Shown here piece after piece: positions 1 to 55,352 of a DNA stretch of 55,352 nucleotides. Position 1 is the first letter of the stretch, and each line of letters starts with the position of its first letter. The notes beneath the pieces were generated by a model. It did no database searches. It was not told where the DNA came from and saw only the letters and a program-made list of their open reading frames with translations. A program made the position numbers and the translations under genes. The DNA is from Pseudomonadota bacterium (GTDB taxonomy: Bacteria > Pseudomonadota > Alphaproteobacteria > Rhodobacterales > Rhodobacteraceae), in contig JBCDAQ010000001.1 of NCBI GenBank assembly GCA_039185285.1, positions 1 through 55,352 on the forward strand, read 5' to 3'.

Positions 1-525
1 AACGAAAGTCTTTTCCTGTTAGCGCCCGAAGATACGAGCATGGCGGTGCTAGCGGATGCTATCTCTTGGATCGGAAACCTCACATATCGACCTCGGTTTA
101 GCAGCTTGATGAATCTTTGGAAGTCCGCGGGTCAACGCACACTTTCCGGGGTGATCAGCCATAGAACCAACGAACACTGGACACTCTTCCGTGAGCTCGC
201 GGCCTGCGAAGGTGCCAAGGATCCGTCATTGGGCCATTGGGATGAAAGATGGAGAGTTACGGGGCCTATGCTTGAGGGTGCGTCAGTTCGAGCGCTGGGA
301 GAAGACGGCCACGCCTCTCTGAAGCAATACGCCTATTACGGCCCAAAACATTGGGAAAACTGTCCACATCAAATCAGGCTGACAGTACCCTCAATTTGGA
401 ACAATGGAATCCTCGTCTCAGTTCCCGCAGCCTGTTTCCACAATGAGGAATGGGGGGCGAATCTGCACTTTAATGCGGAACTAAAGCATGTACCCGCGCG
501 TTTTGGTCGCTCAGAAAGGCTTTAA
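1..525 (+). CDS. tilS: tRNA(Ile)-lysidine synthase, 3' part (5'-truncated by window)
   Basis: Frame is open from base 1 to TAA at 525. It lies directly upstream of ftsH (conserved tilS-ftsH order). C-terminal text (YRPR...WDERW...VRALGEDG...PSIW) resembles the Rhodobacterales TilS tail. The catalytic PP-loop is not in the window. Confidence 0.7.
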   Translation, partial: NESLFLLAPEDTSMAVLADAISWIGNLTYRPRFSSLMNLWKSAGQRTLSGVISHRTNEHWTLFRELAACEGAKDPSLGHWDERWRVTGPMLEGASVRALGEDGHASLKQYAYYGPKHWENCPHQIRLTVPSIWNNGILVSVPAACFHNEEWGANLHFNAELKHVPARFGRSERL

Positions 526-548
526 GTTCCTGGTGAAGCGGCCTAGTT
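520..548 (+). promoter_or_regulatory. possible RpoH (sigma32)-type promoter of ftsH
   Basis: CTTTAA-N16-CCTAGTT resembles the alphaproteobacterial RpoH consensus CTTGAA-N16/17-CCTATAT. ftsH is a typical heat-shock gene. Confidence 0.35.
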
Positions 549-595
549 ATGTTGCAAAGACCTAGAACTTTCAGCGGGAAGCGGAGCATCTCCAC

Positions 596-2515
596 GTGAA
601 CACGTCGCGAAACATGGCCTTTTGGGCGATCCTAATCCTTCTTCTGATTACGCTTTTCACAGTGTTCCAGGACGGAGGATCGACGAGCGGTGGGGAGCGC
701 ATCCCCTTCTCAGACTTCATGAATCGCGCTGAGCGAGGTGAAATCGCCGAGGTCACGATAGACGGTGAGAAGATCACTGGCGTGACCCAAACCAACATAC
801 GTTTTCAAACCATCCAACCGCGTGGTGCAGAGCTGGTTGAAACGTTGCGCGAATCGAATGTTGCGATCGAAGTCGTCCCTCAAGAGCGTGGCGGCCTTCT
901 CTCAACACTCTCTTTCTGGCTTCCAATGCTGATTATTTTCGGGATTTGGATCTTTTTCCTCAACCGGATGCAGGGCGGCGGCCGCGGTGCGATGGGCTTT
1001 GGCAAGTCGAAAGCAAAGCTGCTGACCGAGCGTCAGGGTAAAGTCACTTTCGACGATGTAGCCGGCATTGACGAAGCGAAAGAAGAGCTGGAGGAGATCG
1101 TCGAGTTCCTACGCGATCCAGGCAAATATTCTCGGTTAGGCGGCAAGATCCCAAAGGGTGCATTGCTGGTTGGCCCGCCAGGTACTGGTAAGACGCTTCT
1201 GGCTCGTGCGATCGCCGGCGAGGCCGGGGTACCTTTCTTCACGATCTCGGGATCCGACTTTGTCGAAATGTTTGTTGGCGTCGGAGCAAGCCGCGTTCGC
1301 GACATGTTCGAGCAGGCGAAGAAAAACGCGCCTTGTATCGTGTTCATTGATGAGATCGACGCCGTCGGCCGTCACCGTGGCGCGGGCTATGGCGGCGGCA
1401 ACGATGAGCGGGAGCAGACGCTCAACCAGCTTCTGGTCGAAATGGACGGGTTCGAAGCCAATGAGGGCGTAATCCTGATCGCTGCTACCAACCGCCCGGA
1501 TGTGCTTGACCCAGCACTGCTGCGCCCCGGTCGCTTCGATCGCCAGGTGACGGTACCCAACCCGGATATCGGCGGGCGTGAGAAGATCCTGCATGTCCAT
1601 GCCCGCAAAGTGCCGCTGGCACCCAATGTGGATCTGAAAGTGATCGCGCGTGGCACGCCGGGGTTCTCGGGCGCGGACCTCGCAAACTTGGTCAATGAGG
1701 CCGCGCTGCATGCTGCCCGGGCTGACAAGCGCGTGGTGACCATGGAGGACTTCGAACAGGCGAAAGACAAGGTCATGATGGGCGCTGAACGGCGCTCGAT
1801 GATCATGACCGAGGAAGAGAAGAAACTCACTGCCTACCATGAAGCAGGCCACGCGATCGTCGGTATGAACGTCCCACAACACGATCCGATCCACAAAGCG
1901 ACCATCATTCCACGTGGTCGAGCGTTGGGACTGGTTTTGTCATTGCCTGAGCGCGACCAATACTCCGTCACCAAGACCAAGTATCAGTCCAAGATCGCGA
2001 TGGCGATGGGTGGCAAAGTGGCTGAAGAGATCACGTTCGGAGAGGACAACGTCACCTCTGGCGCCATGTCTGACATTCAACAAGTGTCTAAGATCGCGCG
2101 TGCGATGGTTACCCAGTTTGGCTTCTCGGATAAGCTCGGGAACATCGACTACGCCAACGAACAACAGAGCTATCTTGGGTCGTACAATGGTGGATCAAGC
2201 AACTCGCCTGAGACGCAGGAGATCATTGACGCTGAGGTTCGCCGTCTTGTCGACGAAGGCTATGCAACGGCCAAGCGCATCCTTCAGGAACAGAACGAAG
2301 GCTTCGTTCGGCTGGCAGAGGGCCTGTTGGAGTACGAAACTCTCACCGGAGATGAGATCAAAAAAGTAATTGCTGGCGAGAAGCTAGACCGTTCTGATGA
2401 TGACGGCATCCCACCTGCGGCGACAGGGTCTGGTGGTCATGCGGCTATCCCGAAAGCTGGCAAACCCCGCCGTGGTCCCGAAGGCGATGGTGGTATGGAG
2501 CCGCAGCCCAGCTAA
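596..2515 (+). CDS. ftsH: ATP-dependent zinc metalloprotease FtsH
   Basis: Two TM helices, Walker A GPPGTGKT, Walker [12 protein letters not shown] region RPGRFDR, HEAGH zinc motif; GTG start. Confidence 0.99.
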
Positions 2516-2546
2516 ACGACAAGACGAGATCAGGCGCCGAGCCCGA

Positions 2547-3011
2547 TCAGTCCCCACAGAGTTTGTTGAGCGAGAACAAGGTTGCGAGCGCGTTGTCACG
2601 CTTAATAGCAGCGCCTTCTCCTTTGGTGTCTTGGATGTGAATACGATCCGCATCGACCCGCTTAAACTTGGTCGTAAAATACTCTTTTCCGGAGTCATCA
2701 TGGATGCCCCAGAACGCTTCTGGAGCGCCAAGATACATGGCTGCGGTGCAAGTAAGGTCGACCCAAGGAGACTCATTCTCCACGACCTGACTTGGCCCGC
2801 AATCTGAGGTGAAAACCATTTTGGTAATGCCGTCCAAAGGAAGTGTGTAGATCTCTCCACTGCACCCGAGGTCAAACTTGAGATCTTGATCGGATATCTC
2901 AGTGATCCGGCCCGAGTAGTGATCACGTCCCATGAAAATTTGGTCGGCAAGGACGGGTGGCGCGAGGGCCACAAGCGAACTTCCTACAATGAAGCACTTG
3001 CGAAACGACAT
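2547..3011 (-). CDS. hypothetical secreted protein
   Basis: 154 aa with a Sec-type signal peptide (..ALAPPVLA/DQ); convergent with ftsH; no recognised family. Confidence 0.7.
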   Translation of the reverse strand: MSFRKCFIVGSSLVALAPPVLADQIFMGRDHYSGRITEISDQDLKFDLGCSGEIYTLPLDGITKMVFTSDCGPSQVVENESPWVDLTCTAAMYLGAPEAFWGIHDDSGKEYFTTKFKRVDADRIHIQDTKGEGAAIKRDNALATLFSLNKLCGD

Positions 3012-3117
3012 CGCCGCGCACCGTTAAGCTCTTGTTCACCAAAAAGATGAGAACAGATCCATTCCTATTACGCAAGGCCTGACCTCACGAAAAGGTGAAC
3101 AATCGCCGGAGCCGACG

Positions 3118-4623
3118 TTAACGCATTACAAACGGGTTACCAGGAGCCGCGTCGGACGTATTGATCCAGACAGATTTGGTCTCGAGGTACTCTTGAATGG
3201 CATGCAAACCACTTTCCCGGCCGAGGCCGGAGTGTTTCATGCCACCAAAGGGCATCAGGTAGCTGACCGCCCGATAAGTGTTCACCCAAACCACACCGGC
3301 TTTGAGGGCTTTGGCCATCCGATGAGCTCTCCCGATGTTCTGAGTCCAAACCCCCGCAGCAAGACCGTAGATTACGTCGTTGCCAATCGCGACAGCCTCT
3401 TCTTCATCGTCAAATCCAATGATCGAAAGCACTGGGCCAAACACCTCTTCCTGGGCGATACGCATATCATTAGTGACGTCAGTGAAAATCGTCGGCAAAA
3501 CAAACTGTGGGCCAACATCTGAGGGTCCTCCGCCCGCAAGCAGGGTCGCACCTTCGCCTTTAGCAATATCGATGTAGTCCAGAATCTTCTTGTACTGCGG
3601 CTGGGTCGTCACCGGCCCAATATTCGTATCCGGCTGCATCGGATCGCCGATTTTGGCAGTTTTTGCCATGTCGACAAGCCGCTCAGTAAGCTCTTTCTTG
3701 ATCGAGTGTTGAACAAGCAAGCGCGAGCCTGCGATGCATGTCTGCCCAGTCGCAGCAAAGATCCCCGAAACAGCCCCTGCTGCTGCCGCGTCTAGATTCG
3801 CATCGGCAAAAACGATGTTTGGGGATTTGCCACCCAGCTCGAGGCTGACCCGTTTCATCGTCTTGGCTGCCTGTTGGTAGATGATCTTCCCGGTAAGATC
3901 GGATCCGGTAAAGGTGATCTTGGCGACATCTGGGTGTTCAACCAGCGCGGCACCCGCCTCCTGCCCCAAACCGGTGACGACATTGAAGACTCCGTCCGGC
4001 AAGCCCGCTTCACGGGTCAGTGCCGCAAACTCGAGCGTTGAGGCAGAGGTAAACTCCGAAGGTTTCACCACCACCGAACACCCTGCCGCGAGGGCCGGAG
4101 CACACTTCCAAGCGATGAACATGAGAGGTGAGTTCCAAGCGGTAAGAGCACCTACCACGCCAACCGGTTCATGCTCGGTAAACGCGAAATGATCCGGCTT
4201 ATCGATCGGCACAACGCCGCCTTCGATCTTATCGGCGAGGCCAGCATAGTAATACCACCATTCGGGATGGTACTTGAGCTGGGCCAGCATTTCGGACATC
4301 AGTTTGCCATTGTCGCGGACTTCGATCTCAGCCAAACGCTCAGCGTTTTCCGCAACCAAGTCTCCGATCCGGCGCATGATCTTTCCGCGTGCGGTCGGAT
4401 TCATCTGCGACCATGGTCCGGTCGTCATCGCGGCTTTCGCAACGCCAACCGCTTTGTCCATATCAGCGGCACTTCCTCTGGGTATGCGCGCCCAAACCGC
4501 ATTCCTAAAGGGGTCCGAACTGTCGATCCACTCGTTCTCGACCGGATCGACATACTCGCCCCCGATAAAGAGGCGGTAGGTTACGAGATCATTTTCGGTC
4601 GAAGGTTTATGTGGGGCGTTCAT
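3118..4623 (-). CDS. NAD(P)-dependent aldehyde dehydrogenase
   Basis: AWNSP, KPSE, FTGS, LELGGKSP, catalytic GQTCIAG, EEVFGPV, PFGGMKHSG. Start placed at MNAPHK (4623). Confidence 0.96.
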   Translation of the reverse strand: MNAPHKPSTENDLVTYRLFIGGEYVDPVENEWIDSSDPFRNAVWARIPRGSAADMDKAVGVAKAAMTTGPWSQMNPTARGKIMRRIGDLVAENAERLAEIEVRDNGKLMSEMLAQLKYHPEWWYYYAGLADKIEGGVVPIDKPDHFAFTEHEPVGVVGALTAWNSPLMFIAWKCAPALAAGCSVVVKPSEFTSASTLEFAALTREAGLPDGVFNVVTGLGQEAGAALVEHPDVAKITFTGSDLTGKIIYQQAAKTMKRVSLELGGKSPNIVFADANLDAAAAGAVSGIFAATGQTCIAGSRLLVQHSIKKELTERLVDMAKTAKIGDPMQPDTNIGPVTTQPQYKKILDYIDIAKGEGATLLAGGGPSDVGPQFVLPTIFTDVTNDMRIAQEEVFGPVLSIIGFDDEEEAVAIGNDVIYGLAAGVWTQNIGRAHRMAKALKAGVVWVNTYRAVSYLMPFGGMKHSGLGRESGLHAIQEYLETKSVWINTSDAAPGNPFVMR

Positions 4624-4686
4624 GGGAACCTCCAAGTTGCGGTTACTAGATGATGATCTGTCGGGGCGATCAGGCTCGCAAAACAT

Positions 4687-6180
4687 CTAGCTCTTAGCTC
4701 GAACGTTTGCGGGCCCCATAGGACCAAGACGAATGCCACTGCGCAAGTGGCGATATGGAATTTCGGTCATCTCGCACAAGTTTACACCCGGCGCTGCGGC
4801 GTAGAGCGTTCGACTAGCAATTGGATCGAAGTCCGCTCTGAAGTGAACCGTGCTTTTCACACAGATGATTTGAGCGTTCTGAGGCTCCAAGCCCACCGCT
4901 CGAAAGAGAGCAAGATCCAAGCATTGGCTGCGCATCGACGTCACAGCGACCCGAAGATCGCCTGGTACATCAAGTAGGCGTAATGCGGCGGATGGGCCAA
5001 GTTGCGCAGTCCCTCCGCCGTACATCTCGCCAGTATAGTCAACTCGGCCGTCTGCAAGAGCTTCCACCAAAAACCGCCCGCTATAGGGACCCGGATCAGA
5101 GTCATCCGATTTTGCCCCAAGCGGCCCCGAGATCACCGATCCAACGCCAACCCGATGCGCCTTTGCCGCCATCTCCGCATCTGCCATCAAACCCAAGATT
5201 GCCGGGCGTTTAGCGTTACGCACTAGTGCATGGAGCAAGCCGGTTGTGTCAGACGTGGCACCTGCACCTGGGTTGTCCTGAACGTCACCAATAACGACAG
5301 GTCGACCGGGTGGCAGACGCTGAGCTTCGATTACAGCCTGATCTGGTAGGAGTAGCGGCGTTACAAAATCGAGTTCAGCCTCGCAAACCATCCCAAGCAT
5401 CTCGTCCGCGACCGCGCTAGCATCTTCAGCGGTTTTCCCAAATGCTAGAATGGTCGGACCTGTATCTTCAATGTCCGAAGCCGGAAAACCCATCGTGAGT
5501 TCCGCGTCCATGGCCTCTGCTTGGCGGTAGAGTCTTCGGCAGGGATCATCCCCGGTGAACTGGGCATGGAGAGGAATCAGAAAAGGAACTCTTCGCAACT
5601 CCTTGACCGGTTGTTCGCCCACGATCGCTGCCATCAGCTGACCGACTGCACGGGCGCCCGTTGCGGCCATATCGAGGTGGGGATAGGTTCGGAAAATCGC
5701 GATCGTCGTGGCTCGTTCGACGATTGCTTCTGTGAGGTTGGCGTGAAGATCGAGAGTTATGGCAATCGGGATTTCGTCGCCCATTTGATCCCGTATCCGC
5801 CTTAGCAGTTCTCCTTCACCGTCTTGGTAACTCTCGATCACCATCGCACCATGAAGGTCAAGGTAGACTCCATCCAGCGGCCCGAGCAGCGCCAGACCTT
5901 CCAAAATCCGATCCGAGATTGCGTTAAAGGCTTGATCTGTGACTTCCGCTGCAGGTTCGGCCGCGCACCAAAGGATGGGTAAAAGTTCTAAACCCCGCGC
6001 TGTGCCTTCTTCGATGAAGCCCGCGATTGGCAGGTTGATCCCGTTCGTCCCGGAAACCACGGCTTCGCCGCTAAGCAACTCTGGCCATGAATCTGCAATC
6101 TCAAAGTCATGAAGCGAAGTCTTCGTAAGGCCGAAAGTGTTTGTCTCGTGCTGAAAGCCAGCAATGGCAACTCGGGTCAT
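4687..6180 (-). CDS. M81 family metallopeptidase (MlrC-like)
   Basis: HETNTF, LDLHGAM, LDLHAN, YPHLD, DNPGAG and KSTVHFRADF motifs. Confidence 0.92.
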   Translation of the reverse strand: MTRVAIAGFQHETNTFGLTKTSLHDFEIADSWPELLSGEAVVSGTNGINLPIAGFIEEGTARGLELLPILWCAAEPAAEVTDQAFNAISDRILEGLALLGPLDGVYLDLHGAMVIESYQDGEGELLRRIRDQMGDEIPIAITLDLHANLTEAIVERATTIAIFRTYPHLDMAATGARAVGQLMAAIVGEQPVKELRRVPFLIPLHAQFTGDDPCRRLYRQAEAMDAELTMGFPASDIEDTGPTILAFGKTAEDASAVADEMLGMVCEAELDFVTPLLLPDQAVIEAQRLPPGRPVVIGDVQDNPGAGATSDTTGLLHALVRNAKRPAILGLMADAEMAAKAHRVGVGSVISGPLGAKSDDSDPGPYSGRFLVEALADGRVDYTGEMYGGGTAQLGPSAALRLLDVPGDLRVAVTSMRSQCLDLALFRAVGLEPQNAQIICVKSTVHFRADFDPIASRTLYAAAPGVNLCEMTEIPYRHLRSGIRLGPMGPANVRAKS

Positions 6181-6423
6181 GACGCGCCTTATCCATCAAA
6201 AGACCACCCAGAGGCATACTAGCCAGTTTGGGGCACTTCGCACTATGTATAGGCAAGCGTGGCATGGTGCAGATCGCTGAAAATCGAGCAATGAGCCTCG
6301 CCAACTGATCCCGACTGCAGAGCAAATCGACCCAAGGCGCGATCAAGGGCGTTCACCCGGTTGCAACCCGGGCCTGGCAAAGCTACCTGTCAGGCACAAC
6401 GACGCGCAAAAGGATCCAATCTC

Positions 6424-6714
6424 ATGAGTTCGTTTCTCGCCATCTTTAACATGCTGGTGAACCTAGCCTTCTGGATCATCATCATTCAGGCGATCCTAAG
6501 CTGGCTGATCGCCTTCCAAGTGGTGAATATGCACCAGCCGTTCGTCCGCCAGATTTGGAGTTCTTTGAACGCACTTACCGAGCCTTTGTATCGCCCGATC
6601 CGTCGGTTCCTGCCTGATATGGGCGGGATGGATCTAGCGCCACTGGTCGTACTACTCGGGATCTACAGTCTGCAGATCATTATCAATAACAACTTGGCTG
6701 GTCTCGCCTTCTAA
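6424..6714 (+). CDS. YggT family membrane protein
   Basis: ILSWL...LTEPLYRPIRRFLPDMGGMDLAP signature. Start placed at ATG 6424. Confidence 0.93.
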   Translation: MSSFLAIFNMLVNLAFWIIIIQAILSWLIAFQVVNMHQPFVRQIWSSLNALTEPLYRPIRRFLPDMGGMDLAPLVVLLGIYSLQIIINNNLAGLAF

Positions 6715-6717
6715 GAG

Positions 6718-7989
6718 TTACTCTCGATCCAGAACCCGCCAGGCAATGTCACGCCGACAGAAGCCTTCAGGCCATTCTATCTGATTAATCGCCCGATAGG
6801 CGCGTTCCCGCGCCTCACGCAGCGTTTTGCCTTGAGCCGAGACATTCAAGACCCGCCCACCACTCGCGAGAATGTCCAAGCCGTCACGTTTCGTACCCGC
6901 ATGAAAGACCGTCACTCCGGAGACTTCGGAGGCTGCGAGTAACTCACCAATGCGCGTTCCCTTTTGATAGCTTCCAGGGTAGCCATTGGCCGCCATAACC
7001 ACGGTGACAGACGGATCTGGCGACCAGGTCAACTGAACTTCTGACAAGCGTTCGTTGGCACAAGCGTGGAGAACGGGCAACAAATCACTCGTTAGACGCA
7101 GCATCAAAACCTGCGTTTCCGGATCTCCAAAACGCACATTGAACTCCACCAATCGGGGAGTTCCCTTGTGTATCATCAGCCCGGCATAGAGAACGCCGCG
7201 AAACGGGGTGCCCCGAGCCGCCATTTCGGCAATCACGGGTTTGATAATCTCATCCATGGCTCGGACTTCCACCTCCGAGCTCAGAACCGGAGCCGGCGAG
7301 TAAGCGCCCATTCCACCCGTGTTAGGCCCCGTGTCGCCTTCGCCAACTCGCTTGTGGTCCTGCGCAGAAACCAGGGGCAAAACTGCCTGCCCGTCCGAGA
7401 GGACAAATAAGCTTGCTTCCTCTCCAAACATGAACTCTTCGATCACAACCTCAGCGCCTGCCGAACCGAACCCGCCTCCGAGCATCATATCGACGGCCTC
7501 GCAAGCCTGATCGACCGTTTCGGCGACAATGACACCTTTACCTGCCGCCAACCCGTCTGCTTTGACGACGATCGGCGCCCCTTGGTCTCGAATGTATGCC
7601 TTCGCCGCTTCGGCGTCATCAAAGCGTTGATAGCCTGCCATAGGTGCGCCACAGGCATCGCAGATCGCATGCGTGAAGGCCTTGGAAGCTTCAAGTTGCG
7701 CGGCTTCTGCGGAAGGGCCAAAGACATCGATCCCAACCGCCGCCACCGCATCAGCAACGCCTGCTGCCAAAGGCGCCTCAGGTCCCACGACCACGAAATC
7801 GATTGAGTTGGCCGCGGCCCAGGCGGCTACTGCATCCCCATCTTCAATCGATAGCGCGACACATTCTGCAACATCGGCAATCCCAGCATTACCGGGAGCC
7901 GCGTACAGCTTGCTGAGCAACGGGCTTTTCGCAATCGCCCATGCGAGCGCATGCTCGCGACCACCACTGCCAAGGATCAAAACGCGCAT
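6718..7989 (-). CDS. purD: phosphoribosylamine--glycine ligase
   Basis: GSGGREHAL, VVKADGLAAGKGV, QDHKR, GPNTGGMGAYSP, EFNVRFGDPE. Confidence 0.99.
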   Translation of the reverse strand: MRVLILGSGGREHALAWAIAKSPLLSKLYAAPGNAGIADVAECVALSIEDGDAVAAWAAANSIDFVVVGPEAPLAAGVADAVAAVGIDVFGPSAEAAQLEASKAFTHAICDACGAPMAGYQRFDDAEAAKAYIRDQGAPIVVKADGLAAGKGVIVAETVDQACEAVDMMLGGGFGSAGAEVVIEEFMFGEEASLFVLSDGQAVLPLVSAQDHKRVGEGDTGPNTGGMGAYSPAPVLSSEVEVRAMDEIIKPVIAEMAARGTPFRGVLYAGLMIHKGTPRLVEFNVRFGDPETQVLMLRLTSDLLPVLHACANERLSEVQLTWSPDPSVTVVMAANGYPGSYQKGTRIGELLAASEVSGVTVFHAGTKRDGLDILASGGRVLNVSAQGKTLREARERAYRAINQIEWPEGFCRRDIAWRVLDRE

Positions 7990-8066
7990 AAAGCTACTCG
8001 CTCTTGAGGTCTTGCGTGCGATAAAGGCATTGCGCAGGGTGTCCTTCGTAAGATCATGGAGGCAGG

Positions 8067-9563
8067 ATGAGCCTTATCGACGATGCCCCGGAAGGCGTCA
8101 ACACACCGGAATTCTCGGTCTCGGAGATCTCTGGGGCGGTCAAGCGCATGGTGGAAGGCGAGTTTGGCCATGTCCGGGTGCGTGGCGAGGTTGGCCGAGT
8201 CTCCCGTCCACGTTCGGGTCATGTTTATCTGGATCTGAAGGACGATCGCTCTGTCCTTGCTGGGGTGATGTGGAAGGGTGTGGCCGCGAGGCTTTCGACC
8301 CAACCGGAAGAGGGTATGGAGGTGATCGCGACGGGTCGCCTAACGACCTTCCCCGGCCAATCCAAGTATCAGATTGTGATCGAAGACATCGCACCTGCGG
8401 GCATTGGCGCTTTGATGGCGATGTTGGAGAAGCGCAAAGCTCAGTTCCAGGCAGAGGGTCTCTTCGATCAGGACCGCAAGAAGGCAATTCCCTTCTTGCC
8501 TCGGGTTATCGGGGTCGTAACCTCGCCCTCTGGTGCCGTTATTCGCGATATTCTCCATCGTCTTAGTGATCGGTTTCCGACCCGCGTGCTGGTTTGGCCA
8601 GTCGCGTTTCAAGGTGAGAAATGTGCGCCAGAGGTGGCCCGCGCGATCACAGGCTTCAACGAGCTAGAAGACAGTCTGCGCCCCGATGTCTTGATTGTCG
8701 CGCGCGGTGGCGGATCAGTTGAAGACCTGTGGGGCTTTAACGAGGAAGACGTCGTTCGGGCGGTTGCTGCTTCCTCCATCCCGCTGATCTCGGCGGTGGG
8801 GCATGAAACCGACACGACCTTGATCGACTATGCCGCAGACTTGCGTGCGCCAACACCGACGGCGGCGGCGGAACGAGCAGTCCCGGTAAGAGCTGACCTG
8901 ATGGCCATGGTGTCGGACCTAGAGGCTCGCCGGATACGATCGCTCGCATTGCAGCTCAACCGGGCAAGGCAACGACTGGGAGACCTCGCCCGCGCTCTTC
9001 CTCAACCAGAACGGTTGCTTGAGGAACGTAGGCAACGCCTCGACAATGCGGCCATACGTTTACCGGCTGCATTGCGGGAAAGGACGGGACAGGCCCGCCT
9101 AAGGCTCGCTCGGCATGCGGCACGAATTGCACCTGCTCAACTCAATGAGCGGCTGGGAAGGGCCTCGGAGAAGCTTCAGGACCGGTCCCGCAGCCTCGTA
9201 CGAGGACTAGAGCGGCGCACGGAGCGTGCTCGCGCAGATCTCGACCGGCGCGCCAGCAGAATGTCTCCTGCGGTTCTTAGCGATCGACTATCCCGGGCAC
9301 GCGAGCAGTTTGCGGGACTTTCAAGGCTGTACGGCTCGCTCCATTACCAACAGACGTTGAAACGAGGTTTCGCCTTGGTCCGCTCCGGTGGCGCGGTGAT
9401 TGGCTCGGCGAGAAACCTATCTCAAGGCGAAAAGCTGGAGATCGAGTTTCACGACGGCAAACTCAATGCAGTCGTCGACGGTGAGGACGTTGAAAAAACT
9501 TCGCAGAGGAAGAAACCGAAAGCAAAAAAGCCTGCCAGCGACAACCAAGGCAGCTTGTTCTAA
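8067..9563 (+). CDS. xseA: exodeoxyribonuclease VII large subunit
   Basis: SGHVYLDLKD, VTSPSGAVIRD, ARGGGSVEDLWGFNEE, SAVGHETD, APTPTAAAE. Confidence 0.98.
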   Translation: MSLIDDAPEGVNTPEFSVSEISGAVKRMVEGEFGHVRVRGEVGRVSRPRSGHVYLDLKDDRSVLAGVMWKGVAARLSTQPEEGMEVIATGRLTTFPGQSKYQIVIEDIAPAGIGALMAMLEKRKAQFQAEGLFDQDRKKAIPFLPRVIGVVTSPSGAVIRDILHRLSDRFPTRVLVWPVAFQGEKCAPEVARAITGFNELEDSLRPDVLIVARGGGSVEDLWGFNEEDVVRAVAASSIPLISAVGHETDTTLIDYAADLRAPTPTAAAERAVPVRADLMAMVSDLEARRIRSLALQLNRARQRLGDLARALPQPERLLEERRQRLDNAAIRLPAALRERTGQARLRLARHAARIAPAQLNERLGRASEKLQDRSRSLVRGLERRTERARADLDRRASRMSPAVLSDRLSRAREQFAGLSRLYGSLHYQQTLKRGFALVRSGGAVIGSARNLSQGEKLEIEFHDGKLNAVVDGEDVEKTSQRKKPKAKKPASDNQGSLF

Positions 9564-9574
9564 GGAGGAGGACT

Positions 9575-9865
9575 ATGGCGAAAGGATACTGGATTGCTCA
9601 TGTCAGCGTCACCAACATGGACGCATGGATGCTCTATGTCGAGGGCGCGAGAGATGCCTTTAGCGCACATGGGGCGACTTTTTTAGCGCGCGGTGGTGAC
9701 TACGAAGAGTTGGAGAACCCTATGGGACGCGAGCGTCATGTTTTGATCGAGTTCCCCAGTCTTCAAGCGGCCGTCGATTGCTACCGTTCATCCGGATACC
9801 AAGCAGCAAAAGCGCACCGTGAGGGCGCGGGGATCGCGACTGTCATTGTTACCGAAGGGCTCTAG
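9575..9865 (+). CDS. DUF1330 family protein
   Basis: MAKGYWIAHV...FLARGG...LIEFPS...CYRSSGYQAAKAHR; strong SD AGGAGG. Confidence 0.9.
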   Translation: MAKGYWIAHVSVTNMDAWMLYVEGARDAFSAHGATFLARGGDYEELENPMGRERHVLIEFPSLQAAVDCYRSSGYQAAKAHREGAGIATVIVTEGL

Positions 9866-9878
9866 CGGACTTCACGTC

Positions 9879-11072
9879 CTATGATTTGGCTGATAAGCGA
9901 ACCTTCGTTCGAGGGTGAGATCGCAAAGCCGTTGTCAATTTCACGCCGTGACCTGGTGCATCAGACAGCATGAGCGCGCCGTTCTTCAAGGATGGTAGCC
10001 CGTGGACGAGTCGCGGATAGACGTGGGTGTAGAACGCTCGCGTAATCTCTTGCTCCCGAACCAAAGGCAGCGCATGCGCCAAATGGGTCGAAACCGCCAA
10101 CGTTACAGGGCCGGAGCAATCGTGAAACGCGATCGGACGGCCTTTCGCCCCGGCGAGGGCCGCCGCTTCTCGGGCAAATTCAATCCCACCGCCCCAAGTG
10201 ACATCGACTATTGGGTATTGAATTCCCGAGGCGAGCAAACCTTGCACCTGCCCAACTCCACCCAGCGTCTCCCCGCCCGCAATAGGGCAGTCTGTTTGGG
10301 CAACAAGTTCTGCCAACTGATCCGGTCGATCCATGCGAACCGGGTCTTCGACCCAATCTGGCGCCAAAGGCTCCAAAGCGCGGCATATTTTTAGCGCTGC
10401 AGTGAGAGACCAGAGGCCATGTAGCTCAGCCTTCAACGCCATACGATCACCCAAGGCCGCACGGATCGCTTCGAAAGGCTCTAGCGCACGTTTAAGGTCC
10501 GGCCCGGAGATATCTTCGCCATCTCGCGCGCCGCTCGCAAAATCGAAAGGCCAGATCTTCATCGAGCTTATGCCCATCGCGAGCAACGACTCAGCCAGTT
10601 CGACGGGTCGCTCCATGAAAGCTTTCAGATCCTCGAACTTCTCGCCGGTTTCTTGCCCAAAATTATCAGGCCGAACGTCCGAACTGTTTGAAACGTAGTC
10701 TTGTCCAGCGCAGGTGTTGTAGACAGGGATTCCAGCGCGGACAGAACCGCCAAGGAGCTCGACCAAGGGCGCTTGAAAGCGTTTGCCAGCAAGGTCCCAG
10801 AGTGCGATCTCGATCGCTGAAGAGGCCCGCATTTCGGCGCCCGTTCCACACGCACCGACGTAAGGCCTCGTGTCTCGGGTCAATCTGGTTATCTTGCAGG
10901 CATCCTGTCCCAAGAGCGACTGAGACAATCGACCATGTATTTCTGCTTCTACCGTCTCCGCTCCAAACCACGTTTCGCCGAGCCCAATGAGGCCGTTATT
11001 CGTCTCCACCTCGACAAATATAAGAGTGGCTGGTTGTTCCGGGCGGTAGGTCGTAATCTTGGCAATCTTCAT
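9879..11072 (-). CDS. mandelate racemase/muconate lactonizing enzyme (enolase superfamily) protein
   Basis: GLGET, SAIEIALWDLAGK, KIWP, metal-ligand region (ELH..., WVEDP, GGET), HDCSGP, PGHG. Confidence 0.92.
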   Translation of the reverse strand: MKIAKITTYRPEQPATLIFVEVETNNGLIGLGETWFGAETVEAEIHGRLSQSLLGQDACKITRLTRDTRPYVGACGTGAEMRASSAIEIALWDLAGKRFQAPLVELLGGSVRAGIPVYNTCAGQDYVSNSSDVRPDNFGQETGEKFEDLKAFMERPVELAESLLAMGISSMKIWPFDFASGARDGEDISGPDLKRALEPFEAIRAALGDRMALKAELHGLWSLTAALKICRALEPLAPDWVEDPVRMDRPDQLAELVAQTDCPIAGGETLGGVGQVQGLLASGIQYPIVDVTWGGGIEFAREAAALAGAKGRPIAFHDCSGPVTLAVSTHLAHALPLVREQEITRAFYTHVYPRLVHGLPSLKNGALMLSDAPGHGVKLTTALRSHPRTKVRLSAKS

Positions 11073-12094
11073 CTTGTAGTCTCAGAGGCTGAGGTCGCTA
11101 TGTCCGCGGGCGGGCCAATACTCCCACGCGGTCTGTACTCGGGCACAAGCCGCATCCGCTCGGCGATCGATAAGTGCACGGAAATGCCGTCTGCCCCTTC
11201 TGCACGACGCGGGCGGCGAAACAGAAACGCCCGGGCCATTGATCGTCGGCATCCTTGAATAGGGGCGCTCGGGTCCTCGGGAAAACGCGTTGGCCAGTCT
11301 TCGGGCAAGGTCAAACCATTATCCGCTGCTCTTTGAAGCATCCAGTTCAGTGGAAGGTTAGAGAGAGGCCGCGCGGCGGGCAAGGTCCGCAATTCCCCTC
11401 CGACGTCACCATGAGCACCCGGGAACCATGTCTGCTCGAGCCTTCCTTGCCACTTAGGGCTCTTCTCCCAAAGAATAGGCTCGAAGGCGCGTCGATCCTC
11501 ATCAATGGCCAATGCATGGTAGCCATGCGCGATATGAGCTCCAAGCGTGTGATCGTGAAACTCGGTCGCCATTGGCGCGAGGTAGGAGAGAATGGGATAG
11601 GGCAGACCTAAAGCGCGTACCGTATCCCAGCAGCCGACCATTCGAATTGGCACGTCCTGAATACAATGGTCCTGCGAAAAACGGTTAATCGCATCTGCCT
11701 CGTCTTGCTCATAAAGCCTGAATGCTTCGCGGATCTTACGTTCACCCCTGTGAGCCGGGCGCAAAAGACCCATCCGACCGATCATGCCTGCTAGCGAGCG
11801 CACAGCATATCCGCCTCTTGAGAATCCAAAGAGGTAGATTTCAGATCCAGGCCGCCACCGGATAGACAGAAACGCATATCCCCTTAGGATCGACCGATTG
11901 ATCCCAAAGCCTGATGCCGCATTGAGCCATCTGCGCCAGCCGCGTCCTTGCACCCCTCGGTCATAGTCGAAGAGCTGCGAAGGTCGCTGACCAACCTCCT
12001 CCATCAAGCGAAAAAGCTGTCCCGCATTCGTCTCTTCACCTCTGGTGATCGATGAGAGAGTTCCGTCCGAAATGTAAACCAGACGCCGGTTCAT
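11069..12094 (-). CDS. DUF2235 alpha/beta hydrolase (Tle1-like catalytic domain)
   Basis: DGT, GFSRGGYAVR nucleophile loop, GCWDTV, HALAIDEDRRAF, WFPGAHGDVGG. Confidence 0.9.
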   Translation of the reverse strand: MNRRLVYISDGTLSSITRGEETNAGQLFRLMEEVGQRPSQLFDYDRGVQGRGWRRWLNAASGFGINRSILRGYAFLSIRWRPGSEIYLFGFSRGGYAVRSLAGMIGRMGLLRPAHRGERKIREAFRLYEQDEADAINRFSQDHCIQDVPIRMVGCWDTVRALGLPYPILSYLAPMATEFHDHTLGAHIAHGYHALAIDEDRRAFEPILWEKSPKWQGRLEQTWFPGAHGDVGGELRTLPAARPLSNLPLNWMLQRAADNGLTLPEDWPTRFPEDPSAPIQGCRRSMARAFLFRRPRRAEGADGISVHLSIAERMRLVPEYRPRGSIGPPADIATSASETTR

Positions 12095-13266
12095 TGCGCC
12101 TGATAGGTCAGCGTTAGGGGCAGTTTAACAGGGCTGGTATTCCCAGTTTCCGGCAGAAACAGCGGTGTCTCACTTGTTGCAAATGCCGCGATCCGCTGGG
12201 TCATGACGCGCAGCGCGGCGGCGATATCGGCCCGTGCAACCGCTGCGCCCAAGCAATGATGCGCCCCGCCACCAAAGCCAAAATGCATCTTCCGAGCAGC
12301 CTCGGCCGAGAACGTTTCATCCGAACAGATCTGAGGGTCACGTGCAGTCGCATGGGCTAGAATGTGAATGGTTTCGCCCTCGGCGATCGCAAGGCCTGCG
12401 AAAACGAAACTCTCTAGAGCCTCACGGGTTGACCAGGTCGTGGTTGGCCGCATCCGGATCGTCTCCTCGATCGCGGCGGGTATGAGGTCTGGGCGCTCAC
12501 GGAGTAAAGACCACTGCTCTGGATTAGCGGCAAAGAGAGCCATTCCCAAACCAAGCTGAGCACGCGTGGTATCAACTCCGCCAAAAATAGCGATAACGAT
12601 GAGGTTTAGCAGCTCCTCGCGACTGAGGTCGACCTCTTGAGCAACCACCCGCGTAACAAACCCATCTCTGCCAGCGTCAGCCAAGGCAACCAGTTCCTCA
12701 GCGAGAAGATAGAGACGCTCCGTCGCCGCGTTGACTTCTCCTTCGTGGCTCTTGGCATCCACACCCATCGCAAGACCAAGACAGGAGGCATCTTCGGCGA
12801 TCCGATGCCACTCCGTCCTGGGCAGACCCAGCATGGTACAGATCGCCTGCCCAGCAAACCGGGTCGCAAACTCGGACATAAACTCGATCGCAACGCGCCC
12901 ATCCCAGCTGTTGATGATATCGTCCGCGACGCTGTGAAAAGTTGGGACCATCGCTTCGATCGCCTCGGGCTTAATCGCGCCTTGAAACACCGCGCGGAGC
13001 CGTTTGTGGTCCGCGCCCTCCTGAGCAATCACTGAGTTCGTCCAAAACCGAGCGAAGGCGCCTCGGAGCCCCATGTACTGCGGCCAGGCATGACTGCCCT
13101 GCCGCAACCTTCGGTCTCGCAGCAATAGGCCCGCTTCTCGGTGGCGCAAGACTGCTATTCCGTAGGGGGTGCGCGCATACCAACCAGCGTTCCGCGCGGC
13201 CAGCACTTCAGGTGAACGGGTTGAGAAATCAGGATTGGAAAGATCAAGGAAGGGGGTATCAGACAT
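12091..13266 (-). CDS. cytochrome P450
   Basis: HKRLR, I-helix GGVDTT, ExxR (EETIR), heme motif FGGGAHHCLG. Confidence 0.97.
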   Translation of the reverse strand: MSDTPFLDLSNPDFSTRSPEVLAARNAGWYARTPYGIAVLRHREAGLLLRDRRLRQGSHAWPQYMGLRGAFARFWTNSVIAQEGADHKRLRAVFQGAIKPEAIEAMVPTFHSVADDIINSWDGRVAIEFMSEFATRFAGQAICTMLGLPRTEWHRIAEDASCLGLAMGVDAKSHEGEVNAATERLYLLAEELVALADAGRDGFVTRVVAQEVDLSREELLNLIVIAIFGGVDTTRAQLGLGMALFAANPEQWSLLRERPDLIPAAIEETIRMRPTTTWSTREALESFVFAGLAIAEGETIHILAHATARDPQICSDETFSAEAARKMHFGFGGGAHHCLGAAVARADIAAALRVMTQRIAAFATSETPLFLPETGNTSPVKLPLTLTYQAQ

Positions 13267-13309
13267 AGTGGCACTCTGACCCAGCCGCTCACGATGTCAA
13301 ATCAGGTAT

Positions 13310-14851
13310 TCAGTACCACGCATCTTCCATCGATGCTTTCTTTCGCTCGACGAAAGTAACGAGTTCCTCTTCGATCGCTGGGTCCAACGAAGGCGCTTGG
13401 TATTCCGCAAGCATCGCGTTCCAGCGTTCATAAGCACGTCGCTGGCTTTCCTTGGCGCCGCGTTCTTCCCACTGTTCACAACTTTCGCTGTCCGACATCA
13501 CGGCGTCGTAATACGCGGTTTCATAATTTGCCATTGTATGGGCCGAGCCCAGGAAATGTCCGGCAGGTTCTACGTCATCATAAGCCGAAGCGCCTAAAGC
13601 ATTGTCATCCAACGGCAGTCCGTTGAGCATCACTTGGTAGGCGCCCAACCGATCTGCATCGAGGATCAATTTTTCATAGCCGGTTGAGAGGCCGCCCTCG
13701 AGCCAACCGGCGGCATGAAGTGTGAAGTTCGAACCACAGAGCGCCGTTGAAAGCATGCTATCTGCACTCTCTGCAGCGGCTTGTGCGTCGGCGACTTTCG
13801 ACGCGGTTAACGATCCACCACATCTCAGCGGCACACCAAGCCGCCGCGCCAACTGACCGATCACGAAGTTCGACATGACGGGTTCCGGCATTCCAAATGT
13901 CGGAGCCCCCGATTTCAAACTCATAGAGCTAAGGAAGTTACCCAAAACAAATGGCGCACCCGGACGGACGAGCTGGCTAAAAGCACAGCACATCATGGCC
14001 TCTGCCAAGGCCTGAGCGATCGAACCAGCCGTCGTCACGGGCCCCATTGCACCACCAAGGATAAAGGGGGCTACAACGATCCCCTGCCCCGCCCCGCAAT
14101 AGACTTGGATTGCTTCTGTCACCACCTTGTCAACCAACAGCGGTGAGTTCGTGTTCACATTGCCCATGATCACGCAGCGACCGTCGATATCTCCGTGGAG
14201 AATTCTTGCCATTTCGACGGAGTCTTCAGCGCGCTCCTTAGCCACGATCGCACCCAAGTGCGGCTTGTCTGAACAGCGCATGTGGATGAGCAACATGTCG
14301 AGATGGCGCTTGTTCACGGGAACGTCGCAAGGTTCGCATGTGACCAATCCGCTATGGTGCAGGCTGGGCAGCATATAGGTGAGCTTAACTAGGCGCTCCA
14401 GATCATCCAGTGTACCGTACCGTCGTCCGCCCTCGAGGTCTCGCACAAAGGGGGGGCCATAAACCGGAGCGAAAACTTGTTTCCCATTGCCGATCTCGAC
14501 AGTGCGCGCTGGATTGCGAGCATGTTGCGTGAACTCTGATGGCGCCGTTTCGCAAAGCTCGCGAACCATCCCTTTGGGCAAGCGAACCCGGGTGTCTCGG
14601 ACATCTGCACCCGCAGCACGCCAAATTTCCAAAGCGACAGGGTCTTCACGGAACTCAAGGCCAACTTCCTGAATCAACCAGTCCGCCTGCTGCTCGATCC
14701 GATCGAGTCCCTCTTCACCCAAGAATTCATAGAACGGAATTTCCCGCGTGATGTAGGCGGGCTGGGCCAAGGTGCGAACCCTTCCATCGCGAGGATTGCG
14801 GCTGCGGCGACGCAGTTTTGCCGTCGCGATCTCAGGGGTCGGCTCAAGCAT
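13310..14851 (-). CDS. trimethylamine methyltransferase (MttB) family protein, non-pyrrolysine
   Basis: YGPPFVRDLEGGRRYGT, CEPCDVP, NTNSPL, PFILGGAMGP, GAPTFG, HAAGWLEGGL, GHFLG; no in-frame TAG. Start placed at ATG 14851 because the putative promoter lies within the longer ORF call. Confidence 0.93.
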   Translation of the reverse strand: MLEPTPEIATAKLRRRSRNPRDGRVRTLAQPAYITREIPFYEFLGEEGLDRIEQQADWLIQEVGLEFREDPVALEIWRAAGADVRDTRVRLPKGMVRELCETAPSEFTQHARNPARTVEIGNGKQVFAPVYGPPFVRDLEGGRRYGTLDDLERLVKLTYMLPSLHHSGLVTCEPCDVPVNKRHLDMLLIHMRCSDKPHLGAIVAKERAEDSVEMARILHGDIDGRCVIMGNVNTNSPLLVDKVVTEAIQVYCGAGQGIVVAPFILGGAMGPVTTAGSIAQALAEAMMCCAFSQLVRPGAPFVLGNFLSSMSLKSGAPTFGMPEPVMSNFVIGQLARRLGVPLRCGGSLTASKVADAQAAAESADSMLSTALCGSNFTLHAAGWLEGGLSTGYEKLILDADRLGAYQVMLNGLPLDDNALGASAYDDVEPAGHFLGSAHTMANYETAYYDAVMSDSESCEQWEERGAKESQRRAYERWNAMLAEYQAPSLDPAIEEELVTFVERKKASMEDAWY

Positions 14852-14882
14852 TGCGTTCTCCAGAGCAGTTTTGCGCCAAATC

Positions 14883-14910
14883 ACTCTGGACAGCACTGTC
14901 CATTTGTCAA
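14883..14910 (-). promoter_or_regulatory. sigma70-type promoter of mttB operon with operator palindrome in the spacer
   Basis: Minus strand reads TTGACA-aatggacagtgctgtc-CAGAGT. A perfect inverted repeat TGGACAG-CA-CTGTCCA lies at 14887-14902. Confidence 0.6.
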
Positions 14911-15057
14911 GAAAGCGAACAAGCTTCACTTTAATCGGTTACAGTTCAACCTGAGTGGTGTGATTCGCGTTCGATCTCTTCAGTTGCTTTAAATTCTCAC
15001 GAAACTCTCGCTGCTGCTGTTTGCATGTGGGTGCAGCGATCACTGGAGGAGTTCCGG

Positions 15058-15351
15058 ATGTCAGATGTTATGAAAATCGCGCTGGAGCGACGCTCCCAGC
15101 TGACTGCAGAGTTAGCCCGGATAGACGAGTTCATCCGGATGGCTGAATCACTCGTTCAAGAAGGATCACCCTTGGCGCTCGGGCCGGCTCCTGAGAACAC
15201 AGCGATCCCGGCGCGAGAAGCAGAACCGGTATCGCAACCGGTTGAACAACTTGCGCCCAAGGCAGCGGCACCGTCTCCCGAACCGACGGAAGAGAAGCCT
15301 GCGCGCGGCGGACATCGCCCCATGGTTTTCCGGCAGAAATCTGCGAGCTAA
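15058..15351 (+). CDS. hypothetical protein (N-terminal coiled coil, Pro/Ala/Glu-rich tail)
   Basis: SD GGAGGAG before ATG 15058; amphipathic helix MSDVMKIALERRSQLTAELARIDEFIRMAESL; followed by a hairpin. Confidence 0.75.
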   Translation: MSDVMKIALERRSQLTAELARIDEFIRMAESLVQEGSPLALGPAPENTAIPAREAEPVSQPVEQLAPKAAAPSPEPTEEKPARGGHRPMVFRQKSAS

Positions 15352-15371
15352 TCTCCGGCAGATCTCAGTAA

Positions 15372-15395
15372 GCGCCCGCCTGGCTGGGTGGGCGC
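15372..15395 (+). terminator. GC-rich hairpin, possible terminator
   Basis: GCGCCCGCCT-ggct-GGGTGGGCGC just after the stop at 15351; no clear U-tract. Confidence 0.35.
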
Positions 15396-15473
15396 CTGCC
15401 TGACAAAAAGTGCTTCCTATTCGTGAACGGCTTGGTCATGGTGCCCAAACCGCCGCGATACCGGAGCAAGACA

Positions 15474-16157
15474 TTGACCCTTACGACCTGTGTTTTCGAT
15501 GCCTACGGCACGCTGTTTGACGTTGCCGCAGCGGCCCGCGAAGCAGCTGCCGAACCTGGCTTTGAGAAGCTCTCAGACACATGGCCCGCTGTGGCCGAAA
15601 CTTGGCGCCTAAAGCAGCTTCAATATACCTGGCTTCGGGCAAGCGGCGGGGTACACACTGATTTCTGGCAAGTGACGCAGGACGGTCTGGACTATGCTTT
15701 GGAGCAGCACGGTCTAGCGGAGACTGCGATAAGAGAACGATTACTGCAGCTCTATTGGGAGCTCTCGAGCTACGCGGAAGTTCCAGCAATGCTCTCAGCC
15801 CTGAAGGCTGCCGGGAAAAACACCGCAATCCTTTCAAACGGCAGTCCTGCAATGCTTAACGGTGCTGTTGAAAGTGCTCAGATTGGAGATGTGCTAGACG
15901 CTGTTCTATCCGTCGAAACGGTAGGAGCCTTCAAGCCCACGAAATCGGTTTACGACCTGATTGGCACCCATTTCGGAATTCCGCAAAACGAAGTTCTCTT
16001 TGTCTCTTCAAACTGTTGGGATGCATGCTTTGCAGCGGCGCAGGGCTTTACCGTCGCTTGGGCAAACCGAAAAGGGGAACCTTTGGATCGGCTCCCGTTC
16101 AAACCGGATCACATTGTCTCGGACCTGACGAGCATTCCTGCAATCGCAGGTGTCTAA
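15474..16157 (+). CDS. haloacid dehalogenase type II
   Basis: FDAYGTLFDV, WRLKQLQYTW, ILSNGS, FKP, FVSSNCWD; TTG start after GGAG. Confidence 0.93.
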   Translation: MTLTTCVFDAYGTLFDVAAAAREAAAEPGFEKLSDTWPAVAETWRLKQLQYTWLRASGGVHTDFWQVTQDGLDYALEQHGLAETAIRERLLQLYWELSSYAEVPAMLSALKAAGKNTAILSNGSPAMLNGAVESAQIGDVLDAVLSVETVGAFKPTKSVYDLIGTHFGIPQNEVLFVSSNCWDACFAAAQGFTVAWANRKGEPLDRLPFKPDHIVSDLTSIPAIAGV

Positions 16158-16990
16158 TGGAAAATTTTAAGGCCAGTGACGGCCGCCGCATCGCTTACAC
16201 AGATACCGGTGGAAGCGGACCAATCGTCCTATGCCTTTCCGGTTTGACCCGAGACAGCCGCGACTTCGCGAAGCTAAAAGATCATCTGGCGCCCGAATAT
16301 CGGGTTCTTACTATGGATTACCGAGGTCGAGGCGCGTCGGAATGGGCTGCTGATCCAATCAACGAGTACACTGTTTTGGTCGAAGGTCGGGACGCCGTTG
16401 AATTGCTTGGGCACCTCGGCATCCCATCAGTTTTGCTGCTGGGCAGTTCTCGTGGTGGCTTAATCGGCATGGGTCTCGCCGTGCAAACGCCAGGATTGAT
16501 CAAAGCTCTAATCCTGAACGATATCGGCCCTGAACTCGTTCCAAGTGGTCTCGACTTCATCATGACCTATCTGGGCCGACCTGTCGCCTATAGCGACTTT
16601 GATGCGGCGGCAGCGGGATTAAAGGCCGCCTTCGAGGGAGAAGCGCCTGATCTGACCGATGACGATTGGTTGGACTTCGCCCACGACACCTACGCTGATC
16701 AGGACGGCAAACCCTCGCTCTCCTACGATCCAAAACTTCGCGATGCTGTTGCCGCAGCAATGGAAGGGCCTCTCCCCGATCTTTGGCCTTTCTACGAGAA
16801 TGTCGATTGCCCGGTCCTGGTTATTCGCGGCGCGAACTCTGGTCTCCTTAGTCCCGAGACTGTCGCCGAGATGAAGCGACGAAAACCCGCACTGAGAACA
16901 GCCGAGATTCCAAATCGAGGCCATTGCCCCTTCTTAGATGAGCCGTCCTCGCTGGCCGCAATCCAAGCATTCCTGAAAGACTACGCATGA
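16157..16990 (+). CDS. alpha/beta fold hydrolase
   Basis: GLTRDSRDF, DYRGRG, GSSRGG nucleophile, LNDIGP, GHCPFL; TAATG overlap with the upstream gene. Confidence 0.92.
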   Translation: MENFKASDGRRIAYTDTGGSGPIVLCLSGLTRDSRDFAKLKDHLAPEYRVLTMDYRGRGASEWAADPINEYTVLVEGRDAVELLGHLGIPSVLLLGSSRGGLIGMGLAVQTPGLIKALILNDIGPELVPSGLDFIMTYLGRPVAYSDFDAAAAGLKAAFEGEAPDLTDDDWLDFAHDTYADQDGKPSLSYDPKLRDAVAAAMEGPLPDLWPFYENVDCPVLVIRGANSGLLSPETVAEMKRRKPALRTAEIPNRGHCPFLDEPSSLAAIQAFLKDYA

Positions 16991-17976
16991 CTGACCCTGT
17001 TTCGATCGACGACATCCGCGCCGCACAGAAACGCCTCGAAGGTCATGCGCGCGTAACCCCTTTGCTCGAGAGTGACCTCCTGAACCGTGCGGCTGGCCGT
17101 CGCATTCTGATCAAACCTGAATGTTTACAAAGAACTGGCAGCTTCAAGTTTCGTGGCGCCTGGTCAGCGCTGTCGGCCCTTCCGGTGGAGGCGAGAGCTC
17201 GTGGTGTGATCGCATATTCCTCGGGCAATCATGCTCAAGGTGTTGCTCACGCGGCTGAGCTTACAGGCACGCCTGCCGTAATCATCATGCCAACCGACGC
17301 GCCAGCCTTAAAGATCGCGAATACAAAGGCCTATGGCGCCGAAGTCGTCCTCTACGATCGTCCAGGCGGCGAAAGCCGAGAAGTCATCGGCGAGGCGCTC
17401 GCAACCGAACGAGGCCTAACCTTGGTTCGGCCATATGACGAACCCATGGTCATCGCTGGGCAAGGAACCACAGGTTTGGAAATCGCTCAGCAAGCACGCG
17501 CCGCTGGCGTCGATGACGCCGATGTCCTGGTTTGTTGCGGCGGCGGCGGGCTCACTGCTGGGATCGCACTTGCTCTTGCAGCAGATCACTCGGGGCTAAG
17601 AGTACGCCCGGTGGAACCAGGAAGCAGCGATGATTTCGCCCGCTCTCTCGAGGCTGGGGAGAGACTGGCCAACCAGGGGCCGATCACGTCGATTTGCGAT
17701 GCGATCGTGACCCCTTCACCCGGCGATCTGACTTTCCCGATCGTGAAGCGTCTTGGTGGTCCGGGCCTCTCGGTCACCGATGACGAAGCACTCAGCGCCA
17801 TGGCCGAAGCGTTCCGGCACCTCAAGCTCGTTGCTGAACCCGGAGGAGCAGTTGCATTGGCGGCAGCACTGTACCGAGGGGAACAGATCCCAACCGACAC
17901 CGTCATCTGCACAATCAGCGGCGGAAACGTCGATCCATCTGTTTTCGCCAGCGCACTCGCTCGAGAAAACGGATGA
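16987..17976 (+). CDS. PLP-dependent threonine/serine dehydratase family protein
   Basis: KPECLQRTGSFKFRGA, SSGNHAQG, GQGT, GGGGL, EPGGA, SGGNVD. Confidence 0.93.
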   Translation: MTDPVSIDDIRAAQKRLEGHARVTPLLESDLLNRAAGRRILIKPECLQRTGSFKFRGAWSALSALPVEARARGVIAYSSGNHAQGVAHAAELTGTPAVIIMPTDAPALKIANTKAYGAEVVLYDRPGGESREVIGEALATERGLTLVRPYDEPMVIAGQGTTGLEIAQQARAAGVDDADVLVCCGGGGLTAGIALALAADHSGLRVRPVEPGSSDDFARSLEAGERLANQGPITSICDAIVTPSPGDLTFPIVKRLGGPGLSVTDDEALSAMAEAFRHLKLVAEPGGAVALAAALYRGEQIPTDTVICTISGGNVDPSVFASALARENG

Positions 17977-18296
17977 AAACCCACAGAGTCACCCTTGAGA
18001 ACCGTGGGAACAAAACCCTGCAGGTCGCAGAAGACGAAACAATTTATGAAGCTGCCCTCAAGTCAGGCGTTCAGCTTCCTATTGCTTGTGCATATGGCGG
18101 CTGCATCACCTGCGCTGCCCGAAAACTCAGCGGCAAAGTCGTCCAGCCCAAAGGGACGGCGATCAACAAACGTCAGTCCAAAGCCGGATATGTCTTGCTC
18201 TGCGTCGCACGCCCACGGTCGGACGTCGTGCTCGAGGTCGGGGTTGAAAGCCATGCTGACCTATACCAGAACCCCTTTGCTGTAGCTAAAGGCTGA
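17973..18296 (+). CDS. 2Fe-2S ferredoxin (plant type)
   Basis: CAYGGCITC...LLCVARPRSD cysteine pattern. Confidence 0.92.
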   Translation: MKTHRVTLENRGNKTLQVAEDETIYEAALKSGVQLPIACAYGGCITCAARKLSGKVVQPKGTAINKRQSKAGYVLLCVARPRSDVVLEVGVESHADLYQNPFAVAKG

Positions 18297-18391
18297 GGCG
18301 AAACATACGCCAATCACCTTCTTCAAGGCCGAAAGGACTTGATGAAGGGTCTGACGCGTCCGGCCCTTTGCCGGACACCGCTTGGTAAGCT

Positions 18392-19333
18392 TCAACCCGA
18401 GCCCGTGCTCGAACAAGAACTACGATCAGATTCCGACCGCGTCCAATCAGCGACATCTTGCCAAACCCGTTGCGCTTGCAGGTCTCTAAACAAGAGGTGC
18501 CATCCCTCTTCATACCTAACTACCTGCGTCGATCCTTTGAGACGAGCGAACATTCTCTCGACCGCTGCATTCGGCACGATCTGGTCTTTTTCACCCAGCA
18601 GCAACAACGCTGGCAGCTTGACTTCTACGCTAGCGCGCGCCGCGCGATCGGTCACTCTAACCAGACCGAAGATCTCTCGGGCAGACGGCGGACTCAGATA
18701 GAAAGGATCACGACCCAATGCACGCAAAGCCTCAATATTATCACTGGCTTGGATGCGAACGACACCCTCTCCGGTGAAGCGTTTGTCAGGAACCACAGAA
18801 GCCGCGGTCCATGCCAATAGACGATGAAACGGGTTAAGCTCGCTCTCCCCCCAAATGGCGGGCGCTGCCAAAACAATCCCCTCGGCATCAAGATCCGTTG
18901 CCGCAGCAAGAACCACGCCACCCCCCATTGAGTGGCCTACGACAAAAAGGGGAAGACAAGGATGCGCAGCTCTGACGCGAGCGGCGATCGCTTTCAGATC
19001 CGTGACCAATACATCGGCCCCGGGCCAGTAGCCGCGAGAAACATTCCGCCCGAACCCTCGTTGATCGTAGGCAATCGTTGTAATGCCGTCCTCGGCCCAC
19101 CAAGCAGCCGCATCAGCAAAAGTGCTCTCGCCATAGTCGCCAAAACCATGCACGGCTAAAACAACCGCTCGTGGTTCTTGAGCATCCCAACGGCTCAGTG
19201 CGAGCCCGGTTGAAGGGTCAGAAACAAGCGAAGAACCGACCGCACTTCTTGGTACCTGCAACGGCCCGCCCGCCGAACAAGAAGCGAGACAAAAGATTAG
19301 GAGCAGAGCTTGCCAACTGCCTCGCGCAGCCAT
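18392..19333 (-). CDS. lysophospholipase-like alpha/beta hydrolase, probable lipoprotein
   Basis: Lipobox-like LASC; VHGFGDY, YDQRGFG, GHSMGG, GEKD, GWHLL. Confidence 0.9.
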   Translation of the reverse strand: MAARGSWQALLLIFCLASCSAGGPLQVPRSAVGSSLVSDPSTGLALSRWDAQEPRAVVLAVHGFGDYGESTFADAAAWWAEDGITTIAYDQRGFGRNVSRGYWPGADVLVTDLKAIAARVRAAHPCLPLFVVGHSMGGGVVLAAATDLDAEGIVLAAPAIWGESELNPFHRLLAWTAASVVPDKRFTGEGVVRIQASDNIEALRALGRDPFYLSPPSAREIFGLVRVTDRAARASVEVKLPALLLLGEKDQIVPNAAVERMFARLKGSTQVVRYEEGWHLLFRDLQAQRVWQDVADWTRSESDRSSCSSTGSG

Positions 19334-19911
19334 GGCACTACCTCGTTGTCAAACCAGGGATTCTTCTTGAGCCATGCGGTGTTCCGCCAACTCGGATGCG
19401 GCATTGGTAATAGACCATGCTGGATATGCGAACGCCAGTTTCGAACTGTCTCGGTTACGCTCTTGCTTCGCGCCTTACCTAAATGCCAAGCCTGTGCATA
19501 CTGACCGATCACCAGGGTTAGTTCGACCTGATCCAAGGTTCCCATGACCGAGCTTCGCCATTTTTCCGCACATAGTTTCGGAGGGGGCAGGTCAGATCCC
19601 TTGGCATCGTAACCTGGGAAGCAAAAACCCATCGGGACGATGGCAAGTTTAGATCGGTCGTAAAATACCTCTCGGTCAATACCCAGCCAGTTTCGCAATC
19701 GATCTCCCGAAGGGTCGTCGAACGGGATACCACTGGCATGGACCCGGGCACCAGGGGCTTGACCGACTATCAACACCCTCGCCATTGATGAGAGAACAAA
19801 TACTGGACGTGGTTCATGACGCGTTTCGGTCGCCCGAAATCTGTCCGCGCACACCCGACAGCCTTGGATATTGGCGACGAGTTCCTGTTGAAGCTGAACC
19901 TTTGCACCCAT
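19297..19911 (-). CDS. uracil-DNA glycosylase family protein
   Basis: CRVC, GQAPG, SGIPFDDPSGDRLR, PMGFCFPG, DLPPP, PHPSWRN. Confidence 0.92.
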   Translation of the reverse strand: MGAKVQLQQELVANIQGCRVCADRFRATETRHEPRPVFVLSSMARVLIVGQAPGARVHASGIPFDDPSGDRLRNWLGIDREVFYDRSKLAIVPMGFCFPGYDAKGSDLPPPKLCAEKWRSSVMGTLDQVELTLVIGQYAQAWHLGKARSKSVTETVRNWRSHIQHGLLPMPHPSWRNTAWLKKNPWFDNEVVPWLREAVGKLCS

Positions 19912-20098
19912 GACCTCTGCATATCGCGCCTTGCGTAAAAACGGCAAGCGCGCTACCCAAAATGAACCAGAAGCTCGGCAATGCGGCGGTTGAACCCTTG
20001 GGGCGAAACCTTGTTCGAAGAAGTTTCAGCTTCGCTCGTAGACCGAACCACCGAAGGCCTCCGATCAGGCCACATCATGAGGGGGGACTGACCGCGCC

Positions 20099-20581
20099 AT
20101 GCGCCTGTTCCTGATATCGTCGACCCTCTTCGCCTACTGGCTCCTGCTCTCGGGCGAGTGGGAGCATGAATGGCTGATATGGGCAGGCGGCATCCTCTCG
20201 ATCGCCGTAGTTGCCTACGTATTGGCCAAAGGCCTCACGGATGAAGAAGGTTTCCCGGTTGAAAAGCTCCCGCGTGCGTTGCTTTACTGGCCTTGGCTCG
20301 GCTGGCAGATTTTCCTGTCTGCACTGAATGTCACCCGGATTGTGCTGAGCCCAAGCCTCCCAATCTCACCACGCATGGTGAAAGTCCCGGCCGATCAGCG
20401 AACAGCCGTAGGGCTGACGACCTATGCGAACTCGATCACACTTACACCCGGGACAATCTCGGTTGAAGTGAGCGAACAAGACAAGTGCATCTGGGTCCAT
20501 GCGATCACGCAAGCCGGCGCCGACGGCATGGAAGACGATGAAATGAACCGCAAAGTGAGCTGGATGGAGGGCCGCGAGTGA
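20099..20581 (+). CDS. mnhE: Na+/H+ antiporter subunit E (MrpE/MnhE)
   Basis: YWLLLSG; ANSITLTPGTIS; VHA. Confidence 0.92.
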   Translation: MRLFLISSTLFAYWLLLSGEWEHEWLIWAGGILSIAVVAYVLAKGLTDEEGFPVEKLPRALLYWPWLGWQIFLSALNVTRIVLSPSLPISPRMVKVPADQRTAVGLTTYANSITLTPGTISVEVSEQDKCIWVHAITQAGADGMEDDEMNRKVSWMEGRE

Positions 20582-20892
20582 CGCTCGAGACCTTGGATAG
20601 CTGGCTCTGGATCCCACCGATCATTGCGGTGCTAGCGGCATTGGCACTGGCTGTCGCGCGCGTTCTATCAGGACCAACCGCTTTCGATCGATTGCTCGCG
20701 GCCAACGTGATCGGCAATGGCGCGATTCTGATACTGGCACTCTTTGGTTTTCTTACAGGTCGGCCAGAGTTCCTCGACATCGGCATCACGTACTCCTTGC
20801 TTAACGTGATCGGTCTGCTCGCGGTCTTGAAGTTCTTTCGCTACGGCGCCCTTGGTTATGCGCAAGAGACGAAGGGGGATGAAGATCAATGA
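20578..20892 (+). CDS. mnhF: Na+/H+ antiporter subunit F (MrpF/MnhF)
   Basis: GPTAFDRLLAAN, FLDIGITYSLL; three TMs; GTGA overlap. Confidence 0.9.
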   Translation: MTLETLDSWLWIPPIIAVLAALALAVARVLSGPTAFDRLLAANVIGNGAILILALFGFLTGRPEFLDIGITYSLLNVIGLLAVLKFFRYGALGYAQETKGDEDQ

Positions 20893-21338
20893 ACGAGGAG
20901 ATGTTGATCAATCTACTGAGCCTCGTTTGCCTGTCTTTGGGAGGTTTCTTCTTCCTGGTCGGCGCGATTGGCCTCAATCGTATGCCCGACCTCTTCACCA
21001 GGATGCACGCAACATCGGTAGGCGACACGATGGGCTTCGGCCTCCTTATCCTGGGGATGTGCCTTCAGGCGGGCTTCACGCTCGTTACTGTAAAACTCAT
21101 CTTCATCCTGGCCGTCGTTCTCTTTACAGGCGCGGTCGGCAGCCATGCTTTGGCCCGTGCGGCACTACATGACGGCGAAAAACCCATTCTTGCCAATGAC
21201 AAAGGAATTCTCGCCGAGACTGATCCATGTGAGGAGTTTCCTGAGCTGCGGGAGCGTTTATCAGAACCGCTCACCTCAGAGACGGTCAACGTGCAGGTCC
21301 TCGATCCAACGCGGGAGGCACGACCATCGAACTCCTGA
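20889..21338 (+). CDS. mnhG: Na+/H+ antiporter subunit G (MrpG/MnhG)
   Basis: GAIGLNRMPDLFTRMHATS, SHALARAA; long hydrophilic C-tail. Confidence 0.92.
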   Translation: MNEEMLINLLSLVCLSLGGFFFLVGAIGLNRMPDLFTRMHATSVGDTMGFGLLILGMCLQAGFTLVTVKLIFILAVVLFTGAVGSHALARAALHDGEKPILANDKGILAETDPCEEFPELRERLSEPLTSETVNVQVLDPTREARPSNS

Positions 21339-21343
21339 TCAAC

Positions 21344-21856
21344 ATGGTATTACTTACCTTGCTCGCCATCGTGACGCTGGGCGTAATGCGGGTGCGTCAG
21401 CTCTTTGCCGTGGTCGTGCTGGCTGGGGCCTATAGCTTCCTGATGGCCTCGGTCATGGTGATCCTAGACGGCGTTGATGTCGCGATGACTGAGGCCTCGG
21501 TGGGTGCGGGAATCTCGACCGTCTTGTTGCTTGGCGCGCTGCATCTTACGAAAACCCGCGAGGCCGAGCCGCGTTACACCGCTATCCTGCCCATGTTGGT
21601 GGCCGTGGGTACTGGCGTGATGCTCGTCTACGGCACTTGGGAGCTACCTGCTTTTGGCCTCGCGGACTCGCCGATGAATACCGGTGTCGGTGCCTATTAC
21701 ATCGAGCACAACTACCACGACACGCATATCCCAAACATCGTTACCGCCGTCTTGGCCAGTTATCGCGGCTTTGACACCCTGGGAGAGGTCGCCGTGATCT
21801 TCACAGCAGGGATCGGGGTCATGCTCCTCCTCAAACGCTACAAGACGGAGGACTGA
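21344..21856 (+). CDS. DUF4040/MrpA C-terminal-like subunit (MnhB-related)
   Basis: DVAMTEASVGAGISTVL and PNIVTAVLASYRGFDTLGE. The true start may be upstream (see findings). Confidence 0.88.
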   Translation: MVLLTLLAIVTLGVMRVRQLFAVVVLAGAYSFLMASVMVILDGVDVAMTEASVGAGISTVLLLGALHLTKTREAEPRYTAILPMLVAVGTGVMLVYGTWELPAFGLADSPMNTGVGAYYIEHNYHDTHIPNIVTAVLASYRGFDTLGEVAVIFTAGIGVMLLLKRYKTED

Positions 21857-21860
21857 GCTC

Positions 21861-22298
21861 ATGCGCATGGATGTCATCCTCCGCGTCACCGCAAAATTCT
21901 TCATCCCCTTTATGCTGATCTTTGGGCTTTACGTTCAGTTGCACGGGGACTTTGGGCCAGGAGGCGGGTTTCAAGCGGGCGTAATCATCGCCGCGGCAAT
22001 CATCTTCTACGCCATCATTTGGGGCCGGGAGGCCGCGATCCGCGTTATGCCCATTTGGGTAGTCGAGGCGATGGTACCCCTTGGTGTACTGATCTACGGC
22101 GCAGTCGGGATCTATGGGATCATGACGGGAGGTAACTACCTCGATTATAACGGCCTCGTACACGCGCCGCCGACACATGAACAGGCTGTCCACGGTCAGC
22201 ACTGGGGTGTTTTCTTGGTTGAGATCGGCGTCCTCGTCTCAGTCACCGGGACGATGATCGCAATTTTCTACGCCTTCACGGGGAGAAGCACGAAATGA
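21861..22298 (+). CDS. mnhB: Na+/H+ antiporter subunit B (MrpB/MnhB)
   Basis: HGDFGPGGGFQAG, EIGV. Confidence 0.92.
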   Translation: MRMDVILRVTAKFFIPFMLIFGLYVQLHGDFGPGGGFQAGVIIAAAIIFYAIIWGREAAIRVMPIWVVEAMVPLGVLIYGAVGIYGIMTGGNYLDYNGLVHAPPTHEQAVHGQHWGVFLVEIGVLVSVTGTMIAIFYAFTGRSTK

Positions 22299-22681
22299 GC
22301 CTCGTCGAAGAAGTAGCTGCACACTATAATTACTGGGTCACCATCTTCCTGATGTGCGCTGGCCTCTACATCGTGGTCGCGAAGTCAAACATGGTTAAGA
22401 CGCTGGTGGGCCTCGGGATCTTCCAAACCTCAGTTTATCTTCTCTACCTATCGCCTGGGAAGATCCTGGGTGGAACGCCGCCTATCCTCCTCGATAACAA
22501 GAAGGCCGAGGTTCTCTATTCGAACCCTCTGCCCCACGTGTTGATTCTGACGGCGATTGTCGTGGGTGTTGCCACGCTTGCGCTCGGACTCGCGCTTACC
22601 GTTCGGGTTCATGAGGCGTACGGCACGATCGAAGAAGATGACGTTGTCACCGCCGTCGATCGCGAGGATTACGCCGAATGA
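22295..22681 (+). CDS. mnhC: Na+/H+ antiporter subunit C (MrpC/MnhC)
   Basis: NPLPHVLILTAIVVG...YGTIEED. Confidence 0.93.
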   Translation: MSLVEEVAAHYNYWVTIFLMCAGLYIVVAKSNMVKTLVGLGIFQTSVYLLYLSPGKILGGTPPILLDNKKAEVLYSNPLPHVLILTAIVVGVATLALGLALTVRVHEAYGTIEEDDVVTAVDREDYAE

Positions 22682-24204
22682 GCGGACCGACTGAGGCGGT
22701 GGCCATCGACTGGATGGTCCATATGCCTGCGTTGCAGGTTGCCGTGCCAATGTTGGGCGCAACAATTACGGCGATTGTGCGCAAAGGCCCGCTTTGTTCA
22801 CTGATCAGCCTCGTGATCTGCCTGTCGATGCCGGTGATCTCGGCACTTATCCTGCACGATGTGCTGGTACATGGCACGATCTCCTACGCGATGGGATCCT
22901 GGCAGCCCCCCGTGGGGATCGAGTACCGCATAGACGCACTGAACGGCTTTGTCCTTTTCCTTGTCTCGCTAATCGCTGCACTGGTTGCGATCTGGATGCC
23001 TCAATCCATTGCCGATGAGGTGGCGCCTGAGCGTCAGGGCTGGACCTACACCATGTACTTGATGGCCCTTTGCGGTCTTCTCGGCATGACGATCACAGGC
23101 GACGCGTTCAACATCTTTGTGTTTATGGAGATCTCGTCGCTCGCCACTTATGTCCTGATCGCCATGGGCCAGGACCGCAGGGCCTTGGTCGCGGCCTATC
23201 AGTACCTGATCATCGGGACGATTGGTGCGACGTTCTACGTGATCGGGGTCGGCATCCTGTTCAGCATGACAGGCACGCTAAACCTAAACGATATGGCCCA
23301 GATCATCCCCACCATCGAGGCTGAGCGCCCGATCCTGGCAGGGGGAGCTTTCATCATCGTTGGCATCGGCCTCAAACTTGCACTGTTCCCTCTTCACCGC
23401 TGGTTGCCAAACGCCTACGCTTTCGCACCATCTTCAGCGACGGTGTTCCTGGCCGCGACCGCGACCAAGGTCGCAGTTTATCTTCTGATCCGATTCACCT
23501 ACTCGATCTTTGGTGATGATCTCTTGTTCGATGAGAACAACGCCCAGGTGGTGCTGCTGATCCTAGCAAGCCTGGGCATGGTGATGCCGTCGATCATCGC
23601 TGTCTTCCAAGTTAATGTGAAGAAGATGCTCGCGTTTTCTTCGGTGAGCCAAGTGGGCTACATGCTCATGGGGATCGGGATCGCCAATGTTGTCGGCCTT
23701 ACCGGCGGCATCGCTCATATGTTTAACCACGCGATCATCAAAGCGGCGCTCTTTCTCGCGATCGGATGCGTGGTCTATTCAACTGGGATCCGCCGGATTG
23801 AGCAGCTCAACGGGATCGGCCGGACCATGCCGTTCACCATGGCCGCCTTCGCCATCGCTGGCATGGGCTTAATCGGAGTACCTGGCACAGCCGGGTTCGT
23901 CTCGAAGTGGATGCTCATCCAAGGTGCGGCAGAGGCCGGGATGTGGTGGCTGATCGTCGTCATCGCGATCTCCTCAGTCCTTGCTGTATTCTATATCGGC
24001 CGCGTCATCGAGGTCGCCTGGTTTCGCCCTCCAAATGACGCCGCAGATCTTCCACGCGACCTGCCGGTCGAGATGACTGTGATCACTTGGATCATGGCGC
24101 TGGCCGTTATCTATTTCGGTATCGATAGCGGCATTAGTGTCGAAATCCCTGCCCTCGCGGCCGAGGCCTTAATGTCCAGTTGGGCCGAGGGAGGCACGCA
24201 ATGA
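22678..24204 (+). CDS. mnhD: Na+/H+ antiporter subunit D (MrpD, NuoM/N-like) copy 1
   Basis: GSWQPPVGIEYRID, GDAFNIFVFMEI, KLALFPLHRWLP, ATKV, KKMLAFSSVSQVGY. Confidence 0.93.
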   Translation: MSGPTEAVAIDWMVHMPALQVAVPMLGATITAIVRKGPLCSLISLVICLSMPVISALILHDVLVHGTISYAMGSWQPPVGIEYRIDALNGFVLFLVSLIAALVAIWMPQSIADEVAPERQGWTYTMYLMALCGLLGMTITGDAFNIFVFMEISSLATYVLIAMGQDRRALVAAYQYLIIGTIGATFYVIGVGILFSMTGTLNLNDMAQIIPTIEAERPILAGGAFIIVGIGLKLALFPLHRWLPNAYAFAPSSATVFLAATATKVAVYLLIRFTYSIFGDDLLFDENNAQVVLLILASLGMVMPSIIAVFQVNVKKMLAFSSVSQVGYMLMGIGIANVVGLTGGIAHMFNHAIIKAALFLAIGCVVYSTGIRRIEQLNGIGRTMPFTMAAFAIAGMGLIGVPGTAGFVSKWMLIQGAAEAGMWWLIVVIAISSVLAVFYIGRVIEVAWFRPPNDAADLPRDLPVEMTVITWIMALAVIYFGIDSGISVEIPALAAEALMSSWAEGGTQ

Positions 24205-25706
24205 TCACGGGCTTCTCGGATGCGCAGCTGATCTACATTGCGCTTCTTCTGCCGCTCTTCGGTGCGCTTGGCATCTGGGCGACGGGTCGCAACCCAAACC
24301 TACGAGAGACCGTGACGATGGCAACAGCCGTCGGCACCTTTTTTGTGGTCGTTCTAACCCTCCTGCCGAAGGTTCTAGCTGGAGAGCAGCCTGCCACCCC
24401 GGACTTGCACATGTTCGGGCCCGTCAATGTGCAATTCACGATCGAGCCTTTGGGGATGCTCTTCGGCACGATCGCGTCAAGCCTATGGATCGTGAACTCG
24501 ATCTATTCGATCGGCTACATGCGCGGGAACAACGAGCCACGACAAACGATCTTTTACATGTGTTTCGCGATCGCCATCTCATCAGCGCTTGGGATCGCAT
24601 TTGCCGGGAACCTGTTTACGCTCTTCCTGTTCTATGAGCTTCTCACCATCTCGACCTATCCGCTCGTCACACACAAAGCGAATGATGAGGCAATGGTGTC
24701 GGGTAGAACTTACCTGATCCTGCTCATCTCCACCTCTATGGCGCTCCTGCTGCCAGCGGTCATCTGGACCCATGTGGCCGCCGGTGGATCGGAGTTTGCG
24801 GGCGGCGGCATTCTTGCTGGCGCTGGCCTTTCGGCTGGTATGCTTGCGGTGCTCTACACGCTTTACGCATTTGGGATCGGCAAAGCAGCACTGATGCCCT
24901 TCCACTTCTGGCTGCCCGCCGCGATGGTAGCACCCACGCCCGTATCTGCACTGCTGCACGCCGTGGCAGTCGTGAAAGCGGGGGTCTTCTCGGTGGTCAA
25001 AATCACGGTCTACATTTTCGGCATAGACCTGTTGTCCGAGACCGGCGCGTCGGATCCCATCCTCTACGTCGCAGGTTTTACGGTAATTTGCGCGTCGCTC
25101 ATCGCGCTCTTCCAAGATAACCTAAAGAAACGTTTGGCATTTTCGACGATCTCCCAATTATCCTATGTCGTGATGGCGGCCGCCCTGGCGACACCGGCTG
25201 CCATTTTCGGCGCGGCGTTGCATATTGCGGCTCACGCAGTCTCGAAGATCACACTCTTCTTCGCAGCAGGCTCCATCTACACTGCCGCGCACCTAACCGA
25301 GATCAGCCAGCTTGATGGATTAGCCAAACGCCAACCGTGGACCTTTGCCGCGTTCCTAATCGGTGCGCTCTCGATCATTGGGCTGCCGCCATTCATCGGC
25401 CTTTGGTCCAAATGGTGGATCGGGGTTGGGGCCGCTGATGGCGGAGACTATTGGGTCATCGCCGTCCTGATGATCTCGTCACTTCTGAATGTCGCCTATT
25501 TGCTGCCGATCGTCGCCCGGGGGTGGTTCGCGCCCGGCGTTGACGACACCCCGCAAGCGACCCACGAAGCCCCTTTCCCCATGATGGCAGCGATCGCCAT
25601 AACCGCAATCTTGTGCGCCGTGCTCTTCTTTGGCATCGGCCCACTTCTGGATCTCGTCCAGCAGATCAAGCTCACGGCGCCCGCATCCGGAGGAACCAAT
25701 GGCTGA
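24201..25706 (+). CDS. MrpD-like proton-conducting membrane subunit copy 2
   Basis: LFLFYELLT, GKAALMPFHFWLPAAM, APTPVSALLHAVAVVKAG, LKKRLAFSTISQL; ATGA overlap. Confidence 0.92.
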   Translation: MITGFSDAQLIYIALLLPLFGALGIWATGRNPNLRETVTMATAVGTFFVVVLTLLPKVLAGEQPATPDLHMFGPVNVQFTIEPLGMLFGTIASSLWIVNSIYSIGYMRGNNEPRQTIFYMCFAIAISSALGIAFAGNLFTLFLFYELLTISTYPLVTHKANDEAMVSGRTYLILLISTSMALLLPAVIWTHVAAGGSEFAGGGILAGAGLSAGMLAVLYTLYAFGIGKAALMPFHFWLPAAMVAPTPVSALLHAVAVVKAGVFSVVKITVYIFGIDLLSETGASDPILYVAGFTVICASLIALFQDNLKKRLAFSTISQLSYVVMAAALATPAAIFGAALHIAAHAVSKITLFFAAGSIYTAAHLTEISQLDGLAKRQPWTFAAFLIGALSIIGLPPFIGLWSKWWIGVGAADGGDYWVIAVLMISSLLNVAYLLPIVARGWFAPGVDDTPQATHEAPFPMMAAIAITAILCAVLFFGIGPLLDLVQQIKLTAPASGGTNG

Positions 25707-26010
25707 CCGTCTCTACACCGACCGCCACCCGGACATTCGCGACGACGTGCCGATGAAGCATCCAAACGAGCCAAAGGCCTGGATCTACAAACCCAAGAAC
25801 ATTACCAGAATTGTCTACACCGTCTATGGAACCTGCGCGGTGTTGCTGCTCATCGACCCATTCGTTCACAAACACGGGTACTTCGAGATCGAGCATCTTT
25901 GGGGTTTCTACGGAATCTACGGGTTTATAGGCTCCGTTTTCCTCGTGCTGGCAGCGAAGGAGCTGCGCCGCTTCCTCCAGAAACCGGAGGATTATTATGA
26001 TGATAAGTGA
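25699..26010 (+). CDS. small two-TM protein inside the Mrp operon
   Basis: SD GGAGG; overlaps both neighbours; GFYGIYGFIGSVFLVLAAK...EDYYD. Confidence 0.8.
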   Translation: MADRLYTDRHPDIRDDVPMKHPNEPKAWIYKPKNITRIVYTVYGTCAVLLLIDPFVHKHGYFEIEHLWGFYGIYGFIGSVFLVLAAKELRRFLQKPEDYYDDK

Positions 26011-27691
26011 GCTCTCTCCGGGACTTATCTTGATCCTTGGTGCTCTCCTGATCCCATTTTTACCTGGGAAGCTGAGGGTCATCTGGGTCGTCACGCTGCC
26101 GGTTCTCGGGTTCCTCCAAGCCCTGTCGCTAGAGCCTGGTCTATCAGGCCAGTTCGAAGTAATGGGTTTGGAGCTGACCACTGTGCGCCTCGACGGTCTC
26201 AGTCGGATTTTCGGCTACGTCTTCCTGATCGCAGCTTTTATTGGAGGGATCTACGCCTTTCACAAAGGCGGCTGGGTCGAGCATACAGCAGGCGCTATCT
26301 ATGCAGGGAGCGCGATCGGGGCGGTCTACGCGGGCGATCTGGTCACTCTGTTCCTCTTTTGGGAGGGCACGGCGATTGCGTCAGTCTTCCTCATATGGGC
26401 GTCACGCACCGAGGCGGCTCTAGCCGCCGGTATCCGCTATCTTGTTATCCAGGTCGGCTCGGGAGTTCTGCTGCTAGCGGGCACGATCATCCACTATGGC
26501 GACACCGGCTCCATCGCTTTTGACAGCTTTGACCTTGGAACGACCGCTGGCATCTTGATCTTTATCGCCTTCGGCATCAAGGCCGCTTTCCCGTTCATGC
26601 ACAACTGGTTGCAGGACGCCTACCCGCAGGCCACCGTGACCGGCACGGTGATCCTGTCCGCCTTCACCACCAAGCTCGCCATTTACTCGTTGGCGCGCGG
26701 GTACGCGGGCACCGAGATCCTTATCCCGATCGGTGCCACGATGACCGCATTCCCAATCTTCATGGCGGTGATCGAGAACGATCTGCGCCGGGTACTCGCC
26801 TACTCGCTGAACAACCAGCTCGGCTTCATGGTCGTGGGCGTGGGCATCGGGACGGATCTTGCGATCAGCGGGGCGGCCGCGCACGCTTTCTGCCACATCA
26901 TCTACAAGGCGCTTCTGTTCATGAGCATCGGCGCCGTCCTTTTCCGTACCGGCACGGCCAAAGGGTCCGAGCTCGGCGGGCTCTACCGCACGATGCCCTG
27001 GACGATGACCTTCTGTATCATCGGAGCTGCTTCGATCTCCGCCTTCCCACTCTTCTCGGGCTTCGTGTCGAAGTCGCTCATAATCTCAGCTGCGCTGAAG
27101 GAAGGGTATTTCTGGACGTGGCTCGTGCTTCTCTTCGCCTCTGCGGGCGTGTTCCACCACTCAGGCATCAAGATCCCATTCTTCGCCTTCTTCGCTCATG
27201 ACAGCGGCATGCGGCCGAAAGAGGCACCGTTGAACATGCTCATTGCCATGGGAATAGCCTCGGCGTTCTGCATCGGGATCGGCGTTTTCCCAGGGCTCCT
27301 CTACGATATCCTTCCCTATGATGTGAAGTACCATGCCTACACGCTCGAACACGTGGTCACACAGCTCCAACTCCTGCTCTTCGCAGCACTTGCATTCACG
27401 ATCCTGATGCGGACCGGCCTCTATCCGCCAGAGCTGCGCGCGACGCATCTTGATAGCGACTGGTTCTATCGCGGTCTGCCACGGCTCCTCCGCCAGAGAC
27501 TTGGATTTAGCTGGGCGCTGGCCTGGGATGAGTTGTTAGACCGGCTCGACATACTATGGGCCTGGACTAAGTCTGAGCTCTTCCGAACCCACGGGGCAGA
27601 AGGTTTGCTTGCACGCACCCGACCCTCCGGCGCCACTGCGCTCTGGATGACGGTCGTCCTCTGCGCCTTCCTCTTGACCGCCTTTCTCTAG
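25997..27691 (+). CDS. MrpD-like Na+/H+ antiporter subunit copy 3
   Basis: LFLFWE, IKAAFPFMHNWLQDAYP, FTTK, RRVLAYS, KALLFM. Confidence 0.92.
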   Translation: MMISELSPGLILILGALLIPFLPGKLRVIWVVTLPVLGFLQALSLEPGLSGQFEVMGLELTTVRLDGLSRIFGYVFLIAAFIGGIYAFHKGGWVEHTAGAIYAGSAIGAVYAGDLVTLFLFWEGTAIASVFLIWASRTEAALAAGIRYLVIQVGSGVLLLAGTIIHYGDTGSIAFDSFDLGTTAGILIFIAFGIKAAFPFMHNWLQDAYPQATVTGTVILSAFTTKLAIYSLARGYAGTEILIPIGATMTAFPIFMAVIENDLRRVLAYSLNNQLGFMVVGVGIGTDLAISGAAAHAFCHIIYKALLFMSIGAVLFRTGTAKGSELGGLYRTMPWTMTFCIIGAASISAFPLFSGFVSKSLIISAALKEGYFWTWLVLLFASAGVFHHSGIKIPFFAFFAHDSGMRPKEAPLNMLIAMGIASAFCIGIGVFPGLLYDILPYDVKYHAYTLEHVVTQLQLLLFAALAFTILMRTGLYPPELRATHLDSDWFYRGLPRLLRQRLGFSWALAWDELLDRLDILWAWTKSELFRTHGAEGLLARTRPSGATALWMTVVLCAFLLTAFL

Positions 27692-27711
27692 CGGATCGTC
27701 ACCACCCATCG

Positions 27712-27741
27712 CCCCTCCCCCAACGGGGGAGGCCGGGAAGG
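27712..27741. repeat. GC-rich inverted repeat between convergent genes (terminator or REP-like remnant)
   Basis: CCTCCCCC-aac-GGGGGAGG hairpin at 27714-27732. Confidence 0.45.
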
Positions 27742-27770
27742 TCTCACTCCGATAGGTTCAAGAAAGTCGC

Positions 27771-28223
27771 CTAGTCCAGACCGAGCCGAGCCTTGACCCG
27801 TTGGCGTGCCAGACCTGCGTCTCGATCTTCGACATAGAGCAGACCGCAAAGCTTGCGCACCAAAGCGCTCTCAGTGTGATCAGACGCCCCATCAGCAAAA
27901 GCCACTTCCCAGATCGCTTCGATGACTGCGACCCGCTCCTCATGGGGTACAACTCTCTTGATGGCGCGGGTAAAGCGAACGAGGTCAGCCGCCTCGGCGA
28001 ACGACAGCTCGCCCTCATTCAGCAATGCTTGTGCTGTAGGCACATCTAAGTCGTAGTGCCGGCCTAGAATTTCGACAATCGTTGCGGATTCGGAGGGTTC
28101 ATAGACACCATCCGCCTTTGCCGCCGCAACCAACAGCGCAGCAACCGCTTCACGCCCGGCCTCTTCTGGCAGTTCAACGTCAGCTTCTGGATTCCGGAAG
28201 AGTTGGATGAGATCGTTGATCAT
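27771..28223 (-). CDS. TerB family (tellurite resistance-like) protein
   Basis: AVAALLVAAAKADG...E; FTRAIK; WEVAFADG...E..LVRKLCGLL. Confidence 0.88.
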   Translation of the reverse strand: MINDLIQLFRNPEADVELPEEAGREAVAALLVAAAKADGVYEPSESATIVEILGRHYDLDVPTAQALLNEGELSFAEAADLVRFTRAIKRVVPHEERVAVIEAIWEVAFADGASDHTESALVRKLCGLLYVEDRDAGLARQRVKARLGLD

Positions 28224-28290
28224 ACAAAGCACCTTAGCTGGCAAGTGGAAGACATCAAGCGACACAGTCGTACATTTGACACGATGGCGA

Positions 28291-28842
28291 TCAACACTCC
28301 GCTTCTAGCGTTGAAAAAAACTTCTGAGCCTCCCGGACCTCAGCCTCGGAGGATTGCTCGATGCCCGGGACCTCCAGCGCCCAACCATGCACGATCAGCA
28401 AGGCGGAAGTACGCAGGACCAATCGCGTATAGGCGATCTCATCGCGATCCAGACGGCGGATACCATCATGCTCCAACAGTTCGCTCGCGCATACCAGACC
28501 ATCCTCGGTGCCCAACATGGCGCCCATTCGGGCGCCCTTCACAGCTACCCGCTGGGCGGGTGAAACGGTCAGATCACGTCGAGGAAAACCAGCGCCAAAG
28601 CACCACCGATCTAGGCGGATCGGATGCAGGTCGGTCGGAAGATCCCTCGTCGGTCGGACCAGACTTTCGCAGGAGAGCAACTCCAACTCACCCTGATCGG
28701 CGGTTGTCACCAAGTCGCTCGGCAGCAAGGTCTCGACCCGCCTCATTCCACTCGGGCATTTCACACGCATTCCTGACTGCAGCATTTCTTGCTCGACACT
28801 CCGATGCCCGACGTCTCGGCCTTTTTTTCGTTCAATTCTCAC
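28291..28842 (-). CDS. stand-alone Hint (bacterial intein-like, Hint_2) domain protein, degenerate
   Basis: G..V..PSG.RRVETLLPSDLVTTADQG, PIRL...FGAGFPRRDLTVSP.QRV, LVCASEL, YTRLVL..., matching the Hint_2 layout. Start uncertain. Confidence 0.8.
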   Translation of the reverse strand: MRIERKKGRDVGHRSVEQEMLQSGMRVKCPSGMRRVETLLPSDLVTTADQGELELLSCESLVRPTRDLPTDLHPIRLDRWCFGAGFPRRDLTVSPAQRVAVKGARMGAMLGTEDGLVCASELLEHDGIRRLDRDEIAYTRLVLRTSALLIVHGWALEVPGIEQSSEAEVREAQKFFSTLEAEC

Positions 28843-29065
28843 GCCGTCCGTGCTGGCAAGCGTGTCTCACCGCTTCTCCCTTTGAGCGATCAGTACCTCT
28901 TAAAATCGCCTCTTTAGGGCGATTTTATGCGCATGGGACCGATCGACCTCTAAGAGCGGGCTTCAGTTCATGACCGCAGCATTCTTGCAACGATCCTGAC
29001 GATGCGTCTTGCTCTTGCCTCAGAAAGCACCCATTAGGGACGCCATCCAGAACGAAGGTATGGCG

Positions 29066-29896
29066 ATGATAAACACTCCCCATCACGTGAGCTTGCCAGG
29101 AGTTGAATTCGGCAACGATCTACCAATTGTCCTGATTTCGGGGCCGTGCGCTGCGGAAGGCGAACAGCACTCTATCGACATCGCGGGGCCACTGGCCGAA
29201 GCCTGTAAAGACGCAGGTATCGGCTATGTCTTCAAAGCAAGCTTCGACAAAGCGAACAGGACATCGGTCTCAGGGCAACGTGGCGTAGGTTTGGAGGTGG
29301 GGTTGGGAACTCTCGCCGCTGTGAAGGCGGCAATTGGCTGTCCGGTGCTAACTGATGTCCACCTGCCCGAGCAATGTGCGCCGGTGGCAGATGTTGCTGA
29401 TATACTTCAGATCCCAGCTTTCCTTTGCCGTCAGACGGATCTCTTACTCGCCGCGGCTCAAACCAATGCCGTGATCAACATCAAAAAAGGCCAGTTCTTG
29501 GCCCCGTGGGACATGCCGAATGTTGCTGCGAAAGTCGCGTCGACGGGGAACAAGAAGATCCTGTTAACCGAACGTGGATCGAGTTTCGGTTACAACACGC
29601 TCGTTACTGATATGAGAGCACTGCCTCAGATGGCACAAACGGGTTACCCAGTAATTTTTGACGCGACCCACTCAGTCCAACAGCCCGGTGGGCTCGGCGG
29701 ATCTTCGGGGGGCCAGCGGGAGTTTGCACCGGTGCTCGCACGCGCAGCGGTAGCCGTCGGCGTCGCGGGCCTTTTCATTGAGAGCCATCCGAACCCTGAC
29801 GAGGCGCCTTCTGACGGACCCAACATGATACCTTTGGCTGAGATGCCCGAACTCATCAAACGACTGGTCGACTTTGACCACCTCGCCAAAGCCTGA
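29066..29896 (+). CDS. kdsA: 3-deoxy-8-phosphooctulonate (KDO8P) synthase
   Basis: [52 protein letters not shown]. Confidence 0.98.
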
Positions 29897-29905
29897 TTTA
29901 GGAGA

Positions 29906-31417
29906 ATGCCAATGACCGGCATGCCCAGCCCATTGACCGAGGTCCGTGAGAACACCTTCGAATACCTGACACTTCCCATGATAAAGCCCACCGGCTTTCG
30001 TGAGTACGATGCAAGATGGCGCTTTCCGGAAGAGATCAATCTTATGGGAATCCAGGCACTTGGCCTGGGCCTTGCGACCCAGTTGCACGAGGCGGGGCTG
30101 CCCGCTGTCGTCGCCGTAGGTAACGACTATCGCAGCTACTCTCTATCGATCAAACAGGCACTGATCGTCGGTCTGATGTCGGGCGGTGCAGAGGTTCGCG
30201 ACATTGGAACATGCCTTTCACCAGTCGCGTATTTTTCGCAGTTTGATCTGGACGCACAGGCCGTAGCAATGGTCACGGCCTCGCACAATCCGAACGGATG
30301 GACCGGTGTAAAAATCGGTATGAACCGGCCACTCACCCATGGCCCAGACGAAATGGGCCGACTGAAGAAAATCGTTCTAGCAGGGGAAGGTGTCTTCCGA
30401 GAGGGCGGGAAGTATGTGCGCGCAGAAGGGGTCGGTGAGCGTTATATAGACGATCTCTGCGGCGATTTCAAAATGACCCGAAGGCTGAAAGTAGTTTGCG
30501 CTACCGGAAACGGAACGGCAGGCGCTTTTGCGCCAGAGGTGCTCGAACGCATCGGCTGTGAAGTGGTCCCACTCCACTGCGAGCTTGACTACTCATTCCC
30601 GAACTACAACGCGAACCCTGAGGCGATGGAGATGCTCAACGACATGGCGGCAGCTGTGAAGGAACATGGTGCTGATCTGGCACTGGGTTTCGACGGCGAT
30701 GGCGATCGGTGTGGCGTGGTCGATGACGAGGGCGAGGAGATATTTGCGGACAAGGTCGGTGTGATTATGGCCCGCGATCTAATCAAGCTCTACCCTGGGT
30801 CTACATTTGTAGCCGACGTGAAATCCACCGGCCTTTTCGCATCCGATCCGGCACTCATCGAGGGCGGGGCGAAAGCCGATTACTGGAAAACAGGCCATAG
30901 CCACATGAAACGGCGCGTGCATGAACTTGGCGCATTGGCAGGATTTGAGAAATCAGGCCACTACTTCCTCGCTGGCCCAATCGGACGCGGCTACGACTGC
31001 GGTCTGCGTGTTGCGGTCGAACTCTGCAAGTTAATGGATCGCAATCCGGCAAGCTCGATGTCGGATCTTCGGCGAGCCCTGCCAAAAACCTATTCGTCTC
31101 CCACGATGTCCCCCTACTGCGCGGATGAAGAGAAGTACGGCGTGATTGAGAGGCTACAGTCGAAACTGGTCGAAATGCAAAAGGCCGGCGAAACCCTCGG
31201 CGGCTTGAAGATGGAAGGTGTCGTAACCGTCAACGGTGCTCGCGTGCTTCTCGAAGGTGGTGCTTGGGCGCTTGTCCGTGCGTCATCGAACACACCCAAT
31301 CTGGTGGTCGTTTGTGAAACGGCCAAATCGAACGACGAACTTCGAGTGATCTTTGACGCGTTGGACGCCGTGATCCGGACCGAACCTTCGGTGGGAGCAT
31401 ATGATCAAACGCTATGA
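29906..31417 (+). CDS. phosphomannomutase/phosphoglucomutase
   Basis: FREYDAR, TASHNP, FDGDGDR, GFEKSGH, VRASSN. The start may be ATG 29912. Confidence 0.96.
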   Translation: MPMTGMPSPLTEVRENTFEYLTLPMIKPTGFREYDARWRFPEEINLMGIQALGLGLATQLHEAGLPAVVAVGNDYRSYSLSIKQALIVGLMSGGAEVRDIGTCLSPVAYFSQFDLDAQAVAMVTASHNPNGWTGVKIGMNRPLTHGPDEMGRLKKIVLAGEGVFREGGKYVRAEGVGERYIDDLCGDFKMTRRLKVVCATGNGTAGAFAPEVLERIGCEVVPLHCELDYSFPNYNANPEAMEMLNDMAAAVKEHGADLALGFDGDGDRCGVVDDEGEEIFADKVGVIMARDLIKLYPGSTFVADVKSTGLFASDPALIEGGAKADYWKTGHSHMKRRVHELGALAGFEKSGHYFLAGPIGRGYDCGLRVAVELCKLMDRNPASSMSDLRRALPKTYSSPTMSPYCADEEKYGVIERLQSKLVEMQKAGETLGGLKMEGVVTVNGARVLLEGGAWALVRASSNTPNLVVVCETAKSNDELRVIFDALDAVIRTEPSVGAYDQTL

Positions 31418-31515
31418 AATCCCAGTCGTTCTCATGTTCAGGTCAGCTTCCACGCTGTTCCGCTGACTTGGCAGAACTTGCCAAAAACTCGAGCAGGTTA
31501 CGCCCGTCTTGAGAG

Positions 31516-32667
31516 CTAGAGGTCCTCTAGCAGGCGTTCCAACTCGTTGAAATGGTTATCCCATCGCGGTGCTGTCCAACCACCGATACGATCGATTTGA
31601 GACGCTCGCGCGTTCCCGCCTGTGGTGTAATCCTGGATTATCTTCCGCCAACTCTCCCGGTCGTTCGGATCGAGGTAGTCTGGGACATCTCCGGCAATCT
31701 CCCGAAATGCCGGCAGATCCGAAGCGATCACTGGTGTCCGGAATGAAAGCGCCTCAGCTAGGGGTAGGCCATAGCCCTCCACATGGCTTGGGAAAAGCAG
31801 CGCCCTTGCAGATGCTAGACGCAGCCAAACCCGGGCATCTGACAAACCATGCTCTTCAACTATGTTCGCTGGCGGCTTATCGAGACGCCGAAAGACGTCT
31901 CGGTTCTGCCATCCGCGCCTGCCAATAAAATGAAGCTTAGGCCAATCCCTTTGCCAGATATCAAGTAGCAGAGAATGGTTTTTTCGAGGCTCAATCGTAC
32001 TAAGATAGACGAAGTGATCCCCTGCGGAGATGTCCGGTCTTGGCGGGACATCGATCCCAAGGGCTATCTTGCTCACCGGTTTGGGCTTCAGCCCCAATTC
32101 CGATGCCGACTGGACGACGCAATACCCCGTGTGCTCGGTGTTCACCATCAAGTGGTCAGCATGATGCGCACGTCTGAGTCTCGTTCGCGCTTGCTCAGGC
32201 CCTTTCACCGACGAATACTCCGGATGCGTCAAAGGGATCAGATCATGGATCATCACCAGGCGCTTCAGAGCGGATATCGCGTCCATGGACCGCTCATTTG
32301 GCAGAGCGTGTCCGACATTCAGGTAGACATCCGCCTTTTTGGCGAGCTCCTGCAAATTGCCTTTCCCAATGGCCAGCCTCCGAACGAGGCTTTCGCCCAT
32401 TCGCACCCTTAAATTACGGTCAGGTCGCAAACGCGCTTTAACATCCAAAGCTTCATCTTCACCCAGGATAAGCCGCCTGAGCGCAGCCGCGCCCTCTGAA
32501 GAGAGAAGGAAGTTGCTCTGACCAATCTTTACTAGGAACAACCCATCGCGTGAAATTGCCCAGTCGAGATACGCGTGCTCAACCCGATCGATCCCGCTGG
32601 GCCTTGCAACGGCGAGCCGACTTAAGCTGCGCGTAACATCGAGTAAAACACGCCTACCTACCGCCAT
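31516..32667 (-). CDS. glycosyltransferase family 4
   Basis: SGIDRVE, MIHDLIP, TIEPRKNH, PSHVEGYGLPLAEA, SDLPAFRE. Confidence 0.92.
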   Translation of the reverse strand: MAVGRRVLLDVTRSLSRLAVARPSGIDRVEHAYLDWAISRDGLFLVKIGQSNFLLSSEGAAALRRLILGEDEALDVKARLRPDRNLRVRMGESLVRRLAIGKGNLQELAKKADVYLNVGHALPNERSMDAISALKRLVMIHDLIPLTHPEYSSVKGPEQARTRLRRAHHADHLMVNTEHTGYCVVQSASELGLKPKPVSKIALGIDVPPRPDISAGDHFVYLSTIEPRKNHSLLLDIWQRDWPKLHFIGRRGWQNRDVFRRLDKPPANIVEEHGLSDARVWLRLASARALLFPSHVEGYGLPLAEALSFRTPVIASDLPAFREIAGDVPDYLDPNDRESWRKIIQDYTTGGNARASQIDRIGGWTAPRWDNHFNELERLLEDL

Positions 32668-32693
32668 GACTTACCTGAACGTGGTCGTGTTTC

Positions 32694-33593
32694 TTATTCC
32701 GCCGCGACACGCTTCTCAGTAATTGCTCTAAGGTAGTCGAGAAACTCATCGGCCAATTCCTCGCGCTCAAGCGCGAATGTTACGGTGGCCTGAAGGTAAC
32801 CCGCCTTTGACCCACAATCGAACCTAGTCCCTTCGAACCGGTATCCAAAGACTGGACGGCCAGCGCTGACTTGTTCGGCAATCGCATCTGTTAACTGGAT
32901 CTCTCCACCCGCGCCCTTTTTCATTTGGTTCAGGCTAACCATCACATCTGGCGTGAGAATGTATCGACCAATCACAGCTGTATTCGACGGTGCATCGGTT
33001 GGTTCCGGCTTTTCAACCATACCTTGCGTGCGCACCAGACGGCCCATATCTTCAGCGATATCCAAAACGCCGTAGTTTTTGGTTTTCTCGGCGGGGACAT
33101 CCATTGCCGCCACCATGCACCCCTCGGAACCGTTGGCGGCATAGGCCTCCACCATCTGCGCCAGACAGGACTGCTCTCCCGCAATTACGTCATCTGGTAG
33201 AATGACAGCGAATGGCTCGTCACCAATCAGGTTACGCGCACACCAAACCGCGTGGCCAAGCCCCAGCGCTTCGTGCTGTCGGATATGAGCAATCGCGCCA
33301 GAAGGAAGCGTAGAGTTGCGGACTTCTGCCAGCAGATCCAGCTTTCCTTTTTCTTCCAACGCTCGCTCAAGGCTGGAAGACGCGTCGAAGTAGTCTTCTA
33401 GAGCGGATTTTCCCTTTGCGGTAACGAAGATGAACTCCTCGATTCCCGCCTCGCGCGCCTCATCAATCGCGTATTGAACCAGAGGCCGATCGACCAGTGG
33501 GAGCATCTCTTTCGGCACCGATTTCGTCGCCGGCAGGAAACGAGTACCGAGGCCCGCTACCGGGAAGACCGCCTTGGTTACTTTTTTGATCAT
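32694..33593 (-). CDS. galU: UTP--glucose-1-phosphate uridylyltransferase
   Basis: PVAGLGTRFLPATKSVPKEML, LGLGHAV, VEKP, GEIQLTDA, DCGSK. Confidence 0.98.
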   Translation of the reverse strand: MIKKVTKAVFPVAGLGTRFLPATKSVPKEMLPLVDRPLVQYAIDEAREAGIEEFIFVTAKGKSALEDYFDASSSLERALEEKGKLDLLAEVRNSTLPSGAIAHIRQHEALGLGHAVWCARNLIGDEPFAVILPDDVIAGEQSCLAQMVEAYAANGSEGCMVAAMDVPAEKTKNYGVLDIAEDMGRLVRTQGMVEKPEPTDAPSNTAVIGRYILTPDVMVSLNQMKKGAGGEIQLTDAIAEQVSAGRPVFGYRFEGTRFDCGSKAGYLQATVTFALEREELADEFLDYLRAITEKRVAAE

Positions 33594-33908
33594 GGCCTGA
33601 ACTCTCTCAATCCCGACGTGTTCGGGTGTGTCTTGGATAAAGCATAGCAAGAAATGAAGAAACCATCTCTGAGCTCATGTTTGGCGTCTTTTTCCCGTCC
33701 TAACGCGACGAAACTGTGGCCAATCCGCGGCTCGGAGATGTCGGGCAAGGCCGCGATCGAGTTGGGAAAAGGGCAGAGAACAAGCGACATCTAGTCTAGT
33801 TAAACTCTGAAAGCCTCCAATTTCCGTCGACAAAACGCACATGAAGCGCTTCTTCGATCGGGCGAGTCCTGTACTTCGCGATGATGTCCCAGGCCCCTTA
33901 TCGGCTGA

Positions 33909-34703
33909 TCAAACCATGCCCCTCGCCTTGAGCACCGCCTCGATCCTAGGTGTGTCTTCGGGGTTATTCAGCTCCCAAAAAGATGCGCCTCTGGCATCCA
34001 CCGGCACACAGTGAACGGGATTATCATGTGCGAGAAATCGGAGTTGCTCCAACCCCTCTTCGCGCTCTAGCTGGGTCTCGCCCATGACAACATATTCAGC
34101 AAGTGCCGCTGGGCGATAGGCATAGACGCCGACATGATGGAAAACAGGGCAGCTTCCAGCATCGAACGGCTGTGAGACAAAAGGGATGACTTCCTTCGAA
34201 AAATAGAGTGCTCGACCGGTTTGACTGAAAACCGCGGTCGTTCCTCCGACGCGCCCGGCAGCACGATCCGATTTGAAGCTTTCGTACGCCTCTCGATCAC
34301 ATCTTAAGACAGGTGTCGCGACCGCGACGTCAGGGTTCGAAGCGACCTCCTCGATCAACGCTTCGATGAACCATGGTGGGGTGAGTGGTGCATCACCCTG
34401 CAGGTTCACCACGAGTTCAGGCTCGCCAAGCGATTTAAGAGCATCGGCACAACGCTCCGTACCATTGGCACATGTCTCGGCGGTCATGACGACTTCCGCG
34501 CCAAAGGCTAGCGCCGCCTCGCGAATACGCCCATCATCGGTCGCCACGACAATCCGATCGACACCGGATACAGCTTGGGCCGCTTCCCAACTGCGCTCAA
34601 TGAGTGATTTTGCAACACCCGTTGCACCAACGAGCGGCGCCAAAGGTTTCCCAGGAAACCGACTGGAGGCGTAACGCGCCGGAATGACGATGACAGACTT
34701 CAT
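33909..34703 (-). CDS. kdsB: 3-deoxy-manno-octulosonate cytidylyltransferase
   Basis: IPARYASSRFPGKPL, NGTER, NLQGD, ALYFS, HVGVYAY, EGLEQLR. Confidence 0.96.
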   Translation of the reverse strand: MKSVIVIPARYASSRFPGKPLAPLVGATGVAKSLIERSWEAAQAVSGVDRIVVATDDGRIREAALAFGAEVVMTAETCANGTERCADALKSLGEPELVVNLQGDAPLTPPWFIEALIEEVASNPDVAVATPVLRCDREAYESFKSDRAAGRVGGTTAVFSQTGRALYFSKEVIPFVSQPFDAGSCPVFHHVGVYAYRPAALAEYVVMGETQLEREEGLEQLRFLAHDNPVHCVPVDARGASFWELNNPEDTPRIEAVLKARGMV

Positions 34704-34706
34704 CGC

Positions 34707-35483
34707 CTAAAGTGTAACACCCTGGGCGTAGGCAAGGAAAAACGGATTCTCATATCCAGGTTTGCCATACGCCAGATCAGTGCGTTCTTCGAAGCGCAGG
34801 ACATTCCCCCCAGCCGCCAACAGAACAGCGTGGCCGGCTGCTGTATCCCACTCCATCGTGCGGCCCAAACGGGGATAGAAGTCGGCCTCCCCGGCGGCAA
34901 GCAGACAGAACTTCAGCGACGACCCAGCCGCCGTAAACTCACCGACATTGTATTGAGAAATGAAGTCATCTGTCGCCTTGTCTCTGTGTGATTTTGAGGC
35001 AACCACGATCAGCGCAGAATTGTCGGGCTCTCGTACAGCGATTGGTGTCTCAGTACCCGCGACCGGAACGCAATCGCCGTCAACACGCTCTTGCACAGCC
35101 CCCCCACCTTTGGTTCGAAACAATCGCCCTTTAGCAGGTGCATAGACAACGCCCTTCGTCGGACGACCGTCTTCGATCAGGGCTATGTTGATGGTGAAAT
35201 CACCCCGTCGTTGCACAAACTCCTTCGTACCATCCAGAGGATCGACCAGGAAAAACCGTTGCAAACCGGTTTGATCATGGCTTTCCGCTTGTTCCTCAGT
35301 GACCGCGGGGATTTCCGGAAAAGCCTTCGCCAATCCGTCCGCGATCACCTTGTCCGCCGCGAGATCAGCGTCAGTTACTGGGGAGTTGTCCGACTTCGCC
35401 CGCGCTTCGAAATCCGGCCCTTCATAAACTGACATTACGGCTTTCCCAGCTTCGAGCGCCAGCTCGCGCAGGATCTGATCCAT
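34707..35483 (-). CDS. cysQ: 3'(2'),5'-bisphosphate nucleotidase
   Basis: KSDNSPVTDAD, LVDPLDGTKEF, GSSLKFC, EWDTAAG. Confidence 0.95.
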   Translation of the reverse strand: MDQILRELALEAGKAVMSVYEGPDFEARAKSDNSPVTDADLAADKVIADGLAKAFPEIPAVTEEQAESHDQTGLQRFFLVDPLDGTKEFVQRRGDFTINIALIEDGRPTKGVVYAPAKGRLFRTKGGGAVQERVDGDCVPVAGTETPIAVREPDNSALIVVASKSHRDKATDDFISQYNVGEFTAAGSSLKFCLLAAGEADFYPRLGRTMEWDTAAGHAVLLAAGGNVLRFEERTDLAYGKPGYENPFFLAYAQGVTL

Positions 35484-35506
35484 TCGTATTGCTCCTAAGG
35501 TCTTGG

Positions 35507-36160
35507 TTACTCGACCCAAACACGGATCATCTGATCCGGTTCAGAAACCGAGCCGTTATTGGCACGTGAGCCCTTCTTAATGTTGTCCACGAGTTCCATA
35601 CCGCTCGAGACCCTTCCCCATACAGTGTAGAAGTTACGGATGAACTGATTTCGGTTTGGATTGGCTGCGGCCTCGTCGAGCAGGTCGGGATCGGCGAGGA
35701 CTTGCTCACGCACAGACGACGGCAGATCATTCATGAAGGAGGCATCTTCAAACATGATGAAAAACTGCGAGTTGGCCGAGTCTGGATCGGGCGTCCGCGC
35801 CATTGCAACAGTTCCGCGTGTCACCGGTGTCGCAGAAAACTCCTGCGCAAGATCGGGCAGGCTGGATCCACCCGAGCCAACACGACGGGAGACGCTGCCA
35901 TCTGTCTGAACCTTACCGTGTTGAACGTCCCCAGCTTGGGCCATGAAGCCATCAATCACTCGGTGAAAGGCGACGCCGTCATAGGCACCTTGCGAGGCGA
36001 GCGTTTTGATCCGTTCAACGTGATTTGGCGCCAAATCTGGCAGCATCTCAATCTTCACCACTCCGGATTTTAGCTGGATGTTCAGCGTATTTTGTGCCGA
36101 AGCAGGCACTGCGGTGAAAATGGCCAAAGCACAGGCCAGGGAGAATAGATGGCGGATCAT
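35507..36160 (-). CDS. periplasmic cyclophilin-type peptidyl-prolyl isomerase
   Basis: Signal peptide; AFHRVIDGFMAQ.GD, MAR, SANSQFFI, YTVWG; extra internal segment. Confidence 0.95.
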   Translation of the reverse strand: MIRHLFSLACALAIFTAVPASAQNTLNIQLKSGVVKIEMLPDLAPNHVERIKTLASQGAYDGVAFHRVIDGFMAQAGDVQHGKVQTDGSVSRRVGSGGSSLPDLAQEFSATPVTRGTVAMARTPDPDSANSQFFIMFEDASFMNDLPSSVREQVLADPDLLDEAAANPNRNQFIRNFYTVWGRVSSGMELVDNIKKGSRANNGSVSEPDQMIRVWVE

Positions 36161-36270
36161 CAGAGGGCTCCTATAAACGTGCAGACGCGTGGGTAAACGG
36201 TTCCTGAGGTCAGGTCAAACGACCCATGGTTGGGCTTCCGGCAGACTTCGCTTCGATTGTCATCAAGACG

Positions 36271-37185
36271 CTACGCGGACGACGCTGACAGCTTAGTCAG
36301 ATCAACATTACTGCCGCACATAATGACCCCGACCCGTTCCCCTGGCTGAGGCTGATAAGCACCAGAGCGAATTGCTGCCAACGCAGTCGCGCCCCCTGGT
36401 TCAACAGCAAGGTTGAGCGCCTGCCACGCCCAGGTCTGCGCCTCGACGATTGCCTCGTCAGATACCAAGCAATTTTGGGCAACAAAATCCTTTGCGATTG
36501 CATGAGAAAGTTCACCCAGTGCGCGCGCGCCCAGACTATCTGCCGCGATACCACCAACCGAGACATCGATAGGTTCCCCGGCCCGACGCGCCGCATCAAA
36601 GCAACAACTCAATTCAGGTTCTACCGCGACTATTCTGGTCCGTCCCGCATACCAAGCGGCGATCCCACCGATTAGACCGCCGCCGCCGACGGCAACCAGA
36701 ACCGTATCGAGCGAGGTCTGTTCTTCCAACTCTCGGCCAAGTGTTGCCTGCCCGCCCAAGGTCTCGATCGCGTCATAAGCATGCACTGTCATCGCTCCAG
36801 TCTCTTGCTGGTACGTGAGCGACGCTGACAGCGCTTCGGCGTATTCGGCGCCACCAACCACCACAGTGCCGCCCAAACGGCGAATGAGCGCGATCTTCGC
36901 TGGCGAGGAGATATCCGGAACGTAGATCTGCGACGGATAGCCGAGAGCTCTCGCCGCATAGGCCACGGCCGCGCCATGGTTTCCTCCAGAGGCTGCAACC
37001 AACCCCGCCTTCGGCACCTCGCGCGTCAAAAGATTCGCAAACGCACCTCGCGGCTTGAAGCTCCCTGCATGTTGGAGGCATTCGAGTTTCAGCACCATCC
37101 CATCGGTCTCAATCACCGGTGTGCGGCGAATATGGGGTGCTATCAGTTCGTGGATCCGCGCGATTTCGGCCCGAGTGAGGTCCAT
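36271..37185 (-). CDS. threonine/serine dehydratase family protein
   Basis: KLECLQHAGSFKPRGA, ASGGNHG, VGGGGL, EPGGA, CGSNVD. Confidence 0.92.
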   Translation of the reverse strand: MDLTRAEIARIHELIAPHIRRTPVIETDGMVLKLECLQHAGSFKPRGAFANLLTREVPKAGLVAASGGNHGAAVAYAARALGYPSQIYVPDISSPAKIALIRRLGGTVVVGGAEYAEALSASLTYQQETGAMTVHAYDAIETLGGQATLGRELEEQTSLDTVLVAVGGGGLIGGIAAWYAGRTRIVAVEPELSCCFDAARRAGEPIDVSVGGIAADSLGARALGELSHAIAKDFVAQNCLVSDEAIVEAQTWAWQALNLAVEPGGATALAAIRSGAYQPQPGERVGVIMCGSNVDLTKLSASSA

Positions 37186-37272
37186 ACCTGCTCCTATTGT
37201 CTTTCTCGGGCCTTCTTGCCCGGGCGGGCGGGCTTCTGTAAAGGGACGGATCGTTGCCCGAAGGAGCCCCGA

Positions 37273-38568
37273 ATGCCCGTCTTTCTCCATCACGACACAC
37301 CGGACTTTGAAGAACGGTTTCGTGACTTGCTCGCCGCCAAACGCGAGGTGAGCGAAGACGTGGATGCTGCCGTGGCCGATATCATCGCAGATGTCCGTGA
37401 ACGCGGTATCGACGCGGTGATCGAGCTTACGCGCAAGTTCGACCGTTGGGAGATGGCCGAGGCAAAAGTGTCATTTAGCGGTGCTGAGGTCGACGCGGCG
37501 ATCGCGACAGTCGATCCCGAAGACCGCGCTGCACTGGAACTCGCAGCGACGCGGATTCGCGCCTACCACGAACGCCAACTTCCCCAGGATGAAATGTGGG
37601 AGGATGAGGTGGGCGTGACTCTCGGCTGGCGTTGGAGCGCGGTTGATGCCGCCGGCCTCTACGTGCCTGGTGGGCTCGCCAGCTATCCCTCGTCAGTCCT
37701 TATGAATGCGATCCCCGCCGCCGTCGCGGGCGTGCGTGACCTGGTAATAACCGTGCCCACCCCTGATGGCGAGGTGAACCCGCTGGTTCTGCTCGCCGCC
37801 CGTCTCTCAGGGATCGAGACTGTCTATCGCGCGGGCGGGGCCCAGGCGATTGCGGGCCTGGCGTACGGCGCGGGCCCGATCCGACCGGTGGACAAGATCA
37901 CCGGGCCGGGAAATGCTTGGGTCGCGGCCGCAAAGCGCCGGGTTTTCGGCCAAGTGGGGATCGACATGATCGCCGGGCCATCAGAGATCCTCGTGATCGC
38001 CGATGCCAACCAGAACCCCGATTGGATCGCGACTGACTTGATGAGCCAGGCCGAACATGACGAGAGCGCCCAGGCCATCCTGATCACCGATGATGCCGCG
38101 TTTGGCGAGGAAGTCGGCCGCGCAGTCGACCGGCTGTTGCAGCGTTTGCAGCGCTCGGATATCGCGGGTGCGAGCTGGCGCCAGCATGGCGCGATTGTAA
38201 TCGCCCAGGATTTGAACCATGGCGCGGTCCTCTCCGATCGGATCGCGCCAGAACATCTAGAGCTTTGCGTTGAAGATCCCATCGCGCTCAGCGACCAGAT
38301 ACGCCACGCAGGCGCGATCTTCCTCGGCGCCCATACACCTGAGGCGATTGGCGACTATGTGGGCGGGCCCAACCATGTCCTGCCCACTGCCCGCTCGGCG
38401 CGGTTCTCCTCGGGCCTGTCGGTGCTCGATTTCATGAAACGGACGACCCTAGCCCAAGTGACACCCCAGGGCATGGCCGCCATTGGGCCGGCGGCAGAAA
38501 CGCTCGCCCATTCCGAAAGTCTCGAGGCCCACGGCCTCAGTGTCCGCGCGAGGCTCGACGCTCTATGA
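37273..38568 (+). CDS. hisD: histidinol dehydrogenase
   Basis: GLYVPGG, GPGN, IDMIAGPSE, SQAEHD, APEHLEL, GDYVGGPNHVLPT; SD AAGGAG. Confidence 0.98.
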   Translation: MPVFLHHDTPDFEERFRDLLAAKREVSEDVDAAVADIIADVRERGIDAVIELTRKFDRWEMAEAKVSFSGAEVDAAIATVDPEDRAALELAATRIRAYHERQLPQDEMWEDEVGVTLGWRWSAVDAAGLYVPGGLASYPSSVLMNAIPAAVAGVRDLVITVPTPDGEVNPLVLLAARLSGIETVYRAGGAQAIAGLAYGAGPIRPVDKITGPGNAWVAAAKRRVFGQVGIDMIAGPSEILVIADANQNPDWIATDLMSQAEHDESAQAILITDDAAFGEEVGRAVDRLLQRLQRSDIAGASWRQHGAIVIAQDLNHGAVLSDRIAPEHLELCVEDPIALSDQIRHAGAIFLGAHTPEAIGDYVGGPNHVLPTARSARFSSGLSVLDFMKRTTLAQVTPQGMAAIGPAAETLAHSESLEAHGLSVRARLDAL

Positions 38569-39050
38569 CAGATTTCGCCCCAACCGACCGGATCAGCCGG
38601 GTTCAACTGATTGAGGAACGCCCTCGTGCCCGAACGCCAGAGATCCAACAAGAGCTAGACATCGCAATCTTTGACCTGACCGAGGACAATCAGTTCGCGG
38701 TAGCCGTCTATGAGGGCACGGGCCCTTATCACGTCGGCATCGGCATGGCGGATCGGCTGTTGCAGATCTCGGTGACCAACGAAGCAGGAGAGCAGATCAC
38801 AGATCTCCACCTCTCGCTCTCCCCGCTGCGCGCCACCATCAAAGACTATTTCCAGATCTGCGAGAGCTATTTCGACGCGGTGAAACGCCTGCCGCCCTCG
38901 AAGATCGAAGCAATCGATATGGGCCGGCGCGGGATTCATGACGAAGGTGCGCGGATCCTGACCGATCGGCTCGAAGGCAAGTTTTTGACAGATCATGACA
39001 CGGCAAGGCGCCTTTTCACGGTCGTCTGCGCACTTCAATTCCGGGGCTGA
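38565..39050 (+). CDS. UPF0262 family protein
   Basis: IAIFDL.EDN.F, KDYFQICESYFDAVK, IEAIDMGRRGIHDEG; conserved position after hisD. Confidence 0.93.
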   Translation: MTDFAPTDRISRVQLIEERPRARTPEIQQELDIAIFDLTEDNQFAVAVYEGTGPYHVGIGMADRLLQISVTNEAGEQITDLHLSLSPLRATIKDYFQICESYFDAVKRLPPSKIEAIDMGRRGIHDEGARILTDRLEGKFLTDHDTARRLFTVVCALQFRG

Positions 39051-39057
39051 GGCAAAG

Positions 39058-39498
39058 ATGGCCGATCTGCCTGGTTCGGTCCTCTTTTGCTGCGATCACA
39101 ACGCGGTCCGCTCACCCATGGCGGAAGGCGCAATGAAGAAGCTGCACGGTAACAAGGTTTTCGTCCAATCCTGCGGCGTCTTCTCGGAGATGGAGGTTGA
39201 CGGCTTCATGGTCTCTGTCGCCGAAGAGAAAGGTGTCGATATCCGCAAGCACCGGGGCAAGAGCTTCGACGAGATGGAGGCATGGGGCGATGACATTGAG
39301 GCATTTGATCTAGTCATAGCGCTCTCACCGGCGGCGCAACGCCGGGCGCTTGAGTTTACTCGGTATGCTTCATTGGAAGTCGAATACTGGCCAACGCTCG
39401 ACCCCACGGCACTCGGCGAGACACGAGATCAGCGTCTCTCGGCCTATCGACAGACACGAGACCAAATCCTCGAGCGGATCAAGCAGCGTTTTGGTTAG
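39058..39498 (+). CDS. low-molecular-weight phosphatase/ArsC-like protein
   Basis: P-loop FCCDHNAVRSPMAE; DP...YRQTRDQI. Confidence 0.9.
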   Translation: MADLPGSVLFCCDHNAVRSPMAEGAMKKLHGNKVFVQSCGVFSEMEVDGFMVSVAEEKGVDIRKHRGKSFDEMEAWGDDIEAFDLVIALSPAAQRRALEFTRYASLEVEYWPTLDPTALGETRDQRLSAYRQTRDQILERIKQRFG

Positions 39499-39983
39499 AG
39501 GTTCTGGGGATTGCCTGGGAACCTGAGGCGAAGGATCTCTCTCCCTTCCTGCTGTTCGACGGTCTCTCCTTCCGCTACAAAAAGGTAGTTTTTGCCGTAT
39601 CGGTATACCTTCGCACAGCCTCTCGTACCTCCTCCCCAATCAGTATCCCACTCGCGGCACATATGTCCGTCCGGACGGATCTCCCAGCTGCCTTTCGCTT
39701 TCTCAATGCCTTGTGTTTCTTTATCCGTCGAGAGACCGCGCAACTCACCGGTTTCGCCGACATAGACAACCCAGACTCGGGTTTCGCCTTCATGCATCAG
39801 GGTGCTATCGCGAAGGAAAATTTCAATCTCTTTGGCTGTCAAAGCCGGGACGCCGCGGTCAACTAGGTCAGGTGCGTCCGGCGCTTTATCGTCAAAACCC
39901 AAACTATCGGCTGTCTGTGGGTTCTCACATGCCACCAGCAATCCTAACAGAGCTAAGGTCGATATCGTCGCGCGGATCGTCAT
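39495..39983 (-). CDS. hypothetical lipoprotein (DUF995-like)
   Basis: Lipobox LLVAC; LT..EI, GSWEI..DG.MC..W.....C pattern. Confidence 0.7.
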   Translation of the reverse strand: MTIRATISTLALLGLLVACENPQTADSLGFDDKAPDAPDLVDRGVPALTAKEIEIFLRDSTLMHEGETRVWVVYVGETGELRGLSTDKETQGIEKAKGSWEIRPDGHMCREWDTDWGGGTRGCAKVYRYGKNYLFVAEGETVEQQEGREILRLRFPGNPQNL

Positions 39984-40078
39984 TCGGTTTCCCCCTTCAA
40001 CCATAGGCCCAACAGTAATCAACAATTGCAAACAGTTCTAGCCAAAGACCTCTAAGCAAGCTGACGGCTTTGCCCAGC

Positions 40079-40114
40079 TTGACTTCCCAAGCCCGATCCG
40101 TCATACGGCGCGCC
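40079..40114 (+). promoter_or_regulatory. sigma70-type promoter of rpsD
   Basis: TTGACT-N17-CATACG followed by GC-rich discriminator GCGCGCC. Confidence 0.55.
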
Positions 40115-40235
40115 TGCCATCCGTTAGGGTGGCTTTGTTGGCGTTCGTGGTCCGGGAAACCGGGACCCTGTCGCCCTTCGGATGAGCCGGGGGGAGAGGA
40201 GACCGCCAGAATTTTGATCGAAGGAACAAACCGCG

Positions 40236-40856
40236 ATGACCAAGCGGACTGCATCGAAGTATAAACTCGACCGCCGGATGGGCGAAAACATCTGGGGTCG
40301 CCCGAAATCTCCTGTAAACCGCCGCGAGTATGGACCGGGTCAGCACGGCCAGCGCCGCAAGGGCAAGATGTCCGACTTTGGCCTTCAGCTGCGCGCGAAG
40401 CAGAAGCTGAAGGGCTACTATGGCGATCTGACGGAAAAACAGTTCCGCCGCATCTATTCAGATGCCGAACGGATGCGTGGTGATACGGGTGAAGCTCTTG
40501 TGGGCCTGCTGGAGCGTCGTCTCGACGCCGTTGTCTACCGTGCCAAATTCGTGCCGACCATGTTCGCCGCCCGCCAGTTCGTAAACCATGGCCATGTCAA
40601 GGTGAACGGCCAGAAGGTCAACATCCCGTCTTACCGTGTAAGCGAAGGCGATCTGATCGAGGTCTCCGAGAAAGGCAAGGACATGGCCCTAGTGCTAGAG
40701 GCGGTTCAATCGCCCGAGCGCGACGTGCCGGAGTATATCGAGGCTGACCACTCCAAGTTCACCGCCACTTATATTCGGGTCCCAACACTCGGCGACATTC
40801 CGTACGCTGTGATGATGGAGCCGAACTTAGTCGTCGAGTACTACGCCAAGAACTGA
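40236..40856 (+). CDS. rpsD: 30S ribosomal protein S4
   Basis: [39 protein letters not shown]. Confidence 0.99.
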
Positions 40857-40877
40857 TCGGCCCCGCAAATCCTCTTC

Positions 40878-40910
40878 AAAGGGCCGGCGATCTGTCGGCC
40901 TTTTTTGTTT
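40878..40910 (+). terminator. Rho-independent terminator of rpsD
   Basis: GGCCGGC-gatct-GTCGGCC stem followed by TTTTTTGTTT. Confidence 0.85.
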
Positions 40911-41047
40911 GCACCACTACACATCCCAGCCTGCGCTTTCGCCGCCACAGGAGCGATGTGCCGTCTGAGATCGATGCACGGATCTCTGGCACCTGCATGC
41001 CTTCAGGTATATGCCCGAGAAAGGCGCTTCACTGCGGAGACCTCACT

Positions 41048-42274
41048 ATGGCCACCATCCCGATAGACCAGGCAAACCAGCTGTCCCGCTGGCGTCGGCC
41101 CGAGGCGATGTTGCTCATGATGTCTGGGGGAGTTTGGTTCGGGCTCTCGCTCTGGATGGTGCTGATCAACAACTTCGCGGTCGAGGTCGCCAATTTCGAT
41201 GGCGCGGACACGGGCTGGCGTGAGACGGTTCGCGAGATACCGGGTTTCCTCGCCTTCCTCGTCGTCTTCCTGATCCGTTTCATTCGAGAGCAGACACTGG
41301 CGATCATCTCGATCTTCTTGCTCGGGGCGGCAACTATGGTGACATCGCAGTTCCCCTCCTTCTGGGGGATCCTGTTCACGACCTATGTCGGCTCGATGGG
41401 TTTTCACTACTTCGAGACGGTGAACCAGTCACTGCAACTCCAATGGCTGGACAAGAAAAACGCACCTCAAAAGCTCGGCTGGATCGTTGCAGCGAGTTCG
41501 GCAGGCTCCCTGATTGCCTACTCCGCCGTTTTGGCGGCGCGGGAAGTCCTAGATGCTGACTTTAACGCCATGTATGTGGCCGGCGGCGGCATGGTCGTGA
41601 TGCTCTCGCTCTACGCCTGGTTCGTTTTCCCGCATTTCGAGGGCCACACAGTCCAACGCAAGGAAATCGTGCTCCGCTGGCGGTACTGGCTCTACTATGC
41701 GTTGGTCTTCATGGGGGGTGCCCGGCGGCAGATCTTTATCGTGTTCGCGCCCTTTATGATGGTCGAGAAGTTTGGGATGGAGGTCGAGGGCCTCGCGGCG
41801 ATCTTCATCATCAACTACATCGCTAACATGATCATCGCGCCGCTGGTCGGACGCCTGATTCAGAACTACGGCGAACGACTGGCAATGATCATCGAGTACA
41901 TCGGCCTGTTCGGCGTCTTTACGCTCTATGCAGGCGTCTACATGTTCGACTGGCCTTGGGAGGTTGCTGCGGCGCTGTATGTGCTCGATCACCTCTTCTT
42001 TGCGATCGCCTTTGCACAGAAGACGTACTTCCAAAAGATCGCCGACCCAGCAGACCAAGCGCCGACCGCTGCCGTCGCCTTCACGATCAATCACATCGCA
42101 GCGGTTTTCCTACCTGCGGCACTCGGTTATCTCTGGCTGGTAGAGCCTATGGCGGTTTTCCTACTGGCGGTCGCCATGTCGCTTGTCTCACTGTTCCTGG
42201 CATTCTTGGTCCCGCGCCACCCGACCGAAGGCAATGAGACCGTCCTTGCCCGTCAGCCGCTTCCGGCCGAATAG
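41048..42274 (+). CDS. MFS transporter
   Basis: About 12 TMs; REIPGFLAF, GFHYFET, GARRQIF, FTINHIAAV. Confidence 0.88.
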   Translation: MATIPIDQANQLSRWRRPEAMLLMMSGGVWFGLSLWMVLINNFAVEVANFDGADTGWRETVREIPGFLAFLVVFLIRFIREQTLAIISIFLLGAATMVTSQFPSFWGILFTTYVGSMGFHYFETVNQSLQLQWLDKKNAPQKLGWIVAASSAGSLIAYSAVLAAREVLDADFNAMYVAGGGMVVMLSLYAWFVFPHFEGHTVQRKEIVLRWRYWLYYALVFMGGARRQIFIVFAPFMMVEKFGMEVEGLAAIFIINYIANMIIAPLVGRLIQNYGERLAMIIEYIGLFGVFTLYAGVYMFDWPWEVAAALYVLDHLFFAIAFAQKTYFQKIADPADQAPTAAVAFTINHIAAVFLPAALGYLWLVEPMAVFLLAVAMSLVSLFLAFLVPRHPTEGNETVLARQPLPAE

Positions 42275-43747
42275 ATGAGCGGCGAGAAAACCATCGATGC
42301 GCGTTTCACGCGCGGATCTACCATGCGCCATGTGGTGGTGATGACCTCCACCGCGACAGTCGGATTGATGTCGCTCTTCATCGTAGACCTCGCCAACCTC
42401 TTTTACATCTCGCTTCTTGGTGAGACCGAGATGGCGGCAGCAATCGGTTATGCGGGCACCATCCAGTTTTTCATGATCTCCGTTTCTATCGGCCTCGCCA
42501 TCGCCGCGACAGCGACGGTTAGCAAGGCGGTCGGGCGAGGCAGTCGAGAAGATGCCAGGCACTTGGCGGGTTCTGCGATTACCCTGCTTGTGATCGCACT
42601 CAGTGCGTGTGCACTCGGTACTTGGGTCTTCCGCTACGAGATTTTGAAGCTCTTAGGGGCCAATGGGCAAGCCTTGGAAATCGCTGCAAACTTTCTAGCG
42701 ATCGTTCTTCCATCTGTTCCTCTCTTGGGTATCGGCATGGTCTCAAGTGGCCTGCTCCGTTCGGTTGGAGATGCAAAGCGCGCCATGTTCGTTACGCTTT
42801 TTGGCGGGATTTTCGGCGCGGCTTTAGACCCGGTCTTCATTTTCGATTGGGGGTTGGGTCTGGGCGTTGAAGGTGCTGCAATTGTCTCGACCTTATCTCG
42901 CGTTTTCGTCGCTGGACTGGGGCTCTGGTTCGCACTCAGAGTTCACGATATCATCGGGAGACCGAGCCTGTCGGGCCTGATGAAAGACGCTCGGCCGCTT
43001 CTCGCAATCGCTGCACCGGCAGTCGCGACCCAGCTCTCAACGCCGTTCGGTAATGCATATCTCATCAGTGTCATCTCCGATTTCGGCGATGCCGCCGTCG
43101 CTGGCTGGGCCGTTGTTGGCCGGGTCACAGCTTTGGGCTTCGCAGGGCTCTTTGCTCTGTCCGGCGCAGTGGGGCCGATTTTCGGCCAGAATCTAGGCGC
43201 AGGGCTAACAGACCGTATACTGTCCACATACCGCGATGCGTTGATCTTCATCGGCTGCTACGTTCTCACAATCTGGCTCACATTGTTCCTATTATCGGGA
43301 TCGATCAAAACTGGATTTGGGCTCAGTGGGGCAGGCGTGGAGGTTTTGGAGGCCTTTACGCTCTATGGAGCTGCGGCATATCTGTTTACCGGAGCTCTTT
43401 TTGTCTCGAATTCTGCGTTCAACAATCTCGGCCGCCCCATGTGGTCAACGATCTTCAATTGGAGTCGAGATGCCCTTGTCATACCCGCTCTCGCGTTCGC
43501 CATTGGCGGCACCACGGGAGCCACCGGAGCCGTCGCAATCCAAGCCATTGCCGGAGCGCTTGTGGGTACGGCAGCGATCTTTTGGACCCAACGCTTTTTG
43601 CGATCGATGCGCGCCGAGGATCGGGCGAAATCAAAGGACGCAATTCCTGCTCCTGCGGCTGCTCCGTATTCATCTGGGCGCAGTATGGCGATCACTATTG
43701 GCGAGACGGATGAAGAGGCTCTAGAACCGAAACGCAGAAATCGGTAA
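42275..43747 (+). CDS. MATE family efflux transporter
   Basis: 12 TMs; VDLANLFYISLLG, LRSVGDAKRAM, LDPVFIF, FGQNLGA. Confidence 0.92.
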   Translation: MSGEKTIDARFTRGSTMRHVVVMTSTATVGLMSLFIVDLANLFYISLLGETEMAAAIGYAGTIQFFMISVSIGLAIAATATVSKAVGRGSREDARHLAGSAITLLVIALSACALGTWVFRYEILKLLGANGQALEIAANFLAIVLPSVPLLGIGMVSSGLLRSVGDAKRAMFVTLFGGIFGAALDPVFIFDWGLGLGVEGAAIVSTLSRVFVAGLGLWFALRVHDIIGRPSLSGLMKDARPLLAIAAPAVATQLSTPFGNAYLISVISDFGDAAVAGWAVVGRVTALGFAGLFALSGAVGPIFGQNLGAGLTDRILSTYRDALIFIGCYVLTIWLTLFLLSGSIKTGFGLSGAGVEVLEAFTLYGAAAYLFTGALFVSNSAFNNLGRPMWSTIFNWSRDALVIPALAFAIGGTTGATGAVAIQAIAGALVGTAAIFWTQRFLRSMRAEDRAKSKDAIPAPAAAPYSSGRSMAITIGETDEEALEPKRRNR

Positions 43748-43781
43748 ACCCTCGCCCGGAATCACGAATTGGGATGCATAG

Positions 43782-44108
<327 letters not shown>

Positions 44109-44225
44109 GAAAGTCCAAGCCTGCTCAGGAAAGAGGCTGACCAACTAGGACCACTCGGTACTAAGCCTCTTGCGAGAGCGCAGAGTGCTGTATCTCGGCA
44201 CATTTTCTTTGGCGCCAAACCGATT

Positions 44226-46472
44226 TTAGCCCGCCTCTTTCGACCGTTGAGCGGGCATCTCTGGTCGCTCCGGCAGCCTTCGCGCTTCCTCGCGCAAGAC
44301 CGCATAGACCTGATGTACTGCGAGTGGTTTTGGCAAAAACTTGGTAACACCTGCTTTGATGTATCTTCCCCGCATCGGATCAGCTTGATGGGCTAGAATC
44401 GCAATAACCGACGGCTGATCTTCGCTAGATACAGAGTGCAGAATCGAGTCTAGGCCAACCGCACGATCTCGCGTCAGCGAGAGCATCAACACATCCGGCC
44501 TGACACTTGCTAGCAGCTTGGGCACTTCCTCGGCAGTTGGTGCGATGCTGGCCTCTGCCCCGGTCGCCTCTACCAACGCCTTTAGGAGCATCCTGTTGCT
44601 GGCCTCCTCCTCGACAATCAGGATTTTCCGTCCGTGCAATTGGGGCGCATTGGGCACATGCTGCCGGTTTCGCGGCCCCTGGTCCATCACCTGAACAAGT
44701 GCTGCCGGCAGCTGCTTTGGTTGGATGCTATGTGCGATCACGAGGTCATAAAACCCAGCCTCATCCGACCCCACCACATCATTCGCAACAAAGAGCGTTT
44801 CCGAACATGCTGAGACATCTCGAAGTTGCCGCGCCCAGTCATGTGCCAGATTTTGGCCAGATCCATTGCAACCGATCACAAAGTTAAGCGGCTCGCCAGC
44901 GGCATGCATCGCTTCGGCCAAAACGACCCCTTCTTGAGCACTCGCAACCGTATGAGCGATCAGCCCCATTTCCTCCATCGACGCGATAAAGGTATGCGTC
45001 CGATCATGCGGTTTGTCCAAAAGTAGAACCGACTTGCCCGCCAGCCGATCATGCCAGCGCTTACCCAGGCTCGGTGTATTGCGATCAACTCCTAGGGGAA
45101 GTTCGACGTGGATGCTGTAACCGCCGTCTTCCATCTCATCCAACTTCATAGAACCGTCCATATGGTCAGCCAAGTCCCGGCAAATCATCAAGCCAAGGCC
45201 AGAGCTATCCTGCAGGTCCTCACCAGGCTTGTAGTGCTCCGAAAACGGATGATGTGCCATGAAGCGTGCTAAGGGCGCCATGCCATCACCTCGCTCGAAG
45301 ACGTCGATGATAAGCTTCATTCCTTCGTGGTCGTTCCCTCCATGCCAAATGCAGACATGAAGCGCCCCGGTCTCGTTGTACTTTACGGCGTTGGCGAACA
45401 GGTTCGCCATCACCTGACGGATCCGTGGAACATCGCCGACTACCCGAGCGGGCAATCGGTAATCGATATGACAAAAGATAATGACTTTGCGGTGCTCAGC
45501 TTCTGGGATCGTCAAGTCGACCAGATCGCCAAAAAGCTGCGCAACATCAAACTCTTTTCTCTCACCGCCAAACCCACCGATCTCGATCCGGGAAATGTCC
45601 AGGATCTCGTTCAAGACCCCCAAAAGCGTATCGCCTGAACGTACGATCTGACCGGCCAGTTGACGCTGGCGTTGATCAAGGCCCGTCTGCGATAAAAGGC
45701 TTGCGCATCCCATAACGCCATTAAGTGGTGTTCGAATTTCGTGGCTCATCCGAGCCAGAAAAGCCGTCTTGTTGATCGAAGCCCGCTCTGCAGCAATGCG
45801 CCTCTGCTCCAAAGCTTGGCGATCATTGTAGGCCCGCAACTGGAAATCGACGGCCTTCTGGAAGGCCCGAAACACAAAAACAGAGAAAAATAGAGAGATC
45901 GCTAGCGAGAGGGTGTTGTAGGGCATGGTTTCTTCACCTTGCCACGACCAGTCGACCATGTTCGCAACCGTGATCATCCCCAAAATAGCCGGCCCGTAGG
46001 TGGTCGCCATCAGGATCCGATCAGGCACCAAAACCAAGACGGCTGCAAAAAAGCCACCAGCAACCCAGGCACCGGCAGCCAGGCCCATAAGAGGCGATCC
46101 CTGCATCACCAAGAAAACCGCAAGGGTCATATAAGTCGTTGTGAGAACTAAGTTCAGGCCAACGATCATAAAATAGTCGATCCGGAGCATTTGCCCCCGG
46201 CGAGCTAACGAACGTCTCGACCTGCTGGTCCAAAAATACTCGGCCAGCGTCACCGACGCCCCCCAAACCAACCCTGTCATGATTAAACCGACGAACAGCA
46301 TCACTGCCGTTATCGCGGTCGCCATCGCCAATCTAAGTGCCATGTAGGCAATCGACTGCTCGGTGAAGGCGTCAACGTGATCTGCCGTCGCCTTTTCGAC
46401 CGGTCGGTCGACGTTTCTCAGGAACGAAATCTCACTCAAAGCAAGCTTGGTCCCGTTAAATGGTGGCCACAC
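44226..46472 (-). CDS. membrane hybrid sensor histidine kinase with two atypical receiver domains
   Basis: About 6 N-terminal TMs; H-box MSHEIRTPLNG; N-box NLFANAVKY; G2 GLGL; two REC-like domains. Start uncertain. Confidence 0.88.
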   Translation of the reverse strand: MWPPFNGTKLALSEISFLRNVDRPVEKATADHVDAFTEQSIAYMALRLAMATAITAVMLFVGLIMTGLVWGASVTLAEYFWTSRSRRSLARRGQMLRIDYFMIVGLNLVLTTTYMTLAVFLVMQGSPLMGLAAGAWVAGGFFAAVLVLVPDRILMATTYGPAILGMITVANMVDWSWQGEETMPYNTLSLAISLFFSVFVFRAFQKAVDFQLRAYNDRQALEQRRIAAERASINKTAFLARMSHEIRTPLNGVMGCASLLSQTGLDQRQRQLAGQIVRSGDTLLGVLNEILDISRIEIGGFGGERKEFDVAQLFGDLVDLTIPEAEHRKVIIFCHIDYRLPARVVGDVPRIRQVMANLFANAVKYNETGALHVCIWHGGNDHEGMKLIIDVFERGDGMAPLARFMAHHPFSEHYKPGEDLQDSSGLGLMICRDLADHMDGSMKLDEMEDGGYSIHVELPLGVDRNTPSLGKRWHDRLAGKSVLLLDKPHDRTHTFIASMEEMGLIAHTVASAQEGVVLAEAMHAAGEPLNFVIGCNGSGQNLAHDWARQLRDVSACSETLFVANDVVGSDEAGFYDLVIAHSIQPKQLPAALVQVMDQGPRNRQHVPNAPQLHGRKILIVEEEASNRMLLKALVEATGAEASIAPTAEEVPKLLASVRPDVLMLSLTRDRAVGLDSILHSVSSEDQPSVIAILAHQADPMRGRYIKAGVTKFLPKPLAVHQVYAVLREEARRLPERPEMPAQRSKEAG

Positions 46473-46571
46473 ACTCCGATGCGCCTCATGCGACGCGCTT
46501 GGACAAGCTACCGCTAGTTGCGCGATTTACAAAGAGTTCTCTTTGCTAATTGGCTAACGAGTTCCTTGAAA

Positions 46572-46970
46572 CTAAAGCCAATCGCGCAGAATTGGGATCA
46601 GAGGAACATCTGCCGCCGGCATCGGGTAGTTCTTAAGCTCTCGGACGGCGACCCAGGCAGTGCGTTGCCCCTCGCGCGGGGAGACGATGCCCTCCCACTT
46701 TCGGCAGATGAACAGCGGCATAAGAAGATGAAAGTCTTCGTAGGAATGGCTCGCAAAGGTGAGGGGAGCGAGGCAACTCTCCCAGGTGTTGATGCTAAGC
46801 TCCTCCTCGAGCTCGCGGATTAGACAGGCCTCAGGCGTCTCACCAGGTTCAACCTTGCCGCCCGGGAACTCCCAAAGGCCCGCCATTGACTTGCCCTTGG
46901 GTCTCTGAGCGATCAACACCCGGCCATCGCGATCAATCAATGCGGCAGCGGCGACCAGCAGAACCTTCAC
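46572..46970 (-). CDS. mutT: 8-oxo-dGTP diphosphatase (Nudix)
   Basis: WEFPGGKVEPGETPEACLIRELEEEL; follows argJ. Confidence 0.95.
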   Translation of the reverse strand: MKVLLVAAAALIDRDGRVLIAQRPKGKSMAGLWEFPGGKVEPGETPEACLIRELEEELSINTWESCLAPLTFASHSYEDFHLLMPLFICRKWEGIVSPREGQRTAWVAVRELKNYPMPAADVPLIPILRDWL

Positions 46971-48316
46971 GAACGGTAGTCCGCGTTGATCTCAATGTAT
47001 CGTTTGGTCAGATCGCAAGTCCAAACCGTCGCCTCTCCCGCCCCGATACCGACGTCGACTGAGATCTCAATCTCCTCATTCTTCATGTAGCTGGAGCCTT
47101 GTTCTTCGCGATAACTGCCGGCGACCCATCCTTTTTCGGCGACGAGAACCTCACCGAACCAGATCGACAGGCGATCTCGGTCCGCGGCTTCACCTGATTT
47201 GCCGATCGCCATAACGATCCTACCCCAGTTCGGATCCTCACCCGCCACGGCAGTTTTGACGAGAGGTGAGTTGGCAATCGCAAGGCCAATCCTGCGCGCT
47301 GCCGCGTCGCTCGCAGCACCGGTGATGTTAATTTCAACTTGCTTGGTAGCGCCTTCGCCGTCTCGAACGACCTGCAATGCGAGATCCTGCATCACATGCC
47401 GCAGACCACCTTCGAAGGCCGCCAAACGTGGGTCGTCGGCGGAAACGATTGGCTCCATCTCTACCGCGTTGGTCGCCCCTACCAAAAGCGTATCTGAGGT
47501 GGACGTGTCGCTATCGACGGTGATCGCGTTGAAAGTCACGTCGGTCAGACGCGACACAGCCGACTGCAACAGCGCCTGAGAAATCACACAATCGGTGAAA
47601 ATGAAGACAAGCATGGTCGCCATGTCAGGCGCGATCATGCCCGAGCCTTTGGCAAAGCCCGAGATCGTTACATCGCCGTCGAGTTGCACCTGTGCTGAAG
47701 CGCCTTTGGCAAAGGTGTCGGTTGTCATGATCGCATGCGCTGCGGGTGCAAACGAATTCTCTCGCAGCTCAGCTTGCAAATCGGTGAGCTTCGCGATGAT
47801 ACGATCATGGGGCAACGGCTCTCCAATCACACCGGTCGAGGCCATAAACATGCGCTCCACGGCGATTCCAAGTGCGTCACCGGCCGAATTCATCACGGCC
47901 TCGACCGAACCCGCCCCGTTGGTGCCGGTGAAAGCATTGGCATTTCCTGCGTTGACGACAATCCCGATACGACCGCCTGGACCGTCTGCCATCGAGCTGA
48001 GACGCTCCTCGCACCAAAGAACCGGTGCCGCGCGCGTTGCCGAGCGCGTAAAGGTACCCGCGATGACGGATCCTTCGGCAAGCTCCGCGATCATGACATC
48101 GTCGCGGTCCCGATACTTGACCCCCGCATGACCCGCGGCGAGGCGCAGTCCCGAAATCACCGGAAGGTCTGGAAACGCCTCCGGTGCAAGGGGAGAGATT
48201 GCATGGCTCTTGCCGAGCTTGACCTCTATTTCCGCAATCTCCTGTGTCAGGGTCGCGAGCGTGGCCTTACGCTGCTCCAACAACACTTCGAGTGCGTCTT
48301 GATCATTCTCCCCCAT
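46967..48316 (-). CDS. argJ: bifunctional glutamate N-acetyltransferase/amino-acid acetyltransferase
   Basis: NAGNANAFTG, STGVIG, IMTTDT, KGSGMIAPDMATML, DSDTSTSD, DGEGATK, DPNWGR, INADYRS. Confidence 0.98.
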   Translation of the reverse strand: MGENDQDALEVLLEQRKATLATLTQEIAEIEVKLGKSHAISPLAPEAFPDLPVISGLRLAAGHAGVKYRDRDDVMIAELAEGSVIAGTFTRSATRAAPVLWCEERLSSMADGPGGRIGIVVNAGNANAFTGTNGAGSVEAVMNSAGDALGIAVERMFMASTGVIGEPLPHDRIIAKLTDLQAELRENSFAPAAHAIMTTDTFAKGASAQVQLDGDVTISGFAKGSGMIAPDMATMLVFIFTDCVISQALLQSAVSRLTDVTFNAITVDSDTSTSDTLLVGATNAVEMEPIVSADDPRLAAFEGGLRHVMQDLALQVVRDGEGATKQVEINITGAASDAAARRIGLAIANSPLVKTAVAGEDPNWGRIVMAIGKSGEAADRDRLSIWFGEVLVAEKGWVAGSYREEQGSSYMKNEEIEISVDVGIGAGEATVWTCDLTKRYIEINADYRS

Positions 48317-48334
48317 GGTGTCCCCATCAACGCA

Positions 48335-49246
48335 TTACTGTTCCAAAAGCTGGTCTTCGCGGATTGCATCAGGCGGGACCATTGGATCGGCTGGCGTAAT
48401 CTCGGCTCCAGCCACAACGCCTTCCACCACCTCAGCCTGCGCAGCGCTTGTCAGCTCTTGGATGATCTGAGCGCCGACTTCCTCCAAGGGAGGAGCTGCG
48501 CGCGTGCGACGCTCATCCATTTTGATCAAGTGAAAACCGAACGGGCTTTCGATCGGGCCGCTGATCTCTCCCGGCTGCAAACCAAACGCCGCATCGGCAA
48601 AAGCGGGAACCATATCCGAATGAATGAACCAGCCTAGATCGCCGCCGCGTTGAGCAGTTCCGTCCGTGCCATGTTCTGCAGCCAGAGCTGCGAAATCCGC
48701 ACCTCCATCAAGCTCGGCCTTTAAGGATTCTGCCTGCTCTTTCGTCTCGACCAGGATATGCCCGGCGCGAACCTCTTCAGGCTGCTCGACATTCACATAG
48801 CGCGCTTCGTACTCAGCCTGGACTTTTGCTTCATCCACGCGCTCAGAGATTTGGTCGCGCAGATAAGCATCCGCGAGGATCGCCATTTTCTGCGTCTCGA
48901 TAGCAAGCTTTATGTCGTCACGTTCCTCCAACCCGTCCGCGCGAGCCGCCTCAGCCAAAAGGATCTGCGTGCTCAACTGTTCGCTTAGGGCTTGCATCAG
49001 GACCTCACCTGGTAGGGTCTGATACTGCTCTGGAACGCCTTGGCGCATGGCGATCAGCTGGCCCAAGGTCACATCGATGCCATTGACCGTCAGAACGACT
49101 GTTTGGGCATCATAAGTCTCCGCTACTGCCGGGGCTTCTTCGGCGGGCGCGGTCTCCGTCGTCTCGGTTGTTTGCGCGGACAAGGGCCCCGCGACGGCGG
49201 CTAAGACCAATGCGCTCAGCACAGCGCGGGCGTTCAAACGGATCAT
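48335..49246 (-). CDS. parvulin-type peptidyl-prolyl isomerase (PrsA/PpiC-like)
   Basis: Signal peptide; HILV, FAALA, GGDLGWF, MVPAFADAAF, SPFGFHLIK; divergent from secA. Confidence 0.93.
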   Translation of the reverse strand: MIRLNARAVLSALVLAAVAGPLSAQTTETTETAPAEEAPAVAETYDAQTVVLTVNGIDVTLGQLIAMRQGVPEQYQTLPGEVLMQALSEQLSTQILLAEAARADGLEERDDIKLAIETQKMAILADAYLRDQISERVDEAKVQAEYEARYVNVEQPEEVRAGHILVETKEQAESLKAELDGGADFAALAAEHGTDGTAQRGGDLGWFIHSDMVPAFADAAFGLQPGEISGPIESPFGFHLIKMDERRTRAAPPLEEVGAQIIQELTSAAQAEVVEGVVAGAEITPADPMVPPDAIREDQLLEQ

Positions 49247-49304
49247 GCGGGTCTCCTTTTGGGGTGAGGCGTGGATTTGGCGGCGCTGATCACACGCCCG
49301 AACA

Positions 49305-49333
49305 TTGACAGTGTCCTGCCCCCTCAATAGATC
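49305..49333 (+). promoter_or_regulatory. probable sigma70 promoter of secA
   Basis: TTGACA-N17-TAGATC in the ppiC/secA divergent intergenic region. Confidence 0.45.
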
Positions 49334-49452
49334 AAGCCCGGGCTTTGCCCGCGCGTTAGCCCGCCTGATCTATTCCGCTGAGCGGTTTCGGGCAAGCGCG
49401 ATCACAGGAATTTTGGCTGGGGAGGCGCCCCGCCGCATGACAAAGGGTGACC

Positions 49453-52400
49453 ATGCTCGGACTAGGCAGCCTCGCAAAGAAAGTCTTCGGCACCACGAAT
49501 GACCGAAAGGTCAAAGCTGCGCAGTCAACCGTTCAGGCGGTAAACGCGCTGGAACCAGAGTACGAAAAGCTCTCTGACGAGCAAGTTCGCGCGAAGACTG
49601 ACGAGTTTAAGAAAAGACTCGAAGCTGGTGAGACGCTCGAAGACATTTTGCCTGAAGCCTTTGCCGCCGTTCGCGAGGCGGCAAAGCGAACCCTAGGCTT
49701 GCGCCCCTTTGACGTTCAAATCATAGGCGGCCTTGTCCTGCACCAAGGCTCGATTTCCGAGATGAAGACGGGCGAGGGTAAAACCCTGGTCGCCACGCTT
49801 CCTGTCTATCTCAACGCGTTGACGGGCAAAGGCGTTCACGTGGTCACTGTCAACGACTACTTGGCACGGCGAGATGCTGAATGGATGGGGAATGTCTACG
49901 AGTTCCTCGGAATGACTGTCGGAGTGGTCGTTCCTCAGCAAGCCGACGACGAAAAACGCGCCGCATATCAGGCGGATATCACCTACGGAACCAACAACGA
50001 GTATGGCTTCGACTATCTGCGCGATAACATGAAGCACACGGTCGAGGAAATGTACCAGCGTGGCCGATACTTCGCGATCGTGGATGAGGTCGACTCGATC
50101 CTCGTCGACGAAGCCCGAACGCCATTGATCATTTCAGGGCCGGTTGAAGATCAGACCGAGCTCTACCTCGCGATCGACGACGTGATTCCAGGCATCTCGG
50201 AGGAGCACTTTGAGCTCGATGAGAAGCAACGCGCCGTGACCCTGACCGATGAGGGCAACGAATGGATTGAGGAGGAATTGCAGCGCCGCGGCACCCTACC
50301 CGAAGACCAATCCATGTACGACCCGGCCTCGGTCACGATCGTCCACCACGTGAACCAGGCTCTCCGCGCGCATAAACTGTTCCAGAAGGACAAGGACTAC
50401 ATCGTCAAGAACCGCCAGGTTGTCATCATTGATGAGTTCACCGGTCGGATGATGGAAGGGCGGCGTTTCGGCGACGGGCTACACCAGGCAATCGAGGCCA
50501 AGGAGCGCGTCGATATTCAGCCTGAGAACGTCACGATGGCCTCGGTCACCTTCCAAAACTATTTCAGGCTCTACGACAAACTGGCGGGGATGTCCGGTAC
50601 CGCGCTGACCGAGCAGGAGGAATTCCTCTCGATCTATGGGCTAGACGTGGTCGAAGTACCTACGAACGTGGTCGTTGCCCGGCTCGATGAGGATGATCAG
50701 GTCTTTCGTACCTTCGGTGAGAAGTACGACGCCATCGTTCGGGCCATTTGCGACGCGCATCTGCGCGAGCAGCCGATTCTGGTCGGCACCACCTCGATTG
50801 AGAAATCCGAGCTCTTGGCACGCCTTCTCTCAGACAAGAAGATGCTGGCTCAAGCTGCTGGCCGGGGGTTGCGCCGCTTTGTTGCCGCGGATCTACGCCG
50901 AGCTGAGAAGTCTGGCGAGAAGGTTGATATCAGCGGTCTCAAAGCAGGCTCGAGTGAGGATCTTGAACGCCAGCTTGGCAATCCAAAGGCCGTCGAGACC
51001 CTGATGCATCATGTCGAAGGCATGTTGCCCAAGCTCAAAGGCGAGCAAAAGGAGATGGCTGAATTCCTCCTCATGGAAACACGTGCCGTCCTCCAATGCA
51101 TCGCCAGAGGTGGCGTGGAGCACAGTGTCCTGAACGCCCGGTTCCACGAGCAGGAAGCCCAGATCGTGGCCCAAGCCGGCCATCCAGGCGCTGTCACAAT
51201 TGCTACAAACATGGCGGGCCGCGGAACGGACATCAAACTGGGTGGCAATGCCGAGATGCGCGTTGCCAACGAAGCTGAAGGAGATCCGGCAAAAGCCGCC
51301 GCGATCGAGGCTGAAGTGGCTGAAAGCAAACAGAAAGTCCTCGAGGCTGGCGGGCTTTGGGTCTTGGCGACTGAGCGCCATGAAAGCCGTCGGATCGACA
51401 ACCAGCTCCGAGGTCGATCAGGCCGTCAAGGAGACCCTGGGCGGTCGACCTTCTACCTCTCGTTGCAAGACGATCTGATGCGGATTTTCGGCTCAGAGCG
51501 GATCGACAGCATGCTTCAGAAGCTGGGTCTGGAGGAAGGTGAAGCGATCGTCCACTCCTGGGTGAACAAAGCGATTGAGAAAGCTCAGGTGAAGGTCGAA
51601 GCGCGGAACTTTGATATCCGCAAGAACATCCTCAAATACGATGATGTGATGAATGACCAGCGCAAGACGATTTTTGAGCAGCGTCGGGAGATTATGGACA
51701 CTGAGGACCTCTCAGAAACCATCGAAGAGATGCGCCATGAGGTCATCGACGAGCTGGTCGGCAACCACATGCCCGAACGCGCCTATGCAGATCAGTGGGA
51801 CTCATCGGCGCTGGAAGAGGATGTTCGCAAGTATCTCGGCCATGAGTTCCCGATTCAGGAATGGGCTGCCGAGGAAGGCGTCGACGACACCGTTATTCGA
51901 GATCGCCTGACCGATCAAACCGATGCTTTGCAATCCGAGAAAGCCGAAAAAATCGGCGATGAAAACATGCGTGGCCTCGAGAAACAGGTTCTGTTGCAGA
52001 TCCTCGACCATCATTGGCGCGAGCATATCATCCAGTTGGAGCATCTCCGCTCGGTCATCCAGTTCCGCGGATATGCACAGCGAGATCCGCTAAATGAGTA
52101 TAAAACAGAAGCATTTACGCTGTTCGAAGCGCTCCTCGGAAACCTCCGCCGCGATGTGACTGGGCAAATGGGCGCGATCCGCCCCCTGACCCCGGAGCAG
52201 ATTGAAGAGCGTAAGCGGATGATCGAACAGATGCAGGCAGAGATGCTGCGTCAGCAGGAAGAAGCCAAGCGCCAGCAAGAAGAGGCCGAGACAAAAGCCG
52301 AACGTATGGCCACCGCCGAGATGGCACTGATGAGCGATGTGGCAGGCGATGCGATCGACCCCAACAACCCAGCCACATGGGGCAAAGTCGGACGCAACGA

Positions 52401-52458
52401 GCCTTGCCCATGCGGCTCTGGCAAAAAGTTCAAGCACTGCCACGGCCGGGTGACCTGA
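49453..52458 (+). CDS. secA: preprotein translocase subunit SecA (with large NBD2 insertion)
   Basis: [56 protein letters not shown]-terminal [13 protein letters not shown]. Confidence 0.99.
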
Positions 52459-52725
52459 CCCGATTGAGAAATCCGGAAAAACCGGGATCTGGAGGGATAA
52501 AGTTCCCGCCAGGTCTTGGTTAACAAATGCCAGATCTTCTCCGACAAAAGATCGCTGAAACCAGATTTTTTGCGACAAGTAGCGAGGTCGGCGGATCTGG
52601 CGGCCTTTGAACAGCCGTGTCGTTCAGGCTTGCCAAGTTTAGACAGCACTGTTGACCTATGCACCCTATTCAGGAAAGCTAACGACGACCGGGTTGCCAG
52701 AAATTGTGCTTAGGAGGGATCGCGC

Positions 52726-53532
52726 ATGCGCCGCAAGGAATTGACCGAACGCTTCCGCCGCCTTCACGTCCCAGGCAAGCCGCTGGTGATGCCGAACCCA
52801 TGGGACATCGGATCGGCACTGGTGATGGAGCGCTTAGGAGCTCAGGCGCTGGCGACGACATCCTCGGGATACGGTTTTACGCTGGGGCTGAGCGATGGCG
52901 GCCAGATGACGCGAGAGCTGGCCCTGCAGCATGCAGCGGATATCTGCGCACGAGTGGATGTGCCTGTGAATGGCGATTTCGAGAACGGGTTCGGCGAGAG
53001 CCCGGAGATCGTCGCTGAAACCGTGAGAATGGCAGCAGAGGCTGGGCTGTCCGGGGTGTCAATCGAGGACTCGGTTCTTCCGGGAGAGGGGTCCTATCCG
53101 TTCGACCTCGCGCTGGAGCGGATCGAGGCCGCGGCGGCCGCGGCCCAAGCTGCCGACATTGTGCTAACCGCCCGCGCCGATGGTTGCATCCTTCGCAGCT
53201 ACGACCAAGACGAGGCGGTTCGACGTTGCGAGGCGTTTGCGGCAGCCGGGGCGGATGTCATCTACGCCCCGCTGGTTGATGAGGCAGCAACCAGCGCTCT
53301 GGTCGATACTGGGACGCCGGTCAACGTGCTCGCCGCAGGTAAGATGCGTGATCTGACGGCTGAGCAGATGGCGGCACTTGGCGCTGCGCGCATCTCGATC
53401 GGTGGGGGGCTCGCGCGGGTCACCCAACAAGTGATCGTTGATGGTACCCGAGCGATCCTGGAGCGCGGCGATTTCACCGTCCTGAAAGGCGCTGCGAGAA
53501 GCGCGGAGGTCGACGAGATGTTGAACGGGTGA
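52726..53532 (+). CDS. isocitrate lyase/PEP mutase family protein
   Basis: PNPWDIGSA, ALATTSSG, DFENGFG, SIED, LTARAD, AGADVIYAP, RISIGG; SD GGAGG. Confidence 0.93.
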   Translation: MRRKELTERFRRLHVPGKPLVMPNPWDIGSALVMERLGAQALATTSSGYGFTLGLSDGGQMTRELALQHAADICARVDVPVNGDFENGFGESPEIVAETVRMAAEAGLSGVSIEDSVLPGEGSYPFDLALERIEAAAAAAQAADIVLTARADGCILRSYDQDEAVRRCEAFAAAGADVIYAPLVDEAATSALVDTGTPVNVLAAGKMRDLTAEQMAALGAARISIGGGLARVTQQVIVDGTRAILERGDFTVLKGAARSAEVDEMLNG

Positions 53533-53652
53533 GGCGTGGCTTTCGTTGCGAAGAAGCAGTCGTCCCCACCCGCGATCAGCGGCCTGTGATCATAGCTACA
53601 GTCGTTGCGCGCGATCCGTGGCAAGATCGCCCTGCTAACTCGGGAGGGTTTC

Positions 53653-53895
53653 ATGGCGACTGAAGACGAAACAACGAAAGCAGAACTGGCAGACACTGAC
53701 TTGGATGCGGCGCAGGCCGGGTCTTCACAACCATCCTCGAATGGCGGTTTCAGCGATATCTCGGGGCTTGGCGCCGAGGTCACGATCGCGGAACATCGGT
53801 CGGGCGGATCGAGATGGAATGTCTTCACCGCCGATCTCTTCAACGAGCCTCATGCGACGAATACTGACGCGAGCAAGAAGTCGCTGAAGGACTAA
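53653..53895 (+). CDS. 80-aa small protein with double-glycine-like leader and mosaic C-terminal segments
   Basis: SD GGGAGGG at 53642-53648 before the ATG; leader ELADTDLDAAQAG; fills an otherwise empty intergenic space. Confidence 0.75.
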   Translation: MATEDETTKAELADTDLDAAQAGSSQPSSNGGFSDISGLGAEVTIAEHRSGGSRWNVFTADLFNEPHATNTDASKKSLKD

Positions 53896-54000
53896 TGCCT
53901 TCCGCGGCTCGGATCCGCCAGCGCGTCCGCGAACAGGCTCTCAATCAGGCATCTCACCCGGGCGGCCAGCGGTCAGATTAATTTGCGATGAGGTGGCCGG

Positions 54001-55352
54001 CTACTCCGCCGCCACCTCGATTGATTTTGCACCTTGGATCGCCTGCCAGACCCGGACGGGGGAGTAGGGTGCCTCGAGGCCATGAACGCCAACGCGGGCC
54101 AGGGCGTCGATGATTGCGAGCCCACCCGCAGCAATGCCACCCGCACAGCCTGCCTCTCCACAGCCTTTCACACCCATGGGGTTGGTTTGCGCAGGCGCCT
54201 CGATGAAGTCGACGTCAAAGCTCGGCACATCATCGGCGCGCGGGATGGTGTAATCCATGAAGCTTGCCGTACGGGGTTGTCCGTCTTCGTCCCAGACCAT
54301 CTCCTCGCCCATGATCTGGCCGAGGCCCTGGACCACGCCGCCATGAACCTGACCCGCGACGAGGGCGGGGTTGATCAGGGTGCCGAACTCATCGGTGACC
54401 GTGTAGCGCTCAAGCGTGATTTTACCGGTCTCAGTGTCCAGCTCCACCTCCGCGATGTGGCAGCCATTGGGGAAGGTGGCAATCGTGTCATCGACAGCGC
54501 CAGCGCCTTGGATATCGGCCTCTGCTGCGAGGGCGGCAAGGCTGACCTGGCGGTCCGTGCCAGCGATCGCGAAGCTGGCGGTCTCGGGCGTGAACTCGAT
54601 ATCCTCCTCAGCAGCCTCCAGTTTGTCGGAGGCGAGCTTCTTTGCCTGGGTGATGATGTCATCTGCGGCCAAGAGCAGAACGCGGCTCGCCATTTTGCCA
54701 GATCGGGAGCCACCGGTGCCACCGCCCGCTTCGAGCAGGTCGCTGTCGCCTGCGACCAGTTCGATCTGCTCGATCGGCAGGCCGAGTTGGCTGTGAAGGA
54801 TCTGTGCCCAGGCTGTCTCATGCCCTTGGCCCGTCGATTGGGTGCCGATGAAGATCCGAGCGCCGCCCTCTTTGGTCAGCTCCACACGGGTTCGCTCCAA
54901 TGGCGCACCGCCCGTGCGTTCCATGTAATACGCCATGCCGATGCCACGTACGCGACCATCGCGTTCGCCGACAAAGCTGTCCCAGCCATGGCGGGCGGCG
55001 ACGTGGTTGACGACCTCTTGCGTGTCCAGGCTGTCAAAGTTCAGCCCGCCAGGGGTCATATGCGGCAGCATATCGGGTGTGACCAGGTTGCGCCGGCGCA
55101 GCTCGGCCCGCTCGATGCCGAGCTGACGGGCGGCGGCATCCATCAGACGCTCGGTGATATAGATCGTCTCGGGCCGACCCGCACCGCGATAGGCATCGGT
55201 GGGCGTGCCGTTGATGAAAGCGCCGCGGACATGGGCGTAATGGGCTTTGATCTTGTACATACCGCCCAGAAGGTTCGCCGAGAAGGCCGTGTGAATGGCA
55301 ACGCCCACAGTTGAGTAGTAAGCGCCGAGGCCGGAGATGGTCTTCATCCGCA
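54001..55352 (-). CDS. xanthine dehydrogenase/CoxL-family molybdopterin-binding subunit (5'-truncated by window)
   Basis: AYRGAGRPE, GQGHET, GGSRS, GQVHGGVVQG, MDY.IPRA, GVKGCGE. Confidence 0.95.
   Translation of the reverse strand, partial: RMKTISGLGAYYSTVGVAIHTAFSANLLGGMYKIKAHYAHVRGAFINGTPTDAYRGAGRPETIYITERLMDAAARQLGIERAELRRRNLVTPDMLPHMTPGGLNFDSLDTQEVVNHVAARHGWDSFVGERDGRVRGIGMAYYMERTGGAPLERTRVELTKEGGARIFIGTQSTGQGHETAWAQILHSQLGLPIEQIELVAGDSDLLEAGGGTGGSRSGKMASRVLLLAADDIITQAKKLASDKLEAAEEDIEFTPETASFAIAGTDRQVSLAALAAEADIQGAGAVDDTIATFPNGCHIAEVELDTETGKITLERYTVTDEFGTLINPALVAGQVHGGVVQGLGQIMGEEMVWDEDGQPRTASFMDYTIPRADDVPSFDVDFIEAPAQTNPMGVKGCGEAGCAGGIAAGGLAIIDALARVGVHGLEAPYSPVRVWQAIQGAKSIEVAAE

What the first reader, a model, noticed from the sequence alone, without database searches (positions are those of the whole stretch)
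53653..53895. Leader-peptide microprotein built as a mosaic of fragments of unrelated conserved proteins (candidate new system)
Seen: an 80-aa ORF with a good SD: MATEDETTKA-ELADTDLDAAQAG | SSQPSSN | GGFSDISGLGAEVTIAEHRSG | GS | RWNVFTADLFNEPH | ATNTDASKKSLKD. Known: EL(S/T)DxxLDxVxGG/AG is the double-glycine leader signature cleaved by C39-peptidase ABC exporters and used in RiPP precursors. The cargo is not a Cys/Ser-patterned RiPP core. By my recognition it is two short blocks joined by Gly/Ser linkers, one resembling a contractile tail-tube protein and one resembling the GH5 catalytic strand. No modifying enzyme or exporter is adjacent. Inference: a member of a dispersed family of exported peptides in which a constant leader displays captured or mimicked epitopes of other proteins, for example decoys or assembly poisons against contractile injection systems or phage tails, or a variable peptide library. 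The mechanism is speculative.
Basis: partly seen in the sequence, partly recalled or inferred. Interest (0 to 1): 0.9.

Follow-up and report, generated by a model that had tools for sequence, protein, structure and literature searches.

The report
Exported peptides stitched from protein fragments
This small gene is one of about 40 in the genome that join a shared export tag to shuffled scraps of unrelated proteins, mostly parts of bacterial injection machines; the peptides are likely secreted by one dedicated transporter and may act as decoys, a design I could not find described.

Summary
Confirmed, and larger than flagged. The 80-aa ORF is one of 41 dispersed 50-105-aa ORFs in this genome with a double-glycine-type leader. 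Its two blocks match a contractile-injection tube protein and the GH5 acid/base strand; each match is weak alone. Family-wide the signal is clear: 7 of 41, 10 of 88 and 5 of 31 cargos hit Pfam at E<=0.01 (control 0 of 43): Hcp, VgrG, tube, sheath, PAAR-like, AAA, DUF1559, FG-GAP; one cargo joins EF-Tu and GroEL pieces. Blocks recur in new combinations, are conserved as protein (dN/dS about 0.28) and differ from host genes; one orthologous pair has swapped its block. All 12 of 61 congeners with an NHLP-type exporter carry the leader; the family also occurs in Sphingomonadaceae, Rhodospirillales and a myxobacterium, often beside the exporter. Many members, including this one, share a CRP-type promoter. 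About 10 of 129 members sit by tailoring enzymes; this one does not. Export is inferred (0.8); decoy or interference function is my best guess (0.4), untested. The scan earlier noted similar fragment mosaics on other DNA, with other export signals. No paper found.

The parts
53585..53600 (+). Palindromic TGT-N10-ACA site (CRP/Clr/NtcA-type geometry), centred at the -41.5 position relative to the -10 element; shared by many family members
   Evidence: a matrix trained on four other genomes scores it 13.1 bits, reached by 0.24% of 1646 control upstream regions. Regulator identity inferred.
53622..53627 (+). Predicted -10 hexamer (CAAGAT) at the family's fixed 21-nt spacing after the palindrome core
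   Evidence: Column profile of 58 sites shows T/A...T at this offset; coordinates
53642..53648 (+). Shine-Dalgarno GGGAGGG
   Evidence: Sequence
53653..53895 (+). 80-aa precursor ORF (P0001)
53653..53721 (+). Double-glycine-type leader, aa 1-23; predicted cleavage after Ala-Gly
   Evidence: cleavage inferred from the known PCAT rule
53743..53808 (+). Block 1, aa 31-52: fragment of an eCIS/gp19-type tail-tube protein
   Evidence: recurs in L164
53815..53853 (+). Block 2, aa 55-67: GH5 strand ending in the NEP acid/base motif
   Evidence: the role of the NEP glutamate is established knowledge

Best explanation
The ORF belongs to a dispersed, co-regulated family of small genes that each join a constant double-glycine-type leader to a patchwork of short conserved pieces of unrelated proteins, and the peptides are likely cleaved and exported by the genome's NHLP-type transporter, where they probably act as mimics (decoys or interface blockers) of proteins met outside the cell, above all contractile injection and type VI machines. 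Shown: the family, the mosaic cargos, the shared block vocabulary, conservation at protein level, block swapping at one locus, co-occurrence and frequent adjacency with the four-gene exporter (HlyD, C39-ABC, second ABC, cNMP-binding protein), and the shared promoter motif. Inferred: transcription under a CRP-family activator (0.7), cleavage after Ala-Gly and export (0.8), origin of blocks from foreign DNA by in-frame short-patch recombination followed by exchange among mosaic genes (0.55), and mimicry as the selected function (0.4).
For: 41 members in G000, 89 read from four congeners. Pfam E<=0.01: 7 of 41, 10 of 88, 5 of 31, against 0 of 43 spurious ORFs; 13 of the 17 hits are Hcp, VgrG OB, gp19, sheath or PAAR-like. 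EF-Tu 115-131 followed by GroEL 100-121 in one 39-aa cargo (E 9.6e-4 and 0.017). 169 shared cargo 6-mers against 1.1 in shuffles; identical residues use the same codon only 406 of 727 times between genomes; pooled dN/dS 0.28 over 9 orthologous pairs. L009 and L070 are the same locus, 104 of 115 nt identical through leader and first block, then an Hcp piece versus a GroEL piece, 35 of 89 nt. Blocks differ from the host's GroEL, Hcp, tube and sheath. Genus-wide: 12 of 61 genomes have TIGR03794, all 12 have the leader; 47 have neither; the 2 leader-only genomes are 62% and 75% complete. 5 of 5 distant genomes found through a leader+DUF1559-block pattern carry TIGR03796, and leader ORFs lie next to the exporter in 4 of them and in G207. 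C39 Cys/His/Asp residues are present. Promoter motif in 14 of 41 G000 members versus 0.43% of controls, with the matrix trained elsewhere.
Against: No expression, cleavage, secretion or binding data. P0001 itself has no homologue and no counterpart beside 18 related PEP-mutase genes, none of them syntenic, so selection was not measured on this gene. Its block 2 was found behind no other leader. Most cargos hit nothing (34 of 41, 78 of 88), and only conserved motifs can be recognised, so the bias towards injection-system pieces may be partly ascertainment. Several donors (EF-Tu, GroEL, HU, GH5, AAA ATPase) are not obvious targets for an anti-injection decoy. dN/dS pairs were picked by protein similarity, which favours low values. 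Congeners are not independent. Three same-order genomes have a TIGR03796-type transporter and no leader hit. The exporter operon lacks the promoter motif in 8 of 8 loci.
Confidence: 0.45

Rival explanations
1. A prochlorosin-like RiPP library: the ORFs are precursors modified in trans by tailoring enzymes, and captured fragments are simply the raw material for variable cores, with no mimicry of the donors.
For: Same leader type and exporter as NHLP/Nif11 RiPPs. About 10 of 129 members are directly followed by candidate tailoring enzymes: a PAD-fold protein behind Arg-repeat cargos in 4 genomes, radical SAM, 2OG-Fe(II) oxygenase, PrmA-like methyltransferase, CxxCxxCC protein. A methyltransferase follows the exporter-adjacent ORFs in G368 and G371.
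Against: 118 of 129 cargos have no Cys; LanC-like genes in 2 of 16 and YcaO in 6 of 16 carrier genomes, neither found in G000 (75.7% complete). Most mosaic members stand alone. Raw material would not be expected to keep donor reading frame, fixed block ends and donor residues across phyla.
Confidence: 0.22
2. The exported peptides are signals or cues: fragments that imitate lysis products or attack by injection machines and are read by receptors of neighbours, predators or a eukaryotic host.
For: Donors include abundant, conserved proteins (EF-Tu, GroEL, HU, Hcp, tube, sheath); class II bacteriocin-type leaders also export peptide pheromones (recalled); shared CRP-type promoter suggests a coordinated response.
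Against: No receptor, two-component system or immunity gene recurs beside members. No direct evidence.
Confidence: 0.15
3. The peptides are matrix or adhesion material: short beta-strand blocks and repeats that self-assemble after export.
For: Many blocks are single strands of beta-rich polymers, and several cargos are tandem short repeats. Similar blocks occur in a longer protein with an N-terminal signal-like segment (P0074).
Against: Other blocks come from helical parts of EF-Tu, GroEL and DUF1559 (recalled structure); 40 different sequences per genome are not needed for a fibre.
Confidence: 0.12
4. Neutral debris: decayed gene fragments that fused to a leader and persist without function.
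For: Rapid turnover; P0001 has no homologue; host range is patchy (14 of 61 congeners; 1 mosaic carrier among 300 class-wide genomes).
Against: Intact frames, Shine-Dalgarno sites, conserved promoter, dN/dS 0.28, host-like GC3 (0.67 against 0.66), recurrence of the same blocks in distant taxa.
Confidence: 0.06

Closest known systems
NHLP/Nif11 RiPP precursors with the TIGR03794/03796/03797 exporter (Haft et al. 2010, PMC2887384; passages read)
   Same: Same three-gene exporter; Gly-Gly leader end with acidic and Leu pattern; constant leader, hypervariable cargo; paralogous expansion.
   Different: Leader is about 20 aa, without a nitrile-hydratase or Nif11 domain (one myxobacterial member, L133, has a longer Nif11-like leader by my reading); cargos are not Cys/Ser/Thr-rich cores but pieces of other proteins; most have no tailoring enzyme.
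Prochlorosins (PMC10783134; search listing and start of abstract only)
   Same: Many precursors per genome, one shared processing machine, unknown function.
   Different: No ProcM/LanM partner in most carriers; almost no Cys; variation comes from recognisable foreign blocks.
Class II bacteriocins/microcins and CTB-family bacteriocin-like peptides (NF038167, PF28158)
   Same: Short double-glycine leader, probably unmodified cargo. Weak leader-level similarity: NF038167 E 0.018 for one member, Atlas feature score 0.84.
   Different: Below curated cut-offs; no immunity gene recurs; no amphipathic killing core seen.
T6SS Hcp/VgrG/PAAR and eCIS tube, sheath, ATPase and DUF4157 proteins
   Same: Source of most recognisable blocks.
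   Different: Only 10-40-aa pieces, from different subfamilies, dispersed, behind an export leader; cannot form a tube. G000 has no full-length Hcp, gp19 or sheath in the assembly.
[quoted passage not shown]
   Same: Inserts 3 to about 100 bp of heterologous, also foreign, DNA at microhomologies: the size of these blocks.
   Different: A rare mutation process shown in Acinetobacter; only a candidate origin here, untested.

Membership tests
PCAT substrate with double-glycine leader | N-terminal leader of pattern ELxDxxLDxAxGG ending in GG/GA/AG | tested here: met
   P0001 ends AG
PCAT substrate with double-glycine leader | Cognate C39-ABC transporter with HlyD in the genome | tested here: met
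   Single C39 hit; TIGR03796 926 bits and TIGR03794 294 bits, both over cut-off; co-occurrence
PCAT substrate with double-glycine leader | Cleavage after the motif and secretion | not testable with these tools
   Needs peptidomics
NHLP or Nif11 precursor | Long nitrile-hydratase-like or Nif11 leader domain | tested here: not met
   No NCBIfam or Pfam hit of that kind for P0001; leader is 23 aa
Lanthipeptide / prochlorosin | Cys plus Ser/Thr core and a LanM/LanC enzyme | tested here: not met
   P0001 has no Cys; 118 of 129 cargos have none; no LanC-like gene found in G000, 2 of 16 carriers have one
TOMM / linear azole peptide | YcaO cyclodehydratase linked to the precursor | tested here: not met
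   None found in G000 (75.7% complete), 6 of 16 carriers have a YcaO somewhere; none adjacent to P0001
RiPP in general | Post-translational modification of the core | tested here: inconclusive
   No adjacent enzyme for P0001; about 10 of 129 members have one; trans-acting enzymes not excluded
CTB family bacteriocin (NF038167) | Score above the curated cut-off of 32 bits | tested here: not met
   No hit for P0001; 15.2 bits for 1 of 4 full-length members tested
Class II bacteriocin / microcin | Antibacterial activity and a linked immunity gene | not testable with these tools
   No recurrent small neighbour was looked for below 100 aa; activity needs an assay
gp19/eCIS tube protein (PF06841) | Full domain above cut-off, in a sheath/baseplate operon | tested here: not met
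   24 of 134 profile positions, 14 bits against a cut-off of 28.2; no operon
GH5 glycoside hydrolase (PF00150) | TIM barrel with two catalytic glutamates | tested here: not met
   13-residue piece only
CRP/Clr-type regulon | TGT-N10-ACA palindrome at class II spacing from a -10 element | tested here: met
   differs from the published Clr-box TGTT-N8-AACA at position 4
CRP/Clr-type regulon | Binding by a named cNMP-dependent regulator | not testable with these tools
   Three Crp-family HTH genes over cut-off in G000; one has a site upstream

The most novel reading that the evidence does not exclude
Bacteria from at least two phyla keep a genetically encoded, recombining library of short conserved epitopes taken from foreign injection machines, pili, adhesins and abundant housekeeping proteins, display them on a constant export leader, switch them on together through a cyclic-nucleotide regulator, and secrete them as decoys or dominant-negative blockers: an exported molecular-mimicry arsenal whose vocabulary is also shared with larger secreted mosaic proteins.
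Probability: 0.35. Interest if true: 0.95.

Novelty: categorically new. Interest (0 to 1): 0.86.

Why it matters
The leader and exporter are known; the cargo design is not, as far as my searches reach. It shows new functional genes being built from 10-40-residue pieces of unrelated proteins and kept by selection, a directly testable case of gene birth from short segments. It gives candidate substrates for NHLP-type exporters that have no annotated precursor or tailoring enzyme. It warns annotators: such ORFs are already labelled 'Hcp' or 'bacteriocin-like' in databases. If the peptides block injection-system assembly or act as decoys, they would be a natural library of inhibitors and a new layer of interbacterial defence. 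Named Sphingopyxis and Bradyrhizobium records carry members, so the test is feasible.

Tried and rejected
Direct homologue search with P0001 found only itself; the Atlas gave leader-level leads under 0.9 only. PHROGs added little. Complex prediction of the mature cargo with a congener's eCIS tube gave no verdict; it is no evidence either way. No RNA holder listed. tblastn of all 129 cargos against G000 found no donor gene at a convincing level; groEL was not found in G000 and tuf in none of the five assemblies searched, so the EF-Tu block could not be compared with the host. A loci search with alignments A3 and A4 could not run for lack of a conserved stretch; the leader+DUF1559 DNA pattern covers only one block, so the taxonomic range is a lower bound. 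No recurrent neighbour gene or flanking repeat marks the family as a mobile element; downstream k-mers mostly reflect tandem members. The sigma-70 consensus and terminator scan found nothing. Six of seven class-wide leader hits were ordinary RiPP-like or other ORFs by my reading. The regex block counts (69 of 129 with a block, 28 with two or more, 41 injection-system type) use patterns chosen after seeing the data and are descriptive only. Paper searches that found no description; one search was swamped by unrelated words and one search returned nothing. Subscription journals and supplements were not searched.

Full report
1. Observation. The ORF at 53653-53895 (+) encodes the 80 residues quoted, with GGGAGGG before the ATG. 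It lies alone between a PEP-mutase-family gene and a convergent CoxL-like gene. The DNA comes from a 4.0-Mb, 75.7% complete assembly, G000, held in a marine metagenome run. P0001 has no homologue of similar length in 5.8 billion proteins. Block 1 (aa 31-52) matches Pfam PF06841 at E 0.042 and residues 30-51 of an eCIS tube protein of congener G005, with only 41 of 66 bases identical; that tube is homologous to solved eCIS tubes. Block 2 (aa 55-67) has a GH5 endoglucanase as best PDB hit, 10 of 13 identical, E 0.017; its pattern occurs in 63 metagenome loci, 62 in long frames, 4 of 4 tested being PF00150. Alone, each match is borderline.

2. The family. A leader HMM finds 37 ORFs at 17.9 bits or more, reversed decoys reaching 9.3; I added 4 weaker ones by eye, giving 41 ORFs of 50-105 aa on 29 contigs. 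Four congeners gave 89 more; 129 were analysed together after dropping one cut by a contig end. Leaders end GG (103), GA (15), AG (8) or other (3); 118 cargos lack Cys; cargo GC3 equals the host's.

3. Cargos are mosaics. Scanned without leader, 7 of 41 G000 cargos hit Pfam at E<=0.01: Hcp three times (profile positions 9-41, 29-68, 97-126), VgrG OB, DUF1559, RTX, AAA. One cargo is EF-Tu 115-131 followed by GroEL 100-121. In congeners 10 of 88 scanned hit: Hcp (3), VgrG (3), sheath, gp19, PAAR-like, AAA. In six distant genomes 5 of 31 scanned (of 41 read; 9 near-duplicates and 1 false hit left out) hit FG-GAP, eCIS core, Hcp and DUF1559. Of 43 spurious ORFs from the window none hit at that level. 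The control is not composition-matched.

4. A shared, selected, shuffled vocabulary. The 129 cargos share 169 six-residue words against 1.1 in shuffles; part of this is orthology. Identical residues use the same codon only 56% of the time between genomes and 47% within. Nine orthologous pairs give pooled dN/dS 0.28 (pairs picked by similarity). L009 (G000) and L070 (G008) are the same locus, 104 of 115 bases identical through the leader and first block, then diverge into an Hcp piece and a GroEL piece, with the switch just after a shared Ala-Ala. Sheath and VgrG pieces are joined in L045 and L063, sheath and GroEL pieces in L062. P0001's block 1 reappears behind the leader in a myxobacterial genome (L164). 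The three GroEL blocks have Ala where the three host GroELs have Met; Hcp, tube and sheath blocks differ from host genes in G002 and G005. The blocks are therefore old, foreign and exchanged, not fresh copies of host genes. Short-patch illegitimate recombination of 3-100 bp is a known process of the right size; its role here is inference from one junction.

5. Exporter. G000 has one C39 transporter, in a four-gene cassette: TIGR03794, TIGR03796 (both over cut-off), TIGR03797 (669 of 709 bits) and a cNMP-binding TIGR03896-like gene, the same four genes in four congeners with no tailoring enzyme shared. This is the NHLP exporter of Haft et al. 2010. Across all 61 genomes of the genus, 12 have the HlyD and all 12 have the leader; 47 have neither; 2 incomplete genomes have the leader only. 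Kin are not independent, but the exporter falls in two groups 65% identical at different loci. A leader+DUF1559-block pattern found 6 loci: two Sphingopyxis, Polymorphobacter, Rhodospirillales, a Polyangiaceae, and L132, which has the same ORF as G207 and is not counted twice. The five tested have TIGR03796, four over cut-off, and leader ORFs lie beside the exporter in G368, G369, G371, G372 and G207. Against a strict link: three same-order genomes have the transporter without this leader.

6. Range. A profile of leader+Hcp-end members searched over 1.84 billion representatives returned 211 hits; of 116 short proteins held afterwards, 84 carry the leader (this includes query-genome members). 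One is from Bradyrhizobium; another joins an HU/IHF piece to the Hcp end. In an even sample of 300 genomes of the class, 7 had leader hits and 1 had mosaic cargos: widespread but sparse.

7. Regulation. About 60 of 129 members have a TGT-N10-ACA palindrome, mostly 66-83 nt before the start, followed at fixed spacing by a -10-like hexamer, the class II CRP geometry (geometry from established knowledge). Trained on four other genomes, the matrix marks 14 of 41 G000 members against 0.43% of 1646 controls; P0001's site scores 13.1 bits. It resembles but is not the Clr-box. Eighteen members scored for a second, 40-bp motif. 36 of 129 lie downstream in tandem arrays. The exporter has neither motif. 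These promoters are independent evidence that the ORFs are real genes.

8. Tailoring. About 10 of 129 members are followed by likely tailoring enzymes. LanC-like and YcaO genes are patchy and not found in G000. P0001 has none nearby. The exporter thus seems to serve a few RiPP clusters and many free-standing mosaic peptides.

9. How it likely works. A cyclic-nucleotide-type activator would switch on the dispersed genes; the C39 domain would cut after the leader and the HlyD-coupled ABC pair would export 25-85-residue, largely disordered peptides displaying one to three borrowed motifs. I commit to mimicry, as decoy or interface blocker, at 0.4 because donor identity is preserved by selection and the commonest donors are parts of injection machines that 11 of 16 carriers do not appear to encode as a full gp19 tube (one over-cut-off hit there is itself a mosaic peptide). 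Rivals: RiPP raw material 0.22, signal 0.15, matrix 0.12, debris 0.06. No call tests function.

10. Novelty. Leader and exporter are known; membership of NHLP, Nif11, lanthipeptide, TOMM and CTB families was tested and not met. Paper searches found no description of fragment-mosaic cargos; the library lacks most subscription journals. Earlier notes of this scan describe similar mosaics in a giant secreted protein, an anti-sigma tether and phage Tat-leader genes; they are unchecked leads, and none reports this leader family. Verdict: real, surprising, function open; interest 0.86.

Noticed in passing
G000, upstream of 11-13 members, e.g. L017:686-725, L005:1221-1260: A second, 40-bp upstream motif (GATACAATTGAGAC-N8-GACATC-N5-GATAC), nearly exclusive of the palindrome motif; 14 of 17 genome-wide hits precede members, two strong hits precede other genes (C62, C21). 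The matrix was trained on members. Regulator unknown.
   Followed up: partly
L011:104-1201, L055:2186-3301, L043:2089-3291, L056:674-1738: A Pfam-negative 350-400-aa protein with a predicted peptidyl-arginine-deiminase fold directly follows members with Gly-Ile-Arg repeats in four genomes: a candidate citrullinating RiPP class.
   Followed up: partly
L033, L034 (G002); L022 (G000): Tandem leader ORFs with radical SAM genes; likely ordinary RiPP clusters using the same exporter.
   Followed up: partly
L052, L066: Members ending in an Arg-Pro-Gly-Arg block lie next to a PrmA-like methyltransferase, in L052 also a 2OG-Fe(II) oxygenase.
   Followed up: partly
P0039, P0044, P0042: Full-length Hcp-like proteins with N-terminal signal-peptide-like segments (my reading); two end in the same C-terminal block used by the peptides, so they may be nearer the donors than T6SS Hcp.
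   Followed up: no
P0027, P0028, P0033, P0047: Very large proteins with four to six tandem Hcp-like domains.
   Followed up: no
P0074: 409-aa protein with a signal-like N-terminus that strings together several Hcp blocks and other short motifs: same vocabulary, different export route.
   Followed up: partly
L150:869-2450 (G370): Eight tandem, near-identical leader ORFs ending in Asp-Trp in the myxobacterial genome.
   Followed up: no
L189:3125-3835 and L188:2266-2955 (G000): A Popeye-domain cNMP-binding gene and a Crp-family regulator both have the palindrome motif upstream.
   Followed up: partly
L016:2346-2519, L050, L048: Cargos with a long helical block of unknown donor (no Pfam hit at E<=0.01, only weak PDB hits); its first ten residues recur alone in three other members.
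   Followed up: partly
window:43785-55352: Surrounding genes look ordinary by my reading: ferredoxin, hybrid histidine kinase, MutT, ArgJ, PPIase, SecA, PEP-mutase family, CoxL-like.
   Followed up: no
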